Origin: an uncultured Methanoregulaceae archaeon
Lineage (GTDB): Archaea; Halobacteriota; Methanomicrobia; Methanomicrobiales; Methanospirillaceae
Assembly (NCBI GenBank): GCA_963737635.1
Contig: CAVTTL010000001.1
Location: 2,272,001-2,336,000, forward strand
Reading direction: 5' to 3'
Length of the DNA stretch: 64,000 nt
The notes beneath the pieces are model-generated. The model saw only the letters and a list, made by a program, of their open reading frames with translations. It ran no database searches and had not been told where the DNA came from. A program made the position numbers and the translations under genes. Below, piece after piece: positions 1 through 64,000 of this stretch. Each line of letters starts with the position of its first letter. The first letter of the stretch is position 1.

Positions 1-2011
1 GGCACAGGATGAGAAACACCCACTCCTTGAACGGGTGAAGTTCCTTTCCATTTTTGCCAACAACCTCGACGAATTTTTCATGATCCGGGTCTCAGGACTC
101 CAGCGCCAGGCTGCGCAGGGGGTGCTCAAGGCTCCTCCTGACGGGATGACAGCATCCGAGCAGATCCTCGCGATCGAAAAGGCGATCCTGCCCGAACTCG
201 ACCTCCAGTACGACTGCTGGAATAACGAAATCCTTCCCCGGCTGGCTGCCGCCGGTATCTTCATCCGTCCCTATAACGAGCTCAATGCAGAGCAGAAAAA
301 AGCGCTGCGCACATTCTTTGTTGAGGAAGTATTCCCGGTACTTACGCCGCTTGCTTTCGATTCTGCCCACCCGTTCCCCTTCATCTCTAACCTCTCGCTT
401 AACCTTGCAATTACCATCCGCGATCCGAAGGGAAAGGAGCTTTTCGCCCGGATCAAGGTGCCTACCGGTCTCTTTCCCCGGCTTATCCGTGTCCCGGACG
501 CTCGTTCAATCGTCCATCGTGAGGATAAACAGGTGTATCTCGTATACCTGGAAGACCTCGTTGCCGCACACCTCGACCTGCTCTTCCCCGGTCTTGAAGT
601 GGTAGGTGCCTCCCCCTTCCGGATCACCAGAGATGCCGACCTTGACATCGAAGTCGATGAAGCGTCCGACCTCATGACCACAGTCGAGGAGATCATGGAG
701 CAGCGTGCACGGGGAACTCCGGTCAGGATTGAGGTAGATTGCTCAATGCAGGAAAACACCTGCCATATGCTCGAAAAGAAACTGGGTATCGGCTCCCACA
801 TGCTCTACCGGATCGGCCACCCAGTCGGTATGGCCGATCTCATGGAACTCCTCTCCCTCGACCGTCCTGATTTAAAAGATCCACCCTTCCAGCCATCAGT
901 CCCACCTGAACTCGCTGAGGAAAAGGACATTTTCTCTGCCATAAAAAGAAAAGATATCCTCCTTTTCCATCCTTACGACAGTTTCTCTCCGGTTATTAAT
1001 TTTATCCGGCAGGCGGCCCATGACCCGGGCGTCCTTGCCATCAAGATCACGTTGTACCGGGTGGGTTCCAATTCGCCGATTGTCCGGGCGCTCATGGAGG
1101 CCCGGGAGAACGGAAAAGCCGTAGCAGCCCTCATTGAGCTCAAGGCTCGGTTTGATGAGGAAAACAATATAGGCTGGGCACGGGCGCTGGAACGCGCCGG
1201 GGTCCATGTGGTCTACGGTGTTGTCGGTCTTAAAGTCCACGCGAAAATTTGTATGGTAGTCCGTCGCGAAAAAGACGGCATCCGTCGGTATATGCACCTC
1301 GGGACCGGCAATTACAATGCAACTACAAGCCGGATCTACACAGATTTTGGTATGTTCACCTGCGACCGGGATATTGGCGATGACATGGCAAATCTTTTCA
1401 ATTTCCTGACCGGGTACGCCCGCTTCGATCAGTACCGGAAACTTGCTGTCGCTCCAGTGACTCTCAGGAGCGCTATCCTTTCAAGAATCGACCGGGAGAT
1501 TGCATGCCACCGTGAGCACGGCGGGGGGCATCTCATTTTCAAGATGAACGCACTTGTCGATTATGAGTGCGTCACGGCCTTGTACCGAGCCTCGCAGGCC
1601 GGGGTCAAGGTCGATCTTCAGGTCCGGGGTATCTGCTGCCTGCGACCGGGCATTCCCGGTGCAAGCGAGAACATTACCGTCAGCGCTATCGTCGGGAGAT
1701 TTCTTGAACATGCGCGCATCTATTACTTCAGGAATAACGGCCAAGATGAAGTGCTTCTCGGTAGCGCCGATCTCATGCCGCGGAACCTTGACCGGCGCGT
1801 TGAGGTGCTCTTCCCCATCACAGATCCCACACTAAAGAAGGCACTTCTTTCGATCATCCTGGATACCGAGCTGAGGGACAACCGGCAGCTCCGGCTGATG
1901 GCGATCGATGGGACATACATGCGGAAACGTCCCGCCCCGGGAGAATCACCGGTCGACTCGCAGTCCTGGTTCCTCGAACACAAAGGGGTATGGTACCATG
2001 CCGGAACCTGA
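1..2011 (+). CDS. ppk1: Polyphosphate kinase 1 (5' end lies before the window)
   Basis: NLDEFFMIRV, HPYDSF, ELKARFDEENNI, KVHAK, HLGTGNYN and GRFLEH motifs; frame open from the window start. Confidence 0.95.
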   Translation, partial: AQDEKHPLLERVKFLSIFANNLDEFFMIRVSGLQRQAAQGVLKAPPDGMTASEQILAIEKAILPELDLQYDCWNNEILPRLAAAGIFIRPYNELNAEQKKALRTFFVEEVFPVLTPLAFDSAHPFPFISNLSLNLAITIRDPKGKELFARIKVPTGLFPRLIRVPDARSIVHREDKQVYLVYLEDLVAAHLDLLFPGLEVVGASPFRITRDADLDIEVDEASDLMTTVEEIMEQRARGTPVRIEVDCSMQENTCHMLEKKLGIGSHMLYRIGHPVGMADLMELLSLDRPDLKDPPFQPSVPPELAEEKDIFSAIKRKDILLFHPYDSFSPVINFIRQAAHDPGVLAIKITLYRVGSNSPIVRALMEARENGKAVAALIELKARFDEENNIGWARALERAGVHVVYGVVGLKVHAKICMVVRREKDGIRRYMHLGTGNYNATTSRIYTDFGMFTCDRDIGDDMANLFNFLTGYARFDQYRKLAVAPVTLRSAILSRIDREIACHREHGGGHLIFKMNALVDYECVTALYRASQAGVKVDLQVRGICCLRPGIPGASENITVSAIVGRFLEHARIYYFRNNGQDEVLLGSADLMPRNLDRRVEVLFPITDPTLKKALLSIILDTELRDNRQLRLMAIDGTYMRKRPAPGESPVDSQSWFLEHKGVWYHAGT

Positions 2012-3596
2012 ACCGGCGGCTACTATCCCCGGTCCCTGTATCTTCGGATCAGAAAGGCTGCTCCCTCACATAGATGCCATCTCACATGAAATCGCCGGTG
2101 TGAGGGCTGCTGATGATATTGAACCCGTCCATCGCATGCGGGTCGCCTCACGCCGGCTTCGTGCCGCCCTTCCCCTTTTTTCTTCCTGTTTTCCGGAAAA
2201 AAACTTCCGTTCATGGATGCACGATATAAAAAAGATCACCCGTGCCCTTGGGGCTGCCCGGGACGCAGACGTCCAGATAGCGTTTCTGAAAAAATATCTC
2301 AAAACACAACCGGACGTGAGCTCTCCGTCTCCTAGTACTCAGGCACAGGTTGTAAACCCTGTTGCGACCCTTCTTTCCCGGCTCCAGAAACGACGCAGTA
2401 CCTTTCAGAAGCAGGTGATCTCGGTGCTTAATGATCTGGAGCATTCACAAGCAATCTCCCAGCTGCAGGCAGCATGTGCCGCACCCCCTCAACCGGGAAA
2501 GGTGGGAAAGAGGACACGTTATTCCGGGATCCTTCCGGTCGCCACCGACCGGATCGGAAGGCGTATACAAAAGGTACACCAGTATGACCCCTTCGTGCAC
2601 AACCCGGATGCCGTGTTCGAGCACCATGCTCTCCGGATTGCAGCAAAGAAATTACGGTACACAATGGAGACCTACGCCTCCCTCTACAGGCGCGATCTCA
2701 AAAAACCTATCGCACGAATAAAGCGACTCCAGGATCTCCTCGGTGATATCCACGACTGTGATGTCTGGATCGAAGAGATGTCCCTTGCGATCGTAAAACA
2801 ACGTGCACGCCGGCATCCTCAGAGCGCTCTGCCCGGCACGTCAGTATCTGCAGTTGCCCCCCTCCGCCGGTTATTGATCAACCGCGAGAAACGCCGGGCC
2901 CGGCTATACCGGCAGTTTGTCCGGTACTGGGACAGCCTTGTCCACACCGGTTTCTGGGACACTCTGCAGACGGATGTGCTTGCGGGACAACGATCGGCAT
3001 TCATTAATCACCGCGTTCTCCCCGCAAAAGAGGAGCGTGAGGCGTTTGGACAACTTGCAGCTCTCGCACCCGATCACGACGCCCACAGCCATATCGTGGA
3101 AATGCTTGCACTCCGACTCTTCGACGAACTGACGCCCCTCCACGGTCTTGGCCCCCGCGACCGCATCCTTCTTTCCTATGCCGCGATGGTGCACGATATC
3201 GGCTGGAACCAGGGACAGGCAGGCCACCAAAAGAAAAGCGCAGAACTGATCCTTTCCCGTACCGGCCTTCCAGTGCCGGTCCGTGAGCAGGGTATTATTG
3301 CCCTCGTTGCCGGGTTGCATGGCGGGCACACGCAGATCCACCCACCCGGCTTTTTTGGTCTCCTCCCGCCAACCGACCAGAAACGGGTGCGCATCCTCGC
3401 CGCACTCCTCCGGGTCGCTGATGGACTTGATTACCTTCACGCTGGTAGTGTCACCGGGCTTCGCTGTGCGATCCGGGGGCCGGATGTTCTTTGCACGCTT
3501 ACCTGCATGGGCGATACGGCAACCGAAAAAGCAAGGGCGATCCGGAAAAGCGACTTGTTTGCTGAAGTGTTCGAAAAGATGCTGGTGATAGCGTGA
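1998..3596 (+). CDS. CHAD-domain protein fused to a Ppx-type C-terminal HD domain
   Basis: CHAD motifs VHRMRVASRRLR and HALRIAAKKLRY...LQDLLGDIHD; C-terminal HDIG...H..LRVADGLD; ATG at 1998 overlaps the ppk1 end. Confidence 0.88.
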   Translation: MPEPEPAATIPGPCIFGSERLLPHIDAISHEIAGVRAADDIEPVHRMRVASRRLRAALPLFSSCFPEKNFRSWMHDIKKITRALGAARDADVQIAFLKKYLKTQPDVSSPSPSTQAQVVNPVATLLSRLQKRRSTFQKQVISVLNDLEHSQAISQLQAACAAPPQPGKVGKRTRYSGILPVATDRIGRRIQKVHQYDPFVHNPDAVFEHHALRIAAKKLRYTMETYASLYRRDLKKPIARIKRLQDLLGDIHDCDVWIEEMSLAIVKQRARRHPQSALPGTSVSAVAPLRRLLINREKRRARLYRQFVRYWDSLVHTGFWDTLQTDVLAGQRSAFINHRVLPAKEEREAFGQLAALAPDHDAHSHIVEMLALRLFDELTPLHGLGPRDRILLSYAAMVHDIGWNQGQAGHQKKSAELILSRTGLPVPVREQGIIALVAGLHGGHTQIHPPGFFGLLPPTDQKRVRILAALLRVADGLDYLHAGSVTGLRCAIRGPDVLCTLTCMGDTATEKARAIRKSDLFAEVFEKMLVIA

Positions 3597-5218
3597 AGGC
3601 CAAACAGAAGATTGGGGCCAACGGGCGCATTGTCGCATTTATCGATATCGGGACGAATTCCGTACGGATGCTTGTGGTCCGGTTCAATCCCAACCACTCT
3701 TACAGTATCCTTTCCCGCCAGAAACAGCAGGTGCGCCTCGGAGAGGGAGAGTTCGATGACGAAGAAATTACTCCTGATGCCATCGACCGTGCCTGTGTCG
3801 TCTGCCGGAAGTTCGTCGACCTTGCCCGCTCATTCAATGCCGAAGAGTTTGTGGCAGTTGCCACGTCTGCGGCCCGTGAGGCTTCAAACCAGAACCTCCT
3901 GCTCAACCGGTTGCGGCATGAGTCGCTGATCGATGTAAGGGTGATCTCAGGCCTTGAAGAGGCGCGCCTGATCTATCTGGGTGTTGCAAGCGGGCTGCAC
4001 CTCGGTGATCGGCAGGCGTTCTTTATCGATATCGGCGGGGGGAGTACGGAGATCTCGGTCGGCGGCCAGCAGCAGTTCCACATGCTTGAGAGTTTCCGGT
4101 TGGGAGCAATCAGGCTCACGAACCTGTTTTTTTCGGATAATCCCGCAGGATCTGTGCGCCCGGACCAGTACCGGATCGTCCAGCAGTATGTTAAAAATGC
4201 CATTATTCCCACGGTTCAGAAGATCAAAAAACATAACATCGATCTCGCGGTAGGCAGCTTCCGGCAGTATCATGAACCTTGCCGATATTGCCCAGAAAGC
4301 GCTCCATCCGGAGGGAAATGCTCCTTCCGGTGTGATCACGTACCGGGATCTGAAAAAAGCAATCGACCTGCTCTGTTCGGTCCCGCTGGAGGAAAGGCGC
4401 AGGATCCCCGGGATCAATTCCGAGCGGGCAGATATCATCATTGCGGGGGCGGTGATTCTCGAGACGTTCATGAAAGAGCTCGGTTTGGAGGCCATGACAA
4501 CCACCAGCCGTGGACTGCAGGACGGCCTTTTGATGGACTATCTCTCCCGCATGGAAGACTTTCCTCTCTTTGGGACGCTTTCCCCCCGTGAAAGAAGTGT
4601 GCTCCAGCTGGGCAGGTCCTGCGGAGTTAACGAAGCGCATGCCCGGACCGTCACCCGGCTCGCACTTGAGATCTTTGATTCGGCAAAGGAGATACGACTG
4701 CACAATTATGGAGACTGGGAGCGCGAACTCCTCGAGTATGCCGCGTTCCTCCACGACATCGGGTCATTTATTTCGTTTACCAATCACCATGCCCATTCCT
4801 ATTATATCATAAAGAATTCCGACTGCTGGGTTTTGACCAGAAAGAGATCGACATTATGGCCAATATTGCCCGCTTCCACCGCAAGAAAAAGCCGAGAAAG
4901 AAACGCCTCGATCTCCCTGAATTTGCCGACAATGAGCAGCGGATGGTTCTCGTCCTTGCCATGTTTATCCGGCTTTGTGAAAGCCTTGACCGGAGCCATT
5001 CGGGTTTTGTTCAGCACGCGGAGTTTGTCCGGGCCGAAAAAAACGAGGTCGTGCTGGATATCGTAGCGGAGAACGACTGCCAGCTTGAGATCTGGGGCGT
5101 GGAAGCTGAGCAGCGAACCTTTGAAAAAATCTTTATGAAGCGCCTGAAAATCGAAGTGATTTCACCGAGCACCTGCGACGGGCAGAAAGAAAACGAGAAT
5201 ACCTCTACGGTACGGTAA
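3593..5218 (+). CDS. ppx: Ppx/GppA exopolyphosphatase with HD domain; two apparent frameshifts (~4259, ~4822)
   Basis: IDIGTNSVR, ATSAAREA, EEARL, DIGGGSTE and LHDIG found across three consecutive frames. Confidence 0.88.
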
Positions 5219-5269
5219 CAAGAGGTGGGCCCGGGCCAGGTTCCCGATAAGTGCCATGCTACCTCCACC

Positions 5270-5683
5270 TTAAGCCAAGGTTCCTTCGTAATCCATTGTC
5301 CCGCAATCGGCATCCACGCTCACGCGCGTCCCGGTTTTCAACCGGGTAAGCGGCACCACCGGGCGATCAATCATTGGTATATTCCCAATGATCGCGCCGG
5401 TGGCAATAATGGGCTCAGCCTCAGTATTTACGATAGCCGCAGGAGCATGACCGTTCCGGGTAAGGGCGTACATCACATAGGAACCGACTGTCGATCCCTT
5501 ACCATAAGGAAATGCGAGGACGGTACCAGCTACCGATATACCCTCAAGGGGGTGGCCCTTCTCTACGACAACTCCTGTCTCGGGATCGACTCCGGAAAGG
5601 AAAGAGATCGGTTCGGGGCTTACAAGCAGCCTGCCTGCACCTTTCCCCCGGGAAATACTGCGACCGGTAATTATCAAAATCAC
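5270..5683 (-). CDS. DUF126 / aconitase X swivel subunit (phosphomevalonate dehydratase small subunit)
   Basis: ISFLSGVDPETG and FPYGKGSTVGS motifs. Confidence 0.85.
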   Translation of the reverse strand: MILIITGRSISRGKGAGRLLVSPEPISFLSGVDPETGVVVEKGHPLEGISVAGTVLAFPYGKGSTVGSYVMYALTRNGHAPAAIVNTEAEPIIATGAIIGNIPMIDRPVVPLTRLKTGTRVSVDADCGTMDYEGTLA

Positions 5684-5712
5684 ACCACATAAATGGTTGA
5701 AGATTGAGATAT

Positions 5713-6879
5713 ATGAGTAATATGGAAGAGACCTCGGTTGATAACCCGCCTCAAAACGAGCTTAAATACCAGATCCAGGTTAACGAGCTCGAGGCGGCAC
5801 TCCTTGAACAGAAGGTCAGAGCCGAAGATCTCCAGAAGGAAAATGCGCAGCTGAAGCGGGAAAATAACCAGCTCAAGCGCATGCCGCTCTTTGTCGCGGT
5901 AATCATCGATATTCTGGAGAACAACGAGATCTATCTCCGCCAGCAGGGAAACAACCAGGAATACCTGACTCATGCCTCCGAAGAGCTCAGGCCCCTGTTG
6001 AAACCCGGGACAAAAGTGGCTGTCAATAACGCGCTTTCTATTGTCAAAGTCATAGGGAACGTGTATGATTCCCGTGTCCGGGTGATGGAACTGGAGGAGT
6101 CACCGGAGATTTCGTATACCCAGATCGGCGGGTTGTCCGATGAGATCAAGGAAGTGCGTGAAGCCGTGGAATACCCGCTTACGAAACCTGAGATCTTCCG
6201 GCGGATAGGGGTCGAGCCACCCAAAGGTATCCTGCTTTACGGTTCGCCGGGGACCGGGAAAACCCTGATCGCAAAGGCGGTCGCCCACGAGGCAAAGGCT
6301 ACGTTTATCCGCATGTCAGGCAGCGAACTTGTACACAAGTTCATAGGAGAAGGGGCGGGACTCGTCCGAGAGCTCTTCACACTTGCCCGCGAACGGGCAC
6401 CGGCGATCGTCTTTATCGACGAGATTGATGCAGTCGGGAGCATGCGGACAAACGACGGGACGAGCGGTAGTGCCGAAGTGCAGCGGACGCTCATGCAGCT
6501 TCTTGCAGAGATGGACGGCTTTGATAATCGTGGCGAGATCCGGATCATGGCGGCAACAAACAGGGTCGACATGCTTGATCCTGCTCTCCTGCGGCCCGGC
6601 AGGTTTGACCGGTTGATCAAAATCCCGCTGCCCGACCGTACGGCACGACTTGAGATCCTCAAGATTCACTCAGGCAAGATGCACCTCTGCGATATCAGCC
6701 TCGAAGTTATTGCTTCCATGACCGAAGGCGCTACCGGGGCAGAACTCCAGGCGATCTGCCGCGAGGCCGGAATGATGGCAGTGCGCCGCGATGCTCCGGC
6801 AGTGGAGATGAAGGACTTCTCGGACGCCTTAAAGAAAGTCAGGGCCGACACGACCACAGACACCCGGATGTATACCTGA
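5713..6879 (+). CDS. pan: Proteasome-activating nucleotidase, paralog 1
   Basis: N-terminal coiled coil and OB fold; [22 protein letters not shown]; C-terminal MYT (HbYX). Confidence 0.93.
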   Translation: MSNMEETSVDNPPQNELKYQIQVNELEAALLEQKVRAEDLQKENAQLKRENNQLKRMPLFVAVIIDILENNEIYLRQQGNNQEYLTHASEELRPLLKPGTKVAVNNALSIVKVIGNVYDSRVRVMELEESPEISYTQIGGLSDEIKEVREAVEYPLTKPEIFRRIGVEPPKGILLYGSPGTGKTLIAKAVAHEAKATFIRMSGSELVHKFIGEGAGLVRELFTLARERAPAIVFIDEIDAVGSMRTNDGTSGSAEVQRTLMQLLAEMDGFDNRGEIRIMAATNRVDMLDPALLRPGRFDRLIKIPLPDRTARLEILKIHSGKMHLCDISLEVIASMTEGATGAELQAICREAGMMAVRRDAPAVEMKDFSDALKKVRADTTTDTRMYT

Positions 6880-6928
6880 AACCTGGCGTCCGTGAAAGGG
6901 GCTGTCAGAAGGTAGATGGAGAGCCCGG

Positions 6929-7438
6929 ATGAATATTCTTTTAATCCAGCGGGAAGGCACCGATCTCCATCACACTTTATTTTCGTCTGAAACCAGCCGG
7001 CTCGCCCTTCGTTTTTATCACCCGAAAAAGGTGTCCTGCGGGGTAACGATTGCGGTTGCATCCTTAGGAAGCGCCTTATCCCTCGTTTCAGAACTACGCT
7101 GGTATCTCCGGCGTTATGTGCGGGAAACCCTCTTTGAAATCGAAGAGGGTATCTTCTGTACCCATAATCTTGCGCAGGATATTTACTATGAACGTACTGC
7201 TATCCTCAGCAAACCGTGGGCATTTCGCCGGATTTATGGGTTTTTCCCGGGAAAACCAGCCTGCCGGCTCGTCATGGCACCAGGGTCAAATGCCAAAGAT
7301 TATTCATCTGAACTAACGGGCACCGATACCATAATCGAAGTATGGTGCAATGAAGATGAGGTGGAAGATATCGGGGAATTGATTCCTCTTGAAGAGTCAG
7401 GCGTGCCCCCTGGTACTCTGGACGGTCCGGGCCCGTGA
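6929..7438 (+). CDS. Conserved methanogen hypothetical protein (DUF5804-like)
   Basis: 169-aa ORF with LFSSETSRLALRFY motif; GGAG upstream. Confidence 0.6.
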   Translation: MNILLIQREGTDLHHTLFSSETSRLALRFYHPKKVSCGVTIAVASLGSALSLVSELRWYLRRYVRETLFEIEEGIFCTHNLAQDIYYERTAILSKPWAFRRIYGFFPGKPACRLVMAPGSNAKDYSSELTGTDTIIEVWCNEDEVEDIGELIPLEESGVPPGTLDGPGP

Positions 7439-7466
7439 ATTGGTGAAATCACAAAAAAAATCTTAC

Positions 7467-9746
7467 TTACAGCTTTGGGGATAACCCATCTACCGTAATT
7501 GAGATACAATTCAAAGATGGCTTCGTGAACCTGTATATTCCCTTCGGCACCGTAATCTCAAATCGCGCACCTCTGCCCGACTCGCCAGTTTCAGTTATAG
7601 TGATATCGGTGATCGATAGGATCTCCCGGGCAAGGAACAATCCAAGCCCGGTATTTCTGCCGTATCCCCGGTCAAACAATCGCGGCTTGTCTTCAAGGGA
7701 AACTCCGACACCATCATCTTCGCAGATTATGGTGAGGCTGTCATCAGCGGCATTTTTGAGGCACGTAAAGCTGATCTCACTCAGGCAATTACCACCGTAC
7801 TTGAGTGCATTATCAATTAGGTTATAAAATACCTTTTCCAGAAGAGGATCAGTAAAAACCTCCAGATCCGTGCAGGAATCATTAATGGTAACATTCGTGA
7901 GAAGAAACGCCTGGCGAACTTTGGAAATCAATCCGGAAATACTCTGCCATTCCGGCATTTTGACGCCGATATTCTGGTAATACCGTGTGAACGAGAGCTG
8001 GGTCCAGATCGTACGCACGGAGGCCTCACACCGTATGAGATAATCTTCCACAGTGGGGTTTCCATTCTGGCTTTTGGCAAGATCGAAGTATCCATGCAGC
8101 GCGAGCAACTGGTTCAGGATATCGTGACGCGTAACATCCATTAAGAGGTTCAGTTTTTTATTTGCGATCTCCAGAGAATGTCCGGCTGCTTTGCGATCGG
8201 TAATATCCCGCACAACTGCAATACCGATGCGTTTTCCCCGCAATGCCACTACATGAACGTTGATTTCGACAGGAATGAAAACGCCATTTTTAGTAATACG
8301 CATGGTCTCAAATGTCGAAGATCCCATTGTTTTCAACTCTTTTTCAATCTGGTCTCTTGGTTTACTCGTATCCCCGGTATCCAGATCCCATGGACTTTTC
8401 TGCAATAATTCGTCACGGGAGTACTGCAGCATCCTGCACATTACATCATTTACATCAAGGAACCGGATCGGATCACCATTCTCATCCAGATTAACTATCT
8501 GAATCGCATCGTTGATATTATTGAAAATATCCCGGAATTTTTCCTCACTCTCTTTTAGTTCTTCTTCTGCCTGCTTGAGCTGGGTGATATCACGGCCGAC
8601 AGACTGGTACTCCGTTACATGACCCTCGGCATCAAAGATTGCCCGGTCACTCCACTGCTGCCAGCGAATTTCGCCTGATGGCAAGATAATACGGTGAGCG
8701 ACTGCTGCAACCGGATGGTCCCGGGTCAGCGACGCAAAGGACTGCCGGACGACCGCCTTATCCTCTCTGGGAATAATGGGAATGAACCTTTTTCCAGTCA
8801 GTTCTTCCCTTTTTTTATTGAAATACCGGCAGTACGCACTATTAACAAAGACATGCGTCCCGTCTGGACGGAATCGCGAGATAAACTCGGTCTGATTTTC
8901 GACGACATTCCGGAATCGCTCCTCACTCTTGCGGCGTTCTTCTTCCGCTTTGTCACGTTCAGTAATGTCCCGGATCGATTCAATAGCACCGACCACCTGA
9001 CCCCGCTGATTGAAAAGAAGGCTGGCCTTTCCCATGAGCGTGAGAGGTTTTCCTTTCGGTCGGGCTAAATTGGTATCGGCAACAAGGACATTTTCTCCGC
9101 GCACTATATTCGCGTACGTTTTTTCAATCTTTTCTGTCGGTTCAAGAATCAGATCGATGAGCATGGGACGTCTGGTCCCATAGAACGGCATTGAGTGCTC
9201 ATGATTATCCTTTCCAAGTATTTGTGCAGCTGGAACGCCGGATACTTCCTCCATTGCCCGGTTCCAGACGATCACATGCCCAAATGTATCAATAGCAAAG
9301 GTCGGGTCCGGGAGGGAATTGACCATATCGGTCTCCCGGTGTTCCAGGTCCCGGATCTGCTTTTCTGTTTTCCGTTGCTGGACTGCCTGACGGATCTTAT
9401 GCGCCAGCTCGGTGAACTGCGCCTTTGCCTCCCCGCCTTTCTGAATGTAAAAATCTACACCGGCATTGAGGGCCTCAACCACGATCTCTTCCCGTCCTTT
9501 CCCGGTGAAAATAATGAACGGAACGGTATCTCCTGAGGCCCGGACTTTTTTTAAGAATTCGATCCCGTCCATTCCGGGCATCTGGTAATCTGATACGATG
9601 GCATCGTATTGGTTCCGCCTAAGTAACCCCATGGCTTTCAATGCTGAATCCACGGTTTCGATGCTGAAATCGCCCGATCGCTCTAAATAGAGCTTGGTGA
9701 TATCAAGTAAGGCGGGTTCATCGTCAACGTACAGGGCTTTAATCAG
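7467..9746 (-). CDS. Hybrid receiver-3xPAS-histidine kinase
   Basis: IKALYVDDEP receiver start upstream of the first ATG; DYQMP, HDILNQL H-box, NLIDNA, GLGLF; probable CTG start at 9746. Confidence 0.88.
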   Translation of the reverse strand: MIKALYVDDEPALLDITKLYLERSGDFSIETVDSALKAMGLLRRNQYDAIVSDYQMPGMDGIEFLKKVRASGDTVPFIIFTGKGREEIVVEALNAGVDFYIQKGGEAKAQFTELAHKIRQAVQQRKTEKQIRDLEHRETDMVNSLPDPTFAIDTFGHVIVWNRAMEEVSGVPAAQILGKDNHEHSMPFYGTRRPMLIDLILEPTEKIEKTYANIVRGENVLVADTNLARPKGKPLTLMGKASLLFNQRGQVVGAIESIRDITERDKAEEERRKSEERFRNVVENQTEFISRFRPDGTHVFVNSAYCRYFNKKREELTGKRFIPIIPREDKAVVRQSFASLTRDHPVAAVAHRIILPSGEIRWQQWSDRAIFDAEGHVTEYQSVGRDITQLKQAEEELKESEEKFRDIFNNINDAIQIVNLDENGDPIRFLDVNDVMCRMLQYSRDELLQKSPWDLDTGDTSKPRDQIEKELKTMGSSTFETMRITKNGVFIPVEINVHVVALRGKRIGIAVVRDITDRKAAGHSLEIANKKLNLLMDVTRHDILNQLLALHGYFDLAKSQNGNPTVEDYLIRCEASVRTIWTQLSFTRYYQNIGVKMPEWQSISGLISKVRQAFLLTNVTINDSCTDLEVFTDPLLEKVFYNLIDNALKYGGNCLSEISFTCLKNAADDSLTIICEDDGVGVSLEDKPRLFDRGYGRNTGLGLFLAREILSITDITITETGESGRGARFEITVPKGIYRFTKPSLNCISITVDGLSPKL

Positions 9747-10233
9747 GATAAATCACTTCTGAATCATTTCAGCAAATTTCCCGGTGATTTCGAGATACTC
9801 ACCGTTATCCACTTCTTTTTCAACCCTCGCCAATGGTATATGCCTCATCGAAGGAGATGGGGAATAATTCCGAATCTCGCTGGCGTACCATACATTGTAT
9901 ATCGACAGATTGTGTATATATTAATTGTCAAATCTCTATTGTATATCTTCATAAATATAGAGACAATCCGTAATTGATACACTTTTGACTCTGATATTTC
10001 GGCAGGACTTCATCGATAAAACAGGAGGGAGAATTTTCACGATGCCATTATTCACTAGAATAATCCTCCGACAAATTATCAAAATCTGATTTCGAGTCCG
10101 GTGAACTTACCTGATTCCCAGATAACCTCAATGAAGACCGATATTTCGATCGACGACGTTAAATCAAAATTCGGTTTCGGTTAATAAACAACAAATGATT
10201 GGAACAAAAATAGTTGACCCCGATGATTACCCA

Positions 10234-10893
10234 TTATGCCTTTTGAATTCCTGCCAGTTTTATGGTAAATGTGAGGTTATATCCAGCAAGAGGATTATTT
10301 GCATCCCAGGTGATTGTCTTCGGCGTGACATTGATGATTTTTACCAGGCTGTAGGAATTTGTTGGTCTGTAATGAATTCTATATGATTGTCCGACGACAA
10401 AAGTCTGGTTTGCAATAGGACCGGTGCGGTTCAACGTCTGGATGAGTGCCGGGTTATACGCCCCATATGCTTGGGTATACGGTAGGATCACTGTTTTTGT
10501 CTCATTTGTTGACATCCCGGTCACTATTTCCTGAATACCGGAGATGACACTGGAATTACCGAGAGTAAATAGAAGAGGGGTGCTGTTCATGTTCGATGAA
10601 ATCACAGTACCATTTTCAAACGCTTCAGTGTAATACACAGTAACGGTATCCCCGTTGGTAGCAACCGATCCGGCAAAAAAGATGAATGCACCTGCTGCAG
10701 CGACGAGGATTACCACGATCACGCCAATCATCACGAGGAAGTTTCTGGATTTCTGCTCCGGCTTAGCATCAGCTTTGTTTTCAGGCGTCTGGTTCACAAC
10801 ACCGGAAGTACTTTCCGGAACATTCGGAGTTTTTTCTCCAGCGCTTTCATTCTCTTTCGTCATTTCTTCTTTTATGGGTTCTGGTTCACTCAT
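10234..10893 (-). CDS. Membrane-anchored FKBP/SlyD-type peptidyl-prolyl isomerase homolog
   Basis: TM segment, then GDTVTVYY...PLLFTLG...AYG...NPLAG..LTF FKBP pattern. Confidence 0.8.
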   Translation of the reverse strand: MSEPEPIKEEMTKENESAGEKTPNVPESTSGVVNQTPENKADAKPEQKSRNFLVMIGVIVVILVAAAGAFIFFAGSVATNGDTVTVYYTEAFENGTVISSNMNSTPLLFTLGNSSVISGIQEIVTGMSTNETKTVILPYTQAYGAYNPALIQTLNRTGPIANQTFVVGQSYRIHYRPTNSYSLVKIINVTPKTITWDANNPLAGYNLTFTIKLAGIQKA

Positions 10894-11043
10894 ATTCCTT
10901 CACTTCACCGTTATCATAATACTCTTAAATTTTGGCGCAGAACGGGAAAAAGTTCACGGTCACTGATGATTCGCCGTTTAACCGACCAATCGAAAACTGA
11001 GATCTATCCCTTCGAGGGTGGCACTACTAGAAACAATAGATGT

Positions 11044-12354
11044 TTATGCAAACATCCGCCCTTCTACGTCAGGATGGGTACGGCTGAAATCAATACGAAC
11101 CTTTTCGATTGCCTGCAGGAAATCCTCACTGGTAATCGCGGTACGCTCGTTCCTGATGGCGTACATCCCGGCTTCCATGCAGATCGCACGGAGGTCCGCC
11201 CCATTCTTTCCTTCGGTGAGGTCCGCTATTTCCTGGAGATTAACCGTGTTATCCATGGTGAGGGACCGGCTATGGACCTTCAAGATGGAAAGCCGGCCTT
11301 CTTCATCAGGAAGCGGGATCTCTATGATCCGGTCAAACCTGCCTGGCCGGAGCAGTGCCTTATCGAGGATATCAATCCGGTTCGTCGCTCCGATAATTTT
11401 CACGTCGCCCCGGTTCTCAAACCCGTCCATGCCGGCGAGGAGCTGCATGAGAGTGCGCTGTACTTCACGGTCTCCCGAAGTATTCGCCTCGGTGCGCGAG
11501 GCGCCCACTGCATCGATCTCATCGATGAAGATAATTGTCGGAGATTTCTTCTTTGCAAGGTCGAAGAGTTCGCGGACAAGACGGGCGCCCTCTCCGATAT
11601 ATTTCTGGACAAGCTCGCTTCCCACAACCCGCATGAAATGCGCATTCGTTTCGTGGGCAACTGCCTTTGCAAGCAGTGTTTTTCCGGTCCCCGGTGGCCC
11701 ATGAAGCAGAACACCCTTGGGAGGTTCGATCCCAATCTGGGTGAAAAGCTCGGGGCGCTTGAGGGGGAGCTCCACTGCCTCGCGGATTTCATTTATCTGC
11801 TCTTTTAACCCCCCGATATCAGAATAACTTTCCTGCGGGGAATCCACTAGTTCCATACCATAGACTTGTGCGTCAAAAGAACTCGGCAAAAGTTCGACAA
11901 TGGCAAGAGACTGCTGGTTAAGCGTGCAACGGACACCGGACTTAAGATCACCCGGGTTAATACTGGGAGAACTTCGCACTAAGAACCTTGGTCCGGCACT
12001 GCTCCTGACAATAACCCGGGTGGCATCGACTACATCAACGATGGTTCCGATGATAAGCGGCGGGCTCCTGAGCTGTTCGCTCTCGCTCTTGAGTTTCCTT
12101 ACCTCCCGCTCGTACCGGATCTTCTGGGTCTCGATATATCGTTTGTCCGCCTCAATTTGGCGGATCTGCTCGCGGAGCTCAAGGTTGCGTGACTCAAGAC
12201 CGGTCACCCGTTCCAGCATCTGGGTCTCGAGATCCTGTTTGTCGTTCTCGATCCTCTGGAGCTGGTCACGGAGCTGTTCAGTGAGGGTGCGGTACAGCCT
12301 ACACAGTTCTTCCGGGGTCTGTGCATCGGCGGTGTCGCGGAGAATATCGCCCAT
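11044..12354 (-). CDS. pan: Proteasome-activating nucleotidase, paralog 2 (long N-terminal coiled coil)
   Basis: [22 protein letters not shown]; C-terminal MFA. Confidence 0.93.
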
Positions 12355-12408
12355 CGGTTCCTCAATTAGTTATATAGGGAAATCGTCATATAAAGTGTTT
12401 GTGAGATT
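12355..12408. promoter_or_regulatory. Compact bidirectional promoter between pan and mbf1
   Basis: 54-bp gap between divergent ATGs with TTATATA and TATAAA boxes. Confidence 0.5.
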
Positions 12409-12914
12409 ATGCAGTGCGAAATGTGTGGAGAAACAATTCGCGGCATCCCGAAACTGATCCGTGTGGAGGGCGCAGAACTGCAGGTCTGCAGCCGTTGTGG
12501 AAAATTCGGTACCGAAGTGCAGCAGCCCCGGAGAGCGGACGTGCAGCGACCGGCCGGTCTGCGCAAGGGGCTGCCAAGGCGCCGGCAGGACTTCCTGTGC
12601 AGCGGAAACGAGATATGTTCGATTACATGGAAGGCGAGATAGCTGAGGATTATGCCGAACGGGTAAAGAACGCCCGGATGGAAAAAGGTCTCTCCCAGAA
12701 GGATCTTGCCTTGCAGCTGATGGTGCGGGAGCTGCTCATAAAAAAGATCGAAAAAGGGGAACTGATTCCTGAAGAAGAAGTCAGGAGAAAACTTGAGAAA
12801 GTTCTCGGCATCAAGTTGGTCGATGTACTCACGACAGATGCGGAGAAAAAGACCCAGGGGAAAATTACCCAAACCCTTGGCGATCTTACTATCATCCGGA
12901 AATCTAAGAAATAA
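12409..12914 (+). CDS. mbf1: Archaeal multiprotein bridging factor 1; apparent frameshift near 12560
   Basis: CEMCG...CSRC zinc ribbon in one frame; HTH (ARMEKGLSQKDLA...IEKG) and TLGD tail in the next. Confidence 0.88.
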
Positions 12915-13045
12915 CCACGAGAATATCTCCATTTTATGCATTTGAGTCCCTGAAGGACAACCGTTATCATGTTTTGTCTTAAAGGGAAGTACCAATAGCA
13001 GTTAAGATCCAGATAAGATTGCAAGGGACCGGGCCCAAGATTGGT

Positions 13046-15347
13046 ATGATCTCTATACTCTATGTCGATGATGAATCGAGCATGCTTGAAATTGGAAAAC
13101 TCTTCCTTGAACGGAACGGTCAGTTTTCTGTCGACATCATCACCTCTGCACCGGCGGCACTTGGCCTGCTTGCCGCAAAAAACTTCGATGCCATCGTCTC
13201 GGATTACCAGATGCCCGTAATGGACGGGATCGAATTCTTAAAAAAAGTCCGGGCTTCGGGAAAGACCATCCCCTTTATCCTTTTTACCGGGAAAGGACGG
13301 GAAGAGATCGTTATTCAGGCGCTCAATGAAGGCGCAGATTTCTACCTCCAGAAAGGTGGGGACCCTCTCTCTCAGTTTACTGAGCTCTGCATTCAAGCTC
13401 CGGCATGCCATCCAGAAACGATGGGCGGAAGATCGCCTCCAGGCCCAGGAAAAGCGTGAAGCAGAAATCATTAACTTCCTGCCCGATCCCACCTTTGCCA
13501 TTGACCGGACAGGAACGGTCATTGTGTGGAACCGGGCGATGGAGGAAATGACCGGGGTCAGGCCTTCAGAAATCCTTGGAAGAAATAACTATGAGCATGC
13601 TCTTGCGGTATACCACGAACGCCGCTCAATGCTCGCGGATCTCATCCTTACCCCGGATCCTCTCTTCGAGAAAGAGAGGTATATCTATACTCTCCGCGGC
13701 AGCAGGATGCTGACCGCTGAGACGGTTTTCCAGAATGCTGACGGGACAAATGTGCATCTCTGGGGTAAGGCCAGCCTTCTCCTTGGCGAGAAGGAAAACA
13801 TCGTAGGCGCGATAGAATCCATCCGCGACATTACCGATCAAAAAAAGGCGGAAAAGGAACTTCGTGCCGCGTACGAGCAGATTGCCGCAGCCGAGGAAGA
13901 ACTGCGCAGCCAGTACAATAAGCTTACCGAGGACGAGCAGATAATCCGGGAAAACGAGGAAAAATATCGCGAGCTCATCGAAAACGCCAACAGTATAATC
14001 CTCAAGTGGGATGAATCAGGGATAATTACTTTTGCAAATGAATTTGCCCGTGAATTCTTTGGCTTTTCCCACAAGGAAATCATCGGAAAACCGGTTATAG
14101 GTACTATCGTACCTGTCTCTGAATCAGGATCTGACAGAGATCTCCGTCAGATGATTGCTAATATTATCCGCCATCCTGAGGATTACATCGTTAATGAAAA
14201 TGAGAACATCACCCGGGATGGACGGCGTGTCTGGGTCCGGTGGCACAACAAACCCCTTTTTGATGAGAATGGAGCGTTTGCGGGTCTGTTAAGCATCGGT
14301 ACGGATATCACGGAGCATAAACGCATCGACGCTGCACTGAGAGAGAGCGAGGCGAAGTTCCGGGGCATATTTGCAGCTGTTTCAGATGGGCTTGCGTTGA
14401 TAGACCGGGAAGCCGGAACAATTATCGACTGTAATACCGCGGTACCGCTCATGTACGGCTATTCTAAGGATGAAATACTTGGCCTGCCCATGACCGCCCT
14501 TTCAGCCGAATCTGATGCAACACGTGCTGCGATAACAGAGGCGCAACCATATATACGGGACCGGTTTCACAAAAGAAAGGATGGTAGTGTCTTTCCGGTT
14601 GAGATTACCGTAAGTGTCACGTGCCTTCAGGCGCGCGAAGTGATAATCGCCGCTATCCGCGACGTTACCGAGTCCCGGAGGGCAGAAGAAGCGCTCCAAC
14701 AGGCAAACAGGAGTCTCGCTCTCCTTACCCATGTGACGAGGCATGACATCAACAACCAGCTTTTCGCGTTGAACGGTTTTCTTGGGTTACTTCACGAGAA
14801 GGTCAGGGATCCGGCACTTGAGGATTATTTCGCCTGGATCTCCCAGACAAATACCCGGATTTCTTCCATGATCCAGTTCGCTAGTGCGTATGAGACCGTG
14901 AGAAAAACGGATCCCGTATGGCAGGACATACGGATTCTCGCTGAAACTGCAACACACCAGATATCATTGGGGAATGTTATCGTGAAAAATGAGATCCCTG
15001 TCGGAGCGGAAGTTTTTGCCGATCCGCTGATAGTCAAGGTCTTCTATAATCTCATCGACAATTCGATCCGGTACGGAGGTAAGATTACCACGATCCGCTT
15101 CACTCTTATTGACCGGGAGGACAACGGGATTATCGTTTGTGAGGATGACGGTGCCGGTATCCCCAACGAGAATAAGGAGAAGATATTCGACCGCGGCTTT
15201 GGGAAGAATACCGGTCTTGGGCTCTTCCTCTCCCGCGAGATTCTCTCTCTCACCGGAATCACTATCCATGAAAAGGGAGAACCCGGGATGGGAGCACGGT
15301 TTGAGATTACCGTACCAACCGGAGCATACCGGTATACGGTAAAATAA
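13046..15347 (+). CDS. Hybrid receiver-3xPAS-histidine kinase; apparent frameshift near 13387
   Basis: ILYVDDE and DYQMP; HDINNQL H-box, NLIDNS, GLGLF. Confidence 0.87.
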
Positions 15348-15450
15348 TAATGTTGTTAGGCTGTTTTACTCATAATTGGTTGAAGGGTAGTTATTCAGTC
15401 TCGTGAAAGCCAATGGGGAAATCAGGCAAAAAATCGGGACATTCCTGTCT

Positions 15451-15936
15451 CTACCTTTTTTGTGCGACCATTTCTATTTCGACTTTTGCCCCTTTTGGCA
15501 ACCCGGCGACCTGCACAGCAGCCCGGGCCGGGTAAGTACCGTCGAGATAGGTTGCGTAGATCCCGTTGACAGTAGTGAAGTCGCTTATATTTGTGAGGTA
15601 GATCCGGGACTGGACCACGTCCCCAAAGCTGAGACCTGATTGCTGCAGGATTGATCGGAGATTCTCCATTGTCTGTGTGGTCTGCCCTTCAACGCTGCTG
15701 CTGGTGAGGTTTCCCGTCTCTGGATCGATCCCGATCTGTCCTGAAAGGAAAACAAGGTTGCCGGATTGCACGGCTTGGTTATACGGTCCGATCGGTTTTG
15801 GCGCATTTATGGAAAATACTGCCTGAGGTGCGGAATGTACCGACTGGGAAAGGAAAAACCCGGCGAGCACCACACCCGCAAGAATCCCGCAGGCAAACAC
15901 CAGCACGAAGATAAAAATATTTTTATCAGTTGCCAT
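15451..15936 (-). CDS. RidA/YjgF-family protein with N-terminal hydrophobic anchor
   Basis: PIGPYNQAV, LSGQIG, YPARAAV and KVEIE motifs; 20+ residue hydrophobic N-terminus. Confidence 0.85.
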   Translation of the reverse strand: MATDKNIFIFVLVFACGILAGVVLAGFFLSQSVHSAPQAVFSINAPKPIGPYNQAVQSGNLVFLSGQIGIDPETGNLTSSSVEGQTTQTMENLRSILQQSGLSFGDVVQSRIYLTNISDFTTVNGIYATYLDGTYPARAAVQVAGLPKGAKVEIEMVAQKR

Positions 15937-16058
15937 CTGGGGTCACATCCGTGGTAATACACGACTCTCTTTGTGAAAGATATAACTGTCGAAACAATAA
16001 TCGTGGAGGGGTCCCTTTTTGTAGACCAGCTAATGAGGGGGAGCAGCACTGATAAAAA

Positions 16059-16709
16059 TCACGGATTCTTCCGGACCAGACGTGCCCCGAGATCGTACGC
16101 CTTCTGGCAATCTTTCGGGAACTGCACCTCCCGGTGTTTCTTCTTCTCTTCCGGGTCAAAGAGCGTGGAGACATATTTCGAATAATCATCAAACTGGTAC
16201 GTGTCGGTGACAAACATCGACTCGCATGACCCGAAGATCCGTGCCATTGCCATTTCCGTCAGCTGCGCATTCCGGTCAAAGCCCATCTCCTTCACCATCT
16301 CCTCCTTTGCCCCGGCTGTGTAGATGAAACCGGTCCGGATCTTCCTTCCGAAGAGCGTGGACCTCGGGGGGTCATAGACTGAATACTGGTACATCAGCCG
16401 TTCGAGGAAGCACCGGGTCTCTCCGGTAGTGATCGAATAATATATCGGAGAGCCGATCAGGATCGCGTCGGCTGTCTCGACGTTTTTGAAGACTGGAGTG
16501 AGATCGTCTTTCTGGGCGCAGTGCCCGTAGCTCTTTCCTCCGATCCGTTTGCAGGAGAAGCAACTGATGCAACCTCTGTAGTCCAGATCGTACAGGTGGA
16601 TGAGTTCAGTCTCCGCCCCTTCCAACTCAGCGCCTTTACAGGCATGTTCGAGAAGCGTCGCAGTGTTCCACTTTTTCCGGGGGCTCCCGTTGAACGCGAG
16701 AAGTTTCAT
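16059..16709 (-). CDS. Iron-sulfur flavoprotein / flavodoxin family
   Basis: NGSPRKKWNT, CISCFSC...C, GSPIY. Confidence 0.88.
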   Translation of the reverse strand: MKLLAFNGSPRKKWNTATLLEHACKGAELEGAETELIHLYDLDYRGCISCFSCKRIGGKSYGHCAQKDDLTPVFKNVETADAILIGSPIYYSITTGETRCFLERLMYQYSVYDPPRSTLFGRKIRTGFIYTAGAKEEMVKEMGFDRNAQLTEMAMARIFGSCESMFVTDTYQFDDYSKYVSTLFDPEEKKKHREVQFPKDCQKAYDLGARLVRKNP

Positions 16710-16841
16710 AAGAATGTGTCGGAAGCTTAGGATAAAATGGTGAGGGACCTTTTTCCTGATGGTAGTGTGGGGGGGGCGAGAATTTGAAATTTTAATTAGA
16801 AAGAGGATTTAGATTCAAGGCGGAAAACTCCGACCCGCCCA

Positions 16842-16850
16842 TTTTATATA
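16842..16850 (+). promoter_or_regulatory. Probable TATA box of the aro operon
   Basis: TTTTATATA about 25-30 nt upstream of the ATG at 16874. Confidence 0.5.
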
Positions 16851-16873
16851 CCCCGACCATGATACATGTTATC

Positions 16874-16936
16874 ATGCAGGAAGAGTGCGCCAGCGCCCGT
16901 GAGGGTTTTTTCCCTCGGGAATGTCTTTATCCGTAA
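16874..16936 (+). CDS. Candidate leader peptide [20 protein letters not shown]
   Basis: 20-codon uORF at the predicted TSS; Phe-Phe codons lie in the loop of a GAGGG/CCCTC hairpin. Confidence 0.35.
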
Positions 16937-17114
16937 AAGCGCAGCACCCGTCCTTCGCATCAGTAATGCCATTTCTGAAAATGTAAACGCAGGCAGCATC
17001 GGCTATCGCGTTTTTGGCTTTTTTCAGCCTTTTCGGCTTCAGGTATTATCCCTGATACCGGTAATTTCCTTCATATCTGATCTGTTGTTCAGGGCTGAAG
17101 GGGGAGTTGTTGTT

Positions 17115-17906
17115 ATGAGAGGTAAAGAAATTCGTCTGGAACGTATCATGAACCGAAATACGAAAAAAACTGTCATCGTACCGATGGATCACGGTGTCAC
17201 CAACGGCCCGATCCAAGGCCTTATCGACATGGGCCAGACCGTGAACCTTATCGCTGACGGCGGGGCAAACGCGGTTGTCGGCCACGTAGGCCTCGCCCTT
17301 TATGGCCACCGGCAGGGAGGGCGCGACATCGGGCTCATCCTGCACTTGTCGGCCTCTACCTCGCTCGGCCCGGACCCGAACGAGAAGGTGTTGGTGAACT
17401 CGGTGACCAATGCTCTTAAGATGGGCGCCGATGCAGTCTCGATGCACGTCAATATCGGGGCCGAATCTGAGGCCCGGATGCTCCAGGACCTTGGGAATGT
17501 CGCCATCGAGTGCATGGAGTGGGGCATGCCGCTACTTGCGATGATGTATCCGAGAGGAAAAGACATCAAGAAAGAGAACGATGTCGATCAGGTGAAGCTT
17601 GCCGCCCGGGTGGCAGCCGAGCTTGGGGCAGATATCGTAAAGACCGTGTACACCGGCGACCCGGAGTCCTTCCGTGAAGTGACCCGGGGTTGCCCGGTGC
17701 CGCTCGTGGTCGCCGGAGGTTCAAAGACGGATGACCGCACAACACTTGAATTGATCGAAGGCGCAATGGCGGGAGGAGCAGCAGGGATCTCGATCGGCCG
17801 GAACGCCTTCCAGCACCGGACACCGGACAAGTTTGTCCGGGCGGCGGCATGCATCGTGCACCAGAACAAAAGCGCCGAGGAAGCGCTGAAAATCCTCAAC
17901 GGGTAA
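17115..17906 (+). CDS. aroA': DhnA-family aldolase, 2-amino-3,7-dideoxy-D-threo-hept-6-ulosonate synthase (paralog 1)
   Basis: [19 protein letters not shown] Schiff-base Lys, GRNAFQ; first gene of the aro operon. Confidence 0.85.
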
Positions 17907-17916
17907 AGTGGAAATC

Positions 17917-18698
17917 ATGATAGGAAAGGAGATCAGGATCGAACGGATCATGGACAGGAACACGGGACGTGCGGTGATCATCCCGATGGACCATGGCTTT
18001 TCCATGGGACAGATTGACGGCCTGCTGGACATGACTAAGGTCATTACCGATGTGAGTGAGGGAGGGGCAAATGCGATTGTCCTTCATAAGGGCATGGTAA
18101 AAAGAGGACACCGGCGGCACGGCCGGGACATCGGGCTCATCGTGCATCTGTCGGGCAGTACGTCGCTCAACCCGGACCCGAATGACAAGGTGCTTGTCTG
18201 CACGGTGGAAGAGGCAATTGCGCTCGGAGCCGATGCGGTCTCCATCCACATCAACCTCGGCGCCCCAAACGAATCCAAGATGCTTGAGTCCGGGGCGAAG
18301 ATCGCCCGGGACTGCAACCGCTGGGGCATGCCGCTCCTTGTCATGATCTACCCCCGGGGTAAGGGTATCGACCCCAGCTCACCGCAGACCATCGGGCAGT
18401 GCGTGCGGGTAGCTGAAGAGCTGGCGCCGACCTGATCAAAACCAGTTATCCGGGCAGTCCCGAGGCATTTTCCCGGATCACCAAAGCCTGTTCGGTGCCG
18501 GTCTTTGTCGCTGGTGGCGAAAAGATCAGCGACCTTGAATCCCTCGAGATGATTAAGGATTCGGTAGCGGCGGGAGGGGCAGGTGTCTGCATGGGAAGGA
18601 ACGCGTTCCAGCGTGACAACACCCGGGCGTTTGTCCATTCCATCTGCCGCGTCGTACATCATAACGTCGACCCGAAAAAAGCATTGGAGCAGCCGTAA
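17917..18698 (+). CDS. DhnA-family aldolase paralog 2; apparent frameshift near 18424
   Basis: PMDHG, YPRG, EL(G)ADLIKT after restoring one G, GRNAFQ. Confidence 0.82.
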
Positions 18699-19688
18699 AT
18701 GAAGCAGTTCTGGGTGGATGCCCGCCCGTGGAACAAGGAGATCGTAACAACCGCAATTGAGAGCGGGACGGATGCAGTCGTGGCCGACCGGGCCGAAGAA
18801 GTAAAGAGGCTTGGGAGAATCACGACCGTGGCACCGGACGGCGATCTCGTTCCCGGGAAAGACGTGATCGAGTGCACGATCACCGACAAGGCGAGCGAGA
18901 ACGAGGCAGCCGCGAAAGGAAAGAACAAGATCGTTATCGTTACCACGAGTGACTGGACGGTTATCCCGCTCGAAAACCTTGTCGCCCAGTCCGACCGGAT
19001 CATCGCAGCCGTAAAAGACGTCCACGAGGCGGAACTCGCCCTGCACGTCCTTGAAAAAGGAGTGTACGGCATCCTCCTGAAAAACACCGACCCGGCAGTG
19101 GTAAAAGCGGTCGCTTCGCTCATCAAAAGAGAGTCAGGCAGCGTCCGGCTCGTCCCCTTTACCGTGATGAAGATCCAGCCGGTGGGCATGGGTGACCGGG
19201 TCTGCGTGGACACTTGTTCAATGCTTTCTGACGGCGACGGTATGCTGATGGGGAACACTTCATCTGCCATGCTCCTCGTTCATGCCGAGACCCTCGAAAA
19301 CCCATACGTTGCGCCACGCCCGTTCCGGGTGAATGCCGGCGCAGTGCACGCGTACATCCTGCTCCCGGACGGGAAGACGGCGTACCTTTCCGATCTTTCC
19401 ATCGGGGGACAGGTACTCGTTTCTGACAAACGCGGCACCGCCCGATCCGCAATCGTGGGGCGCACCAAAATTGAGCGTCGGCCGCTGCTTCTCGTAGAGG
19501 CAAAGGCAGAAGGTGGGGCAAAAGCGAGCCTGATCCTCCAGAACGCTGAGACCATCCGGCTTGTGACCCCTGAGGGGAATGCCATTTCTGTCGTGAACCT
19601 TGCTGCCGGGAATACGATCCTCGGCTGTGAACTTGAAGGCGGCAGGCACTTTGGCATGCCGGTCAAAGAGACGATCCGCGAGAAGTGA
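18699..19688 (+). CDS. aroB': 3-dehydroquinate synthase II
   Basis: DWTVIPLEN, GDRVCVDTC, RPFRVNAGAVHAY, LQNAET, GRHFG. Confidence 0.93.
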   Translation: MKQFWVDARPWNKEIVTTAIESGTDAVVADRAEEVKRLGRITTVAPDGDLVPGKDVIECTITDKASENEAAAKGKNKIVIVTTSDWTVIPLENLVAQSDRIIAAVKDVHEAELALHVLEKGVYGILLKNTDPAVVKAVASLIKRESGSVRLVPFTVMKIQPVGMGDRVCVDTCSMLSDGDGMLMGNTSSAMLLVHAETLENPYVAPRPFRVNAGAVHAYILLPDGKTAYLSDLSIGGQVLVSDKRGTARSAIVGRTKIERRPLLLVEAKAEGGAKASLILQNAETIRLVTPEGNAISVVNLAAGNTILGCELEGGRHFGMPVKETIREK

Positions 19689-19690
19689 GC

Positions 19691-20515
19691 ATGAAGGCAG
19701 GCATCATTGGCGGCACCGGGAAGATGGGCAGGCTCTTTGTCCCGGTCTTTGAGCGGGCGGGATACGACGTTGTGGTCTCAGGGCGCTCGACAACCATTAC
19801 GAATACTGACATTGCACAGACCTGTGATCTGGTGATCGTCTCAGTTCCCATCCGGGATACCGTGCGGATCATCGGTGAGATCGCACCATTGTTACGGGAG
19901 GATCAGCTTCTCTGCGACTTCACCTCGCTTAAAGCCGGGCCGGTTTCCGCTATGCTCGGATCAAAGGCAGAAGTGATCGGGCTCCACCCGATGTTCGGGC
20001 CGACAGTATCGTCCATCAGAGGCCAGACCATCGTTGTGTGCCCTGTGCGGACGACTGATGTAACACTCAACAATCTCAAAGGCATCTTCCTGCGTGAGGG
20101 TGCGGTATGTACGATCACGGCACCAGAGGAACACGACCGGATGATGGCCATTGTGCAGGGGCTCACCCACTTTGTCACGATCTGCATGGCTGATTCCATT
20201 CGCAGGCTTGGCGTTGATATTCATGAGACCGAGAAGTTCATGAGCCCGGTCTACCAGATCGAACTCTCCCTTGTGGGAAGACTGCTCTCCCAAGATCCGG
20301 CGCTCTATGCCGATATTCTCGAACAGAACCCGTTTGTCCCTGAAGTACTTGCAGCGTGCCGGTCTGCAGCTGCAGAACTTTCAGCGATCGTGAACAGCGG
20401 CGATCCTGAGGCCTTTGCAGAATTCTTTTCCCGCGATACCCGGCATCTCGGTACCTACTGTGAGCGCGGCCAGGTGCTTACTGATGCCCTCATCGATTGT
20501 ATGGTGAAAAAATGA
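19691..20515 (+). CDS. tyrA: Prephenate/arogenate dehydrogenase
   Basis: GIIGGTGKMG, DFTSLK, HPMFGP, EEHDRMMA. Confidence 0.92.
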   Translation: MKAGIIGGTGKMGRLFVPVFERAGYDVVVSGRSTTITNTDIAQTCDLVIVSVPIRDTVRIIGEIAPLLREDQLLCDFTSLKAGPVSAMLGSKAEVIGLHPMFGPTVSSIRGQTIVVCPVRTTDVTLNNLKGIFLREGAVCTITAPEEHDRMMAIVQGLTHFVTICMADSIRRLGVDIHETEKFMSPVYQIELSLVGRLLSQDPALYADILEQNPFVPEVLAACRSAAAELSAIVNSGDPEAFAEFFSRDTRHLGTYCERGQVLTDALIDCMVKK

Positions 20516-21303
20516 GCGTCATCACCCTCGGCCCCGAAGGAACATTCTCCCACGAGCTTGCGCTCAGGCTGAAAAGTGACACGATCGTTCTTGAACCAAC
20601 TATTGCCCGCATCTTTGCCAGCGTGGCAGCAAGTAAAGGAGATGGCATTGTCCCGATTGAGAATTCCGAAGCCGGCGGGGTCGGTGAGACCCTTGATGGC
20701 CTGACGAAGTACCCCCTTTCGATCACTGCCGAGATGTACATGCCGATCCGCCACCATTTTGCTTCCCTTGTGCCGCTTGATAAAATCCGGGTGATCTATG
20801 CCCACCCCCAGACCCACGAGCAGTGCAGCACATGGCTTGAGCAGTGGCAGGTGCCGGTGATCCATACGAGCAGCAACGCATCCAGCGCAATCGAGGCCAA
20901 AAAGACCCCGAACGCCGGGGCGATTATATCAGTCTCGGCGGCAGAGATCTATAAATTGCCCATCATCGCAGAACACATCGAGAACAATCCAGAGAATACA
21001 ACCCGGTTTGTTCGAATTGCAAGAACTCCCGGTCCTGACCACCGGCCCGGTAAGTGCAGCCTCCTCATCGACCCGGATACTGACCGGGCCGGGTTGCTCT
21101 ATGATCTCCTTGGTGTCTTTGCAAAGAGGAAGATCAACCTCACCCGGATCGAATCGCGGCCTTCAAAAAGGGGCATAGGAAAATATGTCTTTTTCCTCGA
21201 CTATGCTACAAATGGGTGCACGGACGAGGCACTCCAGGAACTCGGGGAGATTACCACCATCCGTAAACTGGGGTGTTATCCCAGGATCAAGGTTCCCTTA
21301 TGA
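20512..21303 (+). CDS. pheA: Prephenate dehydratase with ACT domain
   Basis: LGPEGTFSHE, PIENS, NTTRF, INLTRIESRP. Confidence 0.93.
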   Translation: MSVITLGPEGTFSHELALRLKSDTIVLEPTIARIFASVAASKGDGIVPIENSEAGGVGETLDGLTKYPLSITAEMYMPIRHHFASLVPLDKIRVIYAHPQTHEQCSTWLEQWQVPVIHTSSNASSAIEAKKTPNAGAIISVSAAEIYKLPIIAEHIENNPENTTRFVRIARTPGPDHRPGKCSLLIDPDTDRAGLLYDLLGVFAKRKINLTRIESRPSKRGIGKYVFFLDYATNGCTDEALQELGEITTIRKLGCYPRIKVPL

Positions 21304-22566
21304 TCGTAACCCTCCTCGAGCGGCGCGGTATCGATCTTTCCGTCGCTGCCCCCCCATCAAAAAGTTACACGCACCGTGCCCTCATCGCGGCAGCCCTCGC
21401 CCAAGGCACGAGCACGATCGTCCACCCACTCATGGCCGACGATACGAAACTGACCATTGCCGCCCTTGCGCGGCTCGGTATCGCGATCGGTACCGGTGAC
21501 CGTACCGTAACCATCGAAGGGTGTGATGGTGCATTCTCCTGCCCCCCGGGCACAGTGCTCGATCTTGACAATTCCGGCACCTCCCTGCGCCTGCTCGCCT
21601 CATCAGTCACTCCTCGCCGATCACCCGGTCACCCTGACCGGGAGTGCCCGGATGCAGGAACGGCCGGTCGGGCCGCTTACCGATACCCTGTCCCTTCTCG
21701 GGGGAAAGATCACTTTCGCGAAAAAAACAGGTTTTCCCCCGGTAACGATTGGCGGCAGGCTGGATGGCGGGACGGCCACCATCGACGGATCGGTAAGCAG
21801 CCAGTTCGCCTCCTCAATCCTGATGGCAGCCCCCTATGCGCGGAATCCGGTCAGGCTCGCAATCACCGGAACTCCCGCATCGCAATCCTATCTCGACATC
21901 ACGGCCAGCGTCATGGTTGATTTTGGCGCTGTGGTTCAACGCAAAGGATACCGGTACTTTGAAATCAGCAACCAGAACCATTATTCCGGCCATACCTACG
22001 TCATCGAAGGGGACTATTCATCTGCTTCGTATTTCTTTGCGCTCGCGGCGATCTGCGGCGGGAAGGTAACGGTAGCCGGCCTCAACCCGGATTCTGTACA
22101 GGGAGACCGGCTCTTCCTTACTGCGCTCTCGAAAATGGGCTGTCAGGTGACCTTTGCTCATGATGGCGTTATGGTAGAACACGAGGGCCCCCTGTTCGGG
22201 ATAACCATTGATATGTCCTCGGCTCCTGATGCCGTCCAGACGCTCTGTATGGTTGCGGCAGTCGCAAAGACACCCACCGTAATTACCGGTATCGGCCACC
22301 TGAAATACAAGGAGAGCGATCGCATTGCCGTTACCGCGGAACGCTTGAAGCATCTCGGTGCCAACGTGAACACCGATGACGACCGGATCATCATCCTGCC
22401 TGCTTCTCTCCACGGCGGCACGATAGACCCGGTAAACGACCACCGTACAGCGATGAGCTTTGCTGTCCTGGGCCTTGGGATCGGCGGCGTCTCGATCACC
22501 GGTGCGGAATGCGTCAACAAGTCCTATCCCGGTTTCTGGGACGCACTTTCCGGGGTGATGGAATGA
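21300..22566 (+). CDS. aroA: EPSP synthase; apparent frameshift near 21600
   Basis: PSKSYTHRA, NSGTSLR, SSQF, KESDRI, DHR, NKSYP. Confidence 0.92.
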
Positions 22567-23952
22567 GGCGGATTGTGCTGTTTGGCTACCGGGGGACCGG
22601 CAAGACGGCAATCGGGACGGTTCTTGCCCGCCGGCTGGGCGTGCCGTTTCTCGATACCGATTCCCTTGTCGAAATGAAATGTGGCCAAACGATCCCTGAG
22701 ATCTTCCGCGAGAAGAGTGAGGATCGGTTCCGGGAGTTGGAACGGGAGGTAATTGCCGGGCTTCCCGCAGACAACGTTATCATCAGCACCGGAGGGGGCG
22801 TGGTGATGGATCCGGTAAACATGGAGCGGCTCCGGGCAGGAAGCGCGTGCATACTTCTGACAGCAGATCTTGCGATTATCGGGCACCGGCTTGCCCACGC
22901 CCCCCGCCCGCCGCTCACCTCACTCCCTCCCGATAAGGAGATTGCGGAGGTTATCGCCCGCCGGCGATATAATTACGCTGCGGCGGCGGATTTCTGTTTA
23001 GATACCAGCCGGACTTCGGTTGAAAACGCTGCCGGACAGATCCTCTCGCTTCTTGAAAAAGGTACTATCCCTGCCCCGGTCCGGGAGGAGGCCTTCCGGT
23101 GGTTTGTAAAGAGCCCCCTTCCCGAACCAGAATGCGACCAGCTGCGGTTCCTCCTCACCGGTCCTGATCGTGACCCACAGACCCGGTTCCTCGGTGTCGC
23201 CGGCTGGCCGTGCAGCCACAGCAAGAGCCCTCTACTCTTCAACCGGCTCTTCGAAAAATACCAGCTTAATTATCATTACACCCGGTTCGAAGATCCTTCG
23301 ATCCGGGACATTATGCAGATCGCACGTGATATGGATGCAAAAGGGCTTTCGGTGACTATTCCTTTTAAACAGGTCGTGATAGCCTGTATCGATGAAATCG
23401 ATGACGCCGCGCGACAGATCGGTGCGGTAAACACCGTCGTCTTTGCCTGCGGATCTGCGTACGGCTGCAATACGGACTGGCTCGGCATACGAAAACCTCT
23501 TGCCAGCTATGCAGGTTCGCATGCAGTACTGCTCGGTGCCGGAGGGGTTGCCGCGGCTGCAGCATATGCGCTTCTGGATCTCGGTATGGAGGTTACGATC
23601 CTGAACCGGACACCGGAGAAAGCACGGGCACTTGCGGAACGATTTGGCTGCCAGTGGGGCGCATGGGAGGATTTTGACGGGAAAAACCCGGATCTAGTCG
23701 TAAATGCAACGCCGCTTGGCATGCAGCCGAACACGAAGAGCCCCCTCCGGGACGATCAGCTCAAGAAGGAGATGACCATATTTGATCTTGTGTATACACC
23801 TCCGGTCACTCCGCTTATTGCAGCCGCACGAAAGGCCGGGCTGCACAACCATCACGGGCACCGAGGTCTTTATTTATCAGGCACGGGAGCAGTTCCGGCT
23901 CTTCTTCGGGATTGACGTTCCAGACACGGCTATACGGGAGATATTGGCATGA
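22563..23952 (+). CDS. aroE: Shikimate kinase (P-loop type)-shikimate dehydrogenase fusion; apparent frameshift near 23840
   Basis: GYRGTGKT...DTD...STGGG...RP kinase; HSKSP, SVTIPFK, GAVNT, NTD, GAGG, NRT, DLVY; the tail FIYQAREQF is in the shifted frame. Confidence 0.88.
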
Positions 23953-24935
23953 ACACCTTTGGCAGGAATTTTGCGGTCACAACGTTTGGGGAAAGCCACG
24001 GCCCGGCTGTGGGAGCAGTTATCGACGGATGTCCCACCCGGCTCGCATTATCGGCTGCCGATATCCAGCCATTGCTTGACCGGCGCCGGCCGGGCATGTC
24101 TCCTCTCGTGTCAGCAAGAAACGAACCTGATACGGTCGAGATCCTCTCGGGTATTTTTGAAGGGATGACCACCGGCGCTCCCGTCGCCCTCCTGATCAGG
24201 AACCGGGACATGTACCCGGGGGATTACGAGACGATCAAAGACCAGTTCCGGCCCGGCCACGCGGATTTCACGTACCAGGCAAAATACGGTATCAGGGATT
24301 ACCGGGGTGGCGGCCGGAGCTCGGGCAGGGAGACCGTCGGCCGGGTGGCGGCTGGTGCTGTCGCGTTGAAGTACCTCTCCGGTCTGGGCATTGCAGTCAC
24401 CGGCCGGATTGTTTCCGTGCATGGCAAAGCTGGTCAGCAGGAGATTGAGAAGGAGATCCTTGCAGCCAAAACAGCCGGAGATTCGGTGGGTGGGATCGCT
24501 GAGATCGTGGCAACTGGCTGCCCGGCGGGACTGGGAGACCCGGTATCCGGGAAACTTGACGCGGCGATTGCCGGCGCCATGATGGGAATTGGCGCAGTCA
24601 AGGGAGTCGAGATCGGCGAAGGGTTCGCGGTTGCCGGGCGGTTCGGGAGCGAAAACAACGACCCGATGACCGCAACGGGTTTTGTATCAAACAACGCTGG
24701 TGGTATCCTTGGCGGAATTTCATCGGGGCAGGATATTGTCGTGCGTATTGCTGTTAAACCGACGCCCTCAATTGCAAAAGTACAACAGACCCGGGATGTC
24801 CACGGAAATGTTGTGGAGATCAGGGTAGGCGGCCGGCATGATCCCTGCATTGTGCCGAGGATCCTCCCGGCGGCAGAGGCGATGCTTGCGCTCGTACTCA
24901 TCGACGCCGCGCTGGAGCAGGAGAAATACCGGTAA
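23949..24935 (+). CDS. aroC: Chorismate synthase
   Basis: GESHG, RPGHAD, GRSSGRET, KPTPSI, GRHDPCI. Confidence 0.95.
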   Translation: MNTFGRNFAVTTFGESHGPAVGAVIDGCPTRLALSAADIQPLLDRRRPGMSPLVSARNEPDTVEILSGIFEGMTTGAPVALLIRNRDMYPGDYETIKDQFRPGHADFTYQAKYGIRDYRGGGRSSGRETVGRVAAGAVALKYLSGLGIAVTGRIVSVHGKAGQQEIEKEILAAKTAGDSVGGIAEIVATGCPAGLGDPVSGKLDAAIAGAMMGIGAVKGVEIGEGFAVAGRFGSENNDPMTATGFVSNNAGGILGGISSGQDIVVRIAVKPTPSIAKVQQTRDVHGNVVEIRVGGRHDPCIVPRILPAAEAMLALVLIDAALEQEKYR

Positions 24936-24975
24936 ATATTTTTTGCCCCGTGTCACCTGATGCATGATACCCTAT

Positions 24976-25614
24976 TCAGGCGGAGAGCAGTTTTGCCAAG
25001 GTGACAAATTCCTCAACAGAGTACTGCCCCTCAGCAGTTGGCACTCCGGTATGGCAGTACACCAGCTCCGAACCAAAGAGCGGGAGAACTGCCCGGGCGT
25101 ACCGGAACGATGCACCCATTACGCCGGTGCAGATGGGTTTTTTTGCCGCATAGGTAAAGGCAATAAGGTTAATAAGATCGTCCTCGTTTCTGGGGGTGAC
25201 GATGATCTTTGGGATATCACCGTAAGACCTGAGCTCCTGTTCGAGGACAAAGAGGACATGGAGCGGCAGCATCTGGGAGCTATGGTAGGAAGCGATGATC
25301 TTTTTTCCTGCTGCTTTTACCTGTCCGGCCCCGCAGGAAAACTGCTGCTCGACATCGACAAACTCCACAAGAGGGATGATCGGTGCGATCTTTTGTTCCC
25401 ATTCATCCGGGCTCCCGAAGTACCGGCCCCCTTCCCGGGCGGAGCGGAACGTTGCGATAACCGGGAGCGGGGAGGTCGTTTTGCATTGCCGCACCAGTTC
25501 AACCGGATTTCCCTCCATCAAGTCAAAACGGAGCTCGATGACGTGTGCACCCTGCGCCTGTGCAGCGGCAGCCTGTCCGGGATCCGTCAGGGAGGCAACG
25601 ATCTGCATGTACAT
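24976..25614 (-). CDS. aroD: Type I 3-dehydroquinate dehydratase
   Basis: IELRFD, TFRSAREGG, IASYH, DIPKI, MG, GQ motifs. Confidence 0.85.
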   Translation of the reverse strand: MYMQIVASLTDPGQAAAAQAQGAHVIELRFDLMEGNPVELVRQCKTTSPLPVIATFRSAREGGRYFGSPDEWEQKIAPIIPLVEFVDVEQQFSCGAGQVKAAGKKIIASYHSSQMLPLHVLFVLEQELRSYGDIPKIIVTPRNEDDLINLIAFTYAAKKPICTGVMGASFRYARAVLPLFGSELVYCHTGVPTAEGQYSVEEFVTLAKLLSA

Positions 25615-25724
25615 GACGGTTGGCCGGCAGCGCACAAAAAGATACGCCCCGCCGGGAACATCCCTCAAAGGATCTTTGCAGGATACCGGTTTATCCCCTT
25701 CCGGGTCGAAACCTTCCGCTGGAT

Positions 25725-26261
25725 ATGGAACGTACGGCAGTCATGGCAACGATTCGATCCGCATGCGGCGCGCTCGGGTGGTGCGTCCTCCTTTCGATCG
25801 TCCTGCCTCTCGGCAGTGCATATATGCTTGGACTGTCTCTTGCCGCAGCCTGTGCCCAAGTGGGAAGTGCCTTTTTTATCGAGTACGGTTCGATACCGAT
25901 CGGAATAGGTCTTGGTCTGCCTCCGCTCTACGTTCTGCCGGTAGCAACTAGTATCGAGGCCGGGATCTTCCTCGGGATCTATGGCATTCTTGACACCATC
26001 GGGTCGGCATCCGGATACGTTGCCCACTTCCTTGAGTGGACAAGAAAGATCGCTGCACGCTCAAAAATGTTTGACCGGTACGGCATCTACGGCCTGTTTC
26101 CCTGTGAGATCCTGATCGGCGTATACCTGTGCGCCCCGATCTCGTGGTTTCTCGGGTGGCAGAAAGGGCGATCATTTGCGATCACTATGGCCGGGTACTC
26201 CGTCGCTGCAGTGGCAACGACCCTTGCTACCCTCGGCCTACTACGCTATTTCTTTTCCTGA
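25725..26261 (+). CDS. Multi-TM membrane protein (small multi-drug export-like)
   Basis: Hydrophobic; IEYGSIPIGIGLGL and RYGIYGLF patterns. Confidence 0.6.
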   Translation: MERTAVMATIRSACGALGWCVLLSIVLPLGSAYMLGLSLAAACAQVGSAFFIEYGSIPIGIGLGLPPLYVLPVATSIEAGIFLGIYGILDTIGSASGYVAHFLEWTRKIAARSKMFDRYGIYGLFPCEILIGVYLCAPISWFLGWQKGRSFAITMAGYSVAAVATTLATLGLLRYFFS

Positions 26262-26262
26262 T

Positions 26263-28920
26263 ATGGAGACGCCCATGACAACAGACCAGCATTCTTCCCC
26301 GGATAAAAAGATCCCGGAGCTTCTCGCGCCAGCCGGATCGTGGGAAGCGTTCAGTGCCGCAGTCGCTGCCGGGGCCGATGCCATCTACCTGAGCGGAAAA
26401 CGGTTCGGTGCACGGAAATATGCACAGAATTTTTCCGAGGCGGAGATCGGGAAAGCTGTTTCATACGCCCACACCCGGGGCGTACGGGTGTACGTGACCG
26501 TCAATACACTCGTACACGACCGGGAACTTCCCGAAGTCATGGAGTACCTTATCCAACTCTACGCGGCAGGTGTCGATGCGGTGCTTGTCCAAGACCCGGG
26601 GCTTGCCTCTCTTATAGGGGAGATCGTACCCGGTCTTGAAATCCATGCCTCGACCCAGCTCACCATCCACAATGCTGAAGGAGTGAGATGGGCACACAGC
26701 CTTGGATTCTCGCGAGTGGTACTCGCCCGGGAACTCCCGCTTTCCGAGATCGAGGCAATTGCACAGGCAACCGCGGATACGGGAGTAAATCTCGAAGTCT
26801 TTGCACATGGCGCTCTCTGCTACAGTTACTCCGGCCAGTGTCTGCTCTCGTCTGTTATCGGCGGTAGGAGCGGAAACAGGGGGATGTGTGCCCAGCCGTG
26901 CCGGAAGAAATATTCGCTGGTCACATCAGAAATAGATCGATATGGCCGGCCTACCGATCCCCACGATGTGCCCCTGCCCGGACCGTTCCTCCTCTCGCTA
27001 AAAGATCTTTGCACGTACAGGGATATCCCCCGGCTTGTAGATTCTCCTGTCGTATCGCTAAAAATCGAGGGCAGGATGAAATCCCCGGAGTATGTAGCCA
27101 TTGTGGTCTCTACCTACCGGCGCGCTCTTGATGCGGCTGCAACAGGAACCTTTGTCCCGGATGATACTGCTATCCGGGATCTTCTCCTCGCATTCAACCG
27201 GGGATTTACCCGGGGCTACCTCTTTGGTGATCGCAACGGGAAGCTTATGGGGAGGGACCGTCCGGACAATCGTGGCCTGCCCATCGGGACGGTATGCCGG
27301 TACAATCGAAAGAAGGGGACGGCAACCATCTGCCCAGACCAGCCCTTCTGTCTGGCTCCGGGCGATGGGCTTCTCTTTTCCAATCCCAAAAACCCGGAAT
27401 CATCATGGGGATTTTCCCTCAATACCGAACCGGTTGTGAAACCGGAGGAGATCGAGCTTGCCGTCCCTCGCCCGGTGGAGGGAGGCGCGCGGGTCTTCCT
27501 GACGTCATCGGTCGATCTTGCCGCCCGCGCCCGGGAGATCATCCATCACGGAGGTCCCGGCCTGCGTCACCCGGTGCCTGTCCATGTTGCGGCTAAGGTT
27601 ACTCATGAAGGACGTCTTTTGCTTTCGGGGGTCCTCTATCCACCCGGGAAAGAGCCGGTTGCCATCGAAGAGACCGGGGGCGTTGTGCTCGCTCCTGCCC
27701 GTACAAGCCCAATTACCAGAGAACAGCTTGCTGCACAGCTAGAAAAGACTGGGGGAACGCCTTTTGCCATCACCGATCTCACTCTTGATTATGACGGTTC
27801 CCTCTTTGCACCGGTGCGTGAAATCAACCGACTCAGGAGGGAGTTTTTTATCAAGGCTGAAGAAGCCCTGGTAGCCGTCTCCCGCCCTATCCCGGACGAA
27901 GTAAAAGCGGCCCACGAGCGCCTCAATCGATATAGTGCCAACCATCATCCTCATATCCCGGATCCTCTCAACCGGGGCGTAGAAATTATTCTTTACACAG
28001 ATACCTTCGAATCCATCGAAGCAAGTATCCTTGCCGGGGCAGGGACAATCTGTTTTGAACCTCCCGGTATCCCGAATCCTCGTGGAAAAGACGAAGACAC
28101 GTGCGGGGAAATGTTCGAGGATGCAATCCGTTCCGCCTTCGAGATCTGCCGGACACACGACGCACGGTTCATCTGGAAAATGCCCCGGATCACCCGGCAG
28201 GCTACAACAGGTGTAATCCGGTCCATCCTGCCACGGTTGTATGCGGCAGGCCTTCGTGCATGCATGGTGGACAACCCGGGAACAGCTGCGGCGGTGGCCG
28301 ACGCCGTTCCCGGTCTTACACTCGCAGGAGGAGCCGGGCTCAACGTTTTTAACGCGGAGGCAGTAAGGGTCCTTAGCCGGCTGCCTTTTGAAATATTCCT
28401 CATTTCACCGGAATTATCTTCGAGTGAAATTTCGACCCTCGTTAAAGCAGTACGATCACGGGGACCGGTGCCGAAGCTCGCCGTGTTTGCACAGGGAAAC
28501 CTTGAGACGATGATCACCGAGGACTGCCTTCTTCCCTTTTCCGATCTGTGCCAGCACAACCATGATTCCTGTGCATCCTCCGGATGGTATGGGATCCGGG
28601 ACGAAACCGGGCATCTCTTACCGGTGCGGATTGATAGAGCATGCCGGGGACATATCTTTAATGCCGCTGAAATCTGCCTCGTCAATGCAGTGCCAGATCT
28701 GATGCAGAGTGGTGTTGATGCCCTCATCATTGACGCACGAGGACGCACTGCCGCCTATGCCGGGGAGATGGTCCGTATCTACCAGGACGCCATCGCATGT
28801 GCAACCCGGGGCAGCGGTTGTACCAGTCGCGATTATGCAATACTCCGGAACCGTGTGAAAACGATCGCGCTTGGGGGAATTACCTCGGGTCACTATATGA
28901 GGGGATTGCAGGAAGAGTAG
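26263..28920 (+). CDS. Long U32-family Fe-S protein (RlhA-like, DUF3656)
   Basis: PELLAPAG, HASTQ, C-x6-C-x15-C-x3-C (CYSYSGQC...CAQPCR), KIEGRMK; long C-terminal extension. Confidence 0.88.
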   Translation: METPMTTDQHSSPDKKIPELLAPAGSWEAFSAAVAAGADAIYLSGKRFGARKYAQNFSEAEIGKAVSYAHTRGVRVYVTVNTLVHDRELPEVMEYLIQLYAAGVDAVLVQDPGLASLIGEIVPGLEIHASTQLTIHNAEGVRWAHSLGFSRVVLARELPLSEIEAIAQATADTGVNLEVFAHGALCYSYSGQCLLSSVIGGRSGNRGMCAQPCRKKYSLVTSEIDRYGRPTDPHDVPLPGPFLLSLKDLCTYRDIPRLVDSPVVSLKIEGRMKSPEYVAIVVSTYRRALDAAATGTFVPDDTAIRDLLLAFNRGFTRGYLFGDRNGKLMGRDRPDNRGLPIGTVCRYNRKKGTATICPDQPFCLAPGDGLLFSNPKNPESSWGFSLNTEPVVKPEEIELAVPRPVEGGARVFLTSSVDLAARAREIIHHGGPGLRHPVPVHVAAKVTHEGRLLLSGVLYPPGKEPVAIEETGGVVLAPARTSPITREQLAAQLEKTGGTPFAITDLTLDYDGSLFAPVREINRLRREFFIKAEEALVAVSRPIPDEVKAAHERLNRYSANHHPHIPDPLNRGVEIILYTDTFESIEASILAGAGTICFEPPGIPNPRGKDEDTCGEMFEDAIRSAFEICRTHDARFIWKMPRITRQATTGVIRSILPRLYAAGLRACMVDNPGTAAAVADAVPGLTLAGGAGLNVFNAEAVRVLSRLPFEIFLISPELSSSEISTLVKAVRSRGPVPKLAVFAQGNLETMITEDCLLPFSDLCQHNHDSCASSGWYGIRDETGHLLPVRIDRACRGHIFNAAEICLVNAVPDLMQSGVDALIIDARGRTAAYAGEMVRIYQDAIACATRGSGCTSRDYAILRNRVKTIALGGITSGHYMRGLQEE

Positions 28921-29003
28921 CGCGGACTCCGGCACATTCACCCTGGAGCGAAAGGTTGAATGGAACCGGGGGCAAACACCTCATGCACGAGGAATGAATT
29001 ATC

Positions 29004-29672
29004 ATGACATCGCCCCTCATCCTGGTAAATCTCAAGACCTACAAGGAAGGTATGGGTAACCGGGCACACCAGATCGCCACTGCTGCGCAGTTGGTTGCGA
29101 GAGAAACTGGCGCCGTGATCGGTGTTGCTCCCGGCTATATCGACCTTCACCCTATCTGCCACCATTTTGCGATCCCGGTATACGCCCAGCATGTGGATGG
29201 GTACGAACCCGGTGCCCATACCGGCTCTGTTCCGGTCGATGCGATCAGGTTCGCCGGGGCCGCAGGGTCGCTGGTCAATCACTCTGAGCGTCGCCTGACC
29301 CTTGCTGATATCGAATTATCCGTACGGGCGCTCCAGTCGCATAAACTATCTGCGGTGGTCTGTTCTAACAATGAGATCACAAGCGCCGGTGCTGCAGCAC
29401 TTGGCCCGGAATACGTGGCCATTGAACCTCCGGAACTGATCGGCAGCGGGATTTCGGTCTCGAAAGCAAACCCGGAGATCATACAGCGTTCAGTCGCGGC
29501 TGTCCACGCGGTGAACCCGAAGGTGAAGGTTTTAACAGGTGCCGGGATCCAGAGCGGCGAATGTGTGAAGATCGCTGTTGATCTAGGGACGGATGGCGTT
29601 CTGCTTGCTTCAAGTGTGGTCAAAGCCCCGGATCCGGTTACCGTGCTAAGAGATCTCGTTTCAAAACTTTAA
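29004..29672 (+). CDS. tpiA: Triosephosphate isomerase (archaeal type)
   Basis: VNLKTY, NHSE, EPPELIG, GAGI, LLAS. Confidence 0.95.
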
Positions 29673-29714
29673 AAAAAAGCAAAAAATGATTTTGTTCCAG
29701 CAAATATACCGGCG

Positions 29715-29822
29715 TTATTTAAGGATGAGGTACCAGACTGCGATAACAACTATGAATAGTACCACACCGATTCCGATCACCGTTACACTGCTGATATCTT
29801 TTGACTTTTCTTCATCCGCCAT
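29715..29822 (-). CDS. 35-aa single-pass membrane microprotein MADEEKSKDISSVTVIGIGVVLFIVVIAVWYLILK
   Basis: GAGGTG SD 5 nt before the ATG; charged N-terminus plus one TM helix; T-rich tract downstream; absent from the ORF track. Confidence 0.72.
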   Translation of the reverse strand: MADEEKSKDISSVTVIGIGVVLFIVVIAVWYLILK

Positions 29823-29961
29823 AAAAACACCTCTGGTGGTATAAACCACAACAAGAATTCCCTTTTTATCATTATTAATACATTTCGGTCAGCCATTCGA
29901 CGGAAATTATAAAACAGAGTAAAGATTGCGCGGCATTTCGTGCATAGTAAGTATTCCGGGA

Positions 29962-30522
29962 TCAGACGATAAGTGTGATCAGGTCATGTTTGGTGATCAC
30001 ACCTCTCACCATTCGTCCCTCGGTTACCAGCACAGCGTGGTTCTGCTGGAGAATGTTTACCACGGTCTCCACATCCATATCCGGGGGAACCGTAGGAAAA
30101 CCGGGCTCCATCAGGTCCCTAACGATCACAGCGTGCGCGGGATGGAGGCGCTGCTGTTCGATTGCCTTGACGATGACCGCTTCGGAGATGCAGCCGACCG
30201 GGACACCCCGTTCAATCACCGGTAGCTGGGAGACGTTATTCTTTTCGAAGATTTCGACTGCCTGCGAAATACTCGCTTGGGGTGGAACTGAAAGTACCGG
30301 TGTATGCATGATCTGGCTGGCAGTAATTTTTTTAGGCTCGGCACTATTGAGCACGCCGATGATCTTGTTGAGGGTGCTGACCCGGGGATCGACGCTGCCA
30401 GCTTCAATCCGGGCCACCATAGACTGGCTGATACCTGCCCTTCGTGCGATCTCGGTCTGCCGGAGCCCCATTGTTTCGCGGCGGGAACGAAGCTCTTCAG
30501 GACTGGGTATATGCATATGCAA
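29962..30522 (-). CDS. XRE-type HTH plus CBS-pair transcriptional regulator
   Basis: LRQTEIARRAGISQSMVARIEAG HTH followed by two CBS repeats. Confidence 0.9.
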   Translation of the reverse strand: MHMHIPSPEELRSRRETMGLRQTEIARRAGISQSMVARIEAGSVDPRVSTLNKIIGVLNSAEPKKITASQIMHTPVLSVPPQASISQAVEIFEKNNVSQLPVIERGVPVGCISEAVIVKAIEQQRLHPAHAVIVRDLMEPGFPTVPPDMDVETVVNILQQNHAVLVTEGRMVRGVITKHDLITLIV

Positions 30523-30594
30523 TTACTCATAGTGATAGAAAAATATCAACCTTATGCTCATGGTAAAAAAGCGGAAGTGTCTCCTTTCGGCAAC

Positions 30595-31692
30595 CTATTC
30601 CAGCGTACGCCGGAACGTTATGATTCCAAGGATAATCATTATTGATGAGAAAATCAAGAGGGCAATGATATCCATCGCAATTACATTGAACCCTTGGTTT
30701 CTTAGGATGATGCTCCTCAATGCATGTATACCATAAAACTCCGGATTGATGACCGTGATCCAGCGCAGCCAGCCGGGCATACCGATCACCGGGTAAAAGG
30801 CCCCTGAGGTCATAAAGAGAATAAGATTGAAAAACGCAATAATTGGCCCGTATTCCTGCTGCGATGAAAACCGGGATGCAAAGGAGACGACAAAACTGGT
30901 TACCCCAATACTGGCAATCAGGATGACAAGCAAGACGAGCAAAAAATCCTGGAAACTCTGGAGCGTAAGGCCGGTGACCAGCAGATCGATCCAGAAGATA
31001 ACGAATCCCGCGATAAATGCACGCACGGCACCACTGGAAATAATCCCAAAGATGATACTGGATCGTTTCACCGGCGTGACCAGATAGCCTTCGTGGATAC
31101 CGTTCTCCCGGTCCTTGATGAGCGCAATCCCTCCGCCAAATGAAGTTGAGGTAAAGATGGCCATCATGATCACACCCACGCCAAAGAACTGAATATAGGT
31201 GATATCCCCGTAGATCTTGTCGACGTCGATAGGGTTGTGCGCCTTAAGATCCAGGAGGATCTGGCTTACGGCAGCATCAACCAGCGGGGGAGTTATAGAA
31301 TCTGAACTGTCGACGTAAAGCCTGACGGCGTTATCGTTTGAAACTGACGAGGGAAATACGATGACCGCAGAGAGTTTCCCATTCTCCAGGTCCTGTTTGG
31401 CCTGAGATTCATCCGGGTAAACCGTAACATCCAACTGTTTCTCTGCGTAGTTCTGGCTGCCCTGGCTGATATGGTTGAGCTGGTACGCGGCATTCGTAAA
31501 GAGCGGCGTATCATTGTACGGCGGGACTTCTTGGACGACACCCACCGGGATGTGACTGATCGTCCCCCCGAGTGCGTTTCCGAAAACCACCAGGTACATC
31601 AAGGGGATAAGGAGGGACGTTATTACGATTACCGGGTTATTCAGGAATTTCTTGAAATCCCGTTTGAAGATTGCCCGGGGGGCCCTCAGCAT
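30595..31692 (-). CDS. ABC-2 type exporter permease
   Basis: Six TM; DRENG..EGYLVTPV, SGAFYP...PGWL...NP. Confidence 0.88.
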   Translation of the reverse strand: MLRAPRAIFKRDFKKFLNNPVIVITSLLIPLMYLVVFGNALGGTISHIPVGVVQEVPPYNDTPLFTNAAYQLNHISQGSQNYAEKQLDVTVYPDESQAKQDLENGKLSAVIVFPSSVSNDNAVRLYVDSSDSITPPLVDAAVSQILLDLKAHNPIDVDKIYGDITYIQFFGVGVIMMAIFTSTSFGGGIALIKDRENGIHEGYLVTPVKRSSIIFGIISSGAVRAFIAGFVIFWIDLLVTGLTLQSFQDFLLVLLVILIASIGVTSFVVSFASRFSSQQEYGPIIAFFNLILFMTSGAFYPVIGMPGWLRWITVINPEFYGIHALRSIILRNQGFNVIAMDIIALLIFSSIMIILGIITFRRTLE

Positions 31693-31855
31693 GACAACCG
31701 CCTCCTGTCTTTTCCAGGTCTCCTATCGCTCATCTGGCTGGTCATGCATACCTAACCTTACAATTACCCCGGTGATTTTAAGAGATATGATAGTACGTAA
31801 TTTACCCCGGTTAATCTTTCTCATTTTAGAACCCCCGTGTTCGAGCCTGATTTTA

Positions 31856-32698
31856 TTACCCGAAAATAGACTTATTATCGACTTCTTCTGCTTGGAACTT
31901 ACTAATCTGATTTGGTGAAAGGTAGCTGAACGATTGTGAAATATTTTCACAAAGGTTCATGTCATTTGCAGTATCAGTCGTAAAACCAATAACCGCCGAA
32001 AATCCTTTGTAATTTTCGCTCCCTTCATGCCCGCTGTAAACAACCGTGGTATTCCTGTCTATGGTGAATTCAAATCGGTCAAAAGTACGTCCGTGAATAG
32101 TTACACTTGTCTCATTCACCGGATAGGATACGTTATTTGGGATCGGGTCTCCCATCTGCATGGCACTACCTTCTCTTACTGCAATCACCGAAAAATCGGG
32201 AGTGCCAGGTACTTCGAATACATTTTCTGCGGTGACAGGTCCGTTAATCTGTCGCAAACGAGTGCGGACATTTTGTTGTTGACCGCCAAGTATTACCGCA
32301 TAGTTCCAGATCCAAAAAGATCCTCCGTTCCCAAGCGGTTGCGCACCGTCAGCGAGTGTAAAATTTGTCAGTACACAGTCCCCCTGCAGTCCCCCGCTTA
32401 GAATAACCATGCTGTCCGACGCTTCCCAATTCTTGGGGATATTGAGCGTATAGAGCATATTGCTGTCCTTGATTGATTTCATCTCAGGTAAAGCAGCGAC
32501 TACAGGAGAAGGTGTTGCAGCTACAGTCGCAGTGGAAGATTCTGTGGCAGGTGTGCTGGCAGTAATTGGTTGAACTGTCGGTGTAACAACCGGTACACCA
32601 CTCTGATTTGTGGATACGCACTCTGTGCCAATTGCGGCACCAACTGTTAGCACGAGGAAAATGATAATCCATCCGCGTTTTATTGTGGCGTCAGTCAT
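31856..32698 (-). CDS. Secreted/surface hypothetical protein with Thr/Pro linker
   Basis: Signal-like N-terminus, PTVQPITASTPATE linker; visibly AT-richer than its flanks. Confidence 0.65.
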   Translation of the reverse strand: MTDATIKRGWIIIFLVLTVGAAIGTECVSTNQSGVPVVTPTVQPITASTPATESSTATVAATPSPVVAALPEMKSIKDSNMLYTLNIPKNWEASDSMVILSGGLQGDCVLTNFTLADGAQPLGNGGSFWIWNYAVILGGQQQNVRTRLRQINGPVTAENVFEVPGTPDFSVIAVREGSAMQMGDPIPNNVSYPVNETSVTIHGRTFDRFEFTIDRNTTVVYSGHEGSENYKGFSAVIGFTTDTANDMNLCENISQSFSYLSPNQISKFQAEEVDNKSIFG

Positions 32699-32886
32699 TT
32701 CACCAGAACCGCGAACTTCTCTGAATCACCCTGTTCTCAGGTAGCCCGATATTCATTACTGTGCTTATGATTTCGATCAGTTTGATAAACATTATTATTC
32801 TGACACGGGGAGATACCAAGCCGGCGTGCCGGATACTATCCGAAATGATAGCCAATCTTGCATCAGAAGATTTTTGCCCGCTGTTT

Positions 32887-34562
32887 TCATTCGTAAAAAA
32901 CCGGTACGTCCTTGAACGTGACACTATCAAAGAGCCCGTGATCGGTGATCCTCAGCGCCGGAATAACGGAAAGGGCAAGGAACGAGAGATACATGAACGG
33001 ATCAGCAATGCCTCCCATTCCCGTTGTCTCTTCCCTGAGCGAATCGAGCATTGATTCAACTTTGTGAGCCGAAAGCGTGGACATGAGTCCGGCACAGTCA
33101 AGCGGAAGCACCGTAACCTCCTGCCCATGTATCGCGGTCATGGCACCGCCTGCCCGGATCACGGTATCGATCGCGGCCAAGATCGTCTCATCCTCCACTC
33201 CGGTTGCAATGATGTTGTGCGTGTCGTGGGAGACGCTTGCGGCGATCGCACCCTCCTTGAAGCCAAACCCATGAACAATCCCGGTACCGACCAGCCCCCG
33301 CCCGTACCGGTTGCAGATCACGACCTTGAGGAGATCACGCTTTATGTCGGGAATGGTATCCGCCTCGATGTCAAAGGAGAGTGATTCGGTGATGATCTGG
33401 CCGGGTACAAGCCCGATGACCCGCGCCCGCCCGTGGCCGGAAAGCGCGATCTGTTCCCGGGAGGGTATGGTGCACCGGACTACAGGCAACGGAACGGGGA
33501 CTGCAGGCTGGCATACATATTCCGTTACCGGCCTCCCACAGGAGAATGTCTCTTTTACGGCAAATGTACGGGGGTTGTCGACGATACAAAAATCTGCCCG
33601 CCTGCCCGGTGCAAGTGCCCCGCGATCAGTAAGCCCAAAACGTTCCGCTGCCGAAAGGGTTGCCATCCGGATTGCGAGTTCGGATTCAAGGCCGCAGTTT
33701 ACCGCTTTTCTAATGCACCGGTCAATGTGACCCTCCCGGACGAGCAGATCAGCATGGCAGTCATCGGTCGAAAAACTGCACCGGGACACATTATATGGTG
33801 TGATCATGGGCGCGAGCGCGGTGATATTCTGCTCAGTCGATCCCTCCCGGACAAAGATATACATCCCGCGCCGGATCTTCTCTTCTGCCTCTTCTACCGT
33901 GGTGCACTCGTGATCGCTGTCAGGGCCGGCAAGGACATATGCGTTTAGATCCATGCCGGACAGGAGCGGCGCATGGCCGTCACGGATGGTGGTAAGCGAA
34001 AGTTTCTCCAGAATTTCTCTATCCCCGGCAAGTACCCCCGGCACATTCATCATCTCGCCGAGCCCGATGACCCCGTCCCGGCCAACGAAGCCGGAAAGTG
34101 ACCTGGCATCGAGCACGGCTCCCCCGGTATCTCTGGGGGTCGACCGGCACACAGGATGGCAGCATGTACAGGATGTCCACCGGCGCACCGGCCCGGGCCG
34201 CCAGCATGAAGTCAATGCCTTTTGCCCCGGCAACGTTTGCAATCTCGTGGGGATCAGCGATCACCGTCGTGGTTCCATGGGAAGATACAAGCCGGGCATA
34301 TTCCTGCGGAACAAGCAGCGAACTTTCGACATGGACATGCGCGTCGATAAGACCGGGAACAAGATATGCCCCGGAGAGACTCCTTCTCGCGGATACCCCG
34401 GTACGAACGATCTATCCCTACGATAATCCCGTATTTTATCGCAATATCGCTCCGTTCCCATGCGCAGGTGAACGCATCGAAAATCTCAGCGTTCCGGTAA
34501 ACGACATCCGCCGGCTCAATGCCGCGTGCCGCCCGGATAAGGTCTGAAGAGGGACGTACCAT
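32887..34562 (-). CDS. ade: Adenine deaminase; two apparent frameshifts (~34380, ~34143)
   Basis: IDAHVHVESS, DPHEIANV, LGEMM, DGHAP, DHEC, REGS, TDD, SHDTHN across frames. Confidence 0.9.
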
Positions 34563-34567
34563 TCACG

Positions 34568-34918
34568 TCACACCGTAATGTCCCGGATAACGGCCGTCTC
34601 TCGTTCACCGTTTTCGGTGAGATAAATATATATTTTGTAATTACCCGGCGCAAGCTGTAATGGTATCGTGACCGTGTTCTGGGCTCCGGTTAGCGTGACG
34701 GTAGTCCCGGTGGTCAGAAGTTCGTGCTGTTCGAATTGATCCAGCGTAAAGACCCGTACCTGAACGCCAACGTTAAGAGGAGTTCCGGGACCTGCGACCC
34801 CCACAGTCAGGTTGCCGTTCCCATATGCGACATTCCCGATCGAGAGGGACGTACAGCCGGCAGTCACAAGAAGCAGCCCCAGTAAAAGACCAAAAAGAAG
34901 GCACCAGCGTCCGGTCAT
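34568..34918 (-). CDS. Small lipoprotein
   Basis: Lipobox LLVTAGC; beta-rich body. Confidence 0.7.
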   Translation of the reverse strand: MTGRWCLLFGLLLGLLLVTAGCTSLSIGNVAYGNGNLTVGVAGPGTPLNVGVQVRVFTLDQFEQHELLTTGTTVTLTGAQNTVTIPLQLAPGNYKIYIYLTENGERETAVIRDITV

Positions 34919-35219
34919 AGTTCTGTTGTCAGACTGTATCCATAAAAACCTATACCTGAACCTGAAAAATTCATCCGATCTGAATGGCTGAAGACGTCCC
35001 GGATCGTAAACGCGATTGCAGAGTATGTACAGGAAATTTCCTCGGCCACTGCAGAGATTTATTTATTGTGCGCCGGTAGAAACCTATTTCCTCTTTCGCA
35101 AAAAACTGAATAACGTGTCAATGAGACGGAAATAACGAATAAAATCGGTAGTCAGTCGATGATTTTAAAAGCAAAGGTTATTAAATAAGACCTTTATAAA
35201 AATTCTGTCAGGTGATATC

Positions 35220-36117
35220 ATTACAACCATCACGTTCTGCCATCATAAAGGCGGAACAGGAAAAACTACGTCCTGCCTGAATATTGCCGGATTCTGTTCT
35301 CTAGCAGGAAAAAAAGTGCTGGTGGTTGACTGCGATCCCCAAGCCAATGCGACAGCAGGTTTGGGGCTCAGCCCGGAAATCGGCCCGGAAAAACATGTAT
35401 GACATCTTCATGAGCCGTATTGACGGTTTTCCCCAGATAAAAATGACCGATATCATCTGTTCCACAGAATCCGGAATCGATCTTGCCCCGGCAAACCTTG
35501 ATCTTGTCGGTGCAGAACCGTACCTTTATGGCATTGCTTCACGTGCGGAAGTGCTCCGGGATGCACTGCTTCCCATCAAGCAGAACTATGATCTGATCCT
35601 TATCGATACGCCCCCAAGTATGGGGCAGTTTGTGATAAACGGCCTTGTTGCTGCAGATCATATCATTGTTACCCTTGATTCCGGATCATTTGCTCTCAAT
35701 GGCATAGGCCCGCTGTTTATTATTTTTGAGGACATAAAAGAGGATCTGGGGAAAAAAATCAACGTAGACATGGCAATCATCTCGCGCTGGGGCGAGGCCG
35801 GGGAAACGTGCGGCCCGGAACAGCAGGAGCAGCCAAAAGGCGATCTGATCAGCAGGTTTTTGTCGCTCTTTACCCAGCGTCATGAGCCTACCGAAGAAGA
35901 GACAATTGCCCAGAAAGAACGAGAAAGAGAGCATGAACGCCTGACCGGAATGCTCGCAGAAATCGGGAAAACGTTTCCCGATGTGCACACTGTGCCTTAT
36001 TCTCCCGAGATATACGAGGCCCAGAAACGTGGCATGCCCATCTCACATATCGCTCCCAAAAGCAGCGCCGGGAGCGCGTACAGGATGATTGCAGACGAGG
36101 TTATGAAATGGACTTAA
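35220..36117 (+). CDS. ParA/MinD-family ATPase; probable ATT start; apparent frameshift near 35378
   Basis: HKGGTGKTT deviant Walker A and DCDPQANAT upstream of the listed ORF; IDTPP; AGGTGA SD at 35210. Confidence 0.85.
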
Positions 36118-38100
36118 CAACACTGGAACAGACCGTAAAGAAAGCCGCAGATGGGGACCTGAAGATCCGCATCGATGAAAATCATGCGGAGATAGAGATC
36201 AAGCCGCTGGTACAACAGATAAACCGGCTTATTGCAAAAGCCGCAGATACGGCAGAGAAGAAGCAGCGTGCTGATACCATGATCAAGTTCAACCCGCTCG
36301 CAATCGCTATCCTGAAAAAAGACCGGACCATCGTCAATATCAATAAAAAATATGAATCGCTCTGGCGCGGAACCCGCGAAGAGCTGATGAAAAAGAGGTT
36401 GTATGATTTTGATATCACCGTCGTTGCCGGGGATCATCTCTACGCCTGTTTTGAAACGAGAAAACTTTCGGTAAGTGAGTGCAGGGTGAAATTTGCTGAC
36501 GGCACACAGAAATACCTGACCCTTCAGGCAATGCCGATGCTCGATGCGGTCGGGGAGGTTGATGGGGCGTTCTATTTCTGGATCGATACGACCGAGCTCC
36601 ACGATAAAATTGCGGAATCTGAAAAGATCAAACAACGGGCAGATCGTATTATCGAAGAGAACCCGTACGCATTGTTTACTATCGATACAAGCCTTGCCGT
36701 TCGCTCCGCAAACAATGCATTCCTGAAACTCACCGGGTATTCCCGCGACGAGGCTGCTCGTCTTTCGATGAAAGATTTCCGGTACAAGAAAAACAAAGGT
36801 GCTAGTGTTGAGGCGACAATATCATCCAAGCAGCGTGGGCACGGTGAATCGGTTATTGAGTTCCCCGCAGGTACACTGATACTTGACTGGTATTATATCC
36901 CACTTCTCGATGGGTCCGGGACAGTTGAGAGCCTGCTTGTGGTATACAACGATATTACCGAACGGCGCCGGCAGGAGCATGAGATTCAAGATCTCATGGA
37001 GGACTCCAAGAAGAAAGCGCAGGCGCTTTCCGAAAGCGCTGTCGTGCTCGAGAGTGGGCTGTCGCGGATGGCAGAAGGGGATCTTACTTTTACCGCAGAT
37101 ATTGCAGAAAATGACCCGCTCGTTTCCTTAAAGAAAGATTACAACAAGGCAATTCTTTCCATAAAAGCGGTGATCGAGGAGATCAGTAAAGCCGCGCAGC
37201 AGCTCGATCTCACCACTGCCGAGACAGGCAGGAGCACCCACGAGATCTCCAAGTCCACAGAACAGGTTGCCATATCAACCCAGGAATCTGCGGAGGGAGC
37301 TGAAAAAACAGCTGACCGAGATCGAGAAGGTCAGCAGCGACGTTTCGGATCTCTCTGCATCCATAGAAGAGATCGCAAGCACCACCCATGATCTTATGAC
37401 GCATGCCCAGAAGGCGGCAAGCGAAGGCAACCAGGCCGCAGAGCTGGGCAAGGTAGCAACGGCAAAGATGAAGACCGTGGAGAAAATCTCGGGAGAAAGC
37501 GTCGCGGAGATCACGGCACTTAACGACCGCATGAAAGAGATCTCCAACATTGTCAAGCTGATTGCCGACATCTCAAGCCAGACCAACTTACTTGCCTTAA
37601 ATGCCGCGATCGAAGCGGCCCGGGCAGGCGAACATGGGCGGGGATTTGCCGTTGTTGCAGGAGAAGTGCGCAACCTTGCCGGGGAATCCAAGAGCGCTAC
37701 GAATAATATCGAGACACTTATCGGTTCTATCCAGAACAACAGCGAAAAGACTGCTGCAGCCATCAAAAATTCCTATCTGGAAATCCAGACCGGTATCGAG
37801 AGCGTAAACCAGACCATCGAAGTGCTCAACCGGATCATATCCGAGGCCGACGTTGTCTCCCAAGGAGTGACCGAGATTACTAAGGCTACCGAGGCCCAGG
37901 CCGAAGCGACAAACCGCGTGATGCAAGGTGTGGAACAGACTAATACCCTCTCCCATGAGACCCAGCAGCGCATGGAAGATATGGCAGCACTTGCTGAGGA
38001 GACAAGCGCGTCCACCCAGGAGATTGCAAGCGCGTCGGCCGAACTCTCCCAGATGGCCGAACGCCTTAAGGCTGCGACGAACAAGTTTAAGATACGGTGA
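36108..38100 (+). CDS. Soluble chemoreceptor (2 PAS, HAMP, MCP signalling domain); apparent frameshift near 37305
   Basis: [31 protein letters not shown]; no TM segment. Confidence 0.9.
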
Positions 38101-38103
38101 ACT

Positions 38104-38616
38104 ATGGCCGGGACAATCGATGTAGTAGAGTTCGAGCTGGGTGGAGAGCGGTATGCTCTGGATATCAATCTCGCACGCGAAATCGTGGAGATGATACCGA
38201 TTACTCCCATACCCCGGGCACCGCCATTTATCTCCGGCGTTATCAATCTCCGGGGAGAGATCACAAACATCATGAATCTTAATACGCTTCTTGGCCTTCC
38301 CGACAAGGAAGTAAGGGAGAACCAGAAGATCATTGTCCTTGTCCCTGATGCGGCAAAAGGGAATAATGTCGGGATAATCGTTGACGATGTCTCCAGTGTC
38401 CGCCAGGTGCCTGAGTCCGACATTGAGCATATCGGTGTGGGAATTTCGTCAGAGTTCTCCCAGTTTGTGAAGGGCATTATTAAGGTTTCAGGGGATGATG
38501 CTGAAAAGAAGAAAAAAGATCTCATCATCTGGCTTGACATGGAAAAAGTAATTCTGGATCTGGGCAACCGGTCCAAAAACAGCCCGGGTGCAGGCATTGT
38601 GCGCGAATCCGATTAA
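38104..38616 (+). CDS. cheW: Chemotaxis adaptor CheW
   Basis: ITPIPRAP..GVINLRGEI..GIIVDDV. Confidence 0.93.
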   Translation: MAGTIDVVEFELGGERYALDINLAREIVEMIPITPIPRAPPFISGVINLRGEITNIMNLNTLLGLPDKEVRENQKIIVLVPDAAKGNNVGIIVDDVSSVRQVPESDIEHIGVGISSEFSQFVKGIIKVSGDDAEKKKKDLIIWLDMEKVILDLGNRSKNSPGAGIVRESD

Positions 38617-38633
38617 ATTTTTGATGAAAAGGA

Positions 38634-41555
38634 ATGGGAAGTGAGAACGGTATGACTGAACAACGACCGGGACGGAAAGCCTTGTTTATTGGAGCACCGG
38701 CGCCGGAAGGGCGGGGTTCTCCCGATGAGATTGCAGAGCATGTGCGGGAATTGAACGAGGAACTTGCCCTTGCGCTCAAAGGGGCCGCTGCTAAAAAAGC
38801 GGTAAAGCCTCTTGAAGCATCGCATTTCGGAAAAGAGTATACAACCCTGGTGGACGCAGTCAATACTTCTTTAGCGCATATGGCGATGGCGAAACCTGAG
38901 ACCCCGACGCCGGCGGGAGAGCCTCAGGAAGTCCTCGAAGTATGCCTTAATAAAATAGATGTACTTGAACGACGGCTCGAGTTCATGGAGAAGAACAACC
39001 CGGTACCTATGCTCATTGCCACGCCGTCCCTGGACATTACAGAAGTTAACGCTGCGTACGTTGGAATGACCGGGATCCCTCATGACAAAATCGTCAAGAC
39101 AAATATCCATGATTTTTCCGTCACCAGCCGGTCCGGTGACGATGCCAGCGTCGCTGTCGAGAAGAAACGGCGTGCGGTAGGCGAACTCACAGTTACGTTC
39201 CCTTCAGGTATGCATACCTTGGAGCAGTATTGCATCCCGGTCCTTGACAAGACAGGAGAAGTAACGTCACTGATCGTGCTCTATGATGATCTCACTACAA
39301 AACGTAAGAAAAACGAGGAGATCGAACGGCTTAAGGTCAGATCGGAGACGATTGTCCAGCAGAACCCCATGCCAATCGTGCTCGTGGATACCGGTTTCAA
39401 AATCCGGGTAGTAAACGAAGCATATGTCACACTCACCGGCATTGAAAAAAGCCGGTTGCTGGCTATGTCGCTGCGTGATTTTAAGATCGCTGAACAAACC
39501 GGGCAAGGCTTGAAGAACGTTATCGAGACCGGCACACGTTCTGCTGGCGAAGTTGTTGTCGAGTTTCCCAAGGGCATCCGCCGTCTCCGACAGTACGGCA
39601 TTCCCATTCCCGGTGCGAAAGGGGCAATCGAAAGTATCCTTGTAGTCTATAACGACATCACCGAAGAGAAAAAGGAGATGGATGAGGTCCTTGCGGCCCG
39701 GCGCATGTCGGAGACGATTGTCCAGCAGAACCCGATCCCAATCCTGATGGCCGATCGCTCATTTAGGATCATCACGGCAAACGCAGCGTACGAGAAAATG
39801 AGCGGATATCCGCTGGACCGGATCGCCGGGATGAACCTACGCGATATAAAAATCCGCGAACAGAAGGGCGAGGGTGCAGGTCTTGCGATCCGGGAGAAGC
39901 GCCGGGCATTCGGTGAAGTCACAGTCGAGCTCCCAAGTGGCACGCGGATTCTCGAACAGTACGTGATGCCGCTGCTTGATAGCAAAAACGAGATCGAGCA
40001 CCTTCTTCTGGTCTACAACGATGTGACCGCTCAACGTACCAACCAGCTGGATCTTGCAAAGAAGATGGAGGAGGTCGCAGCTCTTAAGAAGCGTTCCGAT
40101 GTTATCGTCATGCAGAATCCAATGCCTATCATGCTCATGGACGCATCCTTTAAGATCATTATGGCAAACCAGGCTTATACCAGCCTGACCGGCATTTCAA
40201 AAGAAAAGTTACATGGCATGAACGCTCGTGAGTTTAAGATCCTTTCCCAGACCGGAGAAGGCCTCAAAAAAGTAACTTCCGAGAAAAGCCGGAGTTTCGG
40301 GGAGATCACGATTGAGTTCCCAACCGGTATCCACATTCTCGACCAGTACGGTATCCCCATGCTGGACGCGCAGCAAAATCTCTCGACAATACTGTGCGTC
40401 TATGTCGATGTAACGGCCCGGCGCGAACAGGAAAAGAAGATCCAAGAAATGATGGAGGAGGCAAAAGCCAGTGCAGAACTGCTTTCAGCAAGTGCTGCCG
40501 AACTCCAGACCGGCCTTGCAAATATCGCAGCCGGGGATCTTACCTTCCAGCTCAGTATTGACGATGCGGATCCGCTCGTGCAGCTCAAGAAAGATTACAA
40601 TTCTTCTATCGGGTCTATCCGGGCCCTTATTACCGAACTCATGCAATCCATCCGGCGACTGGATGTGACCATTCAGGATACCATCAAGAGTACAGACGAG
40701 ATCGCCAGGGCGACCGAACAGGTGGCCATCTCATCGCAGAAAGCAACCGACAACGCGAAGGATGAGATTTCCAGCGTTGAGAAGATATCAGGAGTCATAT
40801 CCGATATTTCAGCTTCGATCGAAGAGATCGCAAGTACATCTCATGATGTCATGGCCCATGCTGAGAAAGCAGCCCATGAAGGGATCCAAGCTGCCGGTGT
40901 GGGAAAAACGGCCACAGAAAAAATGGAGGCCGTTGAAAAGATCTCCCTGCAGAGCGTCAACGAGATCACCGCGCTTAACGAGCAGATGCACCAGATCTCA
41001 AAGATTGTCAACCTAATCACCGACATCGCAAACCAGACCAACCTGCTTGCCTTAAATGCGGCGATCGAAGCGGCACGGGCTGGCGAACACGGACGCGGGT
41101 TTGCCGTTGTCGCGGGTGAGGTAAAGAATCTTGCCGGTGAATCCAAGAAGGCCAGCAACCAGATCGAGACCCTAATAAAGTCGATCCAGACTAAGAGTGA
41201 GGTGACGGCAACATCAATCCAGAACTCCTTTAAAGAGATTAAGGGGGGTATCGAGAGCGTCAACATGACGGTCGAGTTGCTCAACAGGATTATTGCTGAG
41301 GCAAATGTGGTATCAAAAGGCGTCTCCGAGATTACCAAGGCAACGGAGAGCCAGGCCCAGGCAACTTCTGGCCTGATGGCGGGTATCGAATCGGTCAGGA
41401 CGGCTACGCAGAATAACCAGCAGCGCATGGAAGATATGGCGGCGCTTGCTGAGGAAACAAGTGCATCGACTGAAGAGATCGCAAGTGCCTCGGCTGAGCT
41501 TGCGTCCATGGCAGAGCGCTGCAACGGAATGATGAAAGAGTTCCATACAGAATAG
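38634..41555 (+). CDS. Soluble chemoreceptor with four tandem PAS domains
   Basis: Four NP(V/M/I)P repeats, HAMP, MCP hairpin motif; no TM. Confidence 0.92.
39344..39733 (+). repeat. Intragenic direct repeat from PAS duplication (GGAGACGATTGTCCAGCAGAACCC twice)
   Basis: Identical ~24-mer near 39344 and 39710. Confidence 0.7.
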
Positions 41556-41622
41556 GGTCACACTTGACAAAAGAGACGGTAAACTTGTTCTACCTTTATA
41601 TCACAATGCCTCAAAGGAGAGG

Positions 41623-42441
41623 ATGTTTTTAATGACAATAGTTCACGATGATGGTTTTGCTGCCCTGAAACGGTATATCGAGCAGACCCTCAAAATCCAG
41701 TGTTCCAATTACAAGGAAGACTATATCAAAAGGCGGCTGCTTTCCCGGATGCGTTCGACCGGAACATCTTCCTATGAAGATTACCTCAAACACCTTCGCG
41801 AAAATAGCCCGGAACTGGAGAATCTGCGGAATGCACTCACGATTAATGTAACGGAATTCTTCCGGGACTCAGATGTTTATGAAAGGGTAAGAAAGGAAGT
41901 AATTCCTGCACTCTTTAAAGGCAGAAAAACGATTCGTATCTGGTGTGCTGGCTGTTCAACAGGAGAAGAACCATACTCCCTTGCCATGATCCTTTCCGAG
42001 ATCGTAGCGATGGACAAGACACTCTCCGGCCAGATCTTTGCGACCGATATCGATGAAGTCGTCCTGAAAAAAGCAAAAGAAGGAATCTACCCGGAAAAAT
42101 CGATGGCAAAACTTACTGAGGCGCAGATCCACCGACATTTCACCAAACTTCCCGACGGGACATACCAGGTAAAACCGCATCTCCAAGCACTCATCCGGTT
42201 CCGTCCTCACGATCTTATGAGTGGCCAGCCCATCTCCAAGTTCCTCGATATGATCACCTGCCGGAACGTGACCATCTATTTTACCGAAAAACAGAAAGAC
42301 GATCTCGCCCGGACGTTCCACGGGGCGCTTGTACCGGGCGGATACTATGTAATGGGCAAAACCGAATATCTCGGACGTGATGTTGAAGGGTTATTTACCC
42401 CGGTGCATTCCATCCAGAAGATCTATACAAAAAAAGATTAA
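41623..42441 (+). CDS. cheR: Chemotaxis methyltransferase CheR
   Basis: TINVTEFFRD, WCAGCSTGEEPYS, CRNVTIYF. Confidence 0.95.
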   Translation: MFLMTIVHDDGFAALKRYIEQTLKIQCSNYKEDYIKRRLLSRMRSTGTSSYEDYLKHLRENSPELENLRNALTINVTEFFRDSDVYERVRKEVIPALFKGRKTIRIWCAGCSTGEEPYSLAMILSEIVAMDKTLSGQIFATDIDEVVLKKAKEGIYPEKSMAKLTEAQIHRHFTKLPDGTYQVKPHLQALIRFRPHDLMSGQPISKFLDMITCRNVTIYFTEKQKDDLARTFHGALVPGGYYVMGKTEYLGRDVEGLFTPVHSIQKIYTKKD

Positions 42442-42455
42442 ACACCGTTTTAATT

Positions 42456-42725
42456 TTAATGCTTCTGGCGATCGTCAGCCCCGGTTCCGGCATTTTTCCC
42501 GATATTTTTTGTCAGCTCGGCCTGCATAGCCTTGCGTGAAGTCTGGGCTTTTATCTGGTTATAAATGGTAACAAAGTTAATGCCAACGACCACAATAACA
42601 AGCATCAGGCTAACCCAGAGCATTATGCCATTTACCGTAAGAAATGCCGCCCAAAGGAGGAGAACAAAAGAGATCAGGTAAAAAATTACCCATGTCCGCA
42701 GACCGGGAACTTCCATAACGATCAA
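42456..42725 (-). CDS. Small two-TM membrane protein
   Basis: Two hydrophobic segments and a polar tail. Confidence 0.6.
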   Translation of the reverse strand: MIVMEVPGLRTWVIFYLISFVLLLWAAFLTVNGIMLWVSLMLVIVVVGINFVTIYNQIKAQTSRKAMQAELTKNIGKNAGTGADDRQKH

Positions 42726-42934
42726 TATACGTTATGGGAATACTAATGTATTTCCGCCCTCTCGAAGGTGTTGTCAGATTAGGGGAATTTTTATCGGTCT
42801 GCATGGATATATTTCTGACAACAATTTAGTGACGGGGGATCGAAAATCCTCTTCTCCTCATGGGATCCCTTTGAAGGCGGATGGCAGGTGAGGTAAAGGG
42901 ACTTCTAGTTGCGTACGCATGGGAGAGTTATCGA

Positions 42935-43306
42935 TCACCGGCGCAGCGCCCGCTCGATTACAGCCACAAGATCCTGTTCCATGCAGGGCTTGAGGATATA
43001 CCCATAAGGAGAGACGTCTATTGCCTCACCGATCCTCTTTTCTTCCGAATATGCCGTAAGAAATATGATCGGGATGTCGTGCAATCGCCGGATTTCACGC
43101 GCAGTCTGGACACCATCAAGTTTTCCACTGAGCCCGATATCCATCAGTATGACATCGGGTCGAAGACCCTTTCCAATCCTGTCGATCGCGTTCTCCCCGC
43201 TCCATTCAGGGGTCATAACCATGTACCCTACCTTCTCCAGGATTTCGGTGAGGTGCATTGCGATTAGGCCGTCATCTTCAACAACAAGAATGGATACGTT
43301 TGTCAT
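42935..43306 (-). CDS. Stand-alone response regulator receiver
   Basis: ILVVEDD, LMDI, FLTA, KP. Confidence 0.9.
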   Translation of the reverse strand: MTNVSILVVEDDGLIAMHLTEILEKVGYMVMTPEWSGENAIDRIGKGLRPDVILMDIGLSGKLDGVQTAREIRRLHDIPIIFLTAYSEEKRIGEAIDVSPYGYILKPCMEQDLVAVIERALRR

Positions 43307-43509
43307 ACTTTATCTTATCCTTCTATTTCTCTGAACAGGTGCAAGAATTCAGTCCAATATGCCCATCAACGTAGTAAGAAAGCCAAAAGAAAAAGTCAGG
43401 TGTAAGACCTCCGGTAGAATGTTCTCAATCTGGGGAGGTATTGTCAGAGGTTGCGACACAGATTTGTCATCCAGATGATGCTTTCCTGCCGGAGTGTCTC
43501 GAAAGGGAG

Positions 43510-43551
43510 ATCAATTATTGATAAATTCGTTGGGGACAATTAATAATTGTC
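43510..43551. promoter_or_regulatory. Two adjacent palindromes, candidate operators
   Basis: ATCAAT-T-ATTGAT (43510-43522) and GACAATTA-A-TAATTGTC (43535-43551). Confidence 0.45.
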
Positions 43552-43725
43552 GGATCGAACAACGAGATATTATACAGTTCTCTATTTTCAATCTTAAAAA
43601 AATCCACAATTAAACTATCGCTTTTTCCAGTGGGAAGAACTTGATCCGCTATTACGGGCCCAAAATAGGGACTTTTTCTTTTTTAAAACGTCATTGTTTT
43701 ATAGACAATAATCCAGAAAGTACGT

Positions 43726-44376
43726 GTGGATAAAAGGGACATTTACACAATTGTTGGTGGCTTTTTGGTGATCCTACTCATTGCCATTATCGCGAATCCT
43801 GGTACTGTTTCCTCAGCACTGCCTGTGTCCCGGAGTAGCCCAACGATTCAGGAAACCACCTTTTCAACCCCTCCGCCGACGGTAACGTACACCGTGATAC
43901 CTGCGCAGACACCTCAGGTAAATATTACTCCGTCACCCCCGCCACCCCCTTATCGTATTACATACACGAATAACCCATTCAAGTATCCGGTGATTCATCT
44001 CCCCGATCATATGGAGACCTTCGGTGCATCTGATACCCCCTTACGGGAAAATGTGAGTGTGCCCTTTGCGTATCTGGAAGATTCAAGAGGCGGCCTCACC
44101 ACGATCTTTTCCGTGCCTTACGCAGTGTGGGCGTTAAATATCAGTGTTACGGCGAATAGCCGGCCCCAGTACGCAATATTCAATATGGTGCTCTGCGATG
44201 CAAAGACCGGTACTATTATCACGGGTGCTGAAATTCAGAATGGAGGTACAATGTATAAGGTAGTCCGGAGATCCGGTTCGATGTACCTCATCGTTGGTGT
44301 CAATTATGTTGACTCTTTCCGGATAACGCTGGAAACACCGTTATCTTATTATAAAAACGCGAGTTCAATGAAGTGA
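43726..44376 (+). CDS. Membrane-anchored hypothetical protein with Pro/Thr linker
   Basis: N-terminal TM, PPPPP linker, beta-rich domain. Confidence 0.7.
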   Translation: MDKRDIYTIVGGFLVILLIAIIANPGTVSSALPVSRSSPTIQETTFSTPPPTVTYTVIPAQTPQVNITPSPPPPPYRITYTNNPFKYPVIHLPDHMETFGASDTPLRENVSVPFAYLEDSRGGLTTIFSVPYAVWALNISVTANSRPQYAIFNMVLCDAKTGTIITGAEIQNGGTMYKVVRRSGSMYLIVGVNYVDSFRITLETPLSYYKNASSMK

Positions 44377-44430
44377 CGCGGCCCCCCTGTACACTGTGAA
44401 GAACAAGAATGTACGACGCCGGGGAGACCA

Positions 44431-44619
44431 TTACCCTATCTTTTCCACAATCACCCGGACGCGGTCACCTGATTTGAACTGGTGTCTTTTGGGGACATCA
44501 ATATTGAACCACAGCGAGCCGGGATTATCCTGGGTCGGGTCCTGAGACATCAGACAATCTTTCTGTTCATTGATATCTGCAACAAATTCGATGGATGATT
44601 CAAATTCCACTTTTGGCAT
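44431..44619 (-). CDS. 62-aa hypothetical protein
   Basis: Compact ORF ending KSGDRVRVIVEK, reminiscent of AbrB/OB-like strands. Confidence 0.6.
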   Translation of the reverse strand: MPKVEFESSIEFVADINEQKDCLMSQDPTQDNPGSLWFNIDVPKRHQFKSGDRVRVIVEKIG

Positions 44620-44649
44620 AATAAAAGAAGGTAGTTATAATTAAAAAAT

Positions 44650-44901
44650 TTACAGGGCACGGGATGTAACCATCCACGTCGTGCTGTTCGAATAGCTCCA
44701 CCGGATAATGGACAACTCGTTGCACATATCGGCAAGGATTGCCATATTCGTTCCCACTTCCTTTGGGGATAAGCCCAAATCCTTTGCGATGTATTTGGAC
44801 TTGAAGTAGTGTTTACCCTTAGTTATCCCCGATTGGAGATAGGAAACGATTTTGTTCTGTGTTTCGTTATATCTATCACGTATGTTTTTACCTGGGGACA
44901 T
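44650..44901 (-). CDS. Small winged-helix protein (DUF7123-like)
   Basis: YFKSKYIAKDLGLSPKEVG...WSYSNSTTW. Confidence 0.75.
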   Translation of the reverse strand: MSPGKNIRDRYNETQNKIVSYLQSGITKGKHYFKSKYIAKDLGLSPKEVGTNMAILADMCNELSIIRWSYSNSTTWMVTSRAL

Positions 44902-45118
44902 TGGTTCGCCTCAGTATTACGAAATCATATAGATCAGGACCTATATATAAATATCTAATGGTACTGGTAAGATTCATGCTTTTTTTAGCAATAATGACAC
45001 AAATCTGAAAGGAAACTATTTAAAACGATTAAATTTTGGGCTGATTTATATCCGGGTGAAATTATCGTTATTTTCATGATTCTGGGAAACGATCTCAACC
45101 GGAAAAATATCCAACGCC

Positions 45119-46954
45119 TTACTGCTGTACTGGAGCCTCGCCAATTTTTTTGATCAGTGCCTCAAGCACCACGTTCCGCATACCTTCAACGAACTTGATG
45201 CTCCCGACGACCAGGTGCCCGCCGCCGGAGATACCCCCGCCGGGGATCTCGTTATGCAAATCACGAACCATGCGGGGGATGTTCATGTGCACACCCCGGG
45301 AACGCAGCACGGCAAAGTCCGGGCCAAAGCCGATCGTAACAACCGGCTTTCCTTCATTCTGCCGGCAGAGCCGGTCGTGGACTTCCCCCGATGTTTTACC
45401 GGGTGGTGGAAAGGTAAACTTATGGGCATGGATCTCCACATCGATCAAAAAGAGCTTCGCGTCGTTTGGCAATACGCGGGCGTCAACATGGGGCATGCAG
45501 GCGCTCATCTGGTCCTCGATCATCGTATTGGCACCGTCCACCAGCAGGCCGACGAGTTTTACGTGGCGCTCGTGGTTCCCGACCAGATCCAGCATATCTT
45601 TAATGATTTCCCGTCCATCGTTGAACCGGAGCCAGAATTGCTCGTAGTCAAGGGCAAGCGCGATATCCTTGCATGCCTGTTCAGGGTACTGGTCTCGGAC
45701 AAGTGCCAGGTAAAGGGCTCGTTCAGGCGCTTCGCTCCGGTCGCCAACCCCGGCAACGGCAGGCAGGTGCCGGATGGCTGGTTCAACACGAGGATTGATC
45801 AGCCGGGCAACCTCCGTACCTAGCATTCCTGCCGTGACACCAAAATCTCCACCAACGTGGTACGGGTTGACATGCCCGACGAGGTACTTATCGATGGTTG
45901 CATCCGGGTGATGGTGGTCGATGACGACAAACGGAATGTCGTAAACGCTTGCGATCTTGTAGGAGGGTTCATCTTCTTCAGTAGAACCATTATCGGTAAG
46001 GATTACAAGAGGCATCTTCTGGCCGAACCGGGCATGGTCCTTGAGCGCAAAATCCAAGTCCCGGGTGATGTCCTCGATCTCGTAGAACGGCGCCTTTGAC
46101 GGGGCTCGCTTGAAGAGATAGTAGTCGGCATCAAAGTCTCCTCCCGACTCACGGATGAGCGAGGTGACTGCCTGTTCGATGGCGACGGCTGAACAGATGC
46201 CATCTGCATCGGCGTGGTGCCGGAGAATGATTGGCTGGGCGGTAAAAACTGCTTTCCTGATGATCTTTGCCACCTTGCGCATCTCGGGCATCAGACTCTC
46301 CAAGACGTCACTTTTCACCATTGGCTTTATGTTTTCGGGTTCGGCACGTGCATCAAGCGCCTTTTCTATCCGATCACGGACGGTTATCTCTTCGTTACTA
46401 GTAAGAGGGGTAACTGCGTCGGCTTCGATCTGGAGCTGATTGTTGCGCATCATAACTTCGCCAATGACCCTGACGATCATGTTCAGCTCGACCTCGGGAT
46501 ATGCCCGGACACCGGCTTCTACGAATGCGGCTACGTTCTGGGTTCCAGATTCGTCGACAATAGTAAAGATAGTAGGTCCGCTTGTCTGTTTGATCTGGGC
46601 GACTTCTCCTTCAATTGCGACACTTTTTCCCTGCTTTGCGGGGAGTTCGGCAATCCTGACTGTCGTTGATGTACGTTCAACTTGCTGGACCTGATAGATT
46701 TGGATCTGCTGCTCTTCAAGATCGATGTTCCCGTTAGGACGGATCTGCCTGACCCGCACAAGGACGCTGTCTTTTTCCTTGTGATCGGCCTTCATGCTTG
46801 TTTTGTGAACCAGCCCCTTGATCCGGTCATTGAGCTGGACAAACATCCCAAAAGTGGCAAAACCCTGGACTTTGCCCAGATAGATTTTTCCTTCTTCTAC
46901 ATCGGACAAGTCACATCCCGCGGCCAGCCGGTAAACAATAGTTTCTGTCTCCAT
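45119..46954 (-). CDS. S1/OB-fold DHH phosphoesterase (archaeal RecJ-like)
   Basis: S1 domain, QTSGPTIF OB fold, HHADADG, DNG, IDHH, GGGH. Confidence 0.9.
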   Translation of the reverse strand: METETIVYRLAAGCDLSDVEEGKIYLGKVQGFATFGMFVQLNDRIKGLVHKTSMKADHKEKDSVLVRVRQIRPNGNIDLEEQQIQIYQVQQVERTSTTVRIAELPAKQGKSVAIEGEVAQIKQTSGPTIFTIVDESGTQNVAAFVEAGVRAYPEVELNMIVRVIGEVMMRNNQLQIEADAVTPLTSNEEITVRDRIEKALDARAEPENIKPMVKSDVLESLMPEMRKVAKIIRKAVFTAQPIILRHHADADGICSAVAIEQAVTSLIRESGGDFDADYYLFKRAPSKAPFYEIEDITRDLDFALKDHARFGQKMPLVILTDNGSTEEDEPSYKIASVYDIPFVVIDHHHPDATIDKYLVGHVNPYHVGGDFGVTAGMLGTEVARLINPRVEPAIRHLPAVAGVGDRSEAPERALYLALVRDQYPEQACKDIALALDYEQFWLRFNDGREIIKDMLDLVGNHERHVKLVGLLVDGANTMIEDQMSACMPHVDARVLPNDAKLFLIDVEIHAHKFTFPPPGKTSGEVHDRLCRQNEGKPVVTIGFGPDFAVLRSRGVHMNIPRMVRDLHNEIPGGGISGGGHLVVGSIKFVEGMRNVVLEALIKKIGEAPVQQ

Positions 46955-47155
46955 CTTCTCTCTCCACACGCGAGGCGAAACGGACGATATGGTATGCGGC
47001 TTATTTTCGTATTTTGTATCGTTCAACGTTATCCAGCACAGAATGTGCTGCGTGTACCATGAATGGTCACCGGAGGGTTATGTTAGTTGCCATTCCTGCA
47101 CCCGTTGGTCTTCACTTCAGTGCAAAACAATTTTTTCTTAATAGATCACGCCAGG

Positions 47156-48094
47156 TCACTCCCGGTACGTGACCTCAAACATGAACAAGTCATCAGGAAT
47201 GATGATTGTACCTGAAAACACCGATTTTGCTTCCAATGCGTGATTGGTGGTATCAGTATACCGCGAACTGATATGGGTAAGGGCAAGGGTCCTAGCATCT
47301 GCCGCCGCCGCTGCCTGACCTGCCTGCATAGCGGTCGCATGGTAGAATTCAGTGGCCCGCTTCCTCTCGCTCTCATCGTAGGTCGCATCGTGGATCAGGA
47401 GATCTACATCCTTTCCGTAACTCATGAGCATCGGGATCACCGGTCGCGTATCCCCGGTGTAGACGATTTTCCGGCCCGGGCGCGGTACGCCCATTATATC
47501 TGATGGTAGCACCTCCACTTCACTGCCATCTTTTTTTATCCGGATCGTCTCGCCACGCTGGAGCCTGCCAAAGAGGGGGCCCGGCGGCACACCGAGTTCG
47601 ATTGCATGTTCCCGGTCGAACCGGCCCGGGCGGGGGTCTTCCTCGAGCACGTACCCAAGCGCCGGCAACCCGTGGCTGACTGGAAACGCGGTTACCGTAT
47701 AGCCATCAAAGCGCACCCATGAACCATCCGAAAGCTCAACCGAATCGAGCTGAAACTTAAGGTTAAACCGGCCAATCTTTTTTATGATCTCGACAAACTC
47801 GTGGACCCATATGGGGCCATAGATGGTGAGGGGCTCGGTGCGCCCATTAAAAGACATGGTCTGGACAAGGCCGAAGATCCCAAGGAAGTGATCTGCATGC
47901 CAGTGCGAGACAAAGATTGCATCGACAGTAAATCCGCACCGGGCCCGCATCATCTGTTGTTGTGCACCTTCCCCGCAATCAAAAAGGATCGTATCGGTGC
48001 CGCGCCGGATCATGATGCAGGGCGGATTACGCACCGGGGTTGGAAGTGCCCCTGCAGTCCCGAGGAAATATACCTGGAGGGTCTCGCCGCTCAT
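47156..48094 (-). CDS. rnz: Ribonuclease Z
   Basis: FLGT..P...RN, DCGEG, SHWHADH, GP exosite, GDT, HDAT, HISSRY. Confidence 0.95.
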   Translation of the reverse strand: MSGETLQVYFLGTAGALPTPVRNPPCIMIRRGTDTILFDCGEGAQQQMMRARCGFTVDAIFVSHWHADHFLGIFGLVQTMSFNGRTEPLTIYGPIWVHEFVEIIKKIGRFNLKFQLDSVELSDGSWVRFDGYTVTAFPVSHGLPALGYVLEEDPRPGRFDREHAIELGVPPGPLFGRLQRGETIRIKKDGSEVEVLPSDIMGVPRPGRKIVYTGDTRPVIPMLMSYGKDVDLLIHDATYDESERKRATEFYHATAMQAGQAAAAADARTLALTHISSRYTDTTNHALEAKSVFSGTIIIPDDLFMFEVTYRE

Positions 48095-48864
48095 ACAAAG
48101 CACTCCGAAAAGACAGCGAGACTTCTTTTTGCTTCATCGACCGAACGGCCCTCAATAACGATCACGCCACTATACCGGGCCGCGATTATCTTTCCGACAG
48201 CCTTCCAGTCGATTGTCCCGGCACCAAGCGGGAGATGCTCGTCTGAAACGCCATGGTTGTCGTGGATATGAATATGGTGTGCAGACCCAACATGCGCGAG
48301 AAACTCGGGGACTTTTGCAAGTGTGTGGGCATGCCCGAAATCAAACGTGAGGCCGATTCCCTCGATCCCCCCAGCCATCCCCATGAGCTCTCCTGAGTCC
48401 CGGCAGAGGAACTCTTTCTGGCTGATCATGTTTTCAAGGCAGGCAAGCACTCCGTGCTCAACCGCACACTTCCCGATCCTGCGCAGAGCCTCTTTCTGGA
48501 GGTCCCAGACTTTCTGAGGCATAAGTTTGCATGCCGGTGAAAGATACCCGGGATGAATAGTAACCTTGTCGGTGATGTCTCCCGCCTGCTGGATGCAGAG
48601 CTCGATCTGCCGTATAGACTCGCGCCAGATCGGGTCGTTGAGAGTTGCGAGATTGAGATCCCCATAGGGCGCATGCACGGTGGCCCCGAGCCGGGTGCTT
48701 GCGAGCACCTCCTGGATTTTTTTAAGGTTCTCGGGCTGTTCGAGCCGGTAGTTGCCATCTGCGACGATCTCCCAGCCGGCATACCCTGCCTCTTCGATAC
48801 CATATACCCACCGGATATCATCCCACACTTTTGCCGATGATGAGAAATACGGCCGCAGGCTCAT
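48091..48864 (-). CDS. Sugar-phosphate isomerase / AP endonuclease 2 TIM-barrel protein
   Basis: VHAP, IHPG, LENM, DFGH, HIHDN..DEH. Confidence 0.85.
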   Translation of the reverse strand: MSLRPYFSSSAKVWDDIRWVYGIEEAGYAGWEIVADGNYRLEQPENLKKIQEVLASTRLGATVHAPYGDLNLATLNDPIWRESIRQIELCIQQAGDITDKVTIHPGYLSPACKLMPQKVWDLQKEALRRIGKCAVEHGVLACLENMISQKEFLCRDSGELMGMAGGIEGIGLTFDFGHAHTLAKVPEFLAHVGSAHHIHIHDNHGVSDEHLPLGAGTIDWKAVGKIIAARYSGVIVIEGRSVDEAKRSLAVFSECFV

Positions 48865-49409
48865 GCTTCCTGCTCCAGGCTCCTTATGAGTTCTGTAACG
48901 CATGCCGTAAATTCTTCCAGACTTCCATCATTGTTGAGCCTGATATCTGCCAGTTTCAGAGCGTTTCCGAGACCCCATCCCAGCTCGCGTTTGTCCCGGG
49001 TAATAAGCCCCTCTGCGGATCCGATGTCATCACTGCGTTTCCGTTCGCACAACCGCATCAGCCGTTTCTCAAACGATGTCTCAATGGCGATGAGACGGAA
49101 CCAAAGGAAATGCATCCGGAAGACCCGGACTTCCGCATCCCCCCGGATACCATCGACGAGAACTAAGGGTGCGCTCTGGTCCTGTATAGCGTCGACACAA
49201 AGAAGGGCAATAGCGTCCATACCGTGTTCGGAACGAAGATTGTTTGCCATCGCGCCAAGATTTTCGTCGGTAGGAGGTAGGCCGGCCTTTTTTACAGCGT
49301 TGCGGATCACATCGCCCATGACCACTACCGGGATCCCCAGACTCCCTGCTATCTTTGAAAACTCGCCTTTACCACTTGCTGGCAGCCCGACAACTCCGAT
49401 CACTTTCAC
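48861..49409 (-). CDS. UPF0200 P-loop kinase (dephospho-CoA kinase-like)
   Basis: VGLPASGKG, MGDVIR, DGIR, RDKREL. Confidence 0.82.
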   Translation of the reverse strand: MKVIGVVGLPASGKGEFSKIAGSLGIPVVVMGDVIRNAVKKAGLPPTDENLGAMANNLRSEHGMDAIALLCVDAIQDQSAPLVLVDGIRGDAEVRVFRMHFLWFRLIAIETSFEKRLMRLCERKRSDDIGSAEGLITRDKRELGWGLGNALKLADIRLNNDGSLEEFTACVTELIRSLEQEA

Positions 49410-50219
49410 AGGAGGTACCTCCGATTATATTCAATCTCGCCGATCTCCCGGGTCCGGATCCGGACATCGCGTTTCAGTCCATCTGCTATTTTCTGGATCT
49501 CTATAAGCGTCATTGGTGTGTACTGCTGAAGTGTCTCCCGCTTCCCGGCGATATACGCAGTGACGTTGGCGACCCCACCCGGAACCATCGGGATTTTATG
49601 CTCGCCCTGCTGGAGGACAAGAGGGATGTCGCTGATCGTGCGAGAAATCTCCTGTAAGTATTTTACATTCTCATAAAATACGGTTACTACAATTTCGAAT
49701 TCGGGAAGGGTCTTTTTCCGGAGCGCTTCCCCCGCGATTTCTATCGATTGCTGGACATTCTTCCGGTAATTCGAACGGGACTGCTCGCCGCTATCTCCCA
49801 CACAGGAGAACCCCTCCCATTGCGTCTTATAATCAATTGCAATCTTGTCCACTAACCGCTCTTCAAGGAGCGCTTCGATCGCGTTTGGGAAGATACCGTT
49901 TGTCTGGACGCCGGTGGCAAGACCGCACCCTTTTGCCGCACGGGCGATTTCGAGAAGTGCATCTTTCTGCATCGTGGGCTCGCCTCCGGAAAAGACGACC
50001 CCGCTTACCGCAAGTTTCGAGACTTTTGATGAGAGCCACAATCTCATCCGTGTCCCGGTAATCCTCGCCGGTAAGGATCGTGGCGTTATGGCAGTACGAG
50101 CAACGGAGCGGGCAGCCCCGGAAAAAGACGGTGCAAACCGACCGGCCTCGCCAATCTACCGTAGAAAGCGGGATAAAACCGCCGTAATTCAGCCTGATGC
50201 CATCACCGTCAAGGATCAT
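49406..50219 (-). CDS. Radical SAM protein, anaerobic RNR activase-like; apparent frameshift near 50035
   Basis: GCPLRCSYCHN in one frame; SGGEP, TNG and DYK in the next. Confidence 0.82.
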
Positions 50220-50235
50220 GTCTAGGAAACTGATA

Positions 50236-50847
50236 TTATTTAGTGTTCCGATTGTGACGCTCGCTCTCTGAATCGATCCGGTTGCCCGGCATACCGATGA
50301 TCCCGGATTCGGTCACGATCATATCCATGCGGACATCGGTGGGTTCCCCGGGGAGTTCCGGGATCTCCTGGCAGTCGAATGCGATACCGATTGTCTTCAT
50401 TCCGGGATGTGCGGCGAGGAACCGATCGTAGTAACCAGCTCCGTACCCCAGTCGGTTCCCTTTCCGGTCAAAGGCAAGGAGGGGGATGATCGCAACCCCG
50501 ATCTCCTCTGGTCTCGCCGGGATCTCGCTTCCGATGGGTTCCGGGACATGGAAGGTGCTGTCGATGAGAACTGAAGGATCCTCCAGATAGGACAGACGAA
50601 GGCTGACGGTCTCCGTTTCGATGATAGGGACAACAACCTTAGTACCGCGGGCGATGAGACCGGTAATGAGCGTTCCTGTTTCTACTTCCGGACGTTTTGC
50701 AACGTAGACCATCACTGGCACGGAACCATTCAGGATATCAAGCAGAAAAGAACAGATGCACCGGCTCTTCACCACTCGCTCCTCTGTAGTAAGACAATGC
50801 CGGCGCTGTTTTGCCATCGCCCGGATCTCCTGCTTGGTCCTGCCCAT
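50236..50847 (-). CDS. 5-formyltetrahydrofolate cyclo-ligase family
   Basis: KQEIR, EP, AFDRKGNRLGYGAGYYDR, D..MD. Confidence 0.9.
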   Translation of the reverse strand: MGRTKQEIRAMAKQRRHCLTTEERVVKSRCICSFLLDILNGSVPVMVYVAKRPEVETGTLITGLIARGTKVVVPIIETETVSLRLSYLEDPSVLIDSTFHVPEPIGSEIPARPEEIGVAIIPLLAFDRKGNRLGYGAGYYDRFLAAHPGMKTIGIAFDCQEIPELPGEPTDVRMDMIVTESGIIGMPGNRIDSESERHNRNTK

Positions 50848-50968
50848 TCTCACATCCTTTCGATTTACCGGACTGTATTGGTCATGGGATCGCATAATCT
50901 TGTCCCTTTGGGATTTTACGAAGGATCATCACCGGAATTTCTCCCGGTGAGTAAAAAAGGTGGGATCT

Positions 50969-52246
50969 TTAGAACTTGAAATACCGGTTTACAATCTTAA
51001 TGGCGCAGAAGTCCCCGCACATCGTGCACCCATCAGTATCTGCCGGCATCCGTTCCGAACGGATCTGCTGTGCCCGGGCCGGGTTCATGGCCACGGCAAA
51101 CTGGCGCTCCCAGTCCAGATCGCGGCGTGCATGGCCCATCTCGAGGTCTGCCGACCGGGTCTTTTTGAGTTTTATCATATCACCGACATGGGCGGCAATT
51201 CGTGAACTGATGACACCCTCATATACCTCTTCCGGGGTGGGAAGGGCAAGGTGCTCAGCAGGGGTCACGTAGCAGATGAAATCAGCACCCAACGACGAGG
51301 AGATGGCTGCACCGATAGCGGCGACCCGGTCATCGTAGCCCGGCGCGATATCGGTCACGATTGGGCCGAGCATATAGAATGGCTTGTTGTTGGTGACCCG
51401 CTTCATAAGCTGGACATTGGTTGCGATCTCATCAATGGGCACATGACCCGGCCCTTCAACAATTACCTGCACATCCTGCGCATGTGCCTTGTCCGCGAGC
51501 TCCGCGTTAATGAGTAGTTCCTGGATACCGGCCCGGTCGGTCGCATCGTGGATGGCTCCTGCACGCATACCGTTCCCCATCGAGAGGGTAACCTCGTGCT
51601 CCTTCATGATCTCGAGGAGGTAATCGAATTCAGAATAAAGCGGGTTCTCCTTCTCGTTATGGAGCATCCATGCCGTCATGAAAGCACCGCCCCGGGAGAC
51701 AAGCCCGGCGTGCCGGCCCTGGTTCCTCAGTCTCTTTACGGTCTCCCAGTTGATGCCGGTGTGGATCGCCATGAAGTTTGTTCCAAGTTTTGCCTGCTCT
51801 GCCGTGATCCGGAAGAGGTCGTCCTCTTTCATGTGGATAACGGCACCGTCTTTTTTGACCGCTTCTATAAATGCCTGATAGAGGGGGACGCTTCCTACCG
51901 ACAGGGTGGTATTAGCAACTATCTGTTTTCTTATCTCGGTAAAATCGCCACCCGTTGAGAGTTCCATAAGAGTGTCGGCGCCCGCAAGCTCTGCCTGGCG
52001 TGCCTTCTCGATCTCCTCAGGAATATTGACAAGATCGGTCGATGTCCCGATTGAAGCATTCACTTTGGTGCGGAGGCCTTCCCCGATACCGCAGATCTTA
52101 ACCTTGCGGTACGGTGAGACCGGGATCACAATGTGTCCTTCGGCAACGTTGCGCCGGACAAAATCCTCGGTGACTCCTTCCTGCGCTGCGACCATTTTCA
52201 TTTCATCTGTTATGATGCCACGCTTTGCATCTGCAATGATACTCAT
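50969..52246 (-). CDS. thiC: ThiC family radical SAM enzyme (HMP-P synthase, or BzaF-like paralog)
   Basis: KVNASIGTS, VSRGG, EGPGH, CYVTPAEHL, CTMCGDFC. Confidence 0.88.
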   Translation of the reverse strand: MSIIADAKRGIITDEMKMVAAQEGVTEDFVRRNVAEGHIVIPVSPYRKVKICGIGEGLRTKVNASIGTSTDLVNIPEEIEKARQAELAGADTLMELSTGGDFTEIRKQIVANTTLSVGSVPLYQAFIEAVKKDGAVIHMKEDDLFRITAEQAKLGTNFMAIHTGINWETVKRLRNQGRHAGLVSRGGAFMTAWMLHNEKENPLYSEFDYLLEIMKEHEVTLSMGNGMRAGAIHDATDRAGIQELLINAELADKAHAQDVQVIVEGPGHVPIDEIATNVQLMKRVTNNKPFYMLGPIVTDIAPGYDDRVAAIGAAISSSLGADFICYVTPAEHLALPTPEEVYEGVISSRIAAHVGDMIKLKKTRSADLEMGHARRDLDWERQFAVAMNPARAQQIRSERMPADTDGCTMCGDFCAIKIVNRYFKF

Positions 52247-52461
52247 ACCTTAGCAGTACAGCAAAAGAACAAAATAAAGGCTCGGTTTTACATTTCTGGA
52301 TGAAATCTGGCTTGTTATTTAAACAAGTAGACTTGATTTTAGAAAGATAAGTCGTTGTTGCGATCCCTGATCCCGCCGGAATCATCAGAATACTGTCACG
52401 ACTGGTGTTTTTATAGGTCACTACGCCCTACCGGAGGAATGAAAAGCATTGCGGTGCTCCG

Positions 52462-54882
52462 ATGGTAGAGACGAATTTTTTTGAGGTAACAGTCAAAGAG
52501 GCTGCACATAACGATGCTGGCCGTGGTATCGCACGGCTCAGTGTTGACGTGATGAAGAAACTAGGGCTTGTGTCCGGGGATGTTGTCGAGATCGTGGGAA
52601 AACGACATGCGGCGGCAATCATCTGGCCAGGACCTGCCGAGGATATCGGTTTTGCTATTCTGCGCATCGATGGAAGTATCCGGGCGAATGCGAATGCCGG
52701 CATCGATGAGAAAGTGAAGATCCGGAAATCGGAAGCAGTCTATGCCACAAAGGTGGTTATCCAGCCGGCACAGCAGACCCGGCTGGTCGGGGGCGAGCAA
52801 TACCTCTCCCGGGTCCTCCGGGGTCGATCAGTAGTTGAGGGCCAGACGCTCCGCGTAGATATCATTGGTAACTCCGTAACATTTGTCATTGTCCGGGTCT
52901 CACCGCGGGCCATTGCGATCGTCTCTGATGATACGGAGATCGAACTCAAGGATGAACCTTTTAACCCGGAAGAGGGAAAGCGCGAGATTTCGACAATCCA
53001 GTACGAGGATATCGGCGGGCTCGAACGCGAGCTCCAACTCGTCCGGGAGATGATCGAGCTTCCCTTGCGCCACCCGGAGATCTTCGAGAAGCTGGGGATC
53101 AAACCCCCAAAGGGCGTCCTGTTCTTCGGCCCGCCAGGGACCGGAAAGACTCTGATCGCAAAAGCGGTTGCTAATGAGGTGGACGCCCATTTCAGCACGC
53201 TCTCAGGCCCCGAGATTATGAGCAAGTTTTACGGGGATAGCGAGAAAGCCCTGCGCGACAAGTTCCACAACGCAGAGGAGAATGCACCATCCATTATATT
53301 TATCGACGAAATCGACTCTATTGCACCAAAACGTGAGGACGTTCAGGGGGAGGTGGAACGCCGGGTCGTCGCGCAACTTCTCGCCCTGATGGACGGCCTT
53401 GCCTGCCGGGGGCAGGTGATTGTCATTGCCGCGACGAACCTCCCTAATTCCATCGATCCGGCACTGCGGCGTGGTGGCCGGTTCGACCGGGAGATCGAAA
53501 TCGGCATTCCAGATAAGAAGGGCAGGCTCGAGATCTTCCAGGTACACACCCGGGGCGTTCCCCTAGCAAAGGATGTGGATATTGCCGCACTTGCAGAAAC
53601 CACATTCGGATTTGTAGGCGCCGATATTGCACTTCTCGTAAAAGAAGCGGCAATGAACGCTATCCGGAAGATCATTCCCTTGATCGATATCGACAAGGAG
53701 ATCCCAAATGAAGTGATCGACCAGCTCAGGCTCACAAAAAGCGACTTTGATGCCGCACGAAAAATTGTCCAGCCGAGCGCTCTGCGGGAGGTCCTCATCG
53801 AAGTGCCGGATGTGTCGTGGGACCAGATTGCAGGTCTCGACGAGATCAAGGACACCCTCATCAAGATCATTGAAGGACGGCTGCGGTACCCGCAGATATT
53901 TGAAAAACTTCGCTATAAACCCCCTAAAGGTATCCTGCTCTTCGGCCCGCCAGGGACCGGAAAGACGCTGCTTGCAAAGGGGATAGCAAGCAAACGCCAG
54001 CTCAACTTCATCTCAGTCAAGGGGCCCGAGCTCCTTTCCAAAGGGGTCGGCGATTCCGAAAAGCATGTGCGGGAAGCATTCCGGAAGGCCCGGCAGTCTG
54101 CGCCCTGTATCATCTTCTTTGATGAGATCGACGCACTCTTCCCGAAAACGGGGTACGGTCAACGATTCCACGCATGTCACGGAAAGCGTTTTAAGCCAAT
54201 TTTTGACCGAGCTGGACGGTGTCGAGGAATTAAAAGAAGTATTCGTCATCGGCTCGACCAACCGGCCCGACCTGCTCGACCCGGCCCTTCTTCGACCGGG
54301 CCGGCTTGAAAAACACCTGTATATCCCCCCGCCCGACGAAGCGGCCCGGAAGGCGATCCTCGCCACTTATCTCAAGGGGCTCGATGATATCCTCAGGTCC
54401 GGAAGTGAGTGTCGATGAGATGGCAGCACAGACCCGTTTCTTTGTGGGAGCCGATCTCGAAGCGCTGGTGCGGGAGGCAAAGGCAAGAGTCATCGACGAG
54501 TTAACCGGGGAACAAGGTACTGTTGAAGAAAATACAGGTACAGCTGGATACCTTCAGGATAACCAAGCAGCATTTCGACGCTGCATTTGAGAGTGTCAAA
54601 GGCACGCTTGACGGTGCTGACTTCGAACAGTACGAGCAGAAGTCATGGGATCTCCTGTATGCAAAAGGAAAACGTGAGATCCTGTACAAGGCTGTGAGTA
54701 TTGTTAACCAAGTTGAGTACCTCAAGAGAAAGAATCTAGTGGATGATGAGATTGCCCAGCGTGCAGATGAGCTCAGGGACCTCGTCTACTGGCAGAGGCG
54801 ATCCTTCGATACGATCCGGGAGCACACTACAGAACTCCAGCAGGCACTTGAGGCATTAGTCCGGAAAAACCCGGCAGCCTAA
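52462..54882 (+). CDS. cdc48: CDC48/VAT AAA+ ATPase; three apparent frameshifts (~54146, ~54398, ~54530)
   Basis: N-domain (DAGRGIARL), two GPPGTGKT and DEID modules, RPGR. Confidence 0.88.
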
Positions 54883-55079
54883 TCCTTTTCTTATCAGCCT
54901 TGGAAACCATGATAGGTTCCACACAATCACGGTTCCGGAGAAGGCCACATCCCTTCCTGGCCATAGGAAAATATCCTCGTAACACCAATTACCGTTGTTT
55001 CATTCGGCTGTCGCTGACACTACCATATTCATTTCATCTATGCATAAATCCCGGAACGTTCCAAAAAAGATGAGGATAT

Positions 55080-55307
55080 GTGAATATGGATTATAACACT
55101 CTTATGAAGGAGGCGCGGAAAACTAACAAAGAACGCTATAATATGGAACTTGAAGGCTGTTTTGAATCGCTGAATGTCAGCTTGATGGCATACATAACCA
55201 CGGCAATGTCAGCAATCCAAACCGGGATCACAACTGATAATTTTGAAACAATCGCTGAAGGCCAGGCGATTCTTGAACAGGCAGTAGAAATCATCAGGAA
55301 TTGTTAA
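55080..55307 (+). CDS. 75-aa helical hypothetical protein
   Basis: GAGG SD upstream; clean ORF in an AT-rich region. Confidence 0.55.
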   Translation: MNMDYNTLMKEARKTNKERYNMELEGCFESLNVSLMAYITTAMSAIQTGITTDNFETIAEGQAILEQAVEIIRNC

Positions 55308-55409
55308 AAGTAAATGCACCACTGTTTCTGTTCGGGAAAACCTGGGCTCCGTAATGTTACAGAATAGATCCGGTGAACCTAGGGTTGAACCATGTTCATT
55401 TTTTGCTAA

Positions 55410-55809
55410 TCACCCCAATACAAGTTTACTGTTGTCTCCCGGAAATATCTCGATATCCTGCTTAATGAGCCTGCCATGGATACGTTTCGGAAGCTCATCT
55501 CGTAACCGGTTGATAAGATCTATAGAATCGATTGCCAATTTTATGCTGATCTTTGTGGCCTCTTCAAAAATGAGAGGAACCGAAATGAAGAGATCGGATC
55601 CTGCCCCTCATAGTACGGAGACGGCGTGCATCCAGCGTGTAGAAAATTTCCATAGTCTGCTTTGCACGCTCAATATTTTCCGTTGCAGATCGTTCGATTC
55701 TGCAGATATTTTCTTTTGGAGTATGGAATATATCGGCAATCTATTGCTGCGTCATCCCTCTCCACCAGTATCGTAATACCTTTATCTGCCGGTCGATGAG
55801 AAGACTCAA
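55410..55809 (-). pseudogene. tfx: Tfx-family DNA-binding protein remnant
   Basis: Manual translation LLIDRQIKVLRYWWRGMTQQ*IADIFHTPKENICRIERSATENIERAK...AGSDLF...RLIKQDIEI; in-frame TAG plus a frameshift; GGTGA SD. Confidence 0.75.
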
Positions 55810-56007
55810 ATTAATTCACCTGAATGTAACCTAGTTACGTTAGTTATTAGTAGTTATATTCTAATAGCTGACCAGAGTTTCTCAAATAATAACTGAAATT
55901 ATCCCTCTTTCCTGGATGGTATCGAAAATCCCAATAAACATTTATCTCCCACACGCATACCTGTGGAAAGTTATAACTAATGCGAGATTGATCATGAGGA
56001 ATGTAGC

Positions 56008-56235
56008 ATGAGTGTTGTCTGGAACAGACGCCTTTCCAACGAAATCAGGGAATTAGGATATGATAGTGAGACCGGGACCCTTATCGTGACTTTCCCTGAC
56101 GGGATTCGAAGATATTTTGCGCCAGTCACGTATGAGATGTATACTGCAATAAGTCACTCATCTTTTCCTGATCGGTTATTTCGGAACACTATTGAAGGAA
56201 AGATTCCCCGTATATACATGACAGAGTATCGCTAA
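56008..56235 (+). CDS. KTSC-domain protein
   Basis: S.EIRELGYDSETGTLIVTF.DG..RY..V...Y pattern; GAGG SD. Confidence 0.8.
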   Translation: MSVVWNRRLSNEIRELGYDSETGTLIVTFPDGIRRYFAPVTYEMYTAISHSSFPDRLFRNTIEGKIPRIYMTEYR

Positions 56236-56543
56236 TGCGAATCAGTACATTTTAGTTTTCTCTTGCATTGCCTTCGTCGACACGCCCGAGGCTCACGTAT
56301 CTGAGACACAGTCTATCGTTCTAATCATGGAGAAGACACGCCCGACCGGAATTATCGTGTAACAAGAGATAAATTCTTTTGTTTAATCTTACTTTGTTGT
56401 AAAATAAAAAAAATTAAAATAATAGATAACTAAGATGGATATTGTCCCTTTGTAACACACGCACCAACCGGATACAGACACACAGACACAATGAAAATTC
56501 CCAAAGAGATCAGTTTCTTCGTCAGGCAGCTATGAGAGATAAA

Positions 56544-56626
56544 CTTCAGACACGGGTGAACCTCACGCACAATGTAACATTCTATGCGTCGTTCCTCATC
56601 CGCCATGTATCATCCGGTGTCTGAAG
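56544..56626. repeat. 83-bp element with terminal inverted repeats and an inner hairpin
   Basis: CTTCAGACAC / GTGTCTGAAG perfect 10-bp IR; inner ACGCA/TGCGT and AATGT/ACATT. Confidence 0.5.
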
Positions 56627-56748
56627 GCCTGCGGCGAAGGTATTTTTAAAGTATTCCAAATATCCAGATGAGTCATTTGCTGTCCATAATACTGGACCGT
56701 CCTTTTCGTTAAAGGGGTCACCCATTTAGCCCGAGAAACATAATCCTC

Positions 56749-58480
56749 TCACGCATTAAGTACGGCGCGTAGATCCCTGAGGGGAAGCGTATTTACGATT
56801 TCCTTTGCGGCCAGCCACCCCCGTCGGGCAGTAGCAACACCGAGATCCATGGCGTGCAGGTCTTCCTTCCGGTGGGCATCCGAACTGATCGCAAACTTCG
56901 TCCCAAATGCCCGGGCAAGCATGCAGGAAGTATCCGGAAGATCTAGTCGGGAAGGATAAGCGTTAATCTCAAGGATAACACCAAGGCTTTGAGCAGCTTT
57001 GGCAACTGCGAGAAGGTCAAACGGCGCAGGTTCCCGCTTCAGGAGGATCCTCCCTGTAGGATGGGCCAGGATGTCCAGAGAGTCATTATGCAGGGCAGTA
57101 ACGAGCCGTGTAGTCATATCCCTTTCCTTCATATCCAAGCCATCGTGAACTCCCGCAATTACGATATCGAGATCTTTGAGCACTGTGCTGCTCATATCCA
57201 AACTTCCACTCTCATTGATGCCGCACTCGATCCCGGCAAGCACAGTAATGCCATCAAGTGTTCGGTTTACCTGCTCGATCTCTACCTGCTGCCGTGCGAT
57301 CTCATGTTTATCCAGCCCGCGGGTGACCTGCTGACTTTTAGCGTGGTCACAGATAGCAATATACTCGTAACCCAGAGACAGTGCAGCCGCTGCCATCTCC
57401 TTGATACCGTTTTTGCCATCACTCCAAGTCGTATGGACGTGGAGGTCGCCTTTTACCGTGCCGTATGGAATGATGTCAGGCAGGGTACCGGATTCAGCCG
57501 CTTCGATCTCTCCCCGGTTTTCTCTCAATTCCGGTTCCATAAACGGGAGGCCAATTGCCTGAAACATCTCCTGCTCATCTCTTCCGGCAAGTATTTTATC
57601 CGTGGAACGGTCAAAGAGCCCGTACTCGTTTAGTTTTGCATTCCGTGCGAGCGCTCGTCGGCGCAGGGCGATATTGTAGTCTTTTGATCCGGTGAAATAG
57701 AGGAGCGCAGCACCGTACTGCTCTTCGTCAACAACCCGCAAGTCGACCTGCAGACCTGACTTGAGTACAGACGGAACTCCGGGTCGGCCCCCGTTCAATC
57801 ACGCGTCCGATTCCCGCCAGTGTGCAGAATGCTTCCATCACCTTCTCAGGTGCCGGGGACGTTGCAAGAATATCAACATCTCCGATGGTCTCTTTCTTTC
57901 TCCTTAGAGATCCGGCAAGGCTGATACGGTGCATGGCAGGTTCGCGAACGAGCTGTTTCACGATCTCTTCTGCAACCGGGAGGATGTCCCCAAGAAGGTA
58001 CCGGGTACCGGCCTGTCGCCGCGCCTTGAGAATAGTAAGGATTTTCTTCTCACTGAGCTCCCCAAACCCGGGAAGATCTCTGATCCGCCCGGCTGATGCT
58101 GCTTCTTCCAACTGACTGATGCTAGTAATACCCAATTCTTTGATTAATACCTGGGACCTCTTCGGCCCTATGCCTTCGACCTCGGCAATTTCCCGTACAC
58201 CCCGGGGCATATCCTGACGCAGGTTTTCCAGATAGTTGAGGCGGCCCGTCTTGAGGATCTCCCGGATCTTGGCGGCAATATGCGTTCCGACACCGGGTAT
58301 CTCTTCCAGAGCCCCACGTCCACTTATCTCCGCAATGTCTTCCTGCAATTCGTCTATTGCCCGGGCTGCCTTCGCGTACGCCTGCGGTTTAAACTGGACT
58401 CCCTTTGCCTTGAGGAGATCCGAAATCTCATACAGGATAGCGGATACCTGCTTGTTATTTTTCAGTGCGGAAGGTTCCAT
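56749..58480 (-). CDS. polX: DNA polymerase X with PHP domain; apparent frameshift near 57770
   Basis: HhH motifs, AGSLRR..IGDVD, DLR, YFTGS; PHP motifs HVHT, CDH, AHP, SDAH. Confidence 0.92.
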
Positions 58481-58904
58481 AGGTGGTGTTGCATTCGCGT
58501 ACCTTGAAAGGAAATGCCATATTCACACGAATAGAAATAAGAAGAGTATTTTCCTTCATACTTTGTTCATCTGACCTCTTATGGTACCTCAATTTATATT
58601 GGTTTCGCTGATCCCCACCCGGCATTGACCGTGACGACAGTTTCGGAAAACCTCTTCAGAATGTCTGGTTTGCGATGATGGTAGGGTCTCATCCGCTTTT
58701 CAATTTCTCCAGATTTCCAAGAAATATCTCGCATCCCTACCGGTCTTCGTTGTTAGCGTACGCCGTTGGGATAATCGGGTTCGCCACATGTTACGATCGC
58801 GACTCTGAACGCAACATTAATTTCAAAAAGAGAGGGGAAATGCCAGGTCCGGGGTCAAACAATTCAACCAGCCTATGCCTCAGTAGGCACGTGCAAGTAC
58901 ATCG

Positions 58905-59288
58905 ACTGTAATCCAGGTCTCCCGTTGCCGCGAGGAACTGGTGCTCGCGGACGTCTATTTCCTGCCCGGGTTTCAGATGGAGCCCCTATATATGTCCCGG
59001 GCCGTCACAACTGAAAGCGATCTGCCCCGGCCCGGTTGCTTCCGTTACGAATATTTGCATGCCGGCGATCATTCGCTTCATGGTACCTTTCATACGACGT
59101 ACACTGATAGCAATTCCTGTATCTTTCCGCAAAAGGAGATGGTGTTCGAAGAATATCGATTGTCCCTGTTTCAGATCGATTGTCAACGCTGGAACCAGCT
59201 CTCCATCCAAGTGATACGTAAAGCCGGCAAAAGTCTCGACAGGTGAACTCGTCAACAATAATTTAGGCCTTTCCAAAGTATTTCGCAT
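58905..59288 (-). pseudogene. AIM24-family (DUF124) remnant, truncated
   Basis: IFVTEATGPGQIAFS..GPGHI*GLHLKPGQEIDVREHQFLAAT continues past a TAG, then similarity ends. Confidence 0.7.
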
Positions 59289-59432
59289 CCTTCGATGTAT
59301 TCAGTTGAGAACTACAAAAGTTACAACTAGATTCTTTCGCGTCTATGGTCGAAAAATACGTTTCGATGCGAAAAACTCCAATTGACGCGGATCCCGAAAC
59401 CGGTGGGGTTACGTTGTTTCGAAATTCTTGTA

Positions 59433-59807
59433 TCAGCCGATATAATCCTTTAATTTCTTTATCATGGCAAGCTGGTTGGTAGCCTGGTTCCTTTTCTCTT
59501 TCTCGATACTGTCCATGATCTCGGCAATGGGCTTTGCAAGCTCGTAGATCTTGATCGGGCGTCCTTTACTCTCGCCCTTGCTCTCGCGGCTCGAGATCCA
59601 GCCATTGTCCATCATGGTTCTCATAGCGATACTTACCTCGGGCTGGCGGAGGTCGGTGCCCCGCTCAATCGCACGGGATGTTGCTTCGGGAATGTTGGCC
59701 AGAAAGACCAGTACTTTTGCGACGTTTTTCTTTGTCCCGATCTCGATGAGGAGGTTTGCAAATTCTTCTTCCTTCTCGGTAAAATACATTACACTCTCTG
59801 TTCTCAT
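59433..59807 (-). CDS. Winged-helix transcriptional regulator (COG4738-like)
   Basis: IERGTDLRQPEVSIAM...KGRPIKIY. Confidence 0.85.
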   Translation of the reverse strand: MRTESVMYFTEKEEEFANLLIEIGTKKNVAKVLVFLANIPEATSRAIERGTDLRQPEVSIAMRTMMDNGWISSRESKGESKGRPIKIYELAKPIAEIMDSIEKEKRNQATNQLAMIKKLKDYIG

Positions 59808-60036
59808 GCAATCTCATCCGCAAACATTTCTGTTGTTTATTTAAAATTTATCTTTGGAATGATATATATGTACTGTTATTTGCGGTTTTGTCAATCGCGA
59901 AATGAAAAAAGCAATAAAAAATCGAATCATTGCAGATCAATCCGGGATCTTATCTGCGATGATTCAAGGGTTCATTCCAAATAGCAAGATTCAATAGTGA
60001 ATAAGAAAAATTTAAAATAGTTTTGGATTTTCTCCA

Positions 60037-61440
60037 ATGATAACTATTCTCTACGTCGATGACGAGCCGGCTTTTCTTGAAATCGGAAAGATATATCTTG
60101 AGGAGACCGGAAACTACCATGTCGATTGCACCACATCCTGCAAAAAAGCCCTCAATCTTCTTACGACAAAGAAGTATGATGTTATCGTCTCGGATTACCA
60201 TATGCCCGATATGGATGGCCTAGCCTTTTTCAGAGCGGTGAGGGCAGCTCACGGGGATATTCCATTCATACTCTTCACCGGTAAAGAAAGGGAAGAGATT
60301 GTCATCGATGCGCTCTCGTGCGGTGTCGATTTTTACCTCCAGAGAGGGGGAGATACCCAAGCACAGTTCGCCGAGCTCTCCCATAAGATCAGGAGAGCGG
60401 TCGAACGGAAGCGGATGGCTCTACAGATCAAGGCAAACGAGACACGGTTCAGGGAACTTGTGGATAAATTGCCCGAAATGATCTTTGAGGGGGATAGCCA
60501 AGCTACAATCACGTTTGTGAACCAGACCGGCTTGAATGTGCTTGGTTACACAAAAAATGAGATCGAGAGCCTGTTCAATCTGGCCGACCTTATTGCACCT
60601 TCTCACCGGGACACGTTTACCAGGATGTTACGGACAATCCGGACCGGGGAGGGTCTACCAAGGCTTCTGGAGTGTTCCATGCTCAAAAAAAATGGGACCG
60701 AAATCTCCGTCGAAATTATGGCCAACTATGTTGTATCGGATGAAATAGAGTGCTATTTTGCCTTTGCCCGCGACATTACAGGACGAAAACAGGCCGAGAC
60801 CGCGACCGGCCTTGCAACCCGGAAGCTCCTCATAATGAAAGATGTTTCACGTCATATCATCAGGAACAAGATCACCGGCCTCATTGGGTGCGTCGACATG
60901 GCTTGCGATTCCCGGTCATCTGCCGAATCTCTTACCCTTACTCAGGACATAAAGGAGCTCATCCGGGATATCCAAAAACAGATCGATTTCACCCAGAAGT
61001 ACGAAGAAGTAGGGGTCAACCAGCCGGAATGGCAGAAACTCCGGGAGGTTATGACCAGGATAGATAAGACCGGACTAACGTTTGACTTCGACATTCCCGA
61101 TGTTGAGATCTATGCAGATCCCCTGCTCGGCGAGATCTTTGGGTATCTGGAAGATAACTCCCTCCGGCACGGTGTTAAGGTGACCACGATCTCGCTCCGA
61201 TCCACAGAATGTTCGGATGGGCTCGTTCTGATATACGAGGATAATGGCGTGGGCATACCCACAGAACAAAAGGAAATAATATTTGATAAAAGTTCTGCAC
61301 GGCCATCTGGTGTCGGTCTTTTTCTTGTCCGGGAGATCCTTACCATCACCGGTATCACCATCGTCGAAAACGGCATCCCCGTAAAGGGTGCCCGGTTTGA
61401 GATAACGGTTCCCCACGGGGGCTATCGGCGAGCGCCCTGA
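60037..61440 (+). CDS. Hybrid receiver-PAS-histidine kinase
   Basis: ILYVDDE, DYHMP, one PAS, HIIRNKI, DNG, GVGLF. Confidence 0.88.
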   Translation: MITILYVDDEPAFLEIGKIYLEETGNYHVDCTTSCKKALNLLTTKKYDVIVSDYHMPDMDGLAFFRAVRAAHGDIPFILFTGKEREEIVIDALSCGVDFYLQRGGDTQAQFAELSHKIRRAVERKRMALQIKANETRFRELVDKLPEMIFEGDSQATITFVNQTGLNVLGYTKNEIESLFNLADLIAPSHRDTFTRMLRTIRTGEGLPRLLECSMLKKNGTEISVEIMANYVVSDEIECYFAFARDITGRKQAETATGLATRKLLIMKDVSRHIIRNKITGLIGCVDMACDSRSSAESLTLTQDIKELIRDIQKQIDFTQKYEEVGVNQPEWQKLREVMTRIDKTGLTFDFDIPDVEIYADPLLGEIFGYLEDNSLRHGVKVTTISLRSTECSDGLVLIYEDNGVGIPTEQKEIIFDKSSARPSGVGLFLVREILTITGITIVENGIPVKGARFEITVPHGGYRRAP

Positions 61441-61711
61441 AGGTTTCTTTCAAATCGTCGGGAGCCATGCTCAGTACGGTCACATCCTTGGCAGCGGCCC
61501 TTTCCGGTAACTCTCTCATCGATTCTCCCACTTTACCATTAACGTTCTCATTCGGTTTCTAATCCTTCATCGGGTATTTTCGCCATGCCAAAAACTAAAC
61601 ACGGGAGGGAAAGATGAGGATCAACGAAACCCTATTAAAGACTAAGTACGAGTGCCCTGCATACCAGATTTGATTGAATCGTCCCTCAGAGGAAGGTAAT
61701 GAGGAGAGAAA

Positions 61712-62453
61712 ATGACACCGGAGAGCGAAAAAAAGAATCTGATGACAGTTGTAATTCTGAGCCTGGTTATTCCGGTCGCCGGATTTGTCGTTCTTGATCT
61801 TGGATTGCCGTCTCAACGATGGATCGACATTCCGATCCACACAATGCTCGAAACAACAGGACTCACTATTGGATTGATTACTGCGTTTTTCCTCCTCTCA
61901 AACGCCTGTCAAAAACCGGAAGACCGGCCAATCTTCAACTGGATTGCGGCAGCGTTGATAGGTATGGCCATTCTCGATGGGTTCCACGCAGCCGCATTGC
62001 CCGGAAATACGGCTGTCTGGTTTACACGGTATAGCGGCTCTTTCCGGCGGTGCACTGTTCATCTGCTCGTGGTGGGGAAAACGGATCGGTGCGAGAAAAT
62101 CCCGGTACTTCGTTGCCGGGGTTGTTGCCCTGTATGCGATTGTTTTAGGAACGGTTAGTGTGGCTTTTCCTGGCATTGTTCCCTTTATCACCGTAAACAG
62201 TGCCTTCGCATTTGTGGCAGATGGAACCAATGTGGCCGGCGGATTGCTGTTTATTGTCGCGGCTGCCGGTTTTTATTTCCTGTCGACGAAAGCAGAACCC
62301 GGAGAATTCCGGTTGTTTTCAGTATTCTGTGTTTTGAACGGACTCGCTGGCCTTTTCTTCCCAATCACCAGTTCGTGGGCTGCAGTATGGTGGTTCTGGC
62401 ATCTTGTCCGGGTCAGCTGCATGCCTCATCTTGATAATCTTCCTTTACGATAG
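61712..62453 (+). pseudogene. Multi-TM membrane sensor domain (MASE3-like) without output domain; frameshift near 62030
   Basis: HTMLET, ILDGFHA and WWFWHLVR motifs; ORF ends right after the last TM. Confidence 0.55.
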
Positions 62454-62648
62454 GTTTGTCTTACGCTCTCAGAAAAATGGAGATTTCAAGAGGTAACATG
62501 TTTCGATCACCGGACTTTCCCGTTTTTCTTCTCACCCTGGTTTCGTCGCATTTACCATTATTAACCGCAATTTCGCCTATTAAACTCTCGATCACTGATA
62601 AACGAGCACCAAAAAAGAAGATGCAGTCCCGCAAGCCGGAATTTATTC

Positions 62649-64000
62649 TTACGATGTGAACCGGTATGCTCCTTTCGGCACCAGGATCTCGAACCGTGCC
62701 CCGAGACCCGGTGTTCCTGTCTCCCTGATTTTCATCCCGGAGAGGGTGAGAAACTCATGCACAAAAAACAACCCGAACGTTCCCACTCCTCCGATAATCC
62801 GGTCAAAAATATGATCTTTCTGTCCAAAGGGAATACCGACGCCATCGTCTTCGCAGACCAGCACTGCCCCTTCCGGGGTCTCGTGCCAGCTTACTGAAAT
62901 CCGGGTAAGTTTCTTCCCGTGGTTTATGGCATTAAGCATGAGGTTATAAAATACCCGGTCGATCACCGGATCGGAATAGATCTCAAATCCCTGGAGATTA
63001 TTATCCAGGATTATTTTCTGGTGCCGGCTTATACGGGAGAACTGCACTAATACGATTTTTTCAAGAGGAATCCAGCGGGACTGGTTTATGCCCATCTGCA
63101 AGTAATCCTTCGTTTTTTTAATCAGGGTATGGATTGTCTCGAGAATCAGCATCTCCTTTTCAATAAAAGATTTCCTGTCACCTTCATTCGCCGGCGCTTT
63201 GCTGAGTTCAACAAATGCCCGGAGTGCGGTCACCTTGTTCTGGATATCCTGGGAAGCCACTTCGGTCATAAGAGAGAGCTTACGGTTTGCAAGCCTGATC
63301 TTCTCTTCAGCCTGTTTGCGTTCGGAGACATCCCGGATAATCATGCTGATAAGGGTAATTCCTTGAATATCCACAAATCGTGACGTGGATATCTCCGCGG
63401 GGAAGGTGCTGCCATCACCCTTCTTCAGGAGGACTTCCCCTTTGAAATAACCTTTCGTCTCCCGCTCTTTTAACGCCAGATGGAAATGGGGGTCTGTTGT
63501 GTCGGAGATACCCTCTCGCCCGGCGCTTTTGATCTCTCTTTCTGTCATCCCAAACATGGCACACGCAGCGGAGTTTGCCGCCTTAATGGTGCCATCGGGG
63601 GTTACAAGGAGAATAGCATCCCGGGAATTTTCAAAGAGCAGGCGGTATCTCTCCTCACTTTCCCTCAGCGCGACTTCTGCTTGTGTCCGCTCTATTGCTT
63701 CGCCCATGGTTCTTGCTACGATCTCGAGTGCCTGAATGAGCTCAAGAGGCACCTTGCCCTCCCGGTGATCGGCAAGGTGGATCAATCCTATAATCCTATC
63801 TTGCCTGCGAATAGGGATAAGACCCACGGACTCATAGCCCACCTCGTTACAGATGTTCCGCGTCTTTCCTTTCTCCTCTTCGGATACGGTTGCAAGGAAC
63901 TTTGTTGTGGCATTTATGTAGAAGGAACCCCCGTGGGTGTAAAATGGCAGCGAAGGATCGGTGGTGCCCTTAATAACGTTGATGCACATGCACTGGTCAT
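62649..64000 (-). CDS. GAF-PAS histidine-kinase-like protein (5' end beyond the window)
   Basis: CMC..GSF.IN..CN..GYESV GAF-like segment, PAS, QDIQN, NLMLNA, DDGVG. Confidence 0.82.
   Translation of the reverse strand, partial: DQCMCINVIKGTTDPSLPFYTHGGSFYINATTKFLATVSEEEKGKTRNICNEVGYESVGLIPIRRQDRIIGLIHLADHREGKVPLELIQALEIVARTMGEAIERTQAEVALRESEERYRLLFENSRDAILLVTPDGTIKAANSAACAMFGMTEREIKSAGREGISDTTDPHFHLALKERETKGYFKGEVLLKKGDGSTFPAEISTSRFVDIQGITLISMIIRDVSERKQAEEKIRLANRKLSLMTEVASQDIQNKVTALRAFVELSKAPANEGDRKSFIEKEMLILETIHTLIKKTKDYLQMGINQSRWIPLEKIVLVQFSRISRHQKIILDNNLQGFEIYSDPVIDRVFYNLMLNAINHGKKLTRISVSWHETPEGAVLVCEDDGVGIPFGQKDHIFDRIIGGVGTFGLFFVHEFLTLSGMKIRETGTPGLGARFEILVPKGAYRFTS

Follow-up and report, generated by a model that had tools for sequence, protein, structure and literature searches.

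A candidate ribosome-read leader for aromatic amino acids upstream of the aro operon in Methanomicrobiales

Amino acid sensing by ribosomes that translate a leader peptide is a textbook mechanism in bacteria, and a ribosome-read sensor of this kind is hardly documented in archaea. The stretch of 64,000 nucleotides analysed here (hereafter the window), from an uncultured Methanoregulaceae archaeon, carries an aro operon for which the original prediction had proposed a leaderless, ribosome-sensed Phe/Tyr switch. The locus raises the question whether the leader of the operon is read by ribosomes and, if so, how the reading is passed on to the genes. A full-text literature search found no report of ribosome-mediated leader-peptide sensing for archaeal aromatic amino acid genes, and in PMC2965389 the word 'archaea' appears in the reference list only. 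Comparison of the leader across the order Methanomicrobiales led us to favour, with a probability of about 0.6, a ribosome-read leader that acts across the order as the sensor of aromatic amino acids of the aro operon. In a broader wording, as a ribosome-mediated cis-regulator of some kind that works through leader ORFs, the claim is highly probable on the same comparative grounds. The leader-peptide attenuator idea of the original prediction was supported by these comparisons, but the hairpin within its uORF did not hold up as the switch.

The aro operon, its promoter region and a conserved 34-nt block

The first gene of the operon (17115..17906, + strand) encodes ADH synthase (2-amino-3,7-dideoxy-D-threo-hept-6-ulosonate synthase), as identified by Pfam DeoC (1e-64) and NCBIfam TIGR01949 (350.2 bits against a cut-off of 299.45). 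It starts at the ATG at 17115 with an N-terminus that is retained among relatives, the start codon being ATG in 124/127, GTG in 2/127 and TTG in 1/127 loci. Pfam and NCBIfam profile matches in the remaining operon (17908..24935, + strand) identified a second ADH-synthase paralogue, 3-dehydroquinate synthase II, prephenate dehydrogenase, prephenate dehydratase-ACT, EPSP synthase, a shikimate kinase-shikimate dehydrogenase fusion and chorismate synthase. The whole shikimate-prephenate operon that had been predicted downstream of the leader was thus recovered, as an ADH-synthase/DHQS-II type of shikimate pathway with prephenate dehydrogenase and prephenate dehydratase, which covers the common aromatic pathway together with the Phe and Tyr branch enzymes. 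Three apparent breaks (17025, 18421 and 21608) are assembly errors and do not signify pseudogenes; metagenome contigs identified those at 18421 and 21608 as assembly indels, and the one at 17025 is discussed with the long leader ORF. A tRNA scan of the whole 64,000-nt window returned zero tRNAs.

A TATA-like box of the leader promoter, TTTTATATA, was read directly at 16842..16850 on the + strand, where the original prediction had placed it. Its spacing to the downstream ATG at 16874 is conserved, as the most AT-rich octamer was centred 26-31 nt before the ATG in 98/107 loci that bear the block described below (mode 28), a range that is partly made by the method, which chooses the octamer inside a -45..-12 search window. 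The TATA-to-ATG spacing fits a leaderless start at 16874 and agrees with the earlier proposal that this ATG sits at the expected transcription start site. Between the TATA box and the ATG lies the palindrome CATGATA-N5-TATCATG (16858..16876, read directly), a candidate operator for a DNA-binding regulator, and the genomes of other members of the genus have a similar palindrome, GTGCTA-N5-TAGCAC, ahead of the TATA box. A bacterial-type promoter scan, whose consensus is not archaeal, gave nothing relevant on the + strand, and Rfam cmscan of 16500-17400 at E up to 10 returned two chance-level matches (14.9 and 13.6 bits vs gathering scores of 80 and 52).

Starting from the ATG at 16874, the short ORF uORF1 (16874..16936, + strand, read directly and conserved) has the 20 codons claimed for it followed by TAA at 16934-16936, with Phe-Phe codons at 16907-16912 that form a six-T run and with Tyr (16928-16930) as the penultimate codon. 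When the leader was aligned across relatives, as the original prediction had suggested, the uORF and its Phe-Phe and Tyr codons were found to be kept order-wide. An ATG-opened short ORF of 14-26 codons was present in 107/107 block-bearing loci, and an extra 18-nt unit found in the genus leaves the uORF1 frame intact. The synonymous changes TGT/TGC, TTC/TTT and TAT/TAC, along with GAN for Glu or Asp, agree with this frame.

In its first version, the proposal took this 20-codon uORF alone as the sensor and a GAGGG/CCCTC hairpin around the Phe-Phe codons as the switch. The uORF with its Phe-Phe and Tyr codons is indeed conserved, and the hairpin is present in the window (16901-16905/16912-16916) and in its nearest relatives. 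However, all five pairs are complete in 6/64 distinct blocks and 2 or 3 pairs only are left in 55/64; the uORF ends ~180 nt before the gene, with no conserved structure connecting it to the ribosome-binding site; and both the long ORF and the anti-Shine-Dalgarno hairpin presented in the following sections are left unaccounted for. We regard the uORF and its hairpin as an extremely unlikely explanation of the leader.

Cross-locus comparison delineated a conserved 34-nt block (16898..16931, + strand) made up of an 18-nt unit and a 16-nt second copy, which lies in two reading frames. Usable loci (n=126), i.e. those with at least 200 nt of upstream sequence, came from all six families of the order; the block was found with up to 10 mismatches in 107/126 of them, as 64 distinct sequences, and has one copy in its own genome. 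GTGA occupies block columns 1-4 and 19-22, and the G-U-G-A in each unit is complementary to the 16S rRNA 3' end, which in the same genome is GGATCACCTCCT. Columns 9-14 read [T/C]TT TT[C/T] and columns 27-32 read [T/C]TT TA[T/C], with T at columns 11-13 and 29-30 in 64/64 distinct blocks and at columns 10 and 28 in 63/64. The mean entropy of the block per codon phase was 0.59 / 0.20 / 0.56, and its variants preserve Glu/Asp, Cys, Phe and Tyr when read in one frame, with Ser, Pro and Val preserved when they are read in the other. This three-base periodicity speaks for a translated sequence and not for a motif that acts solely as DNA or RNA, and so do the synonymous-type changes seen in either frame.

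The overlapping long leader ORF and its aromatic tail

Overlooked in the original prediction, a long leader ORF overlaps uORF1 in the +1 frame and runs from GTG at 16899 to TGA at 17053-17055 (16899..17055, + strand), with 51 codons once a surplus base at 17025 is discounted. In the assembly its frame continues into the aro gene. Metagenome contigs from runs X1, X2 and X6, which belong to three studies, have one letter fewer at 17025 and T at 17029 in place of C (17025..17029); of these, X1 is possibly the source sample, the contig of a further run, X5, stops short of 17025-17029, and all contigs represent DNA. The long ORF looks interrupted in the window because of this assembly error, and removal of the surplus base according to the contig reading restores the 51 codons. 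Among the 107 block-bearing loci the +1 frame is open for 39-84 codons, with 25 distinct lengths, in 106, and the sole exception is the window as assembled. The median open lengths of the three frames after the conserved [A/G]TG were 13, 51 and 0 codons. This start codon is GTG in 52/64 and ATG in 12/64 distinct blocks, so the ORF is mostly GTG-started; only 7 or 25 nt separate its start from the presumed 5' end, and no Shine-Dalgarno site is evident for it. Conservation is poor in the middle of the ORF, where the length also varies.

The aromatic tail of the long ORF (17004..17052, + strand) has Phe or Tyr in 7/12 and 9/17 of its last codons in the contig reading. Across 106 loci, the last 12 codons consist of 28% Phe, 26% Tyr and 5.5% Trp, compared with 5.6%, 1.9% and 0.8% midway along the ORF, the aromatic share being 59.7% vs 8.3%. 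In frame, the 36 nt of the tail encode 7.16 aromatic residues, and the two alternative frames give 1.35 and 2.27. No more than one codon follows the final aromatic codon in 100/106 loci, and motifs of the Y-R-[FY]-[FY] type recur in the tail across families. In the species of the window a TGA terminates the ORF at a position that is TGG in its closest relatives, which places the last aromatic codon farther from the core of the downstream 5' arm. Taken on its own the tail of the window is not distinctive, since its own genome has 94 open frames with at least six aromatic residues among the last 12 codons; the support comes from the cross-locus comparison, because the features of the window alone are not beyond chance. 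With its tail rich in Phe, Tyr and Trp codons, the long ORF appears to be a better sensor candidate than the short uORF.

A leader ORF with an aromatic-rich end was present in 126/126 usable loci. The two-ORF form of the window accounts for 107/126, and the other 19/126 lack the block and have a single ATG-opened ORF of 36-73 codons with an aromatic end; in seven genera without the block, the N-termini MCGEC.., MCDGC.. and MQGS.. are fused in frame to the aromatic tail. A candidate system that combines the promoter spacing, two ORFs, the codon cluster and a Shine-Dalgarno hairpin is found in every sampled family of the order. Outside the order, the 34-nt block was found in 0/40 loci, which represent 15 further families of the phylum, and no aromatic-ended ORF near the gene exceeded the reverse-strand control, the nearest case being L145 with 5/12 at -46 and a reverse-strand value also of 5.

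These comparisons bear on the view that the block and the palindrome are protein-binding sites, as a DNA operator or an RNA-binding site for a regulator, either repressor or activator, that responds to aromatic amino acids, and that the open frames are by-products. In favour of this view, the nucleotides of the block, with 0-4 mismatches per 34 nt between families, are more conserved than the neighbouring enzyme (70-82% protein identity), the block is a direct repeat with an 18-nt period and the palindrome is located at the promoter. This view is at odds with the three-base periodic variation that keeps residues in two frames, with a +1 frame that stays open through its poorly conserved middle at 25 lengths, with a tail that is aromatic in the +1 frame only, and with the 19 block-less loci that still have an ATG-opened, aromatic-ended ORF. 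As a full account of the leader it is very unlikely, and a protein site at the promoter could coexist with the leader.

The leader ORFs might also encode trans-acting small proteins, for example a hydrophobic, aromatic-rich micro-protein, in place of sensors. That both ORFs are conserved and open, and that Y-R-[FY]-[FY]-like tail motifs recur across families, would suit such peptides, but the middle of the long ORF varies in length and is poorly conserved, and Pfam and NCBIfam searches with 14 leader peptides (13 long ones and the short one of the window) gave none above the cut-offs, with best E-values of 0.04 and 0.088. The element is moreover single per genome and always stands before the aro operon, and its conserved stop-to-hairpin position would be needless for a protein acting in trans. 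A trans-acting role is hardly credible on this evidence.

A hairpin over the Shine-Dalgarno site and the proposed mechanism

Between the leader stop codon and the first gene, the minimum free energy (MFE) structure of the stop-to-start stretch and the fold of the whole leader both contain a hairpin. Its 5' arm, the anti-Shine-Dalgarno strand (17055..17073, + strand), has the core CCTTCA at 17068-17073 and begins in the window 2 nt past the first base of the leader stop codon. The 3' arm in the MFE structure (17096..17116, + strand) includes GGGGGAG (17100-17106), which resembles a Shine-Dalgarno site, and extends to the ATG of the first gene. The stop-to-start stretch of the window has an MFE of -16.4 kcal/mol with z -1.4. 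Among 107 compact loci, at least 4 nt of the region -18..-4 are paired with an upstream partner in 82 of the MFE structures, and the Shine-Dalgarno region is unpaired in the other 25; in 75/82 loci, the distance between the first base of the stop codon and the start of the pairing partner is 0-8 nt, with a median of 4. The mean z of the hairpin is -1.82, with z below -2 in only 47/107 loci. In 24 genus representatives cognate arms pair with -16.45 vs -12.14 kcal/mol for swapped arms, and 0/10000 permutations reach the cognate mean, a comparison that is biased toward cognate pairs by the overlap of its two windows in the shortest spacers. Compensatory pair changes in the hairpin were observed within the genus.

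The whole leader (16870-17120) folds with z -0.86, and 38/200 shuffles are equally stable, which indicates that there is no large structured RNA. In the RNAalifold consensus of 26 genus sequences, the Shine-Dalgarno hairpin is accompanied only by a 3-pair hairpin and by 5' pairings that are invariant; the consensus has no covarying alternative pairing, and no mutually exclusive antiterminator pairing that overlaps the regulatory codons. The 3-pair hairpin (16995..17004, + strand; consensus columns 125-134) consists of AGC, a tetraloop and GCT just before the aromatic tail, and two of its three pairs are changed on both sides, from CG to GC, in 4 and 5 sequences. A pairing between the region of the long-ORF start codon and that of the Tyr codon (columns 26-32 with 51-57) was rejected, its pairs being invariant or GU/AU and its one candidate covariation being inconsistent across lineages as judged by eye.

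The proposed mechanism takes its ORFs, their frames and codon content, the hairpin and their conservation directly from the comparisons above. Transcription would start at or next to the ATG at 16874, as suggested by the TATA spacing, and both overlapping leader ORFs would be translated, the second one starting at the [A/G]TG within the first, in the +1 frame, and ending in Phe, Tyr and Trp codons. With charged tRNA-Phe, -Tyr or -Trp scarce, the ribosome is predicted to dwell on the last codons of the long ORF and to cover the 5' arm, which would leave the Shine-Dalgarno site free and allow the ADH synthase gene to be translated. With the amino acids plentiful, the ribosome would depart fast, the hairpin would re-form and translation would be low. 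The stall site seems to be placed so that a ribosome on the tail would cover the 5' arm, the archaeal reach being assumed from bacterial and eukaryotic ribosome footprints. Stalling on the short ORF would leave the 5' end obstructed by a ribosome, a point that the simple model does not account for. As the specific mechanism, unmasking of the Shine-Dalgarno site has odds that are somewhat better than even.

The anatomy of the leader points to translation control and not to classical terminator/antiterminator attenuation. In transcription-level attenuation the same leader ORFs would sense aromatic tRNA charging, with premature transcription termination as the output, either at the post-stop hairpin, at oligo-T tracts or via a factor acting on ribosome-free RNA. 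Such an output could use the runs of 5-7 T in which the leader is rich, as archaeal RNA polymerase uses T runs of this kind as termination signals, and the small covarying hairpin before the tail could serve as a pause site. It would also suit loci with long spacers: five block-bearing loci have a stop-to-start distance of 108-130 nt, and in several single-ORF lineages the stop lies 125-233 nt upstream of the aro start, with the stop-adjacent hairpin retained in both groups at a distance from which Shine-Dalgarno masking is impossible (as in L029, z -5.6, and L108, z -4.5), so unmasking is not the whole story there. In the compact majority, however, the 3' arm is the Shine-Dalgarno region, followed by GTTGTTGTT or the start codon, with no T run, and the + strand of 16400-17400 was free of terminator-like sites in a scan with a bacterial, non-archaeal consensus. 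A stall that occurs a long way behind the polymerase is moreover expected to favour termination, which is the wrong sign for a biosynthetic operon unless further structure intervenes, and none was found in the leader. We consider attenuation of transcription quite unlikely.

Relation to known leaders and a possible frameshift

Bacterial attenuators such as pheA, pheST, trp and his gauge tRNA charging by a leader peptide rich in codons for the end product, and act by a choice between antiterminator and terminator hairpins that exclude each other, the terminator having a U tract. The present leader resembles them in a leader peptide rich in codons for the end products of the pathway, and is unlike them in that the scan and the consensus described above gave no terminator or alternative pairing and that its hairpin contains the ribosome-binding site. 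At ermC and cat, the ribosome is arrested by an antibiotic together with the nascent peptide, whereas here the cause of arrest is likely to be a shortage of charged tRNA at clustered codons. In excerpts from bioRxiv 10.1101/834739 (Canestrari et al.), the ribosome arrested in the leader ORF of ermC/cat remodels a hairpin that masks the downstream Shine-Dalgarno site, which is the kind of remodelling proposed for the aro leader.

The mycobacterial polycysteine leaderless short ORFs, for which the same excerpts describe an experimental demonstration of the same logic, resemble the aro leader as proposed here in having a short ORF at the extreme 5' end of a leaderless transcript, a codon cluster for the amino acid made by the downstream genes and a ribosome that, when stalled in the cluster, is proposed to block a duplex, with control exerted on translation. 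Unlike the mycobacterial Cys leaders as described there, the aro leader belongs to an archaeon, concerns three aromatic amino acids instead of cysteine and is put forward from sequence; it has two overlapping ORFs in different frames, and its regulatory codons lie at the extreme end of an ORF of 39-84 codons. If the proposed reading is true, archaea control a central biosynthetic operon by translational attenuation, ribosome initiation of the methanogen type has a working control point in Shine-Dalgarno masking, and unannotated overlapping short ORFs bear regulatory information. The element is defined, mutable and ~240 nt long.

The two overlapping leader ORFs raise the further question of a programmed frameshift driven by amino acid hunger, a reading that we hold to be doubtful. 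Ribosomes would initiate at the leaderless AUG of the short ORF and, with Phe- or Tyr-tRNA scarce, would pause at UUC or UAU while tRNA-Phe occupies a UUU codon in the P site; with the upstream G-U-G-A paired to the 16S 3' end, the tRNA would slip +1 along the U run and the ribosome would enter the long ORF. Only starved ribosomes would then reach the aromatic tail, stall again and open the Shine-Dalgarno hairpin, and well-fed ribosomes would finish at the short-ORF stop, far from the hairpin. Such a switch would explain the strict conservation of the short ORF, its AUG and the T runs, a long ORF that has no ribosome-binding site of its own, and the fusion of the AUG in frame to the aromatic tail in the seven genera that lost the block.

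The features of a prfB-like cassette are present, namely a slippery P-site codon, a slow A-site codon, an upstream Shine-Dalgarno-like stimulator and an open +1 frame. An excerpt from PMC2377451 names three features that favour +1 frameshifting at prfB (release factor 2), and all three occur in each block unit, including re-pairing on UUU in the U run and a Shine-Dalgarno-like sequence a few bases upstream, here G-U-G-A. The slow codon of prfB in that account is a stop, whereas here it is a sense codon whose speed would depend on supply, frameshifting being only predicted for the aro leader; and, unlike in prfB as described there, the conserved [A/G]TG is an ordinary start option for the +1 ORF.

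The favoured reading, that of a ribosome-read leader, concerns the aro operon, and the leaders of trpE were also inspected. In the genome of the window, trpE is preceded by only a 30-codon ORF ending in Cys-Trp and has no Trp-rich leader. In relatives, a different mini-ORF, which is conserved, stands before trpE.

Aro operon and leader region of the window

The first gene of the aro operon encodes 2-amino-3,7-dideoxy-D-threo-hept-6-ulosonate (ADH) synthase and starts with ATG at 17115 (17115-17906; Pfam DeoC 1e-64; NCBIfam TIGR01949 at 350.2 bits, cut-off 299.45). Among the loci collected from relatives the start codon was ATG in 124, GTG in 2 and TTG in 1, and as the N-terminus is conserved as well, 17115 is taken as the true start. 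The gene is followed by a second paralogue, 3-dehydroquinate synthase II, prephenate dehydrogenase, prephenate dehydratase-ACT, EPSP synthase, a shikimate kinase-shikimate dehydrogenase fusion and chorismate synthase. The upstream neighbour (16059-16709, FMN-reductase fold) lies on the opposite strand, so the 405-nt gap is a divergent intergenic region.

Reading of the sequence bore out the leader features described in the original prediction, namely a TATA-like box TTTTATATA at 16842-16850, a short ORF of 20 codons from ATG 16874 to the stop at 16934-16936 with Tyr as penultimate codon, and GAGGG (16901-16905) and CCCTC (16912-16916) around a six-T run with the Phe-Phe codons. By itself the leader is unremarkable: it has neither an Rfam match nor a tRNA, its fold was not better than that of shuffles (z -0.86), and the same genome holds 94 open frames with at least six aromatic residues among their last 12 codons.

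Conserved short ORF and overlapping ORF with an aromatic tail

ADH synthase turned up in 36 of 41 relatives searched; a class-level draw of 121 genomes, all from the six families of the order Methanomicrobiales, had it in 120. Of the 127 loci collected one was too short, leaving 126 with at least 200 nt upstream. Allowing up to 10 mismatches, a 34-nt block made of two units (16898-16931 in the window) was recovered from 107 of these, in 64 distinct sequences. Each of the 107 has an in-frame ATG before the block, 6 nt upstream in 68 loci and 24 nt in 39. This ATG opens a short ORF 14-26 codons long (M-x-G-E-C-F-F-A-G-E-C-F-Y type); the extra 18 nt in the genus of the window are a whole number of its codons. 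The proposed uORF and its Phe/Tyr codons are conserved across the order. The most AT-rich octamer, sought only within -45 to -12 of this ATG, was centred 26-31 nt before it in 98 of the 107 loci (mode 28). The usual centre of archaeal TATA boxes is near -26/-27, so the spacing seen here suggests that transcription starts at or next to the ATG and that the short ORF is leaderless.

Inside the short ORF, block columns 1-3 hold a second potential start, [A/G]TG (of the 64 distinct blocks, 52 have GTG and 12 have ATG), from which the +1 frame is open for 39-84 codons, with 25 distinct lengths, in 106 of the 107 loci; the three frames from the block have median open lengths of 13, 51 and 0 codons. 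The middle of this long ORF is little conserved and variable in length, the frame nevertheless being kept. Phe makes up 28.3%, Tyr 25.9% and Trp 5.5% of its last 12 codons, compared with 5.6%, 1.9% and 0.8% of the middle; these last codons include Phe in all 106 loci, Tyr in 105 and Trp in 67, and in 100 loci an aromatic codon stands last or second to last. The 36-nt tail carries 7.16 aromatic residues in frame versus 1.35 and 2.27 in the other two frames, while an independent scan of all 126 loci counted 0-5 on the reverse strand and a mean of 1.4 to 3.8 per locus (mostly 2-3) in shuffles.

The sole exception among the 107 loci was the window as assembled, where the long frame continues into the enzyme gene. 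When contigs of four metagenome runs were compared with 16700-22700, the three runs covering 17025 (X1, X2 and X6, from three studies, X1 possibly being the source sample) had one letter fewer at 17025 and T at 17029. With these readings the long ORF extends from GTG 16899 to TGA 17053-17055 (51 codons), and 7 of its last 12 and 9 of its last 17 codons are aromatic. Further single-base errors of the assembly show in an extra T that the contigs carry behind 18421 (X1, X2) and in a base that they drop at 21608 (X1, X5, X6); as both positions coincide with apparent breaks, in the second ADH-synthase paralogue (17908-18435) and in EPSP synthase (21273-21920 / 21523-22566), these genes are probably intact and not pseudogenes.

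Variability along the block follows a three-base period, with mean entropies of 0.59, 0.20 and 0.56 at positions 1, 2 and 3 of the short frame. Synonymous changes occur in the short frame (TGT/TGC, TTC/TTT, TAT/TAC, and GAN with all four bases, giving only Glu or Asp) and in the long frame (TCG/TCA/TCC, CCN with all four bases, GTT/GTC). This pattern fits dual coding and speaks against a purely DNA or RNA motif. Pfam and NCBIfam searches with 13 long peptides and the short peptide of the window returned no family above the cut-offs.

The block could also lead ribosomes into the long ORF by +1 frameshifting, as a slip there would enter that frame directly. PMC2377451 names three features favouring such an event, a hungry A-site codon, a re-pairable P site and an upstream Shine-Dalgarno-like sequence, and each block unit shows all three. 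The potentially hungry codon is UUC in unit 1 and UAU in unit 2; the P-site UUU can re-pair one base on within the U run (T in 64 of 64 distinct blocks at columns 11-13 and 29-30, and in 63 at columns 10 and 28); and G-U-G-A upstream of each slip site is complementary to the 16S rRNA 3' end (GGATCACCTCCT in this genome). In addition, the 19 block-less loci (seven genera, four families) each have only one ORF, opened by ATG and 36-73 codons long, downstream of a TATA-like element, aromatic-rich towards its end and with an N-terminus recalling the short ORF, such that the same ATG is fused in frame to the aromatic tail. We nevertheless consider a frameshift site unlikely, because the conserved [A/G]TG offers an ordinary start.

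Hairpin over the Shine-Dalgarno region and the proposed mode of action

The segment between the leader stop and the start of the enzyme gene was folded in 107 compact loci, defined by a tail with at least five aromatic residues and a stop 30-90 nt before the gene. The mean z was -1.82, with values below -2 in 47 loci and below -1 in 86. In 82 loci the -18 to -4 window had 4 nt or more paired with an upstream partner, and in 75 of them this partner started 0-8 nt away from the leader stop, counted from its first base (median 4); the ribosome-binding site was unpaired in 25. The hairpin arms vary between genera yet remain complementary: in 24 genus representatives, cognate post-stop and pre-start segments gave -16.45 kcal/mol versus -12.14 when swapped, and 0 of 10000 permutations reached the cognate mean, the two segments overlapping in the shortest spacers. 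RNAalifold on 26 genus sequences recovered the Shine-Dalgarno helix with four pairs changed on both sides, as well as a small three-pair hairpin directly before the tail with CG-to-GC exchanges. The helix in the window (17055-17073 / 17096-17116; predicted fold -16.4 kcal/mol, z -1.4) covers GGGGGAG (17100-17106) and extends to the start codon. These structure statistics are moderate. The GAGGG/CCCTC hairpin, originally proposed as the switch, is not conserved, all five pairs being kept in only 6 of the 64 distinct blocks.

The leader most likely works by stalled-ribosome unmasking of the Shine-Dalgarno site, where a ribosome paused over the final codons of the long ORF or at its stop would cover the strand pairing with that region. 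A short supply of charged tRNA-Phe, -Tyr or -Trp would prolong the dwell and be expected to increase translation of the first aro gene, while with ample charged aromatic tRNA the hairpin would re-form. A bioRxiv paper (10.1101/834739) reports experimental demonstration of this mechanism for mycobacterial polycysteine leaderless short ORFs and compares it to ermC and cat. Two defining features of a classical trp-type attenuator are missing, as a terminator scan with a bacterial consensus and fold inspection found no terminator with a U run in the leader region and the RNAalifold consensus of the 26 genus sequences had no covarying alternative pairing. The hairpin after the stop persists in 5 block-bearing loci and several single-ORF lineages at a distance of 108-233 nt from the gene, so another output, e.g. 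termination or RNA stability, may exist there. Also counting against the reading, the long ORF of the window's species ends with TGA where its closest relatives carry TGG. We rate the region as a putative translational leader-ORF attenuator, new for its occurrence in archaea, its aromatic amino acids and its two overlapping frames. A full-text literature search, with most subscription journals outside its reach, found no archaeal amino-acid leader peptide.

Distribution and other observations

The block occurs once in the genome of the window; the 40 loci compared from outside the order, which represent 15 other families of the phylum, have neither the block nor an aromatic-ended ORF beside the enzyme gene.

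Most genomes of the genus carry the palindrome GTGCTA-N5-TAGCAC just before the TATA box (L002 and L005-L016, some 30-50 nt ahead of the leader ATG). The window has instead a related CATGATA-N5-TATCATG at 16858-16876, between TATA box and ATG with their spacing kept, and GCTA..TAGC palindromes occupy that interval in two other families. The palindrome is a candidate site for a DNA-binding regulator working beside the leader.

In 12 of 30 loci of relatives (L171, L174-L176, L179, L180, L192, L194-L198) the region before the anthranilate synthase (trpE-like) gene had an exact match to a degenerate 20-nt motif, which was present in 0 of the other 169 loci compared. It includes GGTGAT and an ATG opening a mini-ORF of 8-10 codons (M-P-V-[D/E]-W...), whose single Trp codon overlaps an [A/C]TG at the trpE start position, and which may be a Trp-sensing mini-uORF. 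The genome of the window lacks this motif and has instead a 30-codon ORF ending Cys-Trp-stop 27 nt before trpE (contig G000:C1, about 1090779-1090900, minus strand).

The tandem ADH-synthase-type aldolase genes (17115-17906 and 17908-18690) share about 50-57% identity and are adjacent in nearly all relatives searched; the second may be a genuine ADH synthase or, alternatively, a class I fructose-bisphosphate aldolase. No recognisable 3-dehydroquinate dehydratase or chorismate mutase was seen in the aro operon as read, and a 314-codon ORF at its end (24964-25908) has no Pfam or NCBIfam match. Upstream of the leader region lies a PAS-domain histidine kinase (13326-15347) with three PAS stretches and HATPase_c. 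Many archaea use a GHMP-type shikimate kinase, and the single ORF at 22509-23915 may therefore merit attention, as it fuses a SKI/AroK-type shikimate kinase to shikimate dehydrogenase (Pfam SKI residues 28-182, Shikimate_dh_N 230-310).
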